This document shows, piece by piece, positions 1 through 64,000 of a stretch of 64,000 nucleotides of DNA. The notes beneath the pieces are model-generated. The model was not told the DNA's origin. It did not search any database and was given only the letters and a program-made list of their open reading frames with translations. Each line of letters starts with the position of its first letter. Position 1 is the stretch's first letter. The DNA lies in NCBI GenBank assembly GCA_965279205.1, contig OZ257144.1:2415499-2479498 (forward strand). The letters run 5' to 3'. This DNA comes from Hyphomonadaceae bacterium. Its GTDB lineage: Bacteria > Pseudomonadota > Alphaproteobacteria > Caulobacterales > Hyphomonadaceae. A program made the translations under genes and the position numbers.

Positions 1-315
1 CAGGTGGTGGAACTGGTAAACGAATCCGAGCTGAATGCGTCGCGCGATGGTGCGCTCCTCATCGTTCATCGCGAGAGCGTCCCTGCCGTTGAAGGTGACT
101 GCGCCCGCATCGGGTTGCTCAAGCAATCCAGCGACGTGGAGCAACGTAGATTTACCCGAACCGGAAGGCCCGATCAGCCCTGTCATCTCACCAGCGCGAA
201 GCTCCAGGTCAACGCCGCGCAAAACGCTAAGCGTCCGATCGCCTGACTTGTAATGTCGCTCAACACCTTTGAGCGACAGCACAGGAGGTTGAGAAATGGC
301 GCTTGCAGGTTCCAT
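1..315 (-). CDS. lolD: Lipoprotein-releasing ABC transporter ATP-binding protein LolD, N-terminal 105 codons (runs off window)
   Basis: Not in ORF track. Manual translation from ATG 315..313: [105 protein letters not shown]. Walker A GPSGSGKST. ATG overlaps lolE stop (TGATG). Confidence 0.9.
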   Translation of the reverse strand, partial: MEPASAISQPPVLSLKGVERHYKSGDRTLSVLRGVDLELRAGEMTGLIGPSGSGKSTLLHVAGLLEQPDAGAVTFNGRDALAMNDEERTIARRIQLGFVYQFHHL

Positions 316-1934
316 CATTCAAACCTGAGTGCTTCGACCGGATTAAGCCGCGCAGCCCACATCGACGGGATGATCGACATGAAGAGCGTGACAAGGAAGG
401 CGGTCCCGCCCACCCATGCGACCTCACCCCATTCGAGCTGCGCCGGGAGCGCATCAAGTTGATAGATGTCAGGCGGGAACAGCTTCACGTTGAACAGCCA
501 TTCGAGGAAGTGCTGGATCGGCGCGATATAGATGGCACACACCACGCCTAGCAGCACGCCTGTGCCAACTCCGGCCATACCCAGGATGGTTCCAGTCATC
601 ATGAACACACGCACGACTCCGCCGCGCGTTGCGCCGATCGTACGCAGAATGGCGATATCACGCGCCTTGTTCTTCACGAGCATAAGCACGCCGGTGATGA
701 TGTTGAGCGCGGTAATGATGACGACAATGAACAGGATCAAGCGCATCACGTTGCGCTCGACGACCAGAGCAGTGACGTAGGTTCCGTTACGCTGGATCCA
801 GGTCTGAAGTGGGAAGGGTTTTTCCGTCGCAAGTTTGCTCGCAAAGTCATCCGCCGCATTGGGATCGTTGAGACGGACGCCAACGATCGGATAACCCTCA
901 TCATAACCGAACAGGAGCTTCGAAGCTTCGATCGGCAGGAAGGCGACATACCGGTCATAGCGCTCGTTGCCGACATGATAGAGCGCGCTGATCGTGTAGG
1001 TTTTGCTACGGGGCGCCGTGCCAACAACCGTCCGGGCGCCACTGGGCTGCGTGATGGTGACCTTGTCGCCAAGACCCACGCCGAGCGCGTAGGCGAATGC
1101 GTCACCCATCACGATGTCCGTCGACAACGCACCCTGATCACCAAAGCGATCCAGAGAGCCGGCGCCAACGGGCGTGCGCGGATAGGGAGAAATCGGATCG
1201 TCCCGCAACTTCTTGCCGGCATCGATGCTGTGCGCGATCAGCTCGTTGGCCCGAATATCCTCGGGGCGGACACCGCGGACCTGGATGCCCTCGCTGCGTC
1301 CATAGGCGGACGCAAGGCCGGTGCCTTCATGAATCGGCTCGACGCTTTTCACGCCGGGGCGTGTGCCGAGTTCCTCGATCAGCGCATCAACCTGCGGCTG
1401 GGGCACGCCTTGTGTGATGACGAACACATGCGGTTCGAAGCCGATGATCTTCGAGATCAGCTCCAGCCGAAAGCCGTTCATGATCGACATGGTGAGGATC
1501 AGCGCCCAGACGCCGAGCGTGATGCCTACCACGGAAACAACAGAGATGAACGCCAGGCCGCCATGCTCGCGCTTGGCGCCGAGATAGCGCGTGGAGAGCA
1601 TACGCTCGAACGGCCCGAAGGGCCGACGTATGACGCCCGGCGTGGAGCGCGAAAACAGCAGACCGTCGAACAGAAAATCAATGCCGGAAACGATCAGCGC
1701 GATCACCGCAACCGCCAGGAAGAACACCACCTGCGCGACCCACCAGTGCATCGTCGCGGCCATGTCACCCGGAGCAAAAAGCACCAGCGCCGCAGTAAGG
1801 AGCGCCGCCACCGCAAACCATATGACACGCCACGACCGCTTGCGCGTCACGACCTGGCCTGCGATCAAAAGAGCGCCAAGCGCCAGCCAGAGGCCGGCCA
1901 ACCAAGGTGACGCGAACAGGAGAATCTGGCTCAT
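315..1934 (-). CDS. lolE: Lipoprotein-releasing system permease LolC/LolE family (FtsX-type), with unusual N-terminal hydrophobic extension
   Basis: ORF 315..1955. Core begins [25 protein letters not shown]..., with periplasmic domain and C-terminal FtsX helices. Sits between proS and lolD. Start placed at ATG 1934 (ATGA overlap with proS stop); a conservative alternative start is ATG 1601. Confidence 0.85.
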
Positions 1935-3262
1935 CCGGCCTTCGCTGCGAGACAACGGTTGATCGCAGCTTCGAGGGTCATCTCTTCTGAGGAACCGGTC
2001 TTGCGATTGCGGAATTCGACCACACCGGCCTTCACGCCTTTGGGACCGACCACAATCAGGTCGGGCACGCCGATCAGCTCCATGGTGGAGAACTTGGCGC
2101 CGGGGCGCTCGGCTGTGTCGTCATAGAGGACGTCGACGCCAGCCTTCATCAGCTGCTCGTACGCGTTCTCGCAGACCTTGGTCACGTCGGCATCGTCGTG
2201 GCGCAAGCTGACGACAGCGGCTTCAAACGGCGCGACGGCGCGAGGCCAGATGACGCCCTTGTCGTCATGGCTCGCTTCGATAATGGCGCCGACCAGGCGC
2301 GAGACGCCGATACCGTACGAGCCCATCTCGACGGGCGCATTCTTGCCGTCCGGTCCGGTCACTTCGGCTTTCATCGGAGCTGAGTATTTCGTGCCGAAAT
2401 AGAAGATGTGGCCAACCTCAATGCCGCGCGCAGACAGGCGGCGATCCGCGGGCACTTCGCTTTCGAAGCGCGCCGCGTCGTGCATCTCTTCAGTCGCCGC
2501 ATAGAGCTTGGTGCGTTTTTCCACTTCGGGCAGCAAGTCCTGCCAGAAGTCGAGATCCTTGCCCGGGGCCGGCATGTCGACCAGCGCGCTGTCGCAGAAC
2601 ACGGCGCTCTCGCCTGTGTCAGCCAGAACGATAAACTCGTGAGAGAGGTCGCCTCCGATCGGGCCGGTGTCCGCGCGCATCGGTACGGCCTTGAGACCCA
2701 TGCGGCTGAACGTGTTCAGGTAGGCGCAGAACATCCGGTAATAGGATTGCTTCGCCGCCTCGACTGACGTGTCGAACGAATAAGCATCCTTCATCAGGAA
2801 TTCACGGCCGCGCATCACGCCGAAACGCGGACGCACCTCGTCCCGGAACTTCCACTGGATGTGATAGAGATTGAGGGGCAGCTGTTTGTACGAGCGGACA
2901 TACGAGCGGAAGATGTCGGTGATCATCTCCTCGTTCGTGGGGCCGTAGAGCATCTCGCGCTCGTGGCGGTCGACGATACGCAGCATCTCCTTGCCGTACG
3001 CATCGTAGCGGCCGCTTTCCTTCCAGAGATCAGCGCTCTGGATCGTCGGCATCAGCAGTTCGACGGCACCTGCGCGCTCCTGCTCTTCGCGAACGATCTT
3101 CTCGATCTTGTGCAGCACGCGCATACCCAGCGGCAGCCAGGAATAGATACCGGCGCCGTTCTGCTTGATCATGCCGGCGCGCAGCATCAGCTGGTGCGAC
3201 ACGATCTGCGCGTCGGCGGGCGCCTCCTTGAGGGCCGGCAGGAAGTAACGGGAAAGACGCAT
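1931..3262 (-). CDS. proS: Proline--tRNA ligase (alpha-type, about 443 aa)
   Basis: ORF 1931..3328. Start chosen at [32 protein letters not shown], the typical ProRS N-terminus. Class II aaRS motifs are present throughout. Confidence 0.95.
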
Positions 3263-3344
3263 TATAGGCCCTGAAAACGGCGGTGCAGACGATGTCAGGC
3301 TGATAGCCGCCCCGGCGTACCGGCGCAATGAGGCTGGACTTGGG

Positions 3345-3596
3345 CTAGAGCCTTGGAATCATGAAATCCAGCCAGTGCATGTAGAGCGCTAGCCAGACAA
3401 GGAAAGTGACCGCCGCAGCCCCTGCCGTTGCGAACATGAGCTTCGGCAGGAAGCGCACCTTTTCAGGCGCCGCCCGGTCCGTTCCGGGAATCACCTCGCC
3501 GGCTTCATGCTGGCTGCGCGTACCCGCTGACAGCACGGGCAGAAAAAACAGCCACCACGCGCCGACGAAAACAACGATGCCTTCGAAAATGCCCAT
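3345..3596 (-). CDS. Small membrane protein, DUF1467-like
   Basis: 83 aa with two hydrophobic helices flanking a charged loop. Occupies the conserved position between mce and proS seen in alphaproteobacteria. Confidence 0.6.
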
Positions 3597-3605
3597 TGGG
3601 CGACC

Positions 3606-4025
3606 CTAGTGGTGGCCCTTCGGCGTTTCCATGAGTTCGATCAGCACACCGTCCGAGTCCTTGGGATGGATGAAGATGACCAGCGTGCCATGGGCGCCAA
3701 TGCGTGGCTCGCCCAGAACCTTTGCGCCCTTCCTCTCCATGTCCGCTTTGGCTTCATGGATATCGGGCACTTCGAAGCAGACATGGTGCTGTCCGCCCTT
3801 CGGGTTCTTCTCAAGGAAGTTGATGATCGGCGACTTCTCGCCCAGCGGCTCGATGATCTCGAGCTGAGTGTTCGGCAGGTTGATGAACCCGACACGCACG
3901 CCCTGCGCGGGCATGTCGAACGGTTGCACGAACTCGGTCGCGCCGTAGAGCGTACGATAGGTCTCGAACGTCTTTTCGATCGACGGCACCGCGATGCCGA
4001 TATGGTTCATGCGTCCGATCGTCAT
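3606..4025 (-). CDS. mce: Methylmalonyl-CoA epimerase (VOC/glyoxalase fold)
   Basis: 139 aa. GRMNHIGIAVPSIEK...GGQHHVCFEV..., the typical epimerase pattern and size. Confidence 0.85.
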   Translation of the reverse strand: MTIGRMNHIGIAVPSIEKTFETYRTLYGATEFVQPFDMPAQGVRVGFINLPNTQLEIIEPLGEKSPIINFLEKNPKGGQHHVCFEVPDIHEAKADMERKGAKVLGEPRIGAHGTLVIFIHPKDSDGVLIELMETPKGHH

Positions 4026-4041
4026 GTCGTCCCGTCCTTGC

Positions 4042-5703
4042 CTAGATCCTGTGTATCGTCACATCGACCAGCGGGCGCTTGCCGAACTGCACCTCGGCCG
4101 CCCGGCGCACGGCCTTCGCCAATGCCTTCTCGACCTTTTCGTCGTTCGCGAGGTCGCCCTTCTTCAGCCCATCGATCGCGGCCTCGGCTGCGTCATCGAT
4201 CGACTCCATGGACTCATCCGCTGGGCGGCCATCGGGCTCGGAGAAGCCGCGACCGACAATGATCGGACCGTCCTCCACCTTGCCCTTGCCGATCACCACG
4301 CTGACAGCAAGGTGGCCGTTCCACGCCATCTTGCGGCGCTCCCACATACCGCCGGCCTTGTCGGGCGTCAGCACCTCACCATCGACATGCAGCCGCCCCG
4401 CTGGAACCTGATCAATCACCTCGACCGGACCTGGCGCCAGGCGAATGATGTCACCGTTGTCCGGTGTGATCGCCTCAGGCACCTGCAGCGACCGCGCAAA
4501 GCGTGCGTGCTCGAAAATGTGCCGGCGCTCGCCGTGTACCGGAACGCTGATCTTTGGCTTCGCCCAGGCATACATGCGGCGCAGCTCGTCGCGGCAAGGG
4601 TGACCTGACACGTGAATGTCGAACTGGCGTGATGTGACGAGGCGAATGCTGCGTTCGGCAAGCTGGTTCTGGATCTCGCCGATTGCACGCTCGTTGCCAG
4701 GAATGACACGTGACGAGAAGATGACGGTATCGCCTTCGCCAAGCTTCACGGACGGATGATCGCCGCGAGCAATCCGCGCCAGTGCGGCGTTGGGTTCACC
4801 CTGGCTGCCGGTGCAGAGATAGAGCACGTGCTGGTGCGGAAGATCGGCCGCGTCGTCAGGCGCGATGAAATCAAAACCCTTAAGCAAGCCAACCGACTGC
4901 GCCGCGCCAACGATGCGCAGCATGGACCGGCCGACAAGACAGACGGAACGGTCGTTAGCCCGCGCCGCCTCGCATGCCGACTGCACACGCGCGACGTTGG
5001 ACGCGAACGACGTGATCGCCACGCGACCCGTCTGTTCAGCAACGGCCTGGATCAGCGCCAGCCGCGCACTTCCTTCGGATCCCGCCTCGCCTTCCTCGAA
5101 CACGTTGGTCGAGTCGCAGACCATGGCGAGGATGCCCTCATTGCCCAGCTGCTCGATCTTCGCCTGGTCGAAATCTTCACCGATGATCGGATCCGGATCG
5201 ATCTTCCAGTCACCCGTGTGAAGGATCATGCCAAGCGGCGTACGGATCGCGAGGCCATTCGGCTCAGGGATGGAGTGCGTCAGCGTCACCATCTCGATCT
5301 CGAATGGACCGAACTGGCGTTTCTCGCGCAGCTGCATGATGCGGAGCTCAGCTTCGTCTTCAAGGCCGCGCTCGCGCAACTTTTCGGCGACCAGATAGGC
5401 TGTGAACGGTGTCGCATAGATCGGCGCACGCAGGCGCGGCCACAGCCATCCGATGGCGCCGATATGGTCTTCGTGCGCATGGGTGAGGATGATCGCTTCG
5501 ATCTGGTCAGCGATGCCTTCGAGATAGACCGGATCCGGCATGATGAGATCGACACCAGGCGTCGTGTCGTCTCCGAACGTCACGCCGACATCGACCACGA
5601 TCCAGCGCCGGTTATCCGGCGGGCCGTAGCCATACGCGTTGAGGTTCATACCGATTTCGCGACAGCCGCCGAGCGGCGCAAAGATGAGTTCGGCGCCCTT
5701 CAT
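4042..5703 (-). CDS. rnj: Ribonuclease J (metallo-beta-lactamase / beta-CASP family)
   Basis: 553 aa with the HxHxDH motif (THAHEDHIG). beta-CASP architecture. Start overlaps coaX stop (ATGA). Confidence 0.9.
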
Positions 5704-6488
5704 TTCAGCTCTTTGGCTGCGTTGGCGACGTTGCGGTCGTAAAGAATGCGAAGCCCCTTGATGGTGATGTCGCTGTCGAAATGGTCGATTTTGGTCGCGG
5801 CGCCCTCGAAGAGGGAGGCCACGCCACCGGTTGCGATGACTGTCATGGGGTGGCCGTACTCGGTCTTGATGCGTTCGACCAGCCCGTCGATCAGGTCGAT
5901 ATAGCCCCAGAACACGCCGGACTGCATGGCCATGACCGTGTCCGTGCCAATCACCTTCTCCGGCTTCTGGATTGCGACACGCGGCAATTTAGCCGCAGCC
6001 TCGTGCAGCGCCTTCATCGACAGGTTGATGCCCGGTGCGATGATGCCGCCCTGGAATGACCCATCTGCGCCCACAATGTCGAACGTCGTCGCCGTGCCGC
6101 TGTCGATCACGATCAGAGCGCCCGGATAGCTGCCGTGAGACCCTACCGCGTTCACGAGACGATCAGCGCCGACCTCGCTCGGCTTGGGGATCGTCACCTT
6201 CACACCGAGGTCGACATTCTCACCCACCACGAACGGTTCGACGTTGAGATAGCGACGAGCAAGATTGCGCTGGTTGAACAGGGACTGCGGCACAACCGTC
6301 GAGATGATGCAATCATCAATCTGCGAAAGGCTGAGGTTGCTGAGTTCCATGAGCTGCGACAGCCAAACGGCATAGTCATCGGCCGTCTTGGTCATGTCGG
6401 TGGCGCTGCGCCACTGTGCTCGCCATTCCTTGCCGTCGTGCACGGCGAAGAGTGTGTTGGTGTTGCCTGTGTCGATCGCCAGCAGCAT
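5700..6488 (-). CDS. coaX: Type III pantothenate kinase
   Basis: 262 aa. N-terminus [21 protein letters not shown]-fold motifs, about 260 aa as expected. Confidence 0.9.
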
Positions 6489-6511
6489 GCGCCGCTCCCT
6501 GGAGCCCCGAA

Positions 6512-7264
6512 CTAACCCAATACCGAGATTTCGCCCGCGCGAACATGGGTTTCCGCGCCGCTGTCGAGCTTCACGATCAGAGCGCCATCCTCGGCAAGCC
6601 CCGTCATCACGCCCTCAATACGGCCTGAGGCGGGCGTCAACTCCACCCGGGCGCCCAGATATGCGGCATTCGCAAGCCAGTCTGAGCGAGTTGGGCCGAA
6701 GCCTTCGCTCAGCAGGTGGTAAACTCGCGCGCGGAAAGCGATGTCGAGTGATGCCAGCAGCCGTTGCGCGGTTAGATCAGACCCGCCCGTAAGAGCCGTT
6801 AAGCATGATGTTTGCCGGTCAGCTCGCTCAGGCGCGACTTCAACATTCACGCCGAAGCCCGCCGCCATCCAGAGTCGGCCATGGATGGATCCCGTCTCAA
6901 TCAGGATCCCCGCCAGCTTCGCCGGGCCGACGAGAACGTCGTTCGGCCATTTCAGCTTCATCTGCGAGACGTCGACACCGTTGGCGCGCGCCGCATCGAT
7001 GACGGCGAGACCGGCAGAGAAACAGGCAAGCGCGGCTTCGGCCGGGCCGCGCGGATACGGCAACAGCGCGGTTGCATAGAGATTGCCGCGCGGCGAAGAC
7101 CATTGCCGCCCCAGCCTGCCCCTGCCCGCTGTCTGCGCGGCCGTGACCAACCAGCAAGGGCCGACATCGTCAGCCTGCGCCCGGCGGCGTGCTTCCTCGT
7201 TGGTTGAATCGATTTCGTCGAACCGGATGGCCGGCCAGGCGCTCGAGAGTGTTTCGAGCGTCAT
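6512..7264 (-). CDS. birA: Biotin--[acetyl-CoA-carboxylase] ligase (class I, no HTH)
   Basis: 250 aa. [10 protein letters not shown]...[17 protein letters not shown] motif (GRGRxGRxW). Confidence 0.9.
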
Positions 7265-7270
7265 CGCACT

Positions 7271-8710
7271 CTAGCCAGCCGCGGCGAGGTTGGCCGTGGT
7301 CAGCAGCATCTGGATGGTGATCGTCAGCACCGGGAACATCAGGATCGAGGTCGCGAACACTGTCGCGCCAACACTGACATCCGTGCGGTCCAGCGGCTCG
7401 CCCGGCGGCTTCATCATCATCGCCCACACAAGGCGCAGATAGTAGCCGAGTGACACAACGCTGGAGAGAGCGCCAACCAGAACCAGCCACAGCATGTCGG
7501 CCTCGAAGCCGGCGGTGAACACCTGCAGCTTGCCCCAGAAGCCGGCGGCCGGAGGAATGCCAGCCACCGAGAAGATCAGGATGATGAGCCCAAGCGCCAT
7601 ACCCGGCTTCAGCTTGCCGAGACCGTTGAGATCCGACACCTGGTCGATCGCAACGCCATTGCGACGCAGGGCAAGCACGCCGCCGAACATGCCAAGCGTC
7701 GCGACAACGTAGAGCGTCATGTAGACCAGCACGGCGGCCGCGCCGTCTTCCGCACCTGCCGCGATACCAATCAGCGCAAAGCCAACGTTGGAGATCGAGG
7801 AATAGGCGAGAATGCGTTTGATGCTGTTCTGCATCAGCGCGCCGAACGCGCCGATCAGCATGGAGAGCGCCGAAATAATGGCGATGATCTGCTGCCAGGA
7901 GGCTTCGTGCGGGCCGAAGGTGGTGAACATCACATGCGCGAGCAGCGCGACTGCTGCGATCTTGGGCGCGGTCGAGAAGAAGGCCACGACCGGAGCGGGG
8001 GCGCCTTCGTAGACGTCTGGCGTCCAGATGTGGAAGGGCGCAGCCGAAGCCTTGAAAGCCAAGCCGCAGATCACGAACACCAGACCGAAGATCAGGCCCA
8101 CGGAGACCGGCGCTGCCGCAATGACAGGGAAACCCGTGCCGCCCGTGAAGCCATAGATCAGCGACGAACCGTAGAGCAGCAAACCTGAGGCCAGTGCGCC
8201 AAGCACGAAATACTTGAGGCCAGCCTCAGCCGATTTCAGACTGTCCCGCCGGAATGCAGCCAGCACGTAGGACGACAAGCTCAGCGTCTCGAGGCCGACA
8301 TAGAGCGTCATCAGGTCGTTCGCCGACAGCATCATGCCCGCGCCCATTGAGGCGAACACGATCAGAAGCGAATATTCGTAGCGCTCCATCTGTGCGGTCT
8401 TGAGGAAGCCGCCGGACATGAACAGGGCCAGCGCTCCCAGAGCGTAGGTGGCCGCCTTGGCGAACAGCACAAAGGGCGTGACCTTGTAGAGGCCGTTGGG
8501 CGACAGCGCGCTCTTGAACGCTTCAGCATCGCCCTGGTTGAACTGCACCACGGCAACAGCAGCCGCAGCCGCCAGCGCGACAGCTGCCAGCACTCTCAGC
8601 AGGCCGGAGATCCGGTCCCCACCGATTGCGCCCAGCAGCAGGCCGCCAAGTCCGAACGCGGCGAGGATCGCTTCTGGCAGGGCAATCTGGATGTCGGATA
8701 GGAAATCCAT
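7271..8710 (-). CDS. nuoN: NADH-quinone oxidoreductase subunit N
   Basis: 479 aa polytopic antiporter-like subunit, last gene of the nuo operon. Confidence 0.95.
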   Translation of the reverse strand: MDFLSDIQIALPEAILAAFGLGGLLLGAIGGDRISGLLRVLAAVALAAAAAVAVVQFNQGDAEAFKSALSPNGLYKVTPFVLFAKAATYALGALALFMSGGFLKTAQMERYEYSLLIVFASMGAGMMLSANDLMTLYVGLETLSLSSYVLAAFRRDSLKSAEAGLKYFVLGALASGLLLYGSSLIYGFTGGTGFPVIAAAPVSVGLIFGLVFVICGLAFKASAAPFHIWTPDVYEGAPAPVVAFFSTAPKIAAVALLAHVMFTTFGPHEASWQQIIAIISALSMLIGAFGALMQNSIKRILAYSSISNVGFALIGIAAGAEDGAAAVLVYMTLYVVATLGMFGGVLALRRNGVAIDQVSDLNGLGKLKPGMALGLIILIFSVAGIPPAAGFWGKLQVFTAGFEADMLWLVLVGALSSVVSLGYYLRLVWAMMMKPPGEPLDRTDVSVGATVFATSILMFPVLTITIQMLLTTANLAAAG

Positions 8711-8719
8711 GGCGAGCTC

Positions 8720-10221
8720 CTACTTCCCGATCATCTGGAGGACGCTCATGGTCGACTGCTTGGTCAGGTCGAACACGAGCGACGGGAAGACGCCGAGCAC
8801 CAGCGTGCTGATCGCGAGAATGCCGAGAATGAAGAACTCGGCAGCCGTGACATCCTTGATGTCGAACAGCTTCTCGTTGGTCAGCTCACCAAACACGGCG
8901 TTGCGGTAAAGGGTAAGCATATAGACGGCAGAAAGAATGACGCCGAGCGCCGCGCCGGCCGCGGCCCAGGTCGAGGCCTGGAAGCCGCCGACCATGGTGA
9001 GAATCTCGCCGACGAAGCCCGACGTGCCCGGCAGGCCGACGTTGGCCATCGAGAACAGCATGAACAGCGCAGCATAGACTGGCATGCGGTGAACGAGGCC
9101 GCCGTAGAAGGCGATCTCGCGCGTGTGCATGCGGTCGTAAATAACGCCGACGCAGAAGAAGAGCGCACCCGAGATCACGCCGTGCGAGATCATCTGATAA
9201 ATCGCGCCCTGGATACCGATCTCGTTGAACGAGAAGATACCGAGCGTCACGAAACCCATGTGCGCTACAGACGAATACGCCACCAGCTTCTTGATGTCGG
9301 TCTGCCGGAAGGCGACCAGCGACGCGTAGATGATCGCGATCACACTGAGCGCAAACATCAGCGGCTGGAACAGCAGCGACGCTTCCGGGAACATCGGCAG
9401 CGAGAACCGCAGGAAGCCGTAGCCGCCCATCTTGAGCAGAACGGCGGCCAGTACGACCGAGCCCGCCGTCGGCGCTTCGACGTGCGCGTCGGGCAACCAC
9501 GTGTGCACCGGCCACATCGGCAGCTTCACTGCGAACGATGCAAAGAAGGCCAACCACAGCCAGGTCTGGACGTCCGGCGCGAAGAAAATCTCGCCCGTTT
9601 GCGGGTTCACGCCAGCCTGCAACACCTCGACATCCGTCGTGCCTGCGACCGTATACATGTAGACCAGCGCGGCGAGCAGCAGCAGCGATCCAAGCAGCGT
9701 GTAGAGGAAGAACTTGAATGCGGCGTAGAGTCGGTTCTTGCCGCCCCAGATTCCGATGATCAGGAACATCGGGATCAGGCCGCCTTCGAAGAACACGTAG
9801 AACAAGACCATGTCCAGCGAGCAGAACACGCCGATCATCAACGTCTCGAGCACGAGGAAGGCGATCATGTAGTCCGCCAGCCGGTCCTCGATCGATTTCA
9901 TCGACTGCAGGATGCAGAGCGGCGTCAGAGCCGTGGTCAGCACGACCAGCGAGATCGCAAGACCGTCAACGCCCAGCTTGTAGGACGAGCCACTGAACCA
10001 CGGAATGTTCTCGACCAGCTGATAGCCGGGCGCCGTCGGGCTGAAGCCGGACAGCGCGATCAGAGACGCCGCCAACGCAGCGATCGACGCCAGCAGGGCG
10101 ATGCCCTTGGAAGCGCCCGCAGCGGCATTGGCGCCGCCGACAACGCGGAAACCCAGGATCAGCAACGCCCCGACCAGCGGGAGGTAGGCGGTGATGGAGA
10201 GGATTGGCAGGCCCGACATCA

Positions 10222-10222
<1 letters not shown>
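8720..10222 (-). CDS. nuoM: NADH-quinone oxidoreductase subunit M
   Basis: ORF 8720..10606. Start trimmed to [18 protein letters not shown] at 10222, which overlaps the nuoL stop (TGATG). The upstream part of the ORF lies inside nuoL in another frame. Confidence 0.95.
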
Positions 10223-12336
<2,114 letters not shown>

Positions 12337-12353
12337 GCCCCTTGCTCCCTTTC

Positions 12354-12671
12354 CTAGCCGCGCAGCACGTTGACGTCTTCCACGGCGATCTCTCCGCGAT
12401 TGCGGAAGTAGACGACGAGGATCGCGAGGCCGACTGCGGCCTCCGCGGCGGCGACCGTCAAGACGAGCATGGCGAAAACCTGCCCGATGATGTTGCCGTT
12501 GAAGACAGAGAACGCGACGAGGTTGATGTTGACCGAGAGAAGGATCAGCTCGATCGACATCAGGATAACGATGATGTTCTTGCGGTTCACGAAGATCCCG
12601 AAGACGCCGATGGTGAACAGCGCCGCAGAGACCGCGAGATAGTGGCCGAGGGTAAGGTCAAGACCCGCCAT
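12354..12671 (-). CDS. nuoK: NADH-quinone oxidoreductase subunit K
   Basis: 105 aa, 3 TM helices, conserved position. Confidence 0.95.
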
Positions 12672-12687
12672 GATCAGATCCCCACTC

Positions 12688-13281
12688 TCATATGCCTTGG
12701 CCCGGACGCACGTCCTTGAGTTCGACGGCGTCCTTACGTTTGCGTCCGGTCTGCTGCGCGATGTTCTGGCGCTTGACGTGTGGCCTGGAGCGCAGAGTCA
12801 GCACGATGGCGCCGATCATAGCCACCAGCAGCACGATGCCCGACATCTGGAACAGCAGCAGATAGTCTGTGTAGAGAACCTTCGAAATGGCTTCGGCGTT
12901 GGTTGCCGCGCCAGGGTTCGGATTGAACTCGGCCCCGCCGCCGAAGGTCGCGGCAGCCGCCACGATGCCGATCTCGGCCAGCAGCGACGCCCCGATGATC
13001 AGGCCAAGCGGCATGTAATTGAGAAAGCCTTGCTTCAGCTCGACGAAGTCGACGTCGAGCATCATCACGACGAACAGGAACAGCACCGCTACGGCGCCGA
13101 CATAGACGACGACCAGCAGCATCGCGAGGAATTCGGCGCCAATCAGAACCAGCAGACCCGCCGACGTGAAGAACGCCGAGATCAGCCAGAGCACGGAGTG
13201 CACTGGATTGCGCGCCGCGACGACGAACAGCGCCGACAGTACGACAATCGTCGAGAGGATATAGAAAGCGATCAGCGCCAT
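12688..13281 (-). CDS. nuoJ: NADH-quinone oxidoreductase subunit J
   Basis: 197 aa, hydrophobic, conserved position. Confidence 0.9.
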
Positions 13282-13376
13282 GTCCTAGCCTCCCTCTTCC
13301 TTGGTCCAAAAGCGCCCCGGATGGGGCCACTGAGAAATCCGTAAGGCTCGGCTCGCCGTGGCGAAGCCGCGCCCTT

Positions 13377-13862
13377 CTATCTGTAGCGCGCGTCCAGTTC
13401 CAGATTGCGGGCGATCTCGCGTTCCCAGCGATCACCGTTCTCCAGCAGACGGTCCTTGTCGTAGTAGAGTTCCTCGCGCGTTTCCGTCGCGAACTCGAAG
13501 TTCGGTCCCTCGACGATGGCGTCCACCGGGCAGGCTTCCTGGCAGAAGCCGCAGTAGATGCATTTCACCATGTCGATGTCGTAGCGAGTCGTGCGGCGCG
13601 ATCCGTCTTCGCGCGGCTCGGCCTCGATCGTGATGGCTTGCGCCGGGCATATGGCTTCGCACAGCTTGCAAGCGATGCAGCGCTCTTCGCCGTTCGGATA
13701 GCGGCGAAGCGCATGCTCGCCACGGAAGCGCGGAGACAGCGGGCCTTTCTCGAACGGATAGTTGATTGTGTACTTGCGCGTGAAGAACTGGCGCATGGAC
13801 AGGAAGAAGGCGCCGACGAAGTCGGTCAGCAGCGCGCCCTTGATGGCTTGGCCGATCGACAT
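13377..13862 (-). CDS. nuoI: NADH-quinone oxidoreductase subunit I (2x[4Fe-4S] ferredoxin)
   Basis: 161 aa with two CxxCxxCxxxCP motifs ([24 protein letters not shown]). Confidence 0.95.
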
Positions 13863-13863
13863 G

Positions 13864-15066
13864 CTAGCTCCTCGCCCCGGTGCGCCACTCGGTGAAGCTC
13901 ACCTTGCCGTCATTGTTCTGATCGACGCCCGCCGGCAGCGTCACCGCAGCCAGTTCCGACGCCTCTAGGAACCCACTCTTGTCAGCGTCCAGCGCGTCGA
14001 AGTCAGGCCGCGACTGGGAGTTCATCCAGGTCATGTACCCGCTGATGATCACCACGGCGACCAGCGAGGTCGGCAGGAAGATCTTCCAGCCCAGCCGCAT
14101 CAGCTGGTCGTAGCGGTAGCGGGGAACGATCGCCTTCACCATCGCGAACAGGAAGAAGAAGAACGTCACCTTGAACATGAACACGAACAGGCCACCCAGG
14201 CTGATCAACCAGTCAGGCAGGCCTTCCACCGGGATCGGGATCGGCATGTGCCATCCGCCGAAGAACAGGATGGTCAGCATCGCGCACATCAGCACGATCG
14301 AGACGTACTCGCCGATCATGAACATCAGGTACGGCGAGGACGAGTATTCGACCTGATAGCCCGCCACGAGTTCCGATTCCGCTTCCGGAAGATCGAAGGG
14401 TGGACGGTTCGTTTCGGCGAGCGCCGAGATGAAGAAGATCACGAACATCGGGAACATGACGAAGATCGTCGGGAACGCGAAGGCGTGCCAGTTCCAGATG
14501 CCGCCATCCTGGTGATCGACAACGTCTGTCAGGTTCAGCGAACCGACCAGCAGCAGCACGGTCACGATCACGAAGCCGATCGAGACTTCGTAGGACACCA
14601 TCTGTGCCGCTGAACGAAGACCTCCGAGGAAGGGATACTTCGAATTCGAGGCCCACCCACCCATGATGATGCCATAGACGCCAAGCGACGAGATCGCGAA
14701 CAGGTACAGCACGCCGACATTGAGATTGGCGACAACCCAGCCTGGCGCGACCGGGATCACGGCCCAGCCAACTAGCGCAAGGCTCAGTGTGATGATCGGC
14801 GCGAGCAGGAACACCGTCTTGTTGGCGCCCGCAGGAATGATGATTTCCTTGAGCACGAACTTGAACAGATCCGCGAAGGATTGAAGCAAGCCAAACGGGC
14901 CCACCACGTTGGGTCCTTTGCGCAGCTGGACCGCCGCCCAGACCTTGCGGTCCATCAGCAGCAGGAAGGCGATGCACACCAGCAGGATGATGACGAGCGC
15001 AAGGATCTGCAGCACGGCCAGGCCGATGCCGCCCCAGAGCCCACCCCATTCGAAGAGCTGTACCAT
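13864..15066 (-). CDS. nuoH: NADH-quinone oxidoreductase subunit H with C-terminal EF-hand pair extension
   Basis: 400 aa. N-terminal about 345 aa is a canonical NuoH/ND1 ([32 protein letters not shown]...). The last about 52 aa contain [13 protein letters not shown] and [13 protein letters not shown]. Stop TAG 13864-66 lies directly before the nuoI ATG. Confidence 0.95.
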
Positions 15067-15075
15067 CCCGCCCTC

Positions 15076-17187
15076 CTATTCCGCTGCAACCGCGGGGTTC
15101 ACACCCGCAGCGAGCTCGGCGCATTCCGCCATGGTGCGCGAAGAGCGCGCGATCGGATTGGTCAGGTGGAACGCCTTGATCGGAGTCACGAACGGCGCCG
15201 ACTGCATCTGACCCGCCGCGCCATAAGGTGGCGCAACGCTGTTGGCGTGCGTGCCCGGCGCGAAGTCGAGGCCGAGGAAAGTCGGATGATCCGCGCCCAG
15301 CTGGGCGCGAACCTGCGCGAGCGTATCGTAGGGCAACGTCTTGCCGACATAGGCCGACAACGCGCGCAGGATCGCCCAGTCTTCGCGCGCGTCACCCTTC
15401 GGGGCCACGGCCCGCTGGGTCCGTTGCACGCGGCCTTCTGTGTTGACGTATGTCGCCGATTTCTCGGTGTAGGCGGCCGCCGGCAGGATCACATCGGCGC
15501 GGTGAGCGCCGTTGTCGCCATGGCTGCCGATATAGATGACGCTGACCTTGCCGAGCTTCGCCGTGTCGATCTCGTCCGCGCCGAGCAGCAGCACCGTCTT
15601 GATGTCGCCCGACTGCGCGCCGACGATGATACCTGCCACGTCCTTGCCGCCGGAGCCCGGCAGGAAGCCCATGTCGAGCCCGCCAACGCGCGAAGCCGCA
15701 GTGTGAAGTACGCTGAAGCCGTTCCAACCTTCCTTGAACGCGCCGACCGAAGCCGCCAGCGCGGAGACAGCGTGCAGCACCGCTGCGCCATCGCCGCGCG
15801 TCAGCGCGCCCTGGCCGAGAATGATCAGTGGACGTTTGGCCTTGGAGAACTCGTCGAACACCGGATGGCCGGCCTTCACGTCCTTCAGGCTATCCGGACC
15901 GGCGCCGAGATACTTGTAGTCGAATGTCAGATCGACGCGCTCACCAAGCAGCGCCACCGGAACCATGCGCAGCCACGCCTTGCGCAGGCGCGCGTTCAGC
16001 ACTGCCGCTTCCTTGCGCGGGTTCACACCGACCAGCAGGATCGCATCCGCTTCGTCGATGCCCATGATGGTCGAGTTGAAGAGATAGCTATCCCGCGGCA
16101 GCTTCGAGGCGTCAGCGGCAAGACCCAGTTTCGCGCCATCCTGGCGGCAGTCGATCGACTTCACACCGAGCGAAGCGGCGAGATCCATCGCAGCCTTCAT
16201 GCCCTCGGCGCAGGCAAGGTCGCCGGCGATCACGCCGATCTGGTCGCCCGAAACTTTCAGCATCTCGGCGGCGCGTTTCAACGCATCGTCCCACGTCACA
16301 GCTTTCAGCTCGCCGTTCTCGCGGACATACGGCTTGTCGAGACGCTGGCGGCCGAGGCCATCGCATGCAAAGCGCGTCTTGTCCGAGATCCACTCCTCGT
16401 TGATCTCTTCGTTGACACGCGGCAGGACGCGCATCACGGCGGGCCCGCGGGCATCGACGCGGATCGCCGAACCGAGCGCGTCCATGACATCGACGCTCTC
16501 TGTCTTGCGCAGCTCCCACGAGCGGGAGTTGAATGCGTATGGCTTCGAGGTCAGCGCACCGACCGGGCACAGATCGATCACGTTGCCGGAGAGTTCGCTC
16601 GTCAGCGACTTCTCGAGGTAGGTGGTGATCTCGGCGTCTTCGCCGCGGTTCGCGAGACCGATCTCATCCACGCCCGCCACTTCCGACGCAAAGCGCACGC
16701 AACGTGTGCACTGGATGCAGCGGGTCATGATGGTCTTGACCAGCGGGCCCATGTTCTTGTCGTCGACGGCGCGCTTGTTCTCGGTGTAGCGCGTGGCGGC
16801 GCGGCCATAACCCATCGCCTGGTCCTGCAGGTCGCACTCGCCCCCCTGGTCGCAGATCGGGCAATCCAGCGGGTGGTTGATAAGCAGGAATTCCATGACG
16901 CCGTTGCGCGCCTTGGTGGCGCGTGGCGATTTGGTGGAAATCTCGTGCGGTGTTCCGTCCTTCTTGGGCGCCATATCGCCCACCGTCTGGGCGCACGACG
17001 CGATCGGCTTCGGCGCGCCAACCCAGTCGACCAGACACATGCGGCAATTGCCGGCGATCGACAGACGCTCGTGATAGCAGAAGCGTGGAATCTCGGCGCC
17101 GGCCAGCTCGCAGGCCTGCAGCAGCGTGTACGTCTTCGGCGCGTCCACCGCGACGCCATCGACAATGAGTTTGACGGTGTCGGTCAT
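15076..17187 (-). CDS. nuoG: NADH-quinone oxidoreductase subunit G
   Basis: 703 aa. N-terminal 2Fe-2S/4Fe-4S cysteine clusters (CYHERLSIAGNCRMCLV, CPICDQGGEC) and a molybdopterin-like domain. Confidence 0.95.
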   Translation of the reverse strand: MTDTVKLIVDGVAVDAPKTYTLLQACELAGAEIPRFCYHERLSIAGNCRMCLVDWVGAPKPIASCAQTVGDMAPKKDGTPHEISTKSPRATKARNGVMEFLLINHPLDCPICDQGGECDLQDQAMGYGRAATRYTENKRAVDDKNMGPLVKTIMTRCIQCTRCVRFASEVAGVDEIGLANRGEDAEITTYLEKSLTSELSGNVIDLCPVGALTSKPYAFNSRSWELRKTESVDVMDALGSAIRVDARGPAVMRVLPRVNEEINEEWISDKTRFACDGLGRQRLDKPYVRENGELKAVTWDDALKRAAEMLKVSGDQIGVIAGDLACAEGMKAAMDLAASLGVKSIDCRQDGAKLGLAADASKLPRDSYLFNSTIMGIDEADAILLVGVNPRKEAAVLNARLRKAWLRMVPVALLGERVDLTFDYKYLGAGPDSLKDVKAGHPVFDEFSKAKRPLIILGQGALTRGDGAAVLHAVSALAASVGAFKEGWNGFSVLHTAASRVGGLDMGFLPGSGGKDVAGIIVGAQSGDIKTVLLLGADEIDTAKLGKVSVIYIGSHGDNGAHRADVILPAAAYTEKSATYVNTEGRVQRTQRAVAPKGDAREDWAILRALSAYVGKTLPYDTLAQVRAQLGADHPTFLGLDFAPGTHANSVAPPYGAAGQMQSAPFVTPIKAFHLTNPIARSSRTMAECAELAAGVNPAVAAE

Positions 17188-17190
17188 GCC

Positions 17191-18498
17191 CTACTCCGCC
17201 GCCAGCGTGTGACCCGGCACGTGCGGCCGGCCCTGACGGTAGTTCGTGATGCGGTCCTCGATCTCCTGACGGAAATGGCGGATGAGGCCCTGGATCGGCC
17301 ACGCGGCGGCGTCGCCCAGCGCACAGATCGTATGACCTTCCACCTGGCTCGCGACGTCGAGCAGCGTGTCGATTTCCGACGTCTCGCTCTCGCCCTTGGC
17401 CATGCGCTCGAGCACGCGCCACATCCAGCCAGTGCCTTCGCGGCACGGCGTGCACTGGCCACAGCTCTCATGCTTGTAGAAGTATGCAATGCGCGCGATC
17501 GCCTTGATCAGGTCGGTCGACTTGTCCATCACGATCACGGCTGCTGTGCCGAGGCCCGACTTCACGTCGCGCAGCGCGTCGAAATCCATCAGCACCGTGT
17601 CGCAGATCTCTTTCGGGATCATCGGCACCGAAGACCCGCCCGGAATGATCGCTTTCAGGTTGCCCCAACCGCCACGCACGCCGCCGCAATGCTCTTCGAT
17701 CAGCGTCTTCAGCGGGATCGACATCTCTTCTTCGATATTGCACGGCCGCTCGACGTGGCCGGAGATGCAGAACACTTTCGTGCCCGTGTTGTTCGGGCGG
17801 CCAAAACCCGCGAACCAGCCGGCGCCACGGCGCAGGATGGTCGGCGCGACGGCGATCGACTCGACATTGTTCACGGTCGTCGGGCAGCCATAGAGGCCGG
17901 CGTTCGCCGGGAAAGGCGGCTTCAGGCGCGGCTGGCCCTTCTTGCCTTCGAGGCTTTCAAGCAGCGCAGTCTCTTCACCGCAGATGTACGCGCCGGCGCC
18001 GTGGTGGCAGTAGATGTCGAAATCCCAACCCGAGCCGCAGGCGTTCTTGCCAACCAGGCCAGCCGCATAGGCTTCCTTGATCGCTTCCTCGAGACACTCA
18101 CGCTCGAAGATGTATTCGCCGCGCAGGTAGATGTAGCACTTATTGGCGCGCATCGCGTACGACGCGATCAGGCAGCCTTCGATCAGCAGGTGCGGATCGT
18201 GGCGCATGATGTCCCGGTCCTTGCAGGTGCCGGGTTCGGATTCATCCGCGTTGACGACGAGATAATGCGGCCGGTCCTTCACGACCTTCGGCATGAAGGT
18301 CCACTTCAAGCCGGTCGGGAAGCCCGCCCCGCCCCGTCCACGCAGGCCCGATGCCTTGATCTGGTCGCAGATCCACTCCGGACCAAACTGCATCAGCTCC
18401 TTCGTGGAATTCCACGCGCCGCGCTGCTTCGCGGCTTCCAGCCGGAAGTCGTGCCGCCCGTAGAGGTTGGTGAAGATCCGGTCCTTATCGAGAAGCAC
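17191..18498 (-). CDS. nuoF: NADH-quinone oxidoreductase subunit F
   Basis: 435 aa. FMN/NADH site [10 protein letters not shown] and 4Fe-4S motif [12 protein letters not shown]. Confidence 0.95.
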
Positions 18499-18712
18499 GG
18501 TTGCGCTCCCTGGCTTCTCTTACGAGCTTGATGATCGCGGGCACGCTGAAACCCAGTCCCGCCAGAACGCCCATCACGATCCAGATCCACTTGCCGGTCG
18601 CGAAATAGCCGATCACGCCGGCTGCAATGCACAGCGCCTCGAAGATGCCGGCTCGCACGAGCTCGGCCATCATTTCCTTGCTGGGGTGGTTGTCCGCCAT
18701 GCCGCGCCTCAT
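18485..18712 (-). CDS. Small 2-TM membrane protein encoded between nuoE and nuoF (possibly the DUF5337-type nuo-operon insert)
   Basis: 75 aa with high GC3 and two hydrophobic helices ([35 protein letters not shown]). ATGA overlap with the nuoE stop and 14-nt overlap with the nuoF start. Confidence 0.65.
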
Positions 18713-19404
18713 GCCTTCGCCGGCGGCGGGGCCGCATTGGGGTCAACAGGTTTGGGCGCGTTCGGTATGGCCGCCAGCGGCTTCGCCTTGGTGCCGTCGT
18801 AAAGCGATTCATCGGTCAGGGACGTCGGTGAACCTTCCGGCGCGCTGGTCTGGCGTTTCACATACGTCCCCGGCTTCGGATCATTCCCCGACGCCAGATC
18901 GTCCATGATCTTCTCAAGCGTCTCGATCGATAGATCTTCGTAATAATAGTCGTTGATCTGGATCATCGGCGCATTCACGCACGCGCCGAGGCATTCCACT
19001 TCGACCCACGAGAACTTGCCGCCGCCGGAGACATGACCCTTCGGCCCGATCTTGCGTTCGCAGAAGTCCTTCAGCTTGTCCGCCCCGCGCAGCATGCACG
19101 GCGTCGTGCCGCAGACCTGCAGGTGGAATTTGCCGACCGGCTCCAGATTGAACATCGTGTAGAAGGTCGCGATCTCGTAGACGCGGATGTACGTCATGCC
19201 CAGCCGGTCAGCGACCGCACGCAGCGCAGGCTCGGACAACCAGCCGGCATTCTGCTTCTGCGTTACCCACAGCGCGGGGATGACCGCCGATGCGCGGCGC
19301 TCGGTCGGATACTTACGCTCCCACCACGCAATCTGGTCTTCCGTCGCCTGCGTGAACGCAAACGGCTCGTGGTGAGACGGGTCGTGGAAACGGCGATGGC
19401 TCAA
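18709..19404 (-). CDS. nuoE: NADH-quinone oxidoreductase subunit E
   Basis: 231 aa. 2Fe-2S thioredoxin-like fold ([10 protein letters not shown]...CLGACVNAP) and a Pro/Ala-rich tail. Confidence 0.95.
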
Positions 19405-20603
19405 CGATCGACCTCCCCGAACACGATGTCGAGCGAACCAAGGATAGCCGAGACGTCAGCCAGCATGTGGCCGCGGCAGAGATGGTCCATCGCGTGCAGA
19501 TGCGCGTAACCCGGCGCCTTGATCTTCAGCCGGTACGGCCGGTTGCCGCCGTCGGTGACCAGATAGACGCCGAACTCACCCTTGGGCGCCTCGACGCAAG
19601 CATAGGTCTCGCCCGCGGGAACGTGAAAGCCTTCAGTGTAGAGTTTGAAGTGATGGATCAGCGCTTCCATCGAGTTCTTCATCTCGCCACGGCGCGGTGG
19701 CGCGAACTTCGAATGCTCGGGCAGCACCGGCCCGACAGGCATCTTGTCGATGCACTGCTTGATGATCTTCACGCTCTCGCGCATCTCCTCGATGCGGCAG
19801 AGATAGCGATCCCAGCAGTCGCCGTTCTTGCCGACCGGAATCTTGAAGTCGAGTTCCGAGTAGATCTCGTACGGTTCCGCGCGGCGCAGGTCCCACGCCA
19901 GGCCAGATCCACGCACCATCACGCCTGAGAAGCCCCAGGCCAGCGCGTCTTCCACCGATACTACGCCGATGTCGACGTTGCGCTGCTTGAAAATGCGGTT
20001 CTCGGTCACAAGCGCTTCGATATCATCGAGCGTCTTCAGGAACGGACCGCAGAATTTGTGGATGTCCTCCACCAGTTCCGGCGGCAGGTCCTGGTGAACG
20101 CCGCCCGGCCGGAAATACGCCGCGTGCATCCGCGAACCTGACGCGCGCTCATAGAACACCATCAGCTGTTCGCGCGGCTCGAAGCCCCACAGCGGCGGCG
20201 TCAGCGCGCCCACGTCCATCGCCTGCGTCGTGACGTTCAGCAGATGCGACAGCAGACGCCCAATCTCGGAAAAGATCACGCGGATGTACTTCGCACGCTC
20301 AGGAACCTGAATGCCTGCCAGCTTCTCGATCGCGAGGCAGTAAGCGTGCTCCTGGTTCATCGGCGCGACATAGTCGAGCCGGTCGAAATAAGGCAGCGCC
20401 TGCAGGAAAGTCTTGTACTCGATCAGCTTCTCGGTGCCGCGATGCAGCAACCCGATATGCGGATCGACGCGATCAACGATCTCTCCGTCGAGATCCAGCA
20501 CAAGCCGCAGAACGCCGTGCGCAGCCGGATGCTGCGGCCCAAAGTTGATCGTGAACTTGCGGTCGTCGATGTCGATCGACTTGTGGGTAGCGTCGTCAGC
20601 CAT
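19401..20603 (-). CDS. nuoD: NADH-quinone oxidoreductase subunit D
   Basis: ORF 19401..20663. Start trimmed to [34 protein letters not shown], 2 nt after the nuoC stop. Confidence 0.95.
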
Positions 20604-20605
20604 GG

Positions 20606-21232
20606 CTATTTCTTCGCCTCGGCTTTTTCGTCGCCCGGGATCACGGCCTGCATGCCTTCCCACGGCGAAAGGAAGTCGAAGTTGCGGTATTCCTGGATCA
20701 GGTTCACCGGCTCATTGATGATGCGCTTCTGGGCCTCGTCGTAACGGACCTGCACGCGGCCAGTCAGTGGGAAGTCCTTGCGCAGCGGATATCCTTCGAA
20801 GCCGTAGTCAGTCAGAATGCGGCGCAGATCGGGATGGCCGGAGAAGATCACGCCATACATGTCGAACGCCTCGCGCTCGTACCAGTTGGCGACCGGGAAC
20901 ACATCCGTGGCGCTCGGCACCGGCGTGGATTCATCCGTGCGAACTTTGACTCGAATACGCTGGTTCAAGCGCATCGAAAGCATGTGGTAGACGACTTCGA
21001 AGCGCTCGGGCTCGGTCGGATAATCGCAAGCGCAGATATCGACTAGTGTCTCGAACCGGCACTGGCTGTCGTCGCGCAGGAAGACCAGCAGCTTCGCAAT
21101 TCCGTCGCGCGCCGCCATAACGGTCAGCTCGCCATGCGTCACCACCATGCCGGTGATGGCCTTGGCCTGTGTTGCTTCAAGATGAATTTTCAGCTCCGAG
21201 ATCATCGCGGAACGGGTGGGCAAAGCGCTCAT
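20606..21232 (-). CDS. nuoC: NADH-quinone oxidoreductase subunit C
   Basis: 208 aa, 30-kDa subunit family, conserved position. Confidence 0.95.
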
Positions 21233-21798
21233 CGCTCGATGCTCCCCTCACGGCGGATCTTCTTCTGAAGCTGCAGCAGGCCGTAGATCAGCGCCTCGGC
21301 CGTCGGCGGACAGCCCGGGATATAGATGTCGACTGGCACGATGCGGTCGCATCCGCGCACCACGGCATAGCTGTAGTGATAGTAGCCCCCGCCGTTGGCG
21401 CACGATCCCATCGAGATCACATAACGCGGCTCCGGCATCTGGTCGTAGACTTTGCGAAGCGCCGGGGCCATCTTGTTGGTCAACGTACCGGCGACGATCA
21501 TCACGTCCGACTGGCGTGGGCTCGCGCGCGGCGCGGCGCCGAAGCGCTCCATGTCATAGCGCGGCATCGACGCCTGCATCATCTCGACCGCGCAGCAGGC
21601 GAGACCGAAGGTCATCCACATCAGCGAGCCGGTGCGCGCCCACGTGATCAGATCGTCGGCCGCTGCAACGATAAAACCCTTGTCGGCCAGTTCGTCCGAC
21701 AGGCTCGAGAAGAACGGATCGTTCGGCTTGACCAGCGCTCCGCCCTCAGGACGGGCAACGCGAGCAGCGGCGCCGGCGGCTACCTTTGGCTCGGCCAT
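21229..21798 (-). CDS. nuoB: NADH-quinone oxidoreductase subunit B
   Basis: ORF 21229..21828. Start trimmed to MAEPK..., which overlaps the nuoA stop (TAATG). Motifs [10 protein letters not shown] and CPP. Confidence 0.95.
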
Positions 21799-22172
21799 TA
21801 TTGCCACTCCAGCGCGCCACGGCGCCACTCATAGACAAAGCCGACCGTCAGAACGCCGAGGAATGTCATCATCGACCAGAAGGCGAAGATATTGCCCTCC
21901 GCTACCTGGAACACCCAGGGGAACAGGAAGGCCACTTCGAGGTCGAAAATGATGAAAAGGATCGAGACGAGGTAGAATCGGACGTCGAATTTCATGCGTG
22001 CGTCGTCGAATGCGTTGAACCCGCATTCATAGGCCGACAGCTTCTCCGGATCGGGCTTGCGCGGGGCGAGCAGCGCCGACGCAACAAGAAAGAGGCAGCT
22101 CAACGCCACCGCGATCACAAGAAAAATCACGACCGGCAGATAGTTGGTGACGAGCGTCTGCACGTCGGCCAT
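21798..22172 (-). CDS. nuoA: NADH-quinone oxidoreductase subunit A
   Basis: ORF 21798..22331. Start trimmed to [21 protein letters not shown] (124 aa, typical NuoA size). Motif YECGF. Confidence 0.9.
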
Positions 22173-22352
22173 TTTTACCCTCGGCTTGGCGTTTGCCGGA
22201 CGGCCTATTCCGCTTTGACGTACGAGGCAATAGAGCCGCTTCGCACATGCGTGAATCTTAGACGCGCTGCGACTTTCGGGCCTGAAATCCGGGCTGTGGA
22301 CTACTTCCGCGAGTGCGATGGAAGGTCGCAATCCCGATCATCAAACGCTAGG

Positions 22353-23342
22353 TCAGACGATGGGCTGAACCCTGTCACGAACCCACAGCGACAGCAGCCA
22401 TTTCTCGCCCCGCGTCGGTGGCAGTCCAGCATGCAACGTCGAAGCATCCGGCTGGCCCTTCGAAGTCACGTTATAGAACAGCAGAGCATCGCCCGGCTTC
22501 CCGCGATATTTCCAGCCGAGCTTCGGAAAGCCCGTCTCCCCACCGTCGAAATCGTCATTCAGATAGACAAGGCAGGTCGCGACACGCTGGCCCAGCATGG
22601 CCAGTTCCTGCTGGAAGGCTGGAACGCCCGGATTGATGAAGTCGAAATGGGCCCGGTATTCCTGCCCCGGCTCGTAATGCAGCAGGTTCGGGGGCTCGTG
22701 CTGATGTAGCGGGAGCCTCGCCATCCGCGCCAGCCGCTCCTGCACCAGCACCATCGCTACATCCGTGCCAGTAAGCCGGAAAGCCGCTGCACGGGCTGTC
22801 CGCATCGCGTCGGGTCTCGGCTCGCCGGTCTCGACATGGCTGACCTGCCCGGTGGCCAATCCTCCGCGTCCACGTTCGATGATCCAGCGGCAAAGCGCCT
22901 TGGGAATGAACCCCTCGATCGTGAAAACGGCCGGCGACAAGTGCTGCTGCAGGACTCTCGGGGACGCCAGTAGCCGATCGAGATCGATCTCCGCCCTCAC
23001 CTTCCCCCAGATCGGCGCGCGAGGCGTGCGCGTCGCGAGGTCCTTGCGGCCAGACAGAATGACAAGCTGTTTTTGCGCGGGGCGGTGTCCAAGATCGGCA
23101 GCGCGCGCCAGCAGATCCAGCGCCTCGCCGAAATCCGCCTTCCGCGCGACGCCAACCGCCGCCAGAACCGCCAGCCGCTCCAACGCCAGACCGGAACCTG
23201 CAGCCGCGGCCGCCTCATAAAGTATGCGTGCGGATTCCGGGCTCGCCTGGGTGTCATCGCCCATCAGCACACGATCAGCGGCCGCGACGGCTGGATCACT
23301 AGAGAAAGCGGAAAACGTCGTGGGCATCGCCTGTTCTGTCAT
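22353..23342 (-). CDS. Sel1-like repeat + 2OG-Fe(II) oxygenase (prolyl 4-hydroxylase alpha-like) protein, paralog 1
   Basis: ORF 22353..23411, start trimmed to MTEQAMPTT. N-terminal Sel1-like repeats (LYEAAAAAGSGLALERLAVLAAVGVARKADFGEALDLLARAADLGHRPAQ). C-terminal P4Hc-like core (YEPGQEYRAHFDF...HAGLPPTRGEKWLLSLWVR). Confidence 0.7.
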   Translation of the reverse strand: MTEQAMPTTFSAFSSDPAVAAADRVLMGDDTQASPESARILYEAAAAAGSGLALERLAVLAAVGVARKADFGEALDLLARAADLGHRPAQKQLVILSGRKDLATRTPRAPIWGKVRAEIDLDRLLASPRVLQQHLSPAVFTIEGFIPKALCRWIIERGRGGLATGQVSHVETGEPRPDAMRTARAAAFRLTGTDVAMVLVQERLARMARLPLHQHEPPNLLHYEPGQEYRAHFDFINPGVPAFQQELAMLGQRVATCLVYLNDDFDGGETGFPKLGWKYRGKPGDALLFYNVTSKGQPDASTLHAGLPPTRGEKWLLSLWVRDRVQPIV

Positions 23343-23362
23343 GAGTTCCGGGCAGCCCCAAA

Positions 23363-24346
23363 TCAGATGATGGCCTGCACTCGGTCGCGTACCCACTGCG
23401 ACAGCAGCCATTTCCGCCCGCGTGTCACGGGCAGCCCTGCATGCAGCGTCATCGGATCAGGCTGCTTGTCGGTCGTCCGGACGTTCAGAAACAGCATCGC
23501 ATCGCCGACCCTGCCGCGATGCTTCCAGTCGATCTTCGGGAAGGCAGTCTCGCCGCCCTCATAATCCTCGTTGAGCCAGGTCAGGCATGTCGCCACTCTC
23601 TGGCCCATGATCGCCAGCTGCTTCTGGAAAGCCGGAACGCCGGGATTCATGAAGTCGAAATGCGCCTTGTATTCTTGGCCGGGATCATAACTCAGCACGT
23701 GCGGAGCTTCCTGCTGGTGCACCATCAGCCCCGAACCCCGCGCCAACCGCTCCTGCGTCAGCACCATCACGACATCCGTGTCGACAAGGCCGAACCCAGC
23801 CGCGAGGCCTGTGCGCATAGGGTCAGGCACCCATCGTCCCGTGGCAAAGTCGCCCACCAGGGCCGGCGTCAGCCGGGTGGTCGCTTTCGAAATGAGCCAT
23901 CCGCACATCGCGGGCGTCGCCAATCCGTCGATCAGCGCAATCGCAGGCGACTCACGAATCCGCCTCAGCGGCGGCGGTCTCAGGAGGACCTTCATATCGA
24001 TCTCTTTGCGGAGCGTTCGCCACGGCGCTATCGCCCCCGCCCAGTCGCCGGAGTCCCTGCCGGCGAGCACCGCGAGTTGACCTTGCGCCGGCTTCCAGCC
24101 GAGCTCGGCGGCCTCCGCCAGCCGGTCCAGCGCCTCGGCCCAACTCGCCGGCCGTCCGACCCCCATTGCTGCCAACACCGCCAGCCGTTCAGCGGCCGCG
24201 CCGGAGCCAGCCGCCATCGCTTCCCGATAGAGGCCAGTCGCCCGCGCGGGGTCCGCCGGCTGGCCGCCGCCACCGACCAGAATAGAGTTCGCGGCGACGA
24301 CACGTTCATCGCGCTCAACGGCGGAATTGTCTGGATTTGCGGTCAT
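23363..24346 (-). CDS. Sel1-like repeat + 2OG-Fe(II) oxygenase (prolyl 4-hydroxylase alpha-like) protein, paralog 2
   Basis: 327 aa with the same architecture as 22353..23342 (YDPGQEYKAHFDF...HAGLPVTRGRKWLLSQWVR). 20-nt spacer to paralog 1. Confidence 0.7.
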   Translation of the reverse strand: MTANPDNSAVERDERVVAANSILVGGGGQPADPARATGLYREAMAAGSGAAAERLAVLAAMGVGRPASWAEALDRLAEAAELGWKPAQGQLAVLAGRDSGDWAGAIAPWRTLRKEIDMKVLLRPPPLRRIRESPAIALIDGLATPAMCGWLISKATTRLTPALVGDFATGRWVPDPMRTGLAAGFGLVDTDVVMVLTQERLARGSGLMVHQQEAPHVLSYDPGQEYKAHFDFMNPGVPAFQKQLAIMGQRVATCLTWLNEDYEGGETAFPKIDWKHRGRVGDAMLFLNVRTTDKQPDPMTLHAGLPVTRGRKWLLSQWVRDRVQAII

Positions 24347-24373
24347 TTTCGGCCGCCCGATCTTTTCGATACC

Positions 24374-24450
24374 TGGCGCGAGTGACGGGGCTCGAACCCG
24401 CGACCTCCGGCGTGACAGGCCGGCACTCTAACCAACTGAGCTACACCCGC
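24374..24450 (-). tRNA. tRNA-Asp (anticodon GUC), 77 nt with encoded CCA
   Basis: Folded by hand: GCGGGTG-TA-GCTC-AGTTGGTTA-GAGT-G-CCGGC-CTGTCAC-GCCGG-AGGTC-GCGGG-TTCGAGC-CCCGT-CACTCGC-G-CCA. 7-bp acceptor stem, TTCGA T-loop, anticodon loop CU-GUC-AC. Confidence 0.95.
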
Positions 24451-24549
24451 ATCCGCAGGTATCGAAGGAAGGAGCGTTTAGGCGTCACCGCTCCCCGGGT
24501 CAAGCGGATTGGCGCCCGGAAATGCCCATTACTTGCGGCCTATTGGCCA

Positions 24550-25293
24550 CTACTCCGACCCCATGGCCTGGCGCATCACCAGCGCATTGCCCTCGGCTAC
24601 AAAGCCGATCTGGGTCAGGGCCTCGACGGCCCCGGAACTCGCATTTGCGACCATGGCAGTCATTGCCATGTCCAGCTTGGGCCCGATGCTCAGCTTGGCC
24701 AGCACGTCTTCGCCAGTCGCAGCCTTGCCCTTGGCTTCCACGTTGAGATTGCCACCCTCGCAGGTTACGGGTCCGCGCAGTTCCGGTCCGACCCAGCCCT
24801 TCACGTTCACCTTGGTCAGAGCGTCGGTCCAGACTTCACCTGTCGCCGTATCGCAGACGCCCTTGGTGAACTTGAGGTCTTTGACGGCGAGCGTGAACTT
24901 CCCGTCCGCCCGCGCAATCGCCTGCGGCATGCCTGGCACCTTCGCCGTATCGCCAGAGATCTTCATGTCCATCAGTTCAAGGCTGCCATCGCCCAGCCCA
25001 TAGGAAATCCCGGCTTGTCCCACGAACCCTTCACGCGCCAGGCCAAGCGTGCCGCCCGCCTTGCCGCCGAACAGCTTCATCAGATCGGTCTTCACGGACA
25101 GGTCGCCGATGCGCTGCTGGCCGTAGGAGACGTTGGTCAGCTTGCCGTCCCACACGCTGCCGCTGGCTGCTGCGAACCGGAAATCCGGCGCCTGCTTCGC
25201 TGCGAAGTCCGCCACGACCGACATGGGAAAAATGGCCGCGCCACCGACGAGGGCGACCAACACACCAAGGATGATAAAGATTACAATCCGCAT
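24550..25293 (-). CDS. Membrane-anchored protein, type II secretion protein N (GspN)-like, orphan
   Basis: 247 aa with an N-terminal TM anchor (IVIFIILGVLVALVGGAAIF), then the SGSVWDGKL motif and Gly-rich beta-like body reminiscent of the T2SS-N family. No other gsp genes in the window. Confidence 0.4.
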   Translation of the reverse strand: MRIVIFIILGVLVALVGGAAIFPMSVVADFAAKQAPDFRFAAASGSVWDGKLTNVSYGQQRIGDLSVKTDLMKLFGGKAGGTLGLAREGFVGQAGISYGLGDGSLELMDMKISGDTAKVPGMPQAIARADGKFTLAVKDLKFTKGVCDTATGEVWTDALTKVNVKGWVGPELRGPVTCEGGNLNVEAKGKAATGEDVLAKLSIGPKLDMAMTAMVANASSGAVEALTQIGFVAEGNALVMRQAMGSE

Positions 25294-25380
25294 TCAGGTC
25301 CCCTCGACCTTTGCCCCGTGCAGGCGCCACAGGACTACCTCCCCGCCGTCGCTCACGCCAGACTGGTTGGCAGAGGAAGC

Positions 25381-25899
25381 CTAAAGCAGGCCTTCGGCCT
25401 TCTTGGTCCCGTCATTGCCGGAAAAGATCAGCGTGCGCGTCCGTTGCGCCAGGCGAACGTTCACCAGGTTGGTCTGGCCATCGAAAACATCCCGCAGGAT
25501 GCGGTTGTCGATGACGAGATCTTTCGGCGGCGCCGATCGTTTCGCTTCCTGGTAGAGCAGGATCGATTGCCCCTCGAATTCCGCGCCGAGCGGCTCTAGC
25601 GCGATCTTCGTCGCCCCATCCATCAACGCAAAATGGCTTTCGACATAGAGCATCAGCTGCGCCTGGTTCTTCATCAAGGTAAGATCAATGGCCGCAGCGC
25701 CCGTCGCCTGCGCCAGCCCGAGTTCGGCATCATCCGAGTGAAGACGATGCGTTACCTCGAGCATCGACGAGGCCGCGTTCCATACCACGGTGGTCAGAAC
25801 GCTCTGCGAACGATGGGCAAACGCTTGCGGCGCCACGGCGAGCGCGAACCCGGCGCCAAGCGCCAGTCTTCGCGTCAGCCGGGCGCCCGCATTGCTCAT
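25381..25899 (-). CDS. Secreted protein, DUF6702-like
   Basis: 172 aa with a signal peptide (LALGAGFALAVAPQAFA), then HRSQSVLTTVVWNAASSMLEVTHRLHSDDAELGL. ATGA overlap with the upstream M1 peptidase stop. Confidence 0.45.
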   Translation of the reverse strand: MSNAGARLTRRLALGAGFALAVAPQAFAHRSQSVLTTVVWNAASSMLEVTHRLHSDDAELGLAQATGAAAIDLTLMKNQAQLMLYVESHFALMDGATKIALEPLGAEFEGQSILLYQEAKRSAPPKDLVIDNRILRDVFDGQTNLVNVRLAQRTRTLIFSGNDGTKKAEGLL

Positions 25900-28328
25900 C
25901 GTGGCTGCGTTGGCGCAATTGGAGCGGCCGGGCTTGCCGGGGCCTGTTTGGCCTTCAGCTCAACCAGCGCATCCGCCATCTGGTTGCGCGCCGCGCTCTG
26001 GTTCTGACGATAGAGGTCCAGCCGGCTCGGCTCGGTACGCGAGGGATAGGCGTTGTTGCCCCGCATCGCGTCAGCGATCTGGCGCCGGGCATCCAGTTCT
26101 ACGGACACGACCTTCTTCGGCTCGACGAACACCTTGGTCACCTTCTCGCTGTTCTGGCGCCAGATCTCGGCGGGAATCATTACCTCTTTCACCGACCCGT
26201 CGTCATAGGTGAACTTCAGCGGAAGCGCAGAAACCAGCCCACCGACATTCTCGAAGTCGACGAAGTAGATGTACGGGTTCTCGCGCAGCGCCCGCTCGAA
26301 CGCCGATTTCTCCGGTTCTTTCAGCCCTTCCTGGAATGTCGAGTAGTCGTTGAGGTCCTTGTTGTTGACCGCGAACTCGTCATTCGCGTCGTAGAAGTCT
26401 TTCGCGTCGGGATGCCGGTCCATATAGGTCTTGATGCCGGTATTGCGGTTGTTGACCGCCGTGGGCGCATCTGGACGCGTCACTTCGCGACGTTCACGCT
26501 GCAGCGGCGCTTCTACTTCTGGATTTTTGGTCGACAGGCGGTACTCGCGCACATCGTTCAGAGCGATGTCGACGTGATCCGTGGTGTAGAACCAGCCGCG
26601 CCAGAACCAGTCGAGATCGACACCCGACGCGTCCTCCATAGTGCGGAAGAAGTCCGCCGGCGTCGGCCGCTTGAACATCCAGCGCGTCGAGTACTGCTTG
26701 AACGCGAAATCGAACAGTTCACGCCCCATCACCGTCTCGCGCAGGACCGTCAGCGCCGCAGCCGGCTTGTTGTAGGCGTTATTGCCGAACTGCAGCAGCG
26801 ATTCCGAGTTGGTCATGACCGGAACCTGGTCTTCCGACATCATGTACACACCGATCTCGTCCATGCTGTTCGGATTGCCGCCCAACACCGGAAAGTTTTC
26901 GTCCCACAGCAGCTCGCTCATGTGTTCGAGGAACGAGTTGATACCCTCGTCCATCCACGTCCATTGCCGCTCGTCCGAGTTCACGGTCATCGGGAAGTAG
27001 TTGTGACCCACCTCATGGATCACCACGCCGATCAGGCCGCTCCTCGCGTTGCGCGTGTAGGTCTTCACGCCGGTCTTGGCATCCTTCACCGGGCGATACC
27101 CGTTGAACGAGATCATCGGATACTCCATCCCGCCGCCCAGCCAGGTGTTGACCGAGATCGCGTTCGGATAGGGGTACGGGAAAGAGAACTTCGAATAGCT
27201 GTCGATCGTGTGCGCCACTGCCCGCGTCGAATAGAGCGACCACAGCGGATCCGCCTCGTTCGGGAAGAAGGACTGCGCCAGCACGTCTCCGCTGTCCGGC
27301 TGGTCCACGCCCATCGCATCCCAGATGAACTTGCGCGACGAAGCCCAGGCGAAGTCGCGGACGTTGGCGGCCTTCCACCGCCACGTCTTCACCGCGGTCG
27401 TGCCTTCCTTCTCGTTCGCGAGCGCCTCGTCCGGCGTCACGATGTACATCGGCTTGTTGAACTCGCGCTTCGCCTGCGCCAGACGATTGCGCTGGTCAGC
27501 GCTCAGCACATCGTTCGGGTTCTGCAACACGCCCGTCGCGCCCATGATGTGGTCGGCCGGAACCGTGATCGACACATCGTAATTGCCGAACTCTAGCGTG
27601 AATTCGCCATTGCCCAGGAACTGCTTGTGCTGCCAGCCGGTGTAATCGGTATAAGCCGCGAGCCGCGGGAACCACTGCGCCTGGAAGAAGGTGTATGTGT
27701 CGTTGTCGCGGAACCGCTCATAGCCCGACCGGCCGCCAAACAGCCCGTTGTCGACAATGTTGAATGCCCAATCGATCTTCATCGTCGTCGTGGCGCGCGG
27801 CGCCAGCGGCCTTGGCAGATCAACGCGCATCATCGTGTCGTTGATCACATAATGCAGCGGGCTCGATCCGTCCGTGACCGAGTTGATCTCGAAGCCGTGC
27901 GGCGTCTCCGCATATGACTGCAGCTGGCGGAAAGTATTGATGCTCAGCGTATCGCCGGCGGCCGTCGGCGTCGCCCGCGCGGTCAGCCGCGAGGCGGAGT
28001 TCTGCTTGAAGATGTTCTGGTCGAGCTGCAGCCAGATATAGCTCAGCGCATGCGGTGAGTTGTTGGTGTAGGTGATCGTGCCATTGGCCGTGATCCGCTT
28101 CTTCGCTTCATCCAGCGTGGCGTTGATCAGGTAGTCGGCACGCTGCTGCCAGTATGATTCGCCCGGCGCTCCGGATGCGGTGCGGTAGGTGTTGGGAGAC
28201 GGCAGGTCGACTTCAAGCTGCCGGAACTTGTCCTCGAACTTGCCCTTGGTCTGCTTTTCCGCATCGGCCCAGGCCGAGCCGCAAGCCAGAATCGCGACGG
28301 CTGCCGCCGCCAACCATGTCAGTTTCAT
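25896..28328 (-). CDS. Secreted M1-family zinc metallopeptidase (gluzincin)
   Basis: 810 aa. Signal peptide MKLTWLAAAAVAILACGSAWA. HExxH-18-E zinc site: HEVGHNYFPMTVNSDERQWTWMDEGINSF. Confidence 0.85.
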   Translation of the reverse strand: MKLTWLAAAAVAILACGSAWADAEKQTKGKFEDKFRQLEVDLPSPNTYRTASGAPGESYWQQRADYLINATLDEAKKRITANGTITYTNNSPHALSYIWLQLDQNIFKQNSASRLTARATPTAAGDTLSINTFRQLQSYAETPHGFEINSVTDGSSPLHYVINDTMMRVDLPRPLAPRATTTMKIDWAFNIVDNGLFGGRSGYERFRDNDTYTFFQAQWFPRLAAYTDYTGWQHKQFLGNGEFTLEFGNYDVSITVPADHIMGATGVLQNPNDVLSADQRNRLAQAKREFNKPMYIVTPDEALANEKEGTTAVKTWRWKAANVRDFAWASSRKFIWDAMGVDQPDSGDVLAQSFFPNEADPLWSLYSTRAVAHTIDSYSKFSFPYPYPNAISVNTWLGGGMEYPMISFNGYRPVKDAKTGVKTYTRNARSGLIGVVIHEVGHNYFPMTVNSDERQWTWMDEGINSFLEHMSELLWDENFPVLGGNPNSMDEIGVYMMSEDQVPVMTNSESLLQFGNNAYNKPAAALTVLRETVMGRELFDFAFKQYSTRWMFKRPTPADFFRTMEDASGVDLDWFWRGWFYTTDHVDIALNDVREYRLSTKNPEVEAPLQRERREVTRPDAPTAVNNRNTGIKTYMDRHPDAKDFYDANDEFAVNNKDLNDYSTFQEGLKEPEKSAFERALRENPYIYFVDFENVGGLVSALPLKFTYDDGSVKEVMIPAEIWRQNSEKVTKVFVEPKKVVSVELDARRQIADAMRGNNAYPSRTEPSRLDLYRQNQSAARNQMADALVELKAKQAPASPAAPIAPTQPR

Positions 28329-28434
28329 CCACAGGCTCCCGGAATCTCTTGATTCTGGTTTTAGCGATTATCGATGAAAAGTCACCGCGACCTTCCGTGC
28401 CTGTCGGAGACTCCCGTCGAACGCGAGCGCCCCT

Positions 28435-28468
28435 GAAAGGAAAGGGCCGGCGTCGAGGACGCCGGCCC
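28435..28468 (-). terminator. Rho-independent terminator (minus strand) about 200 nt downstream of the CoA-transferase gene
   Basis: Perfect 11-bp GC stem GGGCCGGCGTC-(3 nt loop)-GACGCCGGCCC at 28444..28468, followed on the minus strand by TTTCCTTTC. Confidence 0.7.
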
Positions 28469-28664
28469 AAGGTGCACAGGAACAGAACCGGTAGGAACCA
28501 TCGAGGGACATCAAGGCGTCCCACCGGTATGTGCTCGTTCTATGGGAGTGAGTCTGAACGGGGATTGAGGCAGTTGTTGTCCATAATTCAGGTAGAACAA
28601 ATAACGGGAAGCCACTGACTTCACGCCACATTTCAGGCTGAATCAGACGCTACCCGACAGCGCC

Positions 28665-29804
28665 TCACGCTTGGACGACGGCCCCACCCTTCAGGAAGCC
28701 CTGGGCCCGTTCAGCATCGATCCCCCAGCTCGTCAGCACGTCTTCCGACTGCTTTCCCGCCAGTGCCGGCAGGCCGTTGATTGCTCCCGCCGTACGCGAA
28801 AACCGCGGCGCGGGGCCGGGCTGGCTCACTCCGAAGGCAGTCTGGAATGTCTGGCGCTCGGCATTGTGCGGGTGCTTGGGCGCCTCATCCATGCTGAGCA
28901 CCGGCGCGACGCAAGCATCTGTGCCATCAAACACCTTCATCCACTCATCGCGCGACTTTGTACGGATCACATCGGCAATACGCTTCGAATGCTCCGGCCA
29001 TTTCGCGCGATCCATGCGCGCGGGAAACTCCGCTTCGGTCAGTCCCAGTCCTTCGACGAGTATGGTGTGGAATTGCGGCTCGATCGCGCCAACCGCCAGC
29101 CACTTTCCGTCCGCGCATTCATACGTGTCGTAGAAGTGCGCGCCGCCATCCAGCAGGTTGTCGCTGCGATTGGTGTTCCAGATGCCTGCCGCTTTCATGC
29201 CGTAGAACATCGTCATCAGCGACGCCGCGCCGTCGATCATCGCGCAGTCGATCACCTGCCCCTTGCCAGACGATCTCGCTTCGAGAATGCCAGCCAGCAA
29301 TCCGAACGCGAGATAGAGAGCGCCCCCGCCGAAATCACCAACGAGGTTCAACGGCGGCGCTGGCGCCTCGCCCGCCCGCCCCATCGTGTGCAGCGCACCG
29401 GTCAACGCGATGTAGTCGATGTCGTGCCCGGCCATGTGCGCCCATGGGCCCGTCTGGCCCCAGCCCGTCATGCGGCCGTAGACCAGCTTCGGATTGCGCT
29501 TCAGCACCGCATCGGGCCCGACGCCCAGCCGCTCCATCACGCCCGGCCGGAATCCTTCGATCAACCCATCTGCTTTCTCAAGCAGGCTCAGCGCCGCCTC
29601 GACGCCCTCCGGCTCTTTCAGATCGACCGCGATCGATCGCTTGCCGCGGTTCGCCAAGTCTGGCGCAGAACGACCGACCGACTCCGCACGATCAAGCCGC
29701 ACCACGTCCGCGCCAAGGTCCGCCAGCAGCATCCCGCAGAACGGCCCCGGACCGATCCCCGCAAACTCGACGATCTTCACGCCAACCAGCGGACCTTGCG
29801 CCAT
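28665..29804 (-). CDS. Family III CoA-transferase (CaiB/BaiF; alpha-methylacyl-CoA racemase-like)
   Basis: 379 aa. N-terminus [36 protein letters not shown], typical of the family. Confidence 0.85.
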
Positions 29805-29982
29805 AATAGGTTCTCCCTTGGTCCGACGAAGCGGCTACCTGTCGCTCGCGTCAAGCCTCTCTCTACGGCAAGCCTTCCGGCATCATCGCGCGTGCGGCTC
29901 CGCGTTGATTCCGGGCATGATCAATGGCCAAATGCGCGTGGGGGAATAGGGGTCCCCGTCATATTTCAAAAGGGGTCAACGC

Positions 29983-30675
29983 ATGCGCCTTTCCGCAGTC
30001 TCGCTTCATGTCATGGCCACCGCCGCGCTGCTCGCATCCGCGTGCAGCCCGTCGACGCCAGCGGCGACACCGGCCGCCGAAGCTGCGCCAGCCGCGCCCG
30101 TGCCTGGCCCCGGAGAACCAACACTCGAAGAAGTCCGCGCGCTCACGGAGAAATACCAGGACATCAAAGTTGCACTCGCGGACGGCTATGTCCGCGATCC
30201 AGCGGACCTCTGCGATACGGCGGCGATGATGGGCAAGCCGGCCGAGCTTGGCGCAATGGGCGTGCACTACGTCCTGTTTGGACAGGCCGGCGTCCCCGGG
30301 CCACCCGCACCGGGCGCCCGCGTCGATGGCAACGGCACGCACACTGACTTTCGCAAACCCACCGTCCTCATCTACGAGCCGCAGACTGACGACTCGATGC
30401 AACTGGTCGCGGTGGAAAACATCACCTTCAAGAAGGCCTGGGATGCTGCCAATTCCGCGCCTCCGTCATTTCACGGCGTGGCCTATGACATGATGGCCGA
30501 CGACCTGGCGACACCAGCCGACGAGGCCCACAATTTCGAACCGCACTACGACAGGCACGTCTGGCTCTACCGCGAGAACCCCAACGGCGTGTTCAAGCCC
30601 TACAACCCGAAAGTCTCGTGCGAGCACCACAAGGGCGCCACCATGCCGCCGATGCCCGGTATGCCGTCGAAATAA
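29983..30675 (+). CDS. Hypothetical lipoprotein
   Basis: 230 aa. Lipobox LLASAC followed by a Pro/Ala-rich linker. No recognisable catalytic motif. Confidence 0.6.
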   Translation: MRLSAVSLHVMATAALLASACSPSTPAATPAAEAAPAAPVPGPGEPTLEEVRALTEKYQDIKVALADGYVRDPADLCDTAAMMGKPAELGAMGVHYVLFGQAGVPGPPAPGARVDGNGTHTDFRKPTVLIYEPQTDDSMQLVAVENITFKKAWDAANSAPPSFHGVAYDMMADDLATPADEAHNFEPHYDRHVWLYRENPNGVFKPYNPKVSCEHHKGATMPPMPGMPSK

Positions 30676-30694
30676 GCGCGCCTAACAACCAAAC

Positions 30695-30731
30695 ATCACT
30701 GAAACAAGGCCGTCATCCTCGTTTCAGTGAT
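30695..30731. terminator. Bidirectional terminator-like hairpin between convergent genes
   Basis: Perfect 11-bp inverted repeat ATCACTGAAAC-N15-GTTTCAGTGAT. Confidence 0.5.
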
Positions 30732-30738
30732 CGTTACT

Positions 30739-31002
30739 TCAGTTTGCGGCCATGCACTTCGACGTCGCTGTTGAAAGGCCGGCAAACGTGTCCGGCGCCA
30801 TATTCGGCTGCACCTGCGTCCGCGCGGCATCGCTCATCAGCGCCATGTCACGCCATTCCGGCTTCAGCTCTTTGTCGAGACACACGCATTGCGCCCTTGT
30901 CTTTCCATTCAGTACGCACGTCTGGACCCATTCAGATTCCCCGCCCGAACAGGCAGCCAACGCCAGCAACACCACGCCCGCCAACGTCCATCGACCGTGC
31001 AT
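30739..31002 (-). CDS. Small Cys-rich putative lipoprotein
   Basis: ORF 30739..31236, start trimmed to MHGRWTLAGVVLLALAACSGG (lipobox). 87 aa with 5 further Cys. Confidence 0.4.
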   Translation of the reverse strand: MHGRWTLAGVVLLALAACSGGESEWVQTCVLNGKTRAQCVCLDKELKPEWRDMALMSDAARTQVQPNMAPDTFAGLSTATSKCMAAN

Positions 31003-31127
31003 GAAATCCTCCCATCGCAACCATGGCAGCCTATCACGGTGCGCCGCGCTTGTTGATCCGCCTTGCAGTTGATTGCCACCAGCCTTCGCGCAATTCTTCG
31101 CGCATCGATTGCAGACGGAACAGGCCG

Positions 31128-31502
31128 ATGAAGACGACCGCAAGAACGATCGCAAACTGGAATCGCGTCTACGCGATGAGCTTCGCCAGCCTATATCCGC
31201 TCTACGTCGCCAAAGTGGAGAAGAAGGGACGTACAAAAGCTGAAGTCGATCAGGTCATCCGCTGGCTGACCGGCTACACCCCGAAGGGTCTTGAGGCCCA
31301 GATCGAAAAGCGCACCAGCCTGGAAGCGTTCTTCGACAAGGCGCCAAAGCTCAACCCGGCGCGCTCCCTGGTCACCGGCGTCATCTGCGGTGTCCGCGTG
31401 GAAGAGATAGAAGAGCCGCTGATGCAGAACATCCGCTACATGGACAAGCTGGTCGATGAGCTCGCCAAGGGGAAGGCGATGGAGAAAATTCTCCGCAAGT
31501 AG
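31128..31502 (+). CDS. DUF2200-family protein
   Basis: ORF 31023..31502, start trimmed to MKTTARTI. Motifs [29 protein letters not shown] and [32 protein letters not shown]. Confidence 0.6.
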
Positions 31503-31524
31503 GTCGCACGATAATGAGAACGCG

Positions 31525-31686
31525 TTAGCCCGCGCTGACCCCGATATCGAAACACGACAGCGCCGGCGCCATATTGTTCGGCAAAACGTAGAGTCCGGTT
31601 TCGCTTCTCTCGGGCATCCTGAAGAAGTCTTTCAGCGCGTTCTCTGGCAATCGCTTCACCAGGCAGTCGCACAACTCCCGCTTCAT
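31525..31686 (-). CDS. Candidate unannotated 53-aa ORF
   Basis: Below the ORF-track size cutoff. Translation: MKRELCDCLVKRLPENALKDFFRMPERSETGLYVLPNNMAPALSCFDIGVSAG. Third-codon positions are predominantly G/C, unlike the competing track ORF 31436..31702. In-frame TAG lies 3 codons upstream of the ATG. Confidence 0.3.
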   Translation of the reverse strand: MKRELCDCLVKRLPENALKDFFRMPERSETGLYVLPNNMAPALSCFDIGVSAG

Positions 31687-31778
31687 CCCGTTCGCCTAGC
31701 ACCTGCCCGCGAACTCCGTCTCTGGACTGCCGCAGGTGCCGAGCAAAGTGAGCACGACTGGGATGAAGCCTGCGCGCC

Positions 31779-32555
31779 TCACCCTATGCCCTGGGCGTCA
31801 TCCACGAGCACATCCGTGCCCGTGACGAACTTCGCGCCGTCCGAACACAGGAACAGCAGCGCTTCGTCCAGGCTCTCGGCATCCATGATCCGACGGCGCG
31901 GCGACTTGCCGATCGTCTTCTGACCGCCCTCGCCGTTCAGCCACTCTTCCGTCAGCTCCGTCGCCACATACCCGGGCGACAGCGCATTCACGTTGATGCC
32001 GTACCGCGCCCACTCGCGCGCCAACGAACGGGTCAGGTGCGCGCACGCCGCCTTCGATGTGTTGTACGCCGTCACGTTCGGGATCACGATCCGTCCCGCC
32101 ATCGACGCTATGTTGACGATCCGCCCGCGCGCCGACTTCTCCGGTCCCGCCTTGATCAGCCGCCGCGCCGCTTCGCGCGCCACACACCACACCGACGTCA
32201 CGTTGAGGTCCATGATCCTGCGGAACTCCGCTATGTCCTGCGTCACCGCATTGTTCGCGTGCGTCATGCCCGCATTGTTGATCACCGTGTCCACCAACCC
32301 GAACTTCGCCTCCGCCGCGTCGTACATCGCGACCACCGCCGCCTCGTCCGTCACGTCGCACGCAACGGCGAACGCCTTGTCGGCGCCTATCTCCTTCACC
32401 AGGTCATCCAGCCGGTCCTTGCGCCGCGCCGCCACCACCACCTTCGCGCCCTCCGCCGCCAGCACCTGCGCGAACCGCCGCCCCAGCCCGCTCGACGCCC
32501 CCGTCACCAGCGCCACACGCCCCACCACACGTCCCGCCACACGCCCACCCATCAC
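31779..32555 (-). CDS. Short-chain dehydrogenase/reductase (SDR)
   Basis: 258 aa. TGASSGLG Rossmann motif and YxxxK (YNTSKAA). Confidence 0.85.
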   Translation of the reverse strand: MMGGRVAGRVVGRVALVTGASSGLGRRFAQVLAAEGAKVVVAARRKDRLDDLVKEIGADKAFAVACDVTDEAAVVAMYDAAEAKFGLVDTVINNAGMTHANNAVTQDIAEFRRIMDLNVTSVWCVAREAARRLIKAGPEKSARGRIVNIASMAGRIVIPNVTAYNTSKAACAHLTRSLAREWARYGINVNALSPGYVATELTEEWLNGEGGQKTIGKSPRRRIMDAESLDEALLFLCSDGAKFVTGTDVLVDDAQGIG

Positions 32556-32562
32556 ACACCCC

Positions 32563-35500
32563 TCACAACAACCCGCTCATATCCCGCAACAGACCCTTCA
32601 CGCCCGCCAGCCGCGCGGGCGCATCCATCCACGCCCCACTCAACACCAGCTTCATGTCCGGCCGCAGCTTCAACACGTTCGGGCGTTTCTGCACATACGC
32701 AATCAACTTGGCGCCATCCAGCGGCGCATCCGGCCGGAATCCGAGCAATGCGCCCTTCGGCCCCGCCGAAACCTTCGCGACGCCCAGCTTCTTGCAGAGG
32801 ATTTTCACCGCCGTGATTTCGAGCAGCTGCTTGGTCTCGTCCGGCAGCGGGCCAAACCGGTCGATCAGCTCCGCCGCAAACGCCTCGCGTTCTCCGTCAG
32901 TCGCGAGATCGGCCAGCCGCCGGTAGAGCGCCAGGCGCGTCGACAGGTCCTCGACATAGTGGTCCGGGATCAGCACGGCTGCGCCGACATCGATCTGCGG
33001 CGACCAGTCGTCAGCCACCTCATGCCCGTCCAACGCTTCGCCGGACCGCAGCGCCTTCACAGCGTCTTCCAGCATCTGCTGGTACAGTTCGACGCCAACC
33101 TCGCGGATGTGGCCGGACTGTTCCTCACCCAGTAGGTTGCCGCCGCCGCGCATGTCGAGATCGTGACTCGCCAGCATGAAGCCTGCGCCCAGGCTGTCGA
33201 GCGACTGCAGGACCTTCAACCGCTTTTCGGCGCCCTCGGTCAGCTTCTCGTCGTCCGGCGTCGTCAGATAGGCGTAGGCGCGCAGTTTCGCGCGGCCGAC
33301 CCGTCCCCGCAGCTGGTAAAGCTGGGCCAGGCCAAACATGTCGGCCCGGTGGATCACCAGCGTGTTGGCGCGTGGAATATCGAGACCGGACTCAACGATC
33401 GTGGTCGCAAGCAACACGTCCGCCTTGCCGTCGTAGAAGGCCGACATGGCGTCTTCCAGCTCGGTCGGCGTCATCTGGCCATGAGCGATCTGCACCTTCA
33501 CCTCGGGCACCCGCTCGCGCAGATACCGCTCGAGGAAAGGAAGGTCCGCCACGCGCGGCGCCACGAAGTAGGATTGCCCGCCGCGATAGCGTTCCCGCAG
33601 CAGGGCCTCGCGGATCGTTACAGGATCGAACTCGACGACATAGGTCCGCACCGCCAGACGATCGATCGGCGGCGTCGCGATGATCGAGAGATCACGAATT
33701 CCGGTCAGAGCCATCTGCAGCGTGCGCGGGATTGGCGTTGCCGACAGCGTCAGCACGTGCACGTCAGCCTTCAGCTCCTTCAGGCGCTCCTTGTGCTTCA
33801 CACCAAAGCGCTGCTCTTCGTCGACAACGATCATGCCCAGGCGCTTGAAGTCGATCGTCTTGGCCAGCAGAGCGTGCGTGCCGATCACAACATCGCACTC
33901 CCCATTGTTGATCTCTTCGCGCGTCTGCACCGCTTCCTTGGCGGTCACGAAGCGAGAGAGATGCCGAACCTTGATCGGCCAGCCGGCGAACCTCTCGGAG
34001 AATGTCTGGAAATGCTGGCGCGAAAGCAGCGTCGTCGGCGCGATCACCGCCACCTGCAGCCCTGTCATAGCCACCAGGAAGGTTGCCCGCAGCGCCACTT
34101 CCGTCTTGCCGAAGCCAACATCGCCGCAGATCAGGCGATCCATCGGCTTGCCGGATGTCAGATCCTTGACCACGTCCTCGATCGCCGAAAGCTGATCGTC
34201 GGTCTCCTCGTAAGGGAAGCGCGCCGCGAATTCCCGGAACACGCCTTCCGAGGAATCCATCTTCGGCGCGCGCTTCATCTCGCGCTCGGCGGCGAGCCTG
34301 ATCAGCTCGTCCGCCATGTCCATGATCTTCTTCTTGGCTCGCGCCTTGCGCGCCTGCCAACCGCCACCGCCCAGCCGATCCAGCGCGCCCTCGCCGCTCT
34401 CGGCGCCATAGCGCGAGATCAGCTCGACGTTCTCCACGGGCAGCAGGATCTTGTCGCCGCCTGCGTAGATCAACTCGAGACAGTCATGCGGCGCCTCGTT
34501 CACCGTGACCGTCTTGAGGCCTTCGTATCGTCCTACGCCGTGCTCGACGTGAACGATCAGATCGCCCGCTGACAGCGCGGCCGCTTCCGCGATCACTGCT
34601 GCCGACGACTTCCGCTTTCTGGGACGCGCCAGCTTGTCGCCCAGCATGTCCTGTTCGGAGATGATGACGAGATCGTCATCCTCGAACCCAGTCTCGACCG
34701 CGATCTCGGCCACGGACACCTGCGGCTTGGTCGCCTCCGGCCAGCTGCCGATTGATCTAGCGTTGGGAATGCCGTGGTCCGCGAGAATGCCGACCAGCCG
34801 GCTTGCCGACCCCTGGCTCCACGCCGCGATGATCACCTTCTTGCCGGACGCCTGACGTTCCCGGATGTGGCGCACGACAGCATCGAACAGGTTGGCATTC
34901 GGGTCGGCCCGCTCCAGCACGAAGCTCCGGCCCTGCTTCGCCCGCCCCAGCAGCCCGTCGGTCTTCTCGGGTGCATCGTTCGAGGTGAAGCTCACCGTCG
35001 CGCGCGCGTTCAGCTCTTCGCCCAGTTCCTTCGGGTTCAGATATAGCCGCTCGGCAGGAAGCACATGCACCGTCGTCCCGCCGGCCACGGTTGTCCGGCG
35101 AACCTCATAGTACTCCTGCGCCTGGGCGATGCGCTCGCTGGCCGCTTCGGCTGACGCCGGATCGAGCCCGATCAGCGCGTCGTCGCCGACATAGTCGAAT
35201 ACCGTCTCCAGCTTCTCGTAGAACAGCGGCAGCCACTGCTCCACGCCCTGCCGCCGGATGCGTTCACGCGCCGCTTCATAGGTTGGATCACCTCCAGGCG
35301 ACCCGAACGCCGACAGGAAATTCTTCCGCAGAAGCGACAGCGCCGCATCGGAAAAATCGATCTCACTCACTGGCGCGAGCACGATCTCTTTCAGTTCAAC
35401 GGTCGATCTCTGACTCTCTGGATCGAAATACCGCGCCGCTTCCAGTTCATCTCCGAAGAAGTCGAGCCGCACCGGCTCCGGCAAGCCCGCCGGAAAGATG

Positions 35501-36024
35501 TCGACGATCCCGCCGCGCATCGAATACTCGCCCGCCTCGCGTACGGTCGAGGCCCGGCTGTATCCGTTGATGTCGAGATAGGCGCGGATCTTGTCCTGTG
35601 GAACCGTATCGCCGACGCGCGCCACAAACGCCGCCAGTCCCATGTGCGATCTAGGCGGCACGCGCTGCACAGCCGACGACGCGGTCGTCACGACCAGCAT
35701 CGGCGCCCCGGACTTGCCCTGTGAGGAGCGCCCGGCCAGGCGCGCCAGCGCCGCACAGCGTTGCGCAGCTACGCTGGGGCTCGGGCTCACCCGGTCATAC
35801 GGCAGACAGTCCCACGCCGGCAGGTTCACCACATCCAGCAGCGGCGCAAAGAACCGCCCAGCCGCAGCCGCCATGAAGGCATGCCGGTCATCGCGTGCGA
35901 TATAGAGCGAGGTCCCGCCTCGCTTCTGCGCAGCCTCGGCCATCAGGCGCACGTCCGCTATGAACGGCGTCTCGAAGACCCGGACCGGCTTCGTCTGGCT
36001 GGCGATGGAATCCCAAACTCTCAA
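32563..36024 (-). CDS. mfd: Transcription-repair coupling factor
   Basis: 1153 aa. UvrB-homology N-terminus, CarD-like domain, SF2 helicase motifs (GDVGFGKTEVA, DEEQRFG), TRG and C-terminal domain. Confidence 0.95.
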   Translation of the reverse strand: MRVWDSIASQTKPVRVFETPFIADVRLMAEAAQKRGGTSLYIARDDRHAFMAAAAGRFFAPLLDVVNLPAWDCLPYDRVSPSPSVAAQRCAALARLAGRSSQGKSGAPMLVVTTASSAVQRVPPRSHMGLAAFVARVGDTVPQDKIRAYLDINGYSRASTVREAGEYSMRGGIVDIFPAGLPEPVRLDFFGDELEAARYFDPESQRSTVELKEIVLAPVSEIDFSDAALSLLRKNFLSAFGSPGGDPTYEAARERIRRQGVEQWLPLFYEKLETVFDYVGDDALIGLDPASAEAASERIAQAQEYYEVRRTTVAGGTTVHVLPAERLYLNPKELGEELNARATVSFTSNDAPEKTDGLLGRAKQGRSFVLERADPNANLFDAVVRHIRERQASGKKVIIAAWSQGSASRLVGILADHGIPNARSIGSWPEATKPQVSVAEIAVETGFEDDDLVIISEQDMLGDKLARPRKRKSSAAVIAEAAALSAGDLIVHVEHGVGRYEGLKTVTVNEAPHDCLELIYAGGDKILLPVENVELISRYGAESGEGALDRLGGGGWQARKARAKKKIMDMADELIRLAAEREMKRAPKMDSSEGVFREFAARFPYEETDDQLSAIEDVVKDLTSGKPMDRLICGDVGFGKTEVALRATFLVAMTGLQVAVIAPTTLLSRQHFQTFSERFAGWPIKVRHLSRFVTAKEAVQTREEINNGECDVVIGTHALLAKTIDFKRLGMIVVDEEQRFGVKHKERLKELKADVHVLTLSATPIPRTLQMALTGIRDLSIIATPPIDRLAVRTYVVEFDPVTIREALLRERYRGGQSYFVAPRVADLPFLERYLRERVPEVKVQIAHGQMTPTELEDAMSAFYDGKADVLLATTIVESGLDIPRANTLVIHRADMFGLAQLYQLRGRVGRAKLRAYAYLTTPDDEKLTEGAEKRLKVLQSLDSLGAGFMLASHDLDMRGGGNLLGEEQSGHIREVGVELYQQMLEDAVKALRSGEALDGHEVADDWSPQIDVGAAVLIPDHYVEDLSTRLALYRRLADLATDGEREAFAAELIDRFGPLPDETKQLLEITAVKILCKKLGVAKVSAGPKGALLGFRPDAPLDGAKLIAYVQKRPNVLKLRPDMKLVLSGAWMDAPARLAGVKGLLRDMSGLL

Positions 36025-36127
36025 GGCCAGACTCTCAAGGAGTGACTCGCATACTCAACCCACGCAAAATGGAATCGTTCGCCCGCCCGGACGTTCGATT
36101 GAGCGTCCAGGCTGGCCGAGGGTTCCG

Positions 36128-36394
36128 TTATGTGGGCGGGGAATAGCGGAACGACAACAGCAGGTCGAGGACTTCCGAACGCTGGCTGTCGGCGGGGCGT
36201 CCGCGCCCCATGATCCAGTCGAAAACATGCTGGTCCGGGATGTCGAGCACCACCTCGAACTGGTCGAGCTGGCGCCCGTCAAACCTTCCCAGATGGGCCT
36301 CCGTGAACTGCTGCATGTAGAGATCCAGCTCCCGGAACCCCCGCCGGGCAGCCCGGAACTGCAGCTTCCTGCGACGTGTCTCGATCTCGTTCAT
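36128..36394 (-). CDS. sdhE: FAD assembly factor SdhE (Sdh5/DUF339 family)
   Basis: 88 aa. RRKLQFRAARRGFRELDLYMQQF...DQHVFDWIMG with the RGxxE motif. Confidence 0.85.
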   Translation of the reverse strand: MNEIETRRRKLQFRAARRGFRELDLYMQQFTEAHLGRFDGRQLDQFEVVLDIPDQHVFDWIMGRGRPADSQRSEVLDLLLSFRYSPPT

Positions 36395-36518
36395 GGAAGG
36401 TCTCTACTCCGGCCCCAGCGCCGGAGAAAGTGGGGCCACAAGCAGTTAGTACCCTTGCTTTCCCCCGAGTCGCCAACCGCCTGCACGCCCGCTAATATCC
36501 CTCTGGAAGGAGTGGATT

Positions 36519-36854
36519 TTGCGTACGAAGGCCGCTGAAATTCACAAGCATGTTGGCCTCTGCATCCGCTGCCGGCGGCGCGAGTGCGGCTTGTCACAGG
36601 CCGAGCTAGGCGCCCGCGCCGGTATCCCGATCCGCGAGCTCCAGCAATACGAACTTGGTCTTGCGCCGATCTCAGCGAAATCACTCCTGGATGTCGCTCG
36701 CCAGCTGGGCGTCGACATCGGGTATTTCTTTCGTGGCTACGACTGGCCTCCCGGCGGAGAAAGCGAACAACTTCCGCTCGTCCGGCGAACGCCTGTCGCC
36801 GCGTCCACGCTCCGTGCTGCGCACAGCGCTCGCCATCGCGGGGAGCGCAACTAG
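36519..36854 (+). CDS. XRE-family helix-turn-helix transcriptional regulator
   Basis: 111 aa. TTG start 6 nt after GGAAGGAG. HTH: GLSQAELGARAGIPIRELQQYELGLAPISAKSLLDVARQLGV. Stop overlaps the luxR-type GTG (TAGTG). Confidence 0.75.
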   Translation: MRTKAAEIHKHVGLCIRCRRRECGLSQAELGARAGIPIRELQQYELGLAPISAKSLLDVARQLGVDIGYFFRGYDWPPGGESEQLPLVRRTPVAASTLRAAHSARHRGERN

Positions 36855-37609
36855 TGTCCGACGAACGCGTCCGCCTCGCCGAATCCCTACTGTCCTTTTG
36901 GCAGCTGTCCGAGAAGGCGCTATCCGAGAACGAACTCCTGCGCGCGCTGATGGCGCGGCTTGAGCCCTATGGCGTCCGCCATGTCAGCGCCGGCGTCACC
37001 ACCGATCACAAGCGTGTCTTCAAGATCGGCAACCGCTTCCATTTCGGCAAACTCAACATGGCCTGGTCGGAGGCCTATTTCGGCAAGCAGCTTTACCGGC
37101 ACGATCCAATCCTCGCGCACTCGCTCAAGGCGGAGAACTCAAACTACTGGGATCGCGCCATCGACATGACAAAGATCAACCGCGCCGGCCAGCGCGTGTT
37201 CGGCATGGCGGCTGATTGCGGCGTCCGTGATGGCTTCATCGTTCCGGCGCCGCTGTTCAACGGCGACGTGATGATTGTCGCCTTTCAGGGTGAGCGGCTC
37301 GATCGGCACCCCGACGTCGAGGCGCTCATGCGCGGTCTGGGGATGTATTACGGGATGGAGGGCCAGAGGCTCGTCATGGGCAAGCGACAACGCGCTGGCG
37401 CGCTCGCCGGCCTCAGCGCCCGCCAGATCCAGGCGCTCCACCTGGCGGCGCTCGGCCGAAAGCAGAACGAAATTGCCCGCGAAATGGGCGTCAGCCTCGC
37501 TACCGTCGAGTATCACCTCAAGATGGCGCGCGAGCGTCTTGGCGCCCGGAACACCACCGAGGCGGTGAACCTGATCCACTCGACGCCCAAGAACCTCTTC
37601 ACTTCCTAA
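36854..37609 (+). CDS. LuxR-family acyl-homoserine-lactone-responsive transcriptional regulator
   Basis: In frame within ORF 36584..37609, start set at GTG 36854 (251 aa). Autoinducer-binding signature W..Y...Y.HDP...........W (WSEAYFGKQLYRHDPILAHSLKAENSNYWD). C-terminal GerE HTH: LSARQIQALHLAALGRKQNEIAREMGVSLATVEYHLKMARERLGA. Confidence 0.85.
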   Translation: MSDERVRLAESLLSFWQLSEKALSENELLRALMARLEPYGVRHVSAGVTTDHKRVFKIGNRFHFGKLNMAWSEAYFGKQLYRHDPILAHSLKAENSNYWDRAIDMTKINRAGQRVFGMAADCGVRDGFIVPAPLFNGDVMIVAFQGERLDRHPDVEALMRGLGMYYGMEGQRLVMGKRQRAGALAGLSARQIQALHLAALGRKQNEIAREMGVSLATVEYHLKMARERLGARNTTEAVNLIHSTPKNLFTS

Positions 37610-37681
37610 GGGAAACCATAGGGGCGTCACAGCGCGCCGTTCTGGAAGCTCTCTCCGTGGTCTTGCACGGGAGGGCCTGCC

Positions 37682-38482
37682 TTGCTCAGTCATTGCGTCA
37701 CGCCCGCCAACCGCGCGCGGTACATGCATCAGCTCGAGGACATGTTCCACCAGCGCCACGACTTTTTCGTGGACAAGAAGGGTTGGGGCGAACTTCGCCA
37801 TGAAGATGGCCGCGACTGCGATGACTACGACACGGACGAAACCGTCTACCTCTTGGTCATCGGCGACATGGGCGAAGTCCTCGCCTCGGCCCGGCTGAAC
37901 CCCACCTGGGGTCGCCACCAGCTCGAGCAAGGTTCGCCCCTCAACACAACCTACGCCAACCGGCCGGTTCCTCATGGTCCCAAAGTCTGGGAATGCTCAC
38001 GCATGCTCGGCGGCGACTCGCGGCGCGGCCGCGAGCACGCGATCCAGACCTTTGCCCAGCTCATGATCGCGATCGGCGAATTCTGCCGCCGCCGCAGTGT
38101 GCTCGACATCGTCTCGGTTCTCGAGACTTCGGCCATCACCCATTTCCAGACGGCCGGCTTCCGCTGCGAACCGCTCGGCCTGCCCGTTCGCTACCAGACC
38201 GAGCGCGGCCCCTCCGACGCCATGGCGACGATCATCCGTATCGGCGGCCCCGGCAGCAGCCGCATGCGCCGCCAACTCGACCAGCCATCGCCGATCTTCT
38301 TCGAGGCGGCCTCCCTGCGGAGCGAGGCTGAACCGGCCCCTCCGCCCTTCGCGCTTTTGGAAAGCGCCTCCGAGATCAGGACCGAATCCGGCCGCCGCGT
38401 GGCGATGGAGGCCATCCACGCCATCCTGATGCAGGAAGCGGCAATGAACGACAACATTTCGATCGAGCGCATGAAAGCCTGA
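37682..38482 (+). CDS. LuxI-family acyl-homoserine-lactone synthase with about 65-aa C-terminal extension
   Basis: 266 aa. Conserved LuxI residues in order: R..FF....GW......DGRDCDDYD...YLLV...ASARLNPT...VWECSRM. The TTG start is uncertain; ATG at 37724 is possible. Confidence 0.8.
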   Translation: MLSHCVTPANRARYMHQLEDMFHQRHDFFVDKKGWGELRHEDGRDCDDYDTDETVYLLVIGDMGEVLASARLNPTWGRHQLEQGSPLNTTYANRPVPHGPKVWECSRMLGGDSRRGREHAIQTFAQLMIAIGEFCRRRSVLDIVSVLETSAITHFQTAGFRCEPLGLPVRYQTERGPSDAMATIIRIGGPGSSRMRRQLDQPSPIFFEAASLRSEAEPAPPPFALLESASEIRTESGRRVAMEAIHAILMQEAAMNDNISIERMKA

Positions 38483-38505
38483 TCGACGGAGATGGGGACG
38501 GGCCG

Positions 38506-38535
38506 CGCCTCTCTCGCCTTCGGGCGAGGGAGGCG
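38506..38535 (+). terminator. Stem-loop downstream of the luxI-type gene
   Basis: CGCCTCTCTCGCC-TTCG-GGCGAGGGAGGCG: 13-bp stem with one G-U pair and a TTCG tetraloop. Only a weak T-tract follows. Confidence 0.45.
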
Positions 38536-38594
38536 GTTCCGTATCTGAAACAGGGCCTGCCGCGACTCTTCCAAACCCGCTAGCATGTCCGGGC

Positions 38595-40676
38595 ATGCGC
38601 GATACGGTCCTTTATCCGTTCTACGCTGACATCTCCGGGCTTCCCGGCGTGGGGCCGAAAGTGCGCCCAGTCCTTGCCCGTCTGATCGGCGGGGAGACGC
38701 TGCTCGACCTGATCTTCCATCTGCCCGTCAGCTGGATCGACCGCCGCAACCGGGCCTCCATCGAAGCGCTCCAGGTCGGCGAGGTCGCCACCGTCACCGC
38801 CACGGTGGACCAGGTGACCCCCAGCCGGGGCAAATGGCCCACGCGCGTGCGACTGCGCGACGAAACGGGTTTCCTCACCCTCATCTATTTCCACGCCAAC
38901 AATCAGTGGCTCGAGCGTACCTTCAAGATCGGCGAGCAGGTGATGGTCTCCGGCACGATCGAGGATTATGAAGGCGCCCGCCAGATGAGCCATCCGGACC
39001 ATGTGGTCAATCCGGACAAGGACGACGAACTTCCGGAAGTCGAGCCCGTCTATCCGATGACGGCCAATCTCACCGCCAAGGCCCTGCGCAAGTTCATGGC
39101 AGCAGCGCTGGAGAAGGCGCCTGACCTTGAAGAGTGGATCGACCCGCACCTGATGACGCGTAACCGCTGGCCTAGCTTCCAGCAGGCCCTGCTGCGTCTT
39201 CATCAGCCGAAGGTCTACGACCCCGACGGCTTCGAAGTCGCCCGCGCCCGGCTTGCTTACGACGAGGCGCTGGCTCGCGAGATGGCGATGGGTCAGGCCC
39301 GCCTCGCTCGCGAGCGTCGTCACGCGCCTTCCATCCCCCGCGCCCTCGGCGCCGAACGCCTCATCATCGAAGCGCTGCCCTTCAAGCCGACGCGCGCCCA
39401 ACTCGACGCCTATTCCGATGTCGCGATCGACATGGGCCGGCCCGTGCCCATGCGCCGGATGATCCAGGGCGACGTTGGCTCCGGCAAAACGCTCGTCGCG
39501 GCTCTCGCCGCTGCTCAGGTTTCCGCCAATGGCGGCATCACCGCGCTCATGTCGCCCACCGAAGTCCTCGCCCGCCAGCAGGCAGAGGCCATTGGCAAGT
39601 TCCTTGCCCCCGCCGGCATCCGCGTCGCCGCGCTCACCGGTCGCGACAAGGGCGCTGCGCGCGACGCCATCCTCGCCGACGTCCGCGCCGGCAAGATCCA
39701 GGTCCTCTCCGGCACGCAGGCGCTCTACCAGTCCGATGTCGACCTTCCTGACCTCGCCCTCGTTGTTATCGACGAACAGCATCGCTTTGGCGTTGCCGAT
39801 CGCCTGAAACTCACAGCCAAGGGCGCCTCGCCGCACATGCTGGTGATGAGCGCTACGCCTATCCCCCGCACCATGGCGCTTGCTGTCCATGGCGATCTCG
39901 ACATGTCCTTCATCCGTGAGAAGCCTGCCAACCGGCAAGAAGTCGCCACCGCGGCCATTCCCGACACCCGCATCGACGAGGTGATGGCGGCCGTCGCCCG
40001 CGCCGTCGATCGCGGCGAGCGCGCCTTCTGGATCTGCCCCGCCGTGGACAGCGAGGATGCGGGCGATGCCTCCGCCGTCGCTCGCCGAGACGTGCTAGCT
40101 GACCTGATCCGTGCGCCGGTGGATCTGGTGCATGGCCGCATGCCGGCGTTGGACCGAGACCTTGCGCTCGAACGTCTCCGCTCCGGCGAAGCGCCTGTCC
40201 TCGTCGCCACCACCGTGATCGAAGTCGGCGTCGATGTGCCCGAAGCCACCATCATGGTGATCGAGCATGCCGAGAAATTCGGCCTCGCTCAGCTTCACCA
40301 GTTGCGCGGACGCGTCGGCCGTAGCGACAAGGCATCGAGCTGCATCCTGCTCTATCAGGCGCCGCTGACCGAGGCCGGCAAGGAACGCCTCGATACGCTG
40401 CGCAAATCGACCGATGGCTTCGAGATCGCCGAAGCCGACTTCAGGCTGCGGGGGCCCGGCGACCTGCTCGGCCTGCGCCAGTCCGGCCTGCCTGCTTTCC
40501 GTGTCCTCGACATCATGCAGGACACCAACCTGATCGAAACCGCCCGCACGGATTCAAAATCCATCCTCATGGCCGACCCGCGCCTCGAAGGCGCCCGAGG
40601 AACCGCCGTCCGCCGCGCCCGCGACCTCTTCGCACCGCGCATTGCCTCGATGGTGACGGAAGCAGGTGAGGAGTAG
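38595..40676 (+). CDS. recG: ATP-dependent DNA helicase RecG
   Basis: 693 aa. Wedge/OB domain plus SF2 motifs (GDVGSGKTLVA, DEQHRFG, QLHQLRGRVGR). Confidence 0.95.
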   Translation: MRDTVLYPFYADISGLPGVGPKVRPVLARLIGGETLLDLIFHLPVSWIDRRNRASIEALQVGEVATVTATVDQVTPSRGKWPTRVRLRDETGFLTLIYFHANNQWLERTFKIGEQVMVSGTIEDYEGARQMSHPDHVVNPDKDDELPEVEPVYPMTANLTAKALRKFMAAALEKAPDLEEWIDPHLMTRNRWPSFQQALLRLHQPKVYDPDGFEVARARLAYDEALAREMAMGQARLARERRHAPSIPRALGAERLIIEALPFKPTRAQLDAYSDVAIDMGRPVPMRRMIQGDVGSGKTLVAALAAAQVSANGGITALMSPTEVLARQQAEAIGKFLAPAGIRVAALTGRDKGAARDAILADVRAGKIQVLSGTQALYQSDVDLPDLALVVIDEQHRFGVADRLKLTAKGASPHMLVMSATPIPRTMALAVHGDLDMSFIREKPANRQEVATAAIPDTRIDEVMAAVARAVDRGERAFWICPAVDSEDAGDASAVARRDVLADLIRAPVDLVHGRMPALDRDLALERLRSGEAPVLVATTVIEVGVDVPEATIMVIEHAEKFGLAQLHQLRGRVGRSDKASSCILLYQAPLTEAGKERLDTLRKSTDGFEIAEADFRLRGPGDLLGLRQSGLPAFRVLDIMQDTNLIETARTDSKSILMADPRLEGARGTAVRRARDLFAPRIASMVTEAGEE

Positions 40677-40684
40677 CGGCTGCC

Positions 40685-40706
40685 GAAGGGCGCCGGCTGG
40701 CCCTTC
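40685..40706 (+). terminator. Stem-loop directly after recG
   Basis: GAAGGGC-N8-GCCCTTC followed by AGCGTTTCC. Confidence 0.4.
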
Positions 40707-40751
40707 AGCGTTTCCGGACCTATGGTCTGCCGAGGCTTCCAGGGGACGGAT

Positions 40752-41366
40752 ATGGCGGAAAAAATGGGACTTGTCGGCTGGTCGACGATCCTGGCGACGT
40801 GGGTCGGCATCGCGGGAGGCGGCTTCGGCCTTTACACCACGATCCACGACAACCAGGAGGCGGCAGCCAAGGCGCAAGCGCTCGCGGAGAAAGAGTTCGC
40901 AGCGCAAAGCGAGGCATGGGAAAAAGAGATAAGCGGGCAAAAGGCTCAGACGCTGAGGATGTTCGAGATCTTCAACGGCGGCGAGATGCTCGCCGCTCGC
41001 GAAAAGATCTACGACTACATCCAGCTTCCCGAAAATGCCGAACCGAAGCTGACCGACATTCTCATCTATTTCGATTTTTTCGATGCACTGAAGATCTGCG
41101 TCGAGAACTATCTTTGCGACCAGGACGTCGCGGTCCGCCTCTTTCAGGGCTACTCCCTCGACGCTTGGCAGCTCGAAGGCGACGTCAAGCTGATGCGCAA
41201 GGAGTTCGACATTCTCTTTGCTGACGGTGTCGAGTGGATGACGAACCTTCCAGCCGCGCCCGAAGTTTCCATTGCTGAAGCGGCAACCTCACCAGACCCG
41301 GAACCCGAGGAGGCTCCCGTAGCCGCCGCGGTTACGGCAACAGCTCCGGAAAAGCCTGCGCAATAG
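40752..41366 (+). CDS. Hypothetical single-pass membrane protein (loosely DUF4760-like)
   Basis: ORF 40722..41366, start trimmed to MAEKMGLVGW. One N-terminal TM (STILATWVGIAGGGFGLY), a coiled-coil-like stretch, a helical domain and an acidic Pro-rich tail. Confidence 0.4.
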   Translation: MAEKMGLVGWSTILATWVGIAGGGFGLYTTIHDNQEAAAKAQALAEKEFAAQSEAWEKEISGQKAQTLRMFEIFNGGEMLAAREKIYDYIQLPENAEPKLTDILIYFDFFDALKICVENYLCDQDVAVRLFQGYSLDAWQLEGDVKLMRKEFDILFADGVEWMTNLPAAPEVSIAEAATSPDPEPEEAPVAAAVTATAPEKPAQ

Positions 41367-41399
41367 CTTCAGGTCTGCTGGCAAGCCGCGAAGCCTGGC

Positions 41400-42101
41400 T
41401 CACTTCCCGATCTGATCCGGATGTCTTGCGTTCGGGTCCACCGGCGGCGGCTCGTTCAGGATGCCGAACGAGATCACCAGCTTCGCCGCTTTCTCGACCG
41501 ACATGTCGAGTTTGATGAGCCGCTCGGGGCTGACATAGACCAGCTGCCCCATCGCAGCGTTGGGCGAGGTCGGCACCAGCACGCCGATCGCATCCGGCAC
41601 GTTCTTCAGGATCTCCGGATCAGGCGTTGCATTGGTCACAAAGCCGATCACCCACAGGCCCTTGCCCGGATACTCGATCAGCACCGTCTCCTTGAAGGAA
41701 GACGCATCGTTCGATGCGAACGTCTCGATCACCTGCTTCAGCACGGCGTAGATCGATCGCACCAGCGGCACGCGCGACACGATCCGCTCGCCCGTCCGCA
41801 ACGCCCAGCGCCCGAACAGGTTGGCGGCCAGCGCGCCCAGCACTGTCAGCACCACCACCGCAACGATGATCCCGAGACCGGGTAAGCCGAACTTGAGATA
41901 GGTTTCCGGATTCCATTCGGCCGGGATCAGCGGCTTGATGTTCTGGTCGACGAAAGCAACGAAGCTCCACACCACCCAGATGGTTATGCCGATCGGCGCT
42001 GCGACCACGATCCCGGCAAAGAACCAGTTGCGCAGCGCCGTCAGCACGCCACGGCGCGACCTGCGCATCACATCCCGAGTTCTCTTACCGATAGAGGCCA
42101 T
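41400..42101 (-). CDS. DUF502-family membrane protein
   Basis: ORF 41400..42266, start trimmed to MASIGKRTRD. LRNWFFAGIVVAAPIGITIWVVWSFVAFVD... is typical of DUF502. Confidence 0.65.
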   Translation of the reverse strand: MASIGKRTRDVMRRSRRGVLTALRNWFFAGIVVAAPIGITIWVVWSFVAFVDQNIKPLIPAEWNPETYLKFGLPGLGIIVAVVVLTVLGALAANLFGRWALRTGERIVSRVPLVRSIYAVLKQVIETFASNDASSFKETVLIEYPGKGLWVIGFVTNATPDPEILKNVPDAIGVLVPTSPNAAMGQLVYVSPERLIKLDMSVEKAAKLVISFGILNEPPPVDPNARHPDQIGK

Positions 42102-42288
42102 GCGATCCTCCGCCCGTCTCGCCCGGCGGCACACGCCTTGTTGCGTGATTCCCCCGTCGCGTGTCTTCAATATGGCCCTTGGGGCCTGCGGTTTCATGCC
42201 CCGCCTCAAACCTGCCCATGTCGGCCCGTAGACCGCCCCTGTCGTTGCCGATAACGATCTGGCCAAATTCCCGGGGGCTGCGCCTTAC

Positions 42289-43506
42289 ATGCTCGACAAG
42301 CTCAAGGACCCGAAAATCCTGCGCATTGGGCTGATCTCGGCAGGCGCGGTGATTGTCACGGCCATAGCCGGCAGCATCCTGCTTCAAGACACGCTGTTCC
42401 GGATGTCGATTACGCCGCCTAGCCGCTTCGCCGCCGAGCCGGCTCCTCCGCGTCCGGACTACACCAAGCCCGAAGCCTGGGCGCTTCGTCCTGCCCTGCC
42501 GCCGCCCGGCGGATGGGAGACGCCGTGGGGCATCGACATCTTCTTCGTCCATCCGACCTCCGCCTATGGCGGCGCCTGGAACGCGGCGATCGACAGCGCC
42601 GACGCACTGAAGGTTCTGAAAGAAAGTATCCTGCCCAATCATGCCGGTCCGCTGCTGCAGGCCGGGCCTGTCTACGCCCCGCTCTACCGGCAGGCCTCGC
42701 TCCATTCCGAGATCGATGTCGGCGGCGAAGGCGATGGCGCGCTCGAACTGGCCTATGACGATGTGCTTCGCGCCTTCGACCAGTACGTCGCGGCAGACAA
42801 CCGCTTTCGTGGCATTCTTCTTGTCGGCGTCGGCCAGGGTGGGCTTCACGTCCAGCGGCTGGTGAAAGACCGCTTCCAGGACGAAGCGCTGAAGCTGCGC
42901 CTCGCCGCCGCTTACGTGATCGACGCAGCTCTTCCTGCCGAACTGCCCGGCAAAGCCATCGTTCAACCCGTGTGTGCCGCTCTCGACGAGATCCACTGCG
43001 TTGTCAGCTGGAAGACTGTCTTGGCCGGCGAGGACTCGCAGCGCTTCCGCGATAGGTCTCCCGTGTGGACAGCCGACGGCAAGATCGCCGCCTCAAAGGG
43101 CAAGGCGCTGGTTTGCGTCAATCCGATGCGCTGGACGATCGACAGCGAGCTCTCTCCGCGCATCGACCATCGCGGCGCCGCACGGGCCAAGGGCGCGGAC
43201 GACCTCGAACCCGCCATCATGCCGAAGCTCGTCTCCGCCCGCTGCAACCACGGCGTCCTCGACGTTGAACGCCCGTCAGCCCCTGACCTTCAGCCCGACA
43301 GCAATGCCGGCGCCCAATACAGAACGCCGGACTACAACCTCTTCTACGGAGACATCGTCGCCAACGTCGCCACGCGCATGCGTACACTCAGCGCCTGGCT
43401 CGACGACGGCAGCAATGCCCGCAAGCCCGCGGAACCGCTACCTCCCGCGCAATTGCTCGACGATCCGATCTACCGGCCGAATGGTGAGCCGGAACGGGCG
43501 CAGTAG
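42289..43506 (+). CDS. DUF3089-family protein (alpha/beta-hydrolase-like)
   Basis: 405 aa. N-terminal TM, then PDYTKPEAWALRP...DIFFVHPTSAYGG, as recalled for DUF3089. Confidence 0.5.
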   Translation: MLDKLKDPKILRIGLISAGAVIVTAIAGSILLQDTLFRMSITPPSRFAAEPAPPRPDYTKPEAWALRPALPPPGGWETPWGIDIFFVHPTSAYGGAWNAAIDSADALKVLKESILPNHAGPLLQAGPVYAPLYRQASLHSEIDVGGEGDGALELAYDDVLRAFDQYVAADNRFRGILLVGVGQGGLHVQRLVKDRFQDEALKLRLAAAYVIDAALPAELPGKAIVQPVCAALDEIHCVVSWKTVLAGEDSQRFRDRSPVWTADGKIAASKGKALVCVNPMRWTIDSELSPRIDHRGAARAKGADDLEPAIMPKLVSARCNHGVLDVERPSAPDLQPDSNAGAQYRTPDYNLFYGDIVANVATRMRTLSAWLDDGSNARKPAEPLPPAQLLDDPIYRPNGEPERAQ

Positions 43507-43512
43507 CTGACG

Positions 43513-43980
43513 TCAGGCGTCAGCAGCGACCTTCATCGACACGATCTTGCCGGGGCTACGCGGTGGCTCGCCCTTCGGCAGCTTGTCGACATTCTCCATG
43601 CCGCTCGTGACCTTGCCCCAGACCGTGTACTGCTTGTCGAGGAAGCTCGCGTCATCGAACACAATGAAGAACTGGCTGTCGCCGCTGTTCGGATCACTCG
43701 CGCGCGCCATCGAGCACACGCCGCGCTGGTGGCTGACATCGTTGAACTCGGCTTTCAGCTTCTTGCCCGAGCCGCCCATGCCGGTGCCATCCGGGCATCC
43801 GCCCTGCGCCATGAACTTGTCGATCACGCGGTGAAAGATCAGCCCGTCATAGTAGCCCTCGCGCACCAACTCCTTGATGCGCGCCACATGTCCTGGCGCC
43901 TTCTCCGGCAGCAGCTGGATCGTCACCGGACCGGTGTCGAGCGTCAGGAGGAGGGTGTTTTCTTTGTCAGCTGCGCTCAC
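43513..43980 (-). CDS. ppiB: Peptidyl-prolyl cis-trans isomerase, cyclophilin type (cytoplasmic)
   Basis: 155 aa. FHRVIDKFMAQGG...SQFFIVF cyclophilin signature. Confidence 0.9.
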   Translation of the reverse strand: MSAADKENTLLLTLDTGPVTIQLLPEKAPGHVARIKELVREGYYDGLIFHRVIDKFMAQGGCPDGTGMGGSGKKLKAEFNDVSHQRGVCSMARASDPNSGDSQFFIVFDDASFLDKQYTVWGKVTSGMENVDKLPKGEPPRSPGKIVSMKVAADA

Positions 43981-44861
43981 GGCGTAGGCCTTTCCACGAT
44001 GACGTCTACAGGGGGAAGTTCGCAGGCCTGATATGGGTCGGATGCCTTGAGCGTGGCAAGTGTTGCCGCGAATTCAGGTCCATCGGTCCGCCGCACGTAG
44101 ACCGTCGGGCGCTTGCTCTCTTTCAGGTCCGCAACGACCACGGCCTTGGTCAGCTTGTCCGCCTGGCTCGGCGGCAGCACGCCGTTCTCGTCCTCATTGC
44201 CGGCCTTGATTCCGCGGATCACGTCGAGACCAGTCAAAGCCCGGCCCCAGGGCGTGTATTTCTGGTCGAGCCCGTCAGGCCCCACGCGCGGCTGGCGCAT
44301 CAGGAAGAACTGCGTGTCCGCGCTGTCCGGATCATCCGTGCGCGCCATGGATGCGACGCCCGGGCAGTGAACGGCCCACGTCTTGGCCACCGGCGGCGCC
44401 GAGATCATCGCGACCTCGTCCGGCTGGCCCTGCACCACAAAGCCATCCATGTAACCCAGCTTGTCGCCGTCCGGCGTCACACCGAACCACTGCACCTTCT
44501 GCTTGGTCGGGTCGCGGCCCCAGGTGAACTCGGCCTTCAACATCGGATAGCGCGGATAGATCTGATAGATCGCATAGACCTCGCCGCCCTGCGCCATGAA
44601 GTCGTCGATCACACGGTGGAAGGGCAGCTTGTCGTAGTTGGTGTCGCGCGTGATCTTCTTGACCTGTTCGACATGCTTGGGCGCGATGTCAGGGCGCAGC
44701 TCGACAAGCACTTCCTGCTTGTTGATCGTGAACTGCAGCAAGTTTTCCGGATCGATCTTGCGCCAGTTTGCGGGATCGTCCGCCGGACCAGCCGCCGCCA
44801 CGCCAGCAAACGCCAGCGATGCGGCCCCGGCGGCCGCCGTCATCAAAACTCTACGGAACAT
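43977..44861 (-). CDS. ppiA: Peptidyl-prolyl cis-trans isomerase, cyclophilin type (secreted, extended)
   Basis: ORF 43977..44954, start trimmed to MFRRVLMTAAAGAASLAFAGVAAA (signal peptide). FHRVIDDFMAQGG...TQFFLM. Confidence 0.85.
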   Translation of the reverse strand: MFRRVLMTAAAGAASLAFAGVAAAGPADDPANWRKIDPENLLQFTINKQEVLVELRPDIAPKHVEQVKKITRDTNYDKLPFHRVIDDFMAQGGEVYAIYQIYPRYPMLKAEFTWGRDPTKQKVQWFGVTPDGDKLGYMDGFVVQGQPDEVAMISAPPVAKTWAVHCPGVASMARTDDPDSADTQFFLMRQPRVGPDGLDQKYTPWGRALTGLDVIRGIKAGNEDENGVLPPSQADKLTKAVVVADLKESKRPTVYVRRTDGPEFAATLATLKASDPYQACELPPVDVIVERPTP

Positions 44862-44862
44862 G

Positions 44863-45411
44863 CTACTTGCCCTTTTTCGTCCCATACTTGGCGGCCAGCT
44901 GCCGGTTGACCGCTGCTGGGACGAATAGATCGGACCTTCCGCCGAGCCGCGCAATCTCTTTCACCAGTCGCGATGACACGGCCTGGTGATGCGGGTCCGC
45001 CATCAAAAAGACAGTCTCGATTTCGTCATTCATCCGCTGGTTCATCGCAACCATCTGGAATTCGTACTCGAAATCTGACACGGCCCGCAGGCCGCGGATG
45101 ATCATCTGTGCGCCGCACTCTTCGGCAAAATGCATCAGCAGGTTGTCGAACGGCCGCGCCTCGATCTCAACGCCGTTGGACAGCGCCCGCGCCTCGCTCA
45201 GCACCATGTCCACCCGCTCCTCGAGAGTGAACAGGGGGCCTTTGTCCTCGTTGATGGCGATGCCGATGATCAGCTTGTCGACCAGCTTCACGGCACGGCC
45301 GATGATATCCAGATGGCCGTTGGTGATGGGATCGAACGTGCCGGGATAGAGTCCTATCCGCTTGGCGCCCCTGCCTGAGGGAGCAACCCTGGCGGCGCCC
45401 GCAGCGCGCAC
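44863..45411 (-). CDS. coaD: Phosphopantetheine adenylyltransferase
   Basis: ORF 44863..45546. Core RIGLYPGTFDPITNGHLDII. No ATG near the conserved start; GTG at 45411 (10 nt after the gyrA stop) chosen. Start uncertain. Confidence 0.85.
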   Translation of the reverse strand: MRAAGAARVAPSGRGAKRIGLYPGTFDPITNGHLDIIGRAVKLVDKLIIGIAINEDKGPLFTLEERVDMVLSEARALSNGVEIEARPFDNLLMHFAEECGAQMIIRGLRAVSDFEYEFQMVAMNQRMNDEIETVFLMADPHHQAVSSRLVKEIARLGGRSDLFVPAAVNRQLAAKYGTKKGK

Positions 45412-45421
45412 GGGACGCGGT

Positions 45422-48193
<2,772 letters not shown>

Positions 48194-48469
48194 GCAGAAA
48201 GCGTCCGGAAAGAGGGCGGCGCAGCCGCCGGGATTCGATCCGTCTTTCTAGCCCATTTGTGCACCGCCACACAAACGTTTCGGACCGTTGATCCACAGGC
48301 CTGACACCCTGAATTGCAGGGGTTTTTCGACCTTCCAGAGGTTTCGGCCGATACGCCGCGCCCCGCGCTTCGAATGGGGTCGCCCGAAGCCACAAACTGG
48401 GCCTCCGGAAGGCCCCCGGAATCGGGCTTCCACCTGCGTGTGCTAGAATGCCCAAAACGGGAGGCGGGA

Positions 48470-48673
48470 ATGAAATACGCGAAGATCGCGCTGGGCATCG
48501 TTGGCGCGCTCGCCCTCCTGATGGGCGGCGTCTGGATCCTGCAGGGCTACAACATCCTGCCTGGCAGCTTCATGACCGGACAGATCGAGTGGGCCTATCG
48601 CGGCGCCGGCCTTGCCGTCCTCGGCGTGGCGCTGCTGTTCGTCTCGTTCCGCAAGCCGCGCCCGAAGACCTAG
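48470..48673 (+). CDS. Small 2-TM membrane protein
   Basis: ORF 48314..48673, trimmed to MKYAKIALGIVGALALL..., preceded by GGGAGG. 67 aa. Confidence 0.5.
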   Translation: MKYAKIALGIVGALALLMGGVWILQGYNILPGSFMTGQIEWAYRGAGLAVLGVALLFVSFRKPRPKT

Positions 48674-48691
48674 ACTGCGCCTTGAGCCGCC

Positions 48692-50767
48692 TCAGCCGAT
48701 CGTCCACCGGGCGCTGAGCCGGCCGATCATCTGCGACTTCCGCAGCTCCCGCTCGAACGTCTCGAGGCTGCCGATCCCGCGCGGTCCATCATAGACGAAG
48801 CGGTCGATCGTGAAGCGGTAGGGATCGAAATTGGTCAGCTCGGCGCGCAGCGTAAAGCTCGGCGACGGTTTCCACTCGATGAAGGACGCATAGAAGTTCC
48901 GGAGGCGGAGGCTCTGGATTTCCTCAAGCCGGTAATAGTCCTCCTCCCAGCCGCCGAACCAGCCAAGTCCCCAGGTCAACTTCAGGTCGGGCAGGTCCTG
49001 CCGGAAGTTCACATTGATCGTCTGCGGCCGCTGGCCAGAGATGCGCCGGTCTTCGCCCGTCAGTGGGTCGGTCACTTCGCTGTTCTGCCAATTGCCACTC
49101 GCCTTCAGCTCACCACCGGTGATGCCGAACGGCTTCAGCGGCAGGGTCAGGCTCACTTCGACGGTGTCGTTGGTCCCATCGCCGATATTGCCCGGCCCGG
49201 CGACCAGTTGCGTTGCGTTTGGATTCCCTGGCGTGGGCGCCGGCACCACGAACGGGAACTGGTCAATGACATCCTCGATGTCCTCGTGGCGCAGCGTGAT
49301 CACGGCCGCGCCGTTCTCCCAGAACCGCTTCTCGAACGCGGCTTCGTAAATCCACCGCTGGTCGGGCCGCAGATCAGAGGCGCCGGTAGTGACGAGGCTG
49401 TTGTTGAGGTTCACGTTCGAACTGAAGTCGCGGAAGTTGAGCTGGCCAACTTCGCGCTCGACGCGCATGCGCAGCTGGTCTTCCTTGCTCGGCGACCAGG
49501 TCGCAAGGACGCGCGGCTTGGGATAGGTGAATGACCGCTCCTGCGCGGTGGATCCTTCCTGCGTGATCGTGGAGCGTTCGACGCGGACGCCGGCTTCCAG
49601 CGACCATTGCGGGTTTGGCCGCCACGTGCCCTGCCCGTACGCCTCGCCGCGTAGCTCCTCGACCCGCACATCGGCCGCGGGCAGCGGCACCGGCGTTCCA
49701 TTCACCGTCAGCGCAACCTGCTGGTCGCGATAGTTGAACGCCACCTCGCCGCCGCCCTCGAACGACAGTTCCGGCGACAGTGTATAGCGCAGCACGCCTC
49801 GTCCGATCGTCTCACCGGCCTCGGCCTCGACGTGGACGGCTGACGACGAAACGCCCGAAACACCGGTGTCGTCGCCCTGGCCGACGGCCAGCTTCGACAG
49901 CGCCAGGGCTTCCAATTCGAGGCTCGGCATTAGGTCGACGGTGTAGTTCACACCGATCTCGCCCCGATCGTTGTGGCCGCGCGAGATGAAGCGTTCGTCA
50001 GTGCTGGGGCTGATGAAATGGTCTTCGTTCTTGAACTCGTCGGTGCTGGCCAGCCCGTTGACGCTCAGCGTCCCGCCAAGCTGCGGGCCCTTGTAGTTGC
50101 CGCGGATGCTGTGGACCGGGCCATCGCCCTCATGGTCCGCCCGCTCAGTGAACGTCGTGCCGGCGCCGACGTCCGTCGTGTAGCGGTATCCCCAGCCGAC
50201 CGAGTCGTCGAATGAGATCCCGCGCGCCAGCTGGAAGTCGAACTGGTGTTCGCCCGCGCGCCGCGTCGCCTGATAGTTCCAGCCCGGCAGCGTGTGTCCG
50301 GTCTGCGCGAACACATAGCCCTGCGCCGACAATACCTGCTGGAAGGTATCGACCTTTTTCCGGATCACGTTGGCGATGACCGAGCGGCCCTGCATGTCGA
50401 TGCCCGGCGCCCCGCCACGGATGAGGTCGATCCGCTCGACCTGATCGATGGGGATCCGCGCCAGCGTGTCTTGCAGCGTGTCGGTCTTGATCGTTGGCCG
50501 CGCCCCGTCGATCAGCACGTTCCCCGCCGCTCCGGCGAACCCGCGCACATTGTCGCCGCCCTCGAACTGGAAGCCCGGCAAGCGGCTGATCATCTCCAGC
50601 GCCGTGTTGGGCCGCGCCGAGGCGAAGTCCGCGGGCGTGTAGGAGATCACCCCTTCCTGGCCCACTACCGTTTCCGCCGGCGGCGTCGTTGTTTCCTGCG
50701 CCATCGCGGGCGCGGCGAACCCCGCCAGAAGAACTGGCGCGAGTGCGATAGAATGAAATCTGGGCAT
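48692..50767 (-). CDS. TonB-dependent outer-membrane receptor
   Basis: 691 aa. Signal peptide (AAPAMAQE), plug-domain motifs (ALEMISRLPGF, IERIDLIRG), long beta-barrel. Confidence 0.85.
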   Translation of the reverse strand: MPRFHSIALAPVLLAGFAAPAMAQETTTPPAETVVGQEGVISYTPADFASARPNTALEMISRLPGFQFEGGDNVRGFAGAAGNVLIDGARPTIKTDTLQDTLARIPIDQVERIDLIRGGAPGIDMQGRSVIANVIRKKVDTFQQVLSAQGYVFAQTGHTLPGWNYQATRRAGEHQFDFQLARGISFDDSVGWGYRYTTDVGAGTTFTERADHEGDGPVHSIRGNYKGPQLGGTLSVNGLASTDEFKNEDHFISPSTDERFISRGHNDRGEIGVNYTVDLMPSLELEALALSKLAVGQGDDTGVSGVSSSAVHVEAEAGETIGRGVLRYTLSPELSFEGGGEVAFNYRDQQVALTVNGTPVPLPAADVRVEELRGEAYGQGTWRPNPQWSLEAGVRVERSTITQEGSTAQERSFTYPKPRVLATWSPSKEDQLRMRVEREVGQLNFRDFSSNVNLNNSLVTTGASDLRPDQRWIYEAAFEKRFWENGAAVITLRHEDIEDVIDQFPFVVPAPTPGNPNATQLVAGPGNIGDGTNDTVEVSLTLPLKPFGITGGELKASGNWQNSEVTDPLTGEDRRISGQRPQTINVNFRQDLPDLKLTWGLGWFGGWEEDYYRLEEIQSLRLRNFYASFIEWKPSPSFTLRAELTNFDPYRFTIDRFVYDGPRGIGSLETFERELRKSQMIGRLSARWTIG

Positions 50768-50803
50768 TGCCTCTCCGCAACCGGCGCCTTGGGCGCCGAC
50801 TCA

Positions 50804-50830
50804 ATTTTATTATCGATAATCGATAAATTT
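50804..50830. promoter_or_regulatory. AT-rich repeat/palindrome (Fur-box-like) in the divergent TBDR control region
   Basis: ATTTTATTATCGATAATCGATAAATTT is the most conspicuous AT-rich stretch noticed by eye in the intergenic regions. Hexamer-like units TATTAT / GATAAT / GATAAA lie 37-63 nt upstream of the TBDR ATG. Confidence 0.3.
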
Positions 50831-51065
50831 GAGCAGTGCAAGCGGAGGCTCGCGGAGGGGTCATAGCCCCAGGCTCGGATGTCTTCCAACACCCGCGCGA
50901 GGCAAAACTAAGGCATTCGTTGTGGAGACCCGAAACCGCAGGAATTTAACCGAAATCCAGCCCGCTGGCCGGCGGCCAGGCGGGCTCCTGAAGGTTGCGT
51001 ACGGTCTTCTGCACGCTCTAGTCTCTCGTCACGCACCATCTTCTGCGTGAACAGGGGAGACCGGC

Positions 51066-52115
51066 ATGAGAACTCTTTGGCTGGCAGGCTCGGCGCTGGC
51101 GGTTCTGGTGATGCCGCTGGCCAATCCGGCAGAAGCTCAGGCGGCCCTTCGCGGAAGCGCCAGCCCGGAAAGCACAAGCCCTGCTGCACCGAAGAGCCGG
51201 CCCGATCTCGAAGGCTTCTGGGACAACCGTTCGATCACAGACCTGGAGCGGCCACGCGGTGTTGATCAGCTGGTGGTTTCCGAGTCCGAAGGCGCCGCAC
51301 TGGTTCAGCGCAATCCGCTCATCATCCTCACGCAGATGGAGAAGAAGTCCGCTGGGCAGGATCCGAACAACACCGACATCCTGAAGGACAAGAATGCTGA
51401 CCGCGGCTACAACACATTCTGGATCGATCCCGGCACGCGCCTCGCCGATGTGAAGGGGCAACTCCGAACCTCGTGGATCGTCGAGCCCGCAAACGGTCAC
51501 ATACCCTACAAGGCCGGCGTGACGACGGGCGGCACCGGTCTTTCCCCGGTCAACTTCGACGGCCCCGAAACGCGCCCTTTGGCGGAACGCTGCCTCTACA
51601 TGTACACGGCCGGCCCCGTGATGCGGAACGTCATGTACAACAACACCATCCAGATCGTTCAGGGGCCGGACGCCGTAGTGATCCTTCTCGAGATGATCCA
51701 TCAGACTCGCGTGATCCCGATCGGCGGGAAGCATGGTCCAAAGGAAATCCCCAAATGGGGCGGTGATTCCATCGGCTGGTATGAGGGCGACACGCTGGTG
51801 GTCGAAACCATCAACGCGCATCCTCTGCAGCGCAGCCTGATCTCACCTGCTGGCAAGCTGACAGAGCGCTTCCGGCGCTGGTCGGATACGCAGATCCTCT
51901 ACGAGTTCACTGTGGACGATCCCACGCGCTACACTCAGGTCTGGCGAGGCGAAATGGCGCTCAACCGGTCGAGCCAGCCACCCTACGAGTTTGCCTGTCA
52001 TGAAGGAAACTACGCCATGGCGGGAATTCTCGGTGGCGCCCGCGGGCTTGAGGCCAGAGGGATCACCCCATCGCTCGGACCGGGCATCGAGGCCGGCCTC
52101 GAAGCGCCGGAATAG
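51066..52115 (+). CDS. Secreted conserved hypothetical protein
   Basis: 349 aa. Signal peptide (LAVLVMPLANPAEAQA) and C-terminal motif FACHEGNYAMAGILGGAR. No family name recognised. Confidence 0.55.
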   Translation: MRTLWLAGSALAVLVMPLANPAEAQAALRGSASPESTSPAAPKSRPDLEGFWDNRSITDLERPRGVDQLVVSESEGAALVQRNPLIILTQMEKKSAGQDPNNTDILKDKNADRGYNTFWIDPGTRLADVKGQLRTSWIVEPANGHIPYKAGVTTGGTGLSPVNFDGPETRPLAERCLYMYTAGPVMRNVMYNNTIQIVQGPDAVVILLEMIHQTRVIPIGGKHGPKEIPKWGGDSIGWYEGDTLVVETINAHPLQRSLISPAGKLTERFRRWSDTQILYEFTVDDPTRYTQVWRGEMALNRSSQPPYEFACHEGNYAMAGILGGARGLEARGITPSLGPGIEAGLEAPE

Positions 52116-52188
52116 CTGCCCGACGCCAACACAGGTCTCCGCCAGACCTGCGCTCCTGCGCATTGCTCCCCATCTCCGAGGTTCACCC

Positions 52189-52866
52189 GTGCAATACGAT
52201 GAAGTCGTTTTCGGACGCCGCAGCATTCGTGGCTACAAGTCCGACCCTGTGCCGAAGGCGGTGATCCGGGAGGTCATCGACATGGCGATGCGCGCGCCAT
52301 CCTCGCTGAATACCCAGCCCTGGAGTTTCTACGTCGTCGCTGGCGCTGCGCTCGACCGTATCCGCGCCGGCAATACGGAACGCAACCTCGCCGGCGTCCC
52401 GCACAGCCGCGAATTCCGTAGCCATGGCGAATACGCCGGCGTCCATCGCGAACGGCAGATCGAGATTGCCAAGCAGCTTTTCGCCGCCATGGGCATCGAG
52501 CGCGACAACAAGGAAAAGCGCCAGGACTGGGTCCTTCGCGGTTTCCGCCAGTTCGATGCGCCCCTCTCGATCGTCGTCACCTACGATCGCTCGATCCATG
52601 GCGGCGACATCGCCCCCTTCGATTGCGGCGCCGTCGCCAACGCGCTGGTGAATGCAGCATGGTCCCGCGGCCTCGGCTGCGTAATCAACAGCCAGGGGAT
52701 CATGCAATCCCCTGTCGTTCGCGAGCACGCCGGAATCCCGGATGACCAGGTCATCATGATCTGCATCGCCATGGGCTATCCCGACGACACATTCCCCGCG
52801 AACGCCGTCGTCTCCCGGCGCAAATCGATCGACGAGGCCACCGTGTTTGTGGGCTTCGATGAGTAG
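52189..52866 (+). CDS. Nitroreductase-family flavoprotein
   Basis: In frame within ORF 51991..52866, GTG start at 52189. RRSIRGYKSDPVPKAVIREVIDMAMRAPSSLNTQPWSFYVV. Confidence 0.8.
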   Translation: MQYDEVVFGRRSIRGYKSDPVPKAVIREVIDMAMRAPSSLNTQPWSFYVVAGAALDRIRAGNTERNLAGVPHSREFRSHGEYAGVHRERQIEIAKQLFAAMGIERDNKEKRQDWVLRGFRQFDAPLSIVVTYDRSIHGGDIAPFDCGAVANALVNAAWSRGLGCVINSQGIMQSPVVREHAGIPDDQVIMICIAMGYPDDTFPANAVVSRRKSIDEATVFVGFDE

Positions 52867-52873
52867 CGCCGCG

Positions 52874-53999
52874 CTAGTCCAGATCCTCCACCACCGTCTC
52901 CGGCCCCAGCTTGTGCGACAACGACGCCGCGAGGAACTCGTCCAGATCGCCGTCCAGAACGCCCGCCGTATCTGACGTCTCGACGCCCGTCCGCAGGTCC
53001 TTCACCATCTGGTAGGGCTGCAGCACATAGCTGCGGATCTGCCGGCCCCAGCCGATCTCGGTCTTGGAGTCGGCTTCGGCCTGCGCCGCCGCCTCGCGCT
53101 TCTTCAGCTCCATCTCGTAGATGCGCGCGCGCAGCATGTCCCACGCCTTGGCGCGATTCTTGTGCTGCGAGCGTTCGGCCTGCACCGCCACCACGATGCC
53201 CGTCGGCGCGTGGGTCAGGCGCACGGCGCTGTCCGTCTTGTTGATGTGCTGTCCGCCTGAGCCCGAAGCTCGATAGGTGTCGGTGCGAACATCTTTCTCC
53301 TGGATGTCGACTTCGATCGTATCGTCGATCACCGGATAGACCCACACCGAGGCAAAGCTCGTGTGGCGCCGCGCGTTGGAGTCGTAGGGCGAGATGCGCA
53401 CAAGCCTGTGCACGCCGCTCTCGCTCTTCAGCCAGCCATAGGCGTTCTCGCCCTTGATCAGCATCGTGGCCGACTTGATGCCCGCGGTCTCGCCTCCGTG
53501 CTCGTCGATCTCCTCGATCTTGTAGTCGTGAGCATTGGCGTAGCGCACATACATGCGGCGCAGCATCGACGCCCAGTCCTGACTCTCGGTACCGCCCGCG
53601 CCGGCGTTGATCTCGATATAGCAGTCGTTGGCGTCGACCTCGCCGGAGAGCAGCGCTTTCAGCTCCGCGTCCTTCGCCTTCTGCACCGCCGCGCGAATAC
53701 CAGCATCAACCTCGGCGAGCGTACTCTTGTCGCCTTCCGCTTCCGCCATGTCCCACAGCGCAACGGCGTCGTCGGCCTCGCGCTCCAGCATGCGGATGTC
53801 GTTCATGGCGGATTCGATGCGGTTGCGCTCCCGCATCATCGGCTGGGCTTTCTGGGGATCGTTCCAGAAATCGGGGCGCTCGGAGAGCGCGTTCAGCTCC
53901 GCGAGGCGTTTTTCGGCGACGCCCCAGTCAAAGACGCCTCCGGAGCAGACTGATGGACTGCCGGATGGTCTCGACCATGTTTTCGAGTTCAGGCGTCAT
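52874..53999 (-). CDS. prfB: Peptide chain release factor 2, requires programmed +1 frameshift
   Basis: Frame 0: [23 protein letters not shown] then TGA. After a +1 shift at CTT TGA C: [37 protein letters not shown]..., joining track ORF 52874..53839. SPF and GGQ ([14 protein letters not shown]) motifs present. 374 aa total. Confidence 0.95.
53927..53943 (-). promoter_or_regulatory. prfB +1 frameshift site with internal Shine-Dalgarno
   Basis: Minus strand reads CGGAGGCGT CTT TGA C. GGAGG lies 3 nt upstream of the CTT slippery codon, the canonical RF2 autoregulatory arrangement. Confidence 0.9.
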
Positions 54000-54036
54000 C
54001 GGATGCTCTGGCTACGACTTCAGGAACTGGCAGCCC

Positions 54037-56685
54037 TTAGAAGGTGCCGTCCCCAAGTGTCAATTCATCCTTGGGCTTGTTCGGGTCCACAGGCTGCGGG
54101 TTGTTGGGATCCAGCGGGTTGGCCGCCACATCCGTCCCCGGCGTCGCCAGCGTCTGCCCGTCCGGCGTCGACGGCGCGCTCTCGTCGCCCGCCCGCACCT
54201 GCGAGCGGTCGACCCGATAGCCCTCGCCGCCTCCGCCAACCGCACAGCGGTCGGTTGGGCCGGTGCCCGGCTTGAAGGCCTCGAGGATGATCAGGCGCGT
54301 ATCCGGCGCCGGCAGGCAACCCGAGTCCGCGTCGATCTCCATCATCTCCACACCCGACGGGATACGGAACGGCAGGGCCGGACGATCCTTGAGCGCCGCC
54401 AGCATGAAGTCACGGAACACTGGCGCGGCCTGGCGTCCGCCGCTCTCGCCTTCGCCCATGTTCTTCGGCGCGTCGAAGCCGAACCACACGCCGACAACCA
54501 GGTCAGGGCTGAAGCCGACCGTCCATGCGTCGACATAGTCGTTGGTCGTACCGGTCTTCGCGGCCAGCGGCTTGCCGACCGAGCGCACGACCGTCGCCGT
54601 ACCGCGCTCGACCACGCCCTCGAGAATCGACACCATCTGATAAGCCGTCACCGGGTCCATCAGCTGCTTGCGCTCGTCCGGCAGCGCCGGCGGCTGCATG
54701 CCCGACTTCCACTCCGCGTTGCATCCCTCACACGGTCGCTGGTCGGTGCGATAGACGGTCTGGCCATAGCGGTTCTGGATCCGGTCGAACATCACCGGCT
54801 TCACCTGCTTGCCGCCATTCACGAGCTCGGCATAGGCGGTCACCATCCGCATCGGCGTGGTTTCGCCCGCGCCCAGGGACATGGCTTCATAGGCCGGCAG
54901 CTTGTCGTAGATGCCCATGCGCTCACCCATCTCCGACACCCGCTCGAGGCCGATGTCGTTGGCAAGGCGCACGGTCATCGCGTTCTTCGACGTCTCGACG
55001 CCGAACCGCAGCGTGGAGAGGCCGTAGAACTGCTCTGAATAGTTGGAAGGCTTGTAGCATTCCGCCTGCGTCGGGTCGCAGGACACGTACGGCGCGTCGA
55101 GCACGCGGCTCGACGGCGTCCATTTGTAGTGACCCTGGTCGTCCTTCGCATCAATGGCGGCTGCATAGACGAACGGCTTGAAAGCCGAACCCGGCTGGCG
55201 CTTGGCCTGCATGGCCCGGTTGAACTGGCTGCGCTGGAAGGAATAGCCACCGGTCATCGCGAACACGCGGCCCGTGTGCGGGTCCATCGCCACCAGCGCA
55301 CCCTGCAGGTTCGGAATCTGGCGCAGGCGCCACGGCGCATTGTTCGCGCCCTTCTTCGGCACGCCATAGTCGGTGATAAGCTGCGTCGACACATCCGGCG
55401 TCGGCTCACGCGATACGAAGATGATGTCGCCTGCCTTGATGCCCGTGCCGCCGCCTTCGCGCTTGTACGGCGCGGCCCATTTCACGTCGTCCGCGCTCAG
55501 CGTGCCGGTATCGCCGCTCAACAGGCCCAGCCGCACGCCATCCTTGCTCGCAGAGCGAACGAGCGCGACCTGCCAGGTATTGCCGGCGCCCGCGATCTTC
55601 GGCTGATTGTCCTTGGCGTTGGCGTAGTCCTTCAACGCCTGCTCAAAATCCTCGGTCACGTCGATCTTGCCGATCGAGCCGCGGAAGCCGTGACGACGGT
55701 CATAGGTTTCGAGGCCAGCTCGCAACACCGTCTGCGCGATCAGCTGCAGGTTGGAATCCAGCGTCGAACGGATCGACAGCCCGCCCTCGTAGAACGCCTT
55801 CTGCGCTTCCTGCTCGTTGCTGAAGCCTTCGAGCTTGCCGTCCTTGCCCAGCTTCAGGATGTCCCGGCGCAGCTCTTCCACATAGTAGGCCGCTGCCTGG
55901 TTCTCGTCGGTGTCGAGGCGGTCGACCACTTTGAGCGGCTCGGCCAGCGCCTTGTCGCCGGTAGCCTTGTCGACATAGCCGTTGGCGACCATGCGCTCGA
56001 TCACATAGTTGCGGCGGTTGATGGCGGCTTCGGGGTTGTTGTACGGGTTGGCGCGTCCGGGCAGCTGCGCCAGTCCCGCCAGCATCGCGCATTCAGCGAG
56101 CGTCATGTTGCCCAGCGACTTGCCGAAATAGTTCAGCGCCGCGGCGCCCACGCCATACGAGCGTCCGCCGAGATAGATCTCGTTCATGTAGAGTTCGAGG
56201 ATCTGCTCCTTCGACAGCTTCTTCTCGATCCGCATCGCGAGCACGGCCTCGCGCACCTTGCGCTCCGCCGACCGATCGTCGCCGACCAGCATGTTCTTCA
56301 CCACCTGTTGGGTGATCGTCGAGCCGCCAGTCTGCTTCTTACCCATCAGCGGGTTCAGCACCACGCCGCGGAACATGCCCCACAGGTCGATGCCGGAGTG
56401 TTCGAAGAAGGTCTTGTCCTCGGCCGAGATGAAGGCCTGCACCAGCTGGTCGGGCAGCTCTTCTGACGGAACATAGACGCGGTGCTGCGTAGCGAATTCC
56501 GCCACCAGTTTGCCATCGCCAGCATGCACGCGACTCATGATCGGCGGCTCGTAGTTCGCCAGTTCGTCCTCGGACGGCAGGTTCTGCGTCACGATGAAGA
56601 ACCAGGTCAGCGCGACGAGGAAGCTGATGCCGATGAATCCGGCAATCCCGATCAGGATCGTCTTCAGGTTTAATCTGAACTGCAT
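54037..56685 (-). CDS. mrcA: Penicillin-binding protein 1A (bifunctional glycosyltransferase/transpeptidase)
   Basis: 882 aa. GT51 motifs (EDKTFFEHSGID, GGSTITQQ), transpeptidase SxxK (SAFKP), Pro-rich tail. Confidence 0.9.
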   Translation of the reverse strand: MQFRLNLKTILIGIAGFIGISFLVALTWFFIVTQNLPSEDELANYEPPIMSRVHAGDGKLVAEFATQHRVYVPSEELPDQLVQAFISAEDKTFFEHSGIDLWGMFRGVVLNPLMGKKQTGGSTITQQVVKNMLVGDDRSAERKVREAVLAMRIEKKLSKEQILELYMNEIYLGGRSYGVGAAALNYFGKSLGNMTLAECAMLAGLAQLPGRANPYNNPEAAINRRNYVIERMVANGYVDKATGDKALAEPLKVVDRLDTDENQAAAYYVEELRRDILKLGKDGKLEGFSNEQEAQKAFYEGGLSIRSTLDSNLQLIAQTVLRAGLETYDRRHGFRGSIGKIDVTEDFEQALKDYANAKDNQPKIAGAGNTWQVALVRSASKDGVRLGLLSGDTGTLSADDVKWAAPYKREGGGTGIKAGDIIFVSREPTPDVSTQLITDYGVPKKGANNAPWRLRQIPNLQGALVAMDPHTGRVFAMTGGYSFQRSQFNRAMQAKRQPGSAFKPFVYAAAIDAKDDQGHYKWTPSSRVLDAPYVSCDPTQAECYKPSNYSEQFYGLSTLRFGVETSKNAMTVRLANDIGLERVSEMGERMGIYDKLPAYEAMSLGAGETTPMRMVTAYAELVNGGKQVKPVMFDRIQNRYGQTVYRTDQRPCEGCNAEWKSGMQPPALPDERKQLMDPVTAYQMVSILEGVVERGTATVVRSVGKPLAAKTGTTNDYVDAWTVGFSPDLVVGVWFGFDAPKNMGEGESGGRQAAPVFRDFMLAALKDRPALPFRIPSGVEMMEIDADSGCLPAPDTRLIILEAFKPGTGPTDRCAVGGGGEGYRVDRSQVRAGDESAPSTPDGQTLATPGTDVAANPLDPNNPQPVDPNKPKDELTLGDGTF

Positions 56686-56913
56686 GTCTCACCGGCTGTG
56701 CGCCACGGGGCGCTGGAACAAGGCAATGGCCCGGAATCCGCCAAGGCGGACCACGATCCGGAATCACCGAGATTTACGACCACTTTAAGGCGCGGACTCC
56801 GGCGGCAACAGGGCCGTTTCGGGTTAAACTCAGCCCATCTTCGTTAGCTGATCGTTTATGGCTGCGACGCCCAGTCGCGGCGGCCTGTTCAGCCCCACCC
56901 GGTACGCACTTGC

Positions 56914-58110
56914 CTATCTGGCCGCCACCATCCTGGTCTGCGTATCGAAGAACGCGTCGATGGCGTGGGCAACGCCCGCCACCAGCTTGCCGCGCTTCGC
57001 TTCCGACGTCATCGCCGCCGCGTCCTTGTCGTTGGTCATGAACCCCATTTCTAGCAGCGCCGCCGGCACATCCGGGCTCAGCAGCACGTAGAAGCCTTTC
57101 TTCCGGTGCGTGTTCTGCAGTGTCGGCCAGCCCGCCTCCTGCAGCGACGGCGTCAGCATCTGCGCGAACCGCGCCGACTGGTTCTTGGTCTCGCGCTGCA
57201 CCAGGTCGGCGAGAATCTGGTTCACCTCCTCCGGCCGCGAGGAATCCACCTCGACGTCGAGGATCCAGTCGTTCTTGTGCCGCGCCGCATCCACACGCTT
57301 CTCGCCCTCGAGCGACAGCGTATAGACCGATGCGCCGCTGGTGGCTGCATTGGCGCCTGCGTCCGCATGCAGCGCGATGAACAGGTCCGCGCCCAGGTTG
57401 CGCGCCTTGGTCACCCGGTCTTCCAGCTCGATGAACACATCCGTCGACCGCGTCAGCGCCACGTCATAGCGCTGCGATTTCAGCAGCTCATCCCGCAATG
57501 CGATCGCCGTCGCCAGCGTGATGTCCTTTTCCTTGAGGCCCGACTTCGAACTCGCCCCCGGATCCTTCCCGCCATGCCCCGGATCGATCACGATCAGCGG
57601 CTTGCGCGCGACCTGCTGCGCCACTGGCTGTGGCCCGGACTTTTCGCTCGACGCTGCATCCGCAAAGGCATCGGCCGAAGCCGGATCAAGGTCCAGCACG
57701 ATGCGATGCGTCTCGTCAGTTCCTTTTGGCGCCAGCACGAACTCGCGCGACACCAGCGCTGGCTTCGCCAGATCCAGCACCAGCCGCGACGTCGTCGCCG
57801 TATTCTGGGCATAGCGATAGCCCGAGACAACGCCGCTGCCCTTGCCCGAACCTGACTCCGAGGTCAGCCCGCCGATCGACCAGCGCACGCGCGGCAGGTC
57901 CACCACCACGCGCTGCGTCCCGGCCGACAGAAGGAAGACATGATATTTGAGAGCCGCGTCGGACTCGATCACGACGCGCGTTGCTGTCCCTTCGCCGCCG
58001 AACCGCACCGACAGCACCCGCCCCACAGGCGGATCCGCCAGCGCGGGGCCGGAGCTCGCCAGGACGCACAGCCCCAGCACCGACAGCAATGTAAGGAACA
58101 ACCCACGCAC
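56914..58110 (-). CDS. amiC: N-acetylmuramoyl-L-alanine amidase (AMIN + Amidase_3)
   Basis: 398 aa. Signal peptide, AMIN-like N-domain, IVIDPGHGGKDPGA and FIALHADA motifs. Confidence 0.85.
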   Translation of the reverse strand: MRGLFLTLLSVLGLCVLASSGPALADPPVGRVLSVRFGGEGTATRVVIESDAALKYHVFLLSAGTQRVVVDLPRVRWSIGGLTSESGSGKGSGVVSGYRYAQNTATTSRLVLDLAKPALVSREFVLAPKGTDETHRIVLDLDPASADAFADAASSEKSGPQPVAQQVARKPLIVIDPGHGGKDPGASSKSGLKEKDITLATAIALRDELLKSQRYDVALTRSTDVFIELEDRVTKARNLGADLFIALHADAGANAATSGASVYTLSLEGEKRVDAARHKNDWILDVEVDSSRPEEVNQILADLVQRETKNQSARFAQMLTPSLQEAGWPTLQNTHRKKGFYVLLSPDVPAALLEMGFMTNDKDAAAMTSEAKRGKLVAGVAHAIDAFFDTQTRMVAAR

Positions 58111-58252
58111 GTCCGTCCGCGCCCTTTTGGTAGCGAATGACCAAAGTCGTTGCGGCCTTCTGGCCAGCCTTAACCCCTAGCCTTGCAGCCTTAACGTTTC
58201 GTTCAGCCAGACCCGAAGGCCTGCCTGTCAGGACGCGTCTCCGTCAGAAATG

Positions 58253-59878
58253 CTATTTCCCGCCCGGCTCCAGCTTCATCAGCACACTGTCGGCGCCCTC
58301 GTCGGTAATGACGTAGAGATAGCCGTCCGGGCTCTGTTCGATGTCGCGGATGCGCTGGTGAAGGTCGAGCAGCAGCATCTCGCTGCGCACGACTTCCCAG
58401 TTCTCGTTGAACACGATGCGCTCGATATGCCCCGTCCGAGGCGAATTGCTCATCCGCATGGCGCCAACGAACAGGTTGCGTTTCCATCCCGGGAACTTGT
58501 CGCCGGTGTAGAACAGCATTCCGCCTGGCGCGATCGACGGCACGTAGGAGATATGCGGCCGCGTCATCCCGTCCTTGTAAGGAACCGGCGCCACCTTCGT
58601 GCCGGAATAGTAGCGGCCGTCGCTTATGACCGGCCAGCCATAGTTCTGTCCGGCGCGCAGAATGTTGACCTCGTCGCCGCCCTGCGGGCCGTGCTCGGAT
58701 ACCCAGAACTCGTTGGTCCACGGATTGAGCGTCATGCCGAGATTGACGCGATGGCCGAGCGTGAAGATTTCGGGATTGTAGCCTTGCTTGCCGATGAACG
58801 GATTGTCTTTCGGAACCGTGCCGTCATCGTTGAGGCGTAGCGTCTTGCCGGCGTAGTCGCCGGGAAGCTGGGCGCGGCCGATCGAGTCGTCGGTGCCGAC
58901 GCCCGGACAGCCGATCGTGAAGTAAAGCTTGCCGTCCGTGCCGAACATCATCTTGGTGTAGAGCGCATCGACATCGTCGGAGACGAAGATGTCCTTGCCG
59001 TCGACGATCTCCTTGCCGTTCCAGCGCCCGCGGAAGATGGCGTTGTTGCCGTACTCGCCGCGCGCGGGCTTGTGGTAGGAAAGATAGATCAGGCCGTTGC
59101 TCGCGAATTGCGGGTGCAGCTTGATGTCCATGAACCCGGTCGCCGTGCCGAGCACCGCGACCTTGGGCGTGCCGGCGATGGAGTTAGGATCGAGCTTGCT
59201 GTCCCGCACGATGCGAAGGCTGCCCGCGCGCTCCGCGATCAGCACCTCGCCCGTGGGAAGGAACTCGATCGCGCGCGGCGATGTCAGCCCGCGCGCAACG
59301 ACGGAGACGCGCAGATCGCGCTGTTCCCAGGATTCGAACTGGAACGGCCCATCGCCCAGTTTCGGCGCGGCCCACGCAGGCGGTCGCGGTCCATCGGCGT
59401 TATCGCGCTCAGCGCGGATGCGGCGGGCCGGATAAGAAATGCCTTCGATATAGGCCGCCCGGTTTCGTCCCGTGGGATCCGTGCTCGTATCCGCCGCGGC
59501 TAGCTGCCTGCGCATTTCGGGCGACGCGGTGAGGAAGGCGATGACATGAGTGCGCTGCTGTTCATTCAGCATCCCCGCCTGCAGCTTCATCAGGCCGTCC
59601 TTGCTGAGGGCGGTCGAGACGCGGTCACGACCGAGGTTCTGCAGCTCCGTGAGGACCGGCGCAGTTTCGTCGCCGCCATTGTGGCAGGCGGCACAAAAGG
59701 TCGTGTAGACCTGCAGTCCTGCGACTTCCGGCGATCCTGCCGCAACCATTGCGGCGGGAACTCCTGGCAACGCGCCTGCCTGTTCGGCGGCTGGCGCGGT
59801 CGAACTGCAGGCGGCCAGCGCAAGAGCAGACGCAACAATCAGGACTGACAGACTCTTCATGGAAGCCCCCGGGGTCAT
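58253..59878 (-). CDS. PQQ-dependent sugar (glucose/sorbosone-type) dehydrogenase with N-terminal cytochrome c domain
   Basis: 541 aa. Lipobox LALAAC (the start may be MKSLS at 59860), CAACH heme motif, and a beta-propeller GSDH-like body (GFMDIKLHPQFASNGLIYLSY). Confidence 0.75.
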   Translation of the reverse strand: MTPGASMKSLSVLIVASALALAACSSTAPAAEQAGALPGVPAAMVAAGSPEVAGLQVYTTFCAACHNGGDETAPVLTELQNLGRDRVSTALSKDGLMKLQAGMLNEQQRTHVIAFLTASPEMRRQLAAADTSTDPTGRNRAAYIEGISYPARRIRAERDNADGPRPPAWAAPKLGDGPFQFESWEQRDLRVSVVARGLTSPRAIEFLPTGEVLIAERAGSLRIVRDSKLDPNSIAGTPKVAVLGTATGFMDIKLHPQFASNGLIYLSYHKPARGEYGNNAIFRGRWNGKEIVDGKDIFVSDDVDALYTKMMFGTDGKLYFTIGCPGVGTDDSIGRAQLPGDYAGKTLRLNDDGTVPKDNPFIGKQGYNPEIFTLGHRVNLGMTLNPWTNEFWVSEHGPQGGDEVNILRAGQNYGWPVISDGRYYSGTKVAPVPYKDGMTRPHISYVPSIAPGGMLFYTGDKFPGWKRNLFVGAMRMSNSPRTGHIERIVFNENWEVVRSEMLLLDLHQRIRDIEQSPDGYLYVITDEGADSVLMKLEPGGK

Positions 59879-59945
59879 CGATGACCCATAAAAGGCGGAA
59901 ACCCGCGTCCAGTCACGCTGCGCTGCGGCAGAACCGGTCGTTCAG

Positions 59946-60785
59946 CTAGGCCTCGGATTTGTCGCCAGCCCGATAGTCACCGTAATCCCCGTCGCGAGCA
60001 TTCAGACCTTTCGTTACGCCTTCGCGGAATTGCGCAAACATTGCTCGGGAACTCTCTGTTGTAAGCGCCAGCGCCTGGATCTCGGCGCCTGCCCGCACAG
60101 CTGCGCGCAGCCCCATGATCTCCATCGCGCGGTGCACGGAGCGCTTGTTCATCTGCTGCACGTCGGTCGGAATCTTCGCAATGCGCTGCGCTATCGCCAG
60201 CACCTCGCTTTCCAGCGCGGCCGCCGGAAACGCCCGGTTTGCGAACCCGACGCGCACGGCTTCATGGCCGTCCATCGCATCGCCGGTCAGCATCATTTCC
60301 ATCGCGGGCCGCAATCCGCAATACCAAGCGTGGAACTGGTTGTCGGGCGGGCTCATGCCGCGCACCGGCGGATAGCCGATCTGCGCATCCTCCGCGACGT
60401 ACATGAGATCGCACGCCGCCGCTAGCTCAGAACCGCCCGCCAGGCACCACCCGTGAACCTGCGCGATCACCGGCTTGGCCAGGTCCCAGATGCGAAAGCA
60501 GCCCTCGACCACATGACGCGCCCACTGCCCTGCGCCCGATGCGGTTTGAAACGGCAGAGGCTGGCGGGCGCCTTCGACGGAAAGATCGTAACCGGCCGAG
60601 AAGCACGTTCCGGCGCCGCGTATGATGATGACGCGGACAGCCTCATCGCGATCGGCCGCCTCGAGCGCCGCGAACAGTTCGCGCCGCAGGTCGTTGGAAA
60701 GCGCGTTTCGCTTATCAGGCCGGTTGAGCGTGAGACGCCGGACATGTGGAAGAGGATCGTCGCTCAAGAGCAGATCATCGGCCAT
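59946..60785 (-). CDS. Enoyl-CoA hydratase/isomerase (crotonase) family protein
   Basis: ORF 59946..60821, trimmed to MADDLLL. LTLNRPDKRNAL...VIIIRGAGTCFSAGYDL. Confidence 0.85.
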   Translation of the reverse strand: MADDLLLSDDPLPHVRRLTLNRPDKRNALSNDLRRELFAALEAADRDEAVRVIIIRGAGTCFSAGYDLSVEGARQPLPFQTASGAGQWARHVVEGCFRIWDLAKPVIAQVHGWCLAGGSELAAACDLMYVAEDAQIGYPPVRGMSPPDNQFHAWYCGLRPAMEMMLTGDAMDGHEAVRVGFANRAFPAAALESEVLAIAQRIAKIPTDVQQMNKRSVHRAMEIMGLRAAVRAGAEIQALALTTESSRAMFAQFREGVTKGLNARDGDYGDYRAGDKSEA

Positions 60786-60964
60786 CTTGAATCCCTCCAG
60801 ACAGGACAACTGTTCGCGCACCGGCAGATCCTACCGCGAGCGAAACGATCCTGTCGCTATCGCTTCGATAGGCCGCAAACTCAAACAGTACTCGACTCGA
60901 TGCTCGATTTCGGCTGTTCTGGCCTCGCATCGCTGGCGGGGCGTGCAACGCGAGTACTCCTGCC

Positions 60965-61435
60965 ATGAAAGCTGCGTTCCTGACATTTCTGGTGATCGCC
61001 CTGCTGGCCGCCTGCGCGTCCGGTCCCCTGACCCTTGATGACGACCTAGTGGTGCCGGGCGAGCGCGTCGGCGAAGTACAGATTGGAATGCCGCTGGCTA
61101 CCCTTCTCGCCGTGAAGGGCACGCCCATGAAGACGGTGCCGATCAGCGGCTCCGACGCCACCAGCTATACCTTCCAGGATGGCCTCACAGTCGGCGCCCA
61201 CGACCAAGTCTACTGGATCATCGCCGAGGATGCCCGTTTCCACACCGCCACAGGCGTTCGCCCCGGCGTCGAGCAGATCTTCGCCCGCGCCTCGCTCGGC
61301 AAACCCGGCTGCGTCGTCACCAAGGACGACCAGACCACCTACGACTACGGAAACCTCTACTTCCGCGTCGACAACGAAACCGGCAGGGTGAAGCAACTGG
61401 GCGTCCTCAAGGAAACCCAGACCTGCAAGCACTGA
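60965..61435 (+). CDS. Hypothetical lipoprotein
   Basis: 156 aa, lipobox LLAAC, no recognised domain. Confidence 0.5.
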   Translation: MKAAFLTFLVIALLAACASGPLTLDDDLVVPGERVGEVQIGMPLATLLAVKGTPMKTVPISGSDATSYTFQDGLTVGAHDQVYWIIAEDARFHTATGVRPGVEQIFARASLGKPGCVVTKDDQTTYDYGNLYFRVDNETGRVKQLGVLKETQTCKH

Positions 61436-61554
61436 AGCGCAACCCCGGTACGACCCCAGCCACCGCCATTCTCGGGTAAGCGAAGCGCATCCCGAGAAGC
61501 TCGGTTCGAGCAGCAGCCGGACTGACTGTCTATCCCGCCGCCTCAAGAACCAGG

Positions 61555-61577
61555 ATTCTCGGCACCAGGCCGAGAAT
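61555..61577 (-). terminator. Stem-loop downstream of vapC
   Basis: ATTCTCGGC-N5-GCCGAGAAT, a perfect 9-bp stem 45 nt past the vapC stop. Confidence 0.4.
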
Positions 61578-61621
61578 GACTCCGCTGGTGTAGCGCCACA
61601 TCCCGCCTCCCGGCCCGGCGC

Positions 61622-62008
61622 CTAAGCCAGAGCGGAACCGACATCCGTTTGCGAGAAGTCGTTGCCGACAAAGAGCAACGGGCAGGCTTTCTCGATTGCA
61701 AGCGCGTACGCAAAGCAGTCGCCAAAGCCGAGGCTGGCCGGGTGAACGCCCTTGCCCCATCGATCGTAGGCGTCTGCCACGAGTTGCGCCGCTCCTTGTG
61801 TAACGGGAACGACTTCCATTCCCAGCGCTTCGATCAGACCATGTACGAGATCGCCAATACCGCGCCGCCGCGCCACTATGTGGGTTTCTGCTAGCGTCCC
61901 TGCTGAGATCAGCAGCTGGCCGCCATCGTTTATGGCGGCGCGGATTTTACCGGCTGGTGGCTCTCCGAGCGCCATCGCCATCAGCGCCGAGGTGTCGATG
62001 ACAATCAC
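61622..62008 (-). CDS. vapC: Type II toxin VapC (PIN-domain ribonuclease)
   Basis: 128 aa. MIVIDTSALMAM (first acidic PIN residue), later conserved D residues. 4-nt overlap with the antitoxin gene. Confidence 0.85.
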   Translation of the reverse strand: MIVIDTSALMAMALGEPPAGKIRAAINDGGQLLISAGTLAETHIVARRRGIGDLVHGLIEALGMEVVPVTQGAAQLVADAYDRWGKGVHPASLGFGDCFAYALAIEKACPLLFVGNDFSQTDVGSALA

Positions 62009-62262
62009 TTCGGCAGGCCGTCGTCATCATAGAGGAAGTCCGCCGCGTGCGCGGCGTCCGGTCCCGGCAGGATGTACTTGGCCGCCCGCTCTTGAAACTC
62101 GCGGATGATTTTCTCCCGCTCGCCGGGCGTGGTTTGCGCCTGCACAGCCCTCAACTCCGCGACCGGCTTGTCGTGACGGGTAAGCACGATCTCCTCACCG
62201 GCCTCGGCGCGACGCACGAGTTCGGTCAGTTGGGCTTTGGCATCGGTGACTGAAATACGCAT
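62005..62262 (-). CDS. Type II antitoxin, Phd/YefM family (VapB role)
   Basis: ORF 62005..62304, trimmed to MRISVTDAKAQLTELVRRAEAGEEIVLTRHDKPVAELRAV, the typical Phd/YefM N-terminus. Confidence 0.8.
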   Translation of the reverse strand: MRISVTDAKAQLTELVRRAEAGEEIVLTRHDKPVAELRAVQAQTTPGEREKIIREFQERAAKYILPGPDAAHAADFLYDDDGLPK

Positions 62263-62282
62263 GAGCGCTCCTCGAGAGATAA

Positions 62283-62304
62283 AATGGTCCATCCAATGGT
62301 CCAT
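62283..62304. repeat. Tandem 10-bp direct repeat upstream of the antitoxin gene (candidate operator)
   Basis: AATGGTCCAT-CC-AATGGTCCAT, 21-42 nt upstream of the chosen antitoxin ATG. Confidence 0.5.
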
Positions 62305-62664
62305 TTCAAGGCGAGAAATCGTTAATAGACGGAACGTGGTGTTTTACTTGTGCTCCCTTTCCCTGCGCGGGCAATGCGTGCATAGGTGAGTCCGTGGCCC
62401 ACCTGACAGGCGGGCCCAAGCGCCCATAGCGACGGTTTTCCGAAATACCGATTTCGCAGAAGGCGTTAGCCGGGTTCGAGCGTATTCCGGAGGTCTGCGG
62501 TCACGCTGCCTCCATGGTCAGGACAATTATGAACGCGTCTCCGCGATTTTCAGTCGGTCTGACCGGACGCCGAGCCTCCCTTATCCGTGAATATTCCCGC
62601 ATTTCGCAGGCTGGATCCGCGCCCGTGCGCGCCGCCCGCATTACAGACAAAGAGGTTCTTCTAC

Positions 62665-64000
62665 ATGAGCAAGCTCATGCTGATCGACGCAACCCACGCC
62701 GAGGAGACTCGCGTGGCCGTCGTATCGAACGGCCAGATCGAAGACTTTGACTTCGAAGCCCGGAACAAGAGACAGCTCCGGGGCAACATCTATCTCGCTA
62801 AGGTAACGCGGGTCGAACCGTCGCTTCAGGCTGCGTTCGTCGACTATGGCGGCAACCGCCACGGCTTCCTCGCCTTTGCCGAGATCCATCCCGACTACTA
62901 CCAGATCCCCAAGGAAGACCGCGAAGCCCTGCTCGCGGAAGCCGATGAGGAAGACGACACCGCGTCCTCCGCCGACGGCGAAGAGGAAGACGACGAAGAG
63001 GCGGAAGAAGAAGCCGAGCGCAAGCAGAACCGCCGCAACGCCCTCTTCCAGCGCAAGTACAAGATCCAGGAAGTCATCCGCCGCCGGCAGGTGATGCTGG
63101 TCCAGGTCGTCAAGGAAGAGCGCGGCAACAAGGGCGCAGCCCTCACAACCTACTTGTCCCTTGCTGGACGTTACTGCGTGCTGATGCCCAACACGTCGCG
63201 CGGCGGCGGCATCTCCCGCAAGATCACCAACGCGTCCGACCGCAAGCGCCTGAAAGCCATCACCTCCGAGTTCGAGGTTCCGCGCGGCGCCGGCCTGATC
63301 GTCCGCACGGCGGGCGCCAAGCGCACCAAGACCGAAGTCCGTCGCGACTTCGAATACCTTACCAAGCTCTGGCAGCAGATCGTCGGCAAGACGATGGAAT
63401 CCATGGCGCCTGCCCTCATCCACGAGGAAGGCCACCTGGTCCTGCGCGCCGTTCGCGATCTCTACGACAAGGACGTCGAGCGCATCATCGTGGAAGGCGA
63501 CGAGGCCTATAACGAGGCCCGCACCTTCGTGAAGATGCTCATGCCCTCCCACACCCGGAAGGTCGTGCAGCACGAGGACAACGGCCCGCTCTTCGTCATG
63601 ACGGGCGTCGAAGACCAGCTCGAGGGCATTTATTCGCCCACCGTGCAGCTGCCCTCCGGCGGCTACATCGTCATCAACCAGACCGAGGCGCTGGTCGCCA
63701 TCGACGTCAACTCCGGCAAGGCCACGCGCGAGCGCAACGTCGAAGCCACAGCCCTGAAAACCAACATGGAAGCGGCGGCGGAAGCCTGTCGCCAGATGCG
63801 CCTGCGTGATCTCGCTGGCCTCATCGTGATCGATTTCATCGACATGGAGGACAACCGGAACAACCGCGCCGTCGAAAAGAAGATGAAAGACTCGCTGAAG
63901 ATCGACCGGGCGCGCGTGCAGACCGGCCGCATCTCGCAGTTCGGTCTCTTCGAGATTTCACGGCAGCGTCGCCGCGCTGGCGTGCTCGAACTGTCTTCGG
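62665..64000 (+). CDS. rne: Ribonuclease E, N-terminal catalytic region (runs off window)
   Basis: Not in ORF track (no stop in window). MSKLMLIDATHAEETRVAVVSNGQIEDFDFEARNKRQLRGNIYLAKVTRVEPSLQAAFVDYGGNRHGFL...VKEERGNKGAALTTYLSLAGRYCVLMPN...IVINQTEALVAIDVNSGKAT...LAGLIVIDFIDM. Confidence 0.95.
   Translation, partial: MSKLMLIDATHAEETRVAVVSNGQIEDFDFEARNKRQLRGNIYLAKVTRVEPSLQAAFVDYGGNRHGFLAFAEIHPDYYQIPKEDREALLAEADEEDDTASSADGEEEDDEEAEEEAERKQNRRNALFQRKYKIQEVIRRRQVMLVQVVKEERGNKGAALTTYLSLAGRYCVLMPNTSRGGGISRKITNASDRKRLKAITSEFEVPRGAGLIVRTAGAKRTKTEVRRDFEYLTKLWQQIVGKTMESMAPALIHEEGHLVLRAVRDLYDKDVERIIVEGDEAYNEARTFVKMLMPSHTRKVVQHEDNGPLFVMTGVEDQLEGIYSPTVQLPSGGYIVINQTEALVAIDVNSGKATRERNVEATALKTNMEAAAEACRQMRLRDLAGLIVIDFIDMEDNRNNRAVEKKMKDSLKIDRARVQTGRISQFGLFEISRQRRRAGVLELSS

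Follow-up and report, generated by a model that had tools for sequence, protein, structure and literature searches.

A putative xre-luxR-luxI quorum-sensing operon inserted between sdhE and recG in a Hyphomonadaceae chromosome

Genes for XRE regulators have been described next to quorum-sensing genes in phages and prophages. In the linear plasmid-like phages ARM81ld and Apop of Aeromonas, xre and luxR form an operon accompanied by a smORF (Silpe 2023, PMC10432266). The XRE of these phages activates the operon and is needed together with AHL-bound LuxR at the target promoter; the phages have no luxI, eavesdrop on the C4-HSL of the host, and respond through a small ORF for an anti-repressor, which sets off lysis (PMC10432266). 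Four-gene modules made of hth and xre-luxR-luxI are known from Roseobacter (Phaeobacter) prophages, and from the Roseobacter clade only (bioRxiv 10.64898/2026.07.02.736140). In these modules a counter-oriented hth precedes the operon, the promoters being divergent, and XRE acts on the LuxR-controlled promoter as a partner in Phage A and as a brake in Phage B; the modules are also retained inside degraded prophages (bioRxiv 10.64898/2026.07.02.736140). A further XRE-type protein, PraR, is tied to AHL signalling in Rhizobium and Methylobacterium, where the anti-repressors CinS and MmaP are encoded 3' of cinI and mmaI and a polypeptide of about 60 residues, co-made with the synthase, binds PraR (PMC4149787, PMC10790750).

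Here we describe a related gene set in a stretch of 64,000 nucleotides (the window) from an uncultured, freshwater-type Hyphomonadaceae bacterium. Three genes, co-oriented in the order xre, luxR, luxI (36519-38482) and followed by a single terminator 3' of luxI, lie between the housekeeping genes sdhE and recG. They probably constitute an intact chromosomal operon for AHL-type quorum sensing, a 2.1-kb unit of presumed promoter, three genes and terminator gained by an ancestor common to this lineage and one sister lineage. The features of the locus are as follows.

32563-36024, reverse strand: mfd, left flank, housekeeping gene (1153-aa ORF)
36128-36394, reverse strand: sdhE, bordering the junction on the left (Pfam Sdh5, E=2.5e-20)
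36395-36518, forward strand: sdhE-xre spacer, presumed operon control region, with a -10-like element GCTAATAT at 36491-36498 as putative promoter
36519-36854, forward strand: xre, Cro/cI-type HTH regulator, 111 aa, TTG start (HTH_3, E=3.5e-10)
36854-37609, forward strand: luxR, AHL-receptor-type regulator, 251 aa, GTG start (Autoind_bind and GerE)
37648-37676, forward strand: hairpin in the luxR-luxI (R-I) spacer that pairs the luxI SD (dG -19.7 kcal/mol)
37682-38482, forward strand: luxI, LuxI-type synthase, 266 aa, TTG start (Autoind_synth, E=9e-15)
38306-38479, forward strand: C-terminal extension of LuxI, residues 209-266, following a core of about residues 1-208 (conserved in 18 homologues; long helix in the AF2 model)
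38506-38535, forward strand: terminator-type hairpin closing the insert, 13-bp GC stem with UUCG loop
38550-38594, forward strand: ancestral recG leader with promoter-like block CCAAACCCGCTAGCAT, right insert boundary, kept in the insert-free relatives L014, L017 and L035
38595-40676, forward strand: recG, right flank, housekeeping gene (693-aa ORF)

A sequence-only reading had assigned the three genes to these families and positions, named mfd, sdhE and recG as their flanks, and proposed a scan with HTH_3, Autoind_bind, GerE and Autoind_synth; all four profiles match, and the assignments stand, as do the flanks. The XRE product scores 40.2 bits against HTH_3 (PF01381; cutoff 23), and its N-terminus aligns with those of its homologues, in keeping with the TTG start and the SD (GGAAGGAG at 36505-36512) that had been read from the sequence. 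Searched as a single sequence, the window XRE retrieved nothing other than itself, homologues being reached with an alignment as query. LuxR exceeds the cutoff for both Autoind_bind (E=5e-18, 65.4 bits) and GerE (E=3e-11, 43.3 bits) and aligns with its homologues from residue 1. The AHL-pocket residues recognized earlier are indeed present: in an alignment with TraR (1H0M), W71, Y75, D84, P85, W99 and G127 correspond to W57, Y61, D70, P71, W85 and G113, so that six of six ligand-pocket residues are kept. Of the three DNA-binding residues TraR E178, L182 and G188, LuxR keeps the L and the G and has Q at the E178 position (LSARQIQALHLAALG).

LuxI matches Autoind_synth (PF00765) with 55.1 bits over residues 13-169 (cutoff 24). 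The conserved residues that had been pointed out in it proved invariant in 18 homologues: R25, F29, W35, the acidic cluster D42/D45/D47/D50, R71, E104 and R107, positions that we take to correspond to R25, F29, W35, the acidic cluster, R70, E101 and R104 in LuxI numbering. Its best sequence match is BjaI (5W8A, E=1e-25, 32% identity), followed by RpaI (3.5e-17), TofI (7.5e-10) and LasI (2e-06). An AF2 model (pLDDT 81) shows the GNAT-like fold of these enzymes and a long helix at residues 229-265; in Foldseek, BjaI and RpaI come out on top (TM 0.84-0.85, normalised to target), TofI and LasI also match, and the ranking by fold is the same as that by sequence. In sequence and predicted fold, LuxI is thus nearest to the CoA-dependent synthases BjaI and RpaI. 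The substrate may accordingly be an acyl-CoA and the signal non-fatty-acyl; acyl-CoA use is not readable from similarity alone, since TofI and LasI, which are of the ACP type, are significant matches as well.

The extension of about 58 residues is conserved in the 18 homologues and, judged by a dN/dS of 0.06 against the sister lineage, is under purifying selection. It has no match in Pfam, and a profile of it searched against 1.84 billion representative proteins returned LuxI C-termini or fragments and one weak repeat protein, with no stand-alone small homologues. The idea that the extension is a fused CinS/MmaP-like protein was therefore dropped for want of sequence support in these searches; a functional analogy is conceivable. 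The LuxI subfamily is small (18 clusters among 5.8 billion proteins) and environmentally restricted, and its kinship to CoA synthases together with the selected C-terminal helix marks it as a group in which new signal chemistry might be sought.

The gaps within the locus measure 124 nt between sdhE and xre and 72 nt between luxR and luxI, and xre and luxR overlap by 1 nt. A scan for sigma-70 promoters gave no consensus in the sdhE-xre spacer, no XRE operator was identified in the window, and a palindrome search of the 72-nt R-I spacer returned nothing resembling a lux box, in agreement with the earlier reading; transcription as a single operon and the XRE target are consequently what we infer. 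Relatives share a lux-box palindrome family, CCTAG-N8-CTAGG, exemplified by ACCTAGACTTTTGTCTAGGT in L041 and with similar sequences in L040, L002 and L004. Every match to this family in the window has 2-3 mismatches, and none is convincing, in the spacer or elsewhere.

The R-I spacer does contain CCGTG-N6-CACGG, which had been noted there in place of a convincing lux box. It is real, and forms the core of the hairpin that pairs the luxI SD, in which the SD GGGAGGG (37669-37675) is matched by an anti-SD CUCUCC (37649-37656). In each of the ten loci examined, luxI is preceded by an SD-sequestering hairpin of differing sequence; the luxI leaders have a mean z of -2.2 and a mean P(SD unpaired) of 0.22, while the luxR leaders average -0.17 and 0.56. 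No consensus structure of the luxI leaders emerged from MAFFT with RNAalifold, because loop lengths differ and the sequences are unalignable, so the hairpin is put forward on the strength of per-sequence folds and the matched control. The stem-loop reported 3' of luxI was confirmed as a terminator-type hairpin (dG -37.4 kcal/mol, z = -4.16). Rfam returned only a sub-threshold chance match on 36000-38800.

Using sdhE as anchor, 31 related loci were fetched. Mfd shares 84-89% identity with its equally placed counterparts in 30 Hyphomonadaceae loci, and RecG is 72-88% identical to the sdhE-adjoining RecG of related Hyphomonadaceae loci and 45% identical to that of the distant outgroup L036. The distance from sdhE to recG is 87-204 bp in basal relatives (L014, L017, L025, L035 and the outgroup L036). 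Both borders of the window junction align to the two ends of the short spacer in relatives lacking the insert, and the cassette occurs in none of the 31 related species examined. As had been proposed, the cassette is therefore a true insertion into an ancestrally tight sdhE/recG junction; the synteny comparison leaves no relative among these in which the three genes fill the junction. Alignment to insert-free relatives places the left boundary at about 36420-36450, the first 25 nt or so of 36395-36518 being ancestral sdhE leader. A comparison of GC and codon usage with the flanks, also suggested beforehand, does not mark luxR and luxI as foreign: the GC content of the insert is 0.641 and that of the window 0.631, and codon usage gives z ~0 for both genes, xre alone deviating. 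Composition speaks neither for nor against insertion, for which the evidence is synteny.

The sequence-only reading called xre a repressor gene translationally coupled to luxR. The overlap is there, since the GTG of luxR at 36854 has its G in common with the xre stop codon (TAGTG), whereas the word repressor was an assumption; it is unsupported: of the few xre-luxR(-luxI) operons studied, some depend on XRE as a co-activator and another is mildly repressed by it. One could also regard xre as a mere neighbour, an autonomous repressor or former antitoxin with a regulon of its own, beside a classical two-gene luxR-luxI circuit, the overlap being a by-product of compaction. Several observations are in line with this. 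Related LuxR-LuxI pairs without a linked XRE exist (L002, L004, L045 and the P0018 contig), which makes XRE dispensable to the subfamily. XRE is the least conserved of the three proteins, 35-40% identical to the luxR-adjoining XREs of L001, L046, L039, L037, L051 and L052, against 58-74% for LuxR between cassettes. XRE is weakly similar to HipB/Y4mF-type antitoxins (NCBIfam), far under the cutoff, and the codon usage of xre is atypical (z = -2.1), unlike that of luxR and luxI. We nevertheless consider this explanation unlikely. Homologous XREs adjoin luxR across at least four layouts, including an inversion: co-oriented and overlapping in the window, co-oriented with a gap of 92-94 nt (L001, L046 and the P0011 contig) or of 154 nt (L039), and divergent (L037, L038, L042, L051 and L052). 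Of the homologues with E<1e-29, the two with inspected contigs both adjoin LuxR-LuxI, a toxin gene is absent, the overlap of stop and start points to co-expression, and XRE affects a LuxR-controlled promoter in both experimental systems with such a layout. Because XRE homologues accompany the subfamily in four layouts, the tie of XRE to LuxR and LuxI looks functional, as far as gene neighbourhoods tell. The association of XRE with a short R-I spacer and a non-ATG luxI start amounts to about one evolutionary transition on the LuxI tree, with L052, whose luxI starts with ATG, as an exception.

It is likewise doubtful that the cassette is what remains of a phage or mobile-element lysis-lysogeny switch, namely a module of the Roseobacter prophage type which lost hth and all the rest of the element and is now kept by the host, for instance to occupy a signalling niche or interfere with incoming phages. 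Its gene order is that of the prophage P_Lysogeny operons, and such modules are known inside degraded prophages (bioRxiv 10.64898/2026.07.02.736140). The solved structures nearest to XRE are the DNA-binding domains of the 434 repressor and the P22 C2 repressor, and distant XRE homologues lie by an rve integrase (L053) or, in L054, within prophage-like surroundings that include Peptidase_S24 and an integrase. An integrase is encoded 1.6 kb downstream in L004 and an IS110 transposase nearby in L052, and the sdhE/recG junction is a hot spot whose cargo differs among relatives. The surroundings of the cassette argue otherwise: the 10 kb to its left and right encode housekeeping or uncharacterised proteins only and are free of phage and mobile-element domains, the neighbours being a peptidase M1, a CoA-transferase, DUF2200, an SDR, Mfd, SdhE, RecG, DUF502, DUF3089, a cyclophilin, GyrA and two ORFs without Pfam match, and no such genes lie around L001 or L037 either. 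The 124-nt sdhE-xre spacer has no space for hth, neither the IMG/VR viral contigs nor the GenBank phages contain the LuxI subfamily, and the LuxRs of the GenBank phage collection are only 23-25% identical to the window LuxR over full-length matches. The codons of luxR and luxI are host-like, and a search of the insert borders for target-site duplications or terminal inverted repeats gave chance-level short matches only (e.g. AGGGCCTGCC twice). A plasmid origin was considered too and rejected: the best plasmid LuxI matches (Phenylobacterium, Methylorubrum, Paracoccus) are 28-37% identical and cover the core only, and xre is absent from the two plasmid loci inspected (Phenylobacterium and Paracoccus).

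A chromosomal operon gained by a common ancestor, the reading we favour, accounts for the sister lineage (about 87% nucleotide identity, locus L048), which has the same insert at the same site minus 1,625 bp internally. This locus aligns to window positions 36206-36672 and 38289-38995 with a 9-nt overlap, a direct repeat that is present twice in the window.

36664-36672, forward strand: CGCCGATCT, left copy of the 9-nt direct repeat at the deletion endpoint (L048 alignment)
38289-38297, forward strand: CGCCGATCT, right copy of the same repeat (L048 alignment)

The deletion leaves an xre'-'luxI fusion ORF (P0020), and the xre of this lineage carries an in-frame TAG. The upstream blocks GAGTCGCCAAC and GCTA..T and the xre SD are kept, and the terminator stem shows a compensatory U-A to C-G change. 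That the cassette is likewise decaying and non-functional in the window genome, as this remnant, the weak starts of all three genes (TTG, GTG, TTG) and the degenerate counterpart of the relatives' lux box might suggest, is highly improbable, given three intact ORFs of full length relative to homologues, the presence of catalytic and ligand-binding residues, a dN/dS of 0.06 for the 3' part of luxI, the same as for recG (0.05), and preserved SDs, hairpin and terminator. The intact copy and the remnant form a natural gain/loss pair for quorum sensing in uncultured freshwater/wastewater Hyphomonadaceae.

If the operon works as its layout suggests, a single promoter 5' of xre would drive a three-gene transcript, the R-I spacer being devoid of a lux box, and the TAGTG overlap would yield XRE and LuxR in a fixed ratio. 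XRE may bind the operon control region and be required there by signal-bound LuxR, as in the Aeromonas phages and Phaeobacter Phage A; alternatively, it could be a brake, as in Phage B. The TTG start and the SD hairpin would keep LuxI output low, and the signal would probably be a non-standard (branched or aryl) acyl-HSL built from acyl-CoA. A bolder proposal, drawn by analogy and to which we give little credence, is that XRE and LuxR would form an obligate two-factor receptor, as in phages but in a circuit that is chromosomal throughout, the LuxI helix being a regulatory tail that contacts XRE or LuxR in the manner of the CinS/MmaP anti-repressors, and the signal a CoA-derived non-fatty-acyl HSL. 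If true, the synthase protein would feed back on its own transcription factors, and the three proteins would make up a self-contained signalling module that has no described bacterial example.

Several small regulators are known to accompany LuxR/LuxI pairs. Genes of the RsaL, RsaM and MupX types are placed either in the luxR-luxI interval or downstream of the pair, and their families are unrelated. Like each of these, the window xre is an extra small regulator gene genetically tied to a LuxR/LuxI pair; unlike them, it encodes a Cro/cI-type HTH protein and is translationally coupled upstream of luxR. We presume XRE to be similar to PraR, but praR is unlinked to the quorum-sensing genes, whereas the window xre is linked. 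The LuxI extension has the size and position of CinS and MmaP, yet it is fused to the synthase, while CinS and MmaP are separate proteins. To our knowledge, no xre is present at the BjaI/RpaI loci. The BjaI/BjaR and RpaI/RpaR systems of Bradyrhizobium and Rhodopseudomonas (PDB 5W8A, 6WN0) provide the best LuxI matches in sequence and fold, but their PDB chains, of 213-221 aa, are without the C-terminal linker and helix of about 58 residues found in the window LuxI.

The phage systems resemble the locus in gene order. The Aeromonas phages share the xre-luxR operon, but their hosts are Gammaproteobacteria and they have no luxI; the cooperation of XRE and LuxR in them supplies a working model for co-translation in the window cassette. 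With the Roseobacter prophage modules the cassette shares co-oriented xre-luxR-luxI with xre first, a full LuxR/LuxI pair and the nature of a discrete exchangeable cassette. It differs in the absence of hth, no ORF of this kind fitting into a spacer of only 124 nt, and of a prophage, and in its position between housekeeping genes of a Hyphomonadaceae chromosome. Its LuxI is BjaI-like with a C-terminal helix. The arrangement is not without precedent, as xre-luxR was described in phages in 2023 and xre-luxR-luxI in phages in a 2026 preprint; what is new is narrower, a chromosomal copy in Caulobacterales with no phage context. The xre-luxR-luxI set, reported only from Roseobacter prophages, would thus also occur on its own in the chromosome of a member of a different alphaproteobacterial order, which makes one ask whether the phage switch or the cellular circuit is the older.

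The interval between sdhE and recG holds three ORFs, all in the same orientation. Judged by sequence, this cassette (36519-38482) appears to be an intact xre-luxR-luxI quorum-sensing operon on the chromosome, maintained under selection, that entered a variable junction as one compact unit. Its features are:

36128-36394, minus strand: sdhE (Sdh5 E=2.5e-20)
36519-36854, plus strand: xre, TTG start, 111 aa (HTH_3 40.2 bits, cutoff 23)
36854-37609, plus strand: luxR, GTG start, 251 aa (Autoind_bind 65.4 bits, GerE 43.3 bits)
37648-37676, plus strand: luxI-leader hairpin (dG -19.7; z = -1.3, not significant alone)
37682-38482, plus strand: luxI, TTG start, 266 aa (Autoind_synth 55.1 bits)
38506-38535, plus strand: terminator-type hairpin (13-bp GC-rich stem, UUCG loop, dG -37 kcal/mol, z = -4.2)
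38595-40676, plus strand: recG, right flank of the cassette

The profile matches agree with the identities that the sequence-only reading had given to xre, luxR and luxI. The start sites are supported because the N-termini align with those of homologues: TKAAEIHKHVG of the XRE (Cro/cI-type HTH regulator) matches in the alignment, and LuxR and LuxI align with relatives from residue 1. As had been noticed, the TAG stop of xre and the GTG of luxR overlap, with one base in common (TAGTG). The AHL-pocket and LuxI residues claimed earlier are likewise present in the alignments: LuxR has 6/6 canonical ligand-pocket residues (W71, Y75, D84, P85, W99, G127) and LuxI has R25, F29, W35, the acidic cluster, R71, E104 and R107. 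The DNA-binding domain of LuxR keeps L and G, with Q at the E178 position. Since genes, overlap, residues and the stem-loop 3' of luxI were all found, the earlier observation is confirmed in every particular.

The junction was compared in SdhE-anchored loci from 31 species, one genome per species (best SdhE match to the window 86% identical, Mfd up to 89%); these matches mark the host as an uncultured Hyphomonadaceae bacterium. The sdhE-recG distance is 87-204 bp in L014, L017, L025, L035 and the distant outgroup L036, and 0.84-1.4 kb in seven species; in at least eight, no recG lies within 8 kb. This tight spacing, set against varied gaps elsewhere, indicates that the junction was ancestrally tight and is now a variable hot spot in the clade. 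Most of the 0.84-1.4 kb gaps contain a membrane protein of ~200 aa, and some a second gene. The conserved predicted membrane protein (~190-210 aa, SFEFFTVLLSFVVS...) lies 5' of recG, in the same orientation, at:

L008:6725-7357
L010:7178-7798
L012:6816-7448
L023:5339-5911

The gaps of L008 and L012 hold an additional unrelated gene, and those of L009, L013 and L026 (0.9-1.0 kb) show no convincing ORF. In a further Hyphomonadaceae species, the sdhE junction is occupied by a different LuxI (L016:6542-7432, minus strand; sdhE at 8001). The protein (296 aa, Autoind_synth E=4e-17, 32% identical) likewise ends in a long C-terminal extension. A tblastn search of the 16-kb locus gave no LuxR; OmpA-like and FMO-like genes come next, and there is no recG within 8 kb.

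The cassette occupies the junction in none of the related species (0/31). The window spacer aligns with the ancestral spacer on the left up to ~36420 and on the right from ~38550, including a conserved CCAAACCCGCTAGCAT block 5' of recG, so the insert of ~2.1 kb comprises exactly a presumed control region, the three genes and the terminator. Synteny, with 87-204 bp in the basal loci, thus bears out the proposed insertion. Composition does not mark luxR and luxI as foreign: GC is 0.641 in the insert versus 0.631 in the window, and in codon adaptation only xre is atypical (z = -2.1; luxR and luxI about 0). The closest LuxI (64% identity) is from the Hyphomonadaceae MAG OZ257149.1, where an xre-luxR-luxI unit (L001) lies at another chromosomal site and the sdhE junction (L019) holds other genes. 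Directly 3' of recG in the window, a 214-aa ORF (40722-41366) with lower GC (0.586), a GC3 of 0.72 and no Pfam match could represent a further small variable insert.

A profile of the LuxI C-terminus retrieved P0020, a 97-aa xre'-'luxI fusion ORF from a sister lineage (L047:1112-1405, L048:363-656). Its contigs read mfd-sdhE-[remnant]-recG, with ~87% nucleotide identity to the window, and this remnant at the same junction makes the insertion older than the split of the two lineages. The deletion spans 1,625 bp, its endpoints being exactly two CGCCGATCT copies (window 36664-36672 and 38289-38297), and the sister xre has an in-frame TAG close to its start. The retained 3' part of luxI has a dN/dS of 0.06 at dS 0.88, similar to recG (0.05), which argues that purifying selection acted on the cassette, its C-terminal extension included, during most of the time since the split. 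In the sister lineage, a U-A pair of the terminator stem is replaced by C-G, a compensatory change.

Among loci gathered via LuxI homologues and via an XRE profile, homologous XREs (HTH core 35-47% identical) adjoin this LuxR/LuxI subfamily in four layouts:

xre overlapping luxR, co-oriented: window
xre-luxR co-oriented, 92-94-nt gap: L001, L046, P0011 contig
xre-luxR co-oriented, 154-nt gap: L039
xre divergent from luxR: L037, L038, L042, L051, L052

Both XRE homologues with E<1e-29 that could be placed adjoin LuxR-LuxI. More distant ones lie beside an rve integrase (L053) or, in the case of the homologue at L054:4001-4414 (E=5e-15), in surroundings like those of a prophage: a Peptidase_S24 repressor-type gene, numerous small ORFs and a tyrosine integrase, a setting that fits a phage-repressor ancestry of this XRE family. 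The window XRE may resemble PraR. The LuxR-LuxI pairs of a sister clade (L002, L004, L045, P0018) lack a linked XRE, and XRE-linked loci are basal or paraphyletic on the LuxI tree, which suggests an old linkage with about one loss. Two-component genes often flank or follow cassettes of the subfamily (none in the window), a hint that the quorum-sensing unit may be connected with phosphorelay signalling. Examples are:

L001:11000-12574: PAS-HisKA-receiver hybrid kinase
L051:1-1141: CHASE4 hybrid kinase
L004:8066-8521: single receiver domain

The luxR-luxI spacer measures 55-72 nt in XRE-linked loci, where luxI starts are mostly TTG or GTG (L052 is one exception), whereas XRE-less loci have spacers of 98-188 nt, most with a lux-box-like palindrome (CCTAG-N8-CTAGG type) and an ATG luxI start. 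This contrast would fit co-transcription of luxI with luxR when xre is present, but it is suggestive only, because it rests on roughly one evolutionary transition. The palindromes of four XRE-less relatives offer an operator candidate for LuxR proteins of this subfamily:

L041:654-673: ACCTAGACTTTTGTCTAGGT
L040:~1583-1602: ACCTGGACTTTTGTCTAGGT
L002:~6001-6018: CCTAGTATATCTACTAGG
L004:~7178-7193: GTAGGGTTTTCCCTAC

The window spacer has a degenerate half-site only (CCATAGGGG, 37616-37624), in line with the earlier failure to see a convincing lux box, and the CCGTG-N6-CACGG palindrome reported instead forms the core of the luxI-leader hairpin. Per-locus folds place a hairpin directly 5' of luxI, its Shine-Dalgarno sequence (SD) paired with an upstream CUCC-type anti-SD, in 10/10 loci (window, L001, L046, L037, L039, L002, L004, L040, L041, L045). 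Loop and stem sequences vary by locus, so that position is kept and the hairpins are not alignable. The mean z is -2.2 and mean P(SD unpaired) 0.22 for luxI leaders, and -0.17 and 0.56 for luxR leaders of the same loci.

The solved proteins nearest to LuxI are the CoA-dependent acyl-HSL synthases BjaI (E=1e-25) and RpaI (E=3.5e-17), followed by TofI (E=7.5e-10), MesI (E=3.3e-08) and LasI (E=2e-06). An AlphaFold2 model (mean pLDDT 81) matches BjaI and RpaI with TM 0.84-0.85, normalised to target, and consists of a core to ~residue 208, a low-confidence linker (209-228) and a long helix (229-265). This BjaI-like synthase is thus predicted to carry a novel C-terminal helix. The extension of ~58 residues, with GPxxFEA and ALLESAxE motifs, is kept in 18/18 homologues and has no Pfam match; a profile search of 1.84 billion representative proteins found it on LuxI proteins of this subfamily only, besides one weak repeat-protein match. 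We hypothesize that it is a regulatory or partner-binding tail.

In the full-text literature, 'xre-luxR' retrieved only two studies, both from the Bassler laboratory. The XRE encoded in xre-luxR operons of Aeromonas phages is an activator of the operon, and a small-ORF promoter requires it together with C4-HSL-bound LuxR (Silpe et al. 2023, PMC10432266). Four-gene hth / xre-luxR-luxI modules of Phaeobacter prophages are lysis-lysogeny switches, in which Phage A cannot do without XRE and Phage B has an XRE with a mild repressive effect; in the same survey, such modules occurred in the Roseobacter clade only (Bunsick et al. 2026, bioRxiv 10.64898/2026.07.02.736140). A second precedent for an XRE-type regulator in alphaproteobacterial AHL signalling is PraR-CinS/MmaP (PMC4149787, PMC10790750). 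The window unit shares the xre-luxR-luxI gene order with the Phaeobacter module, but it lacks the divergent hth gene and the prophage context. By analogy, it may work like the phage xre-luxR(-luxI) modules; given the lack of these two defining features and a comparison with that module at the level of gene order, we do not file it as a member. Relative to known xre-luxR-luxI systems, its chromosomal location and Caulobacterales host are new.
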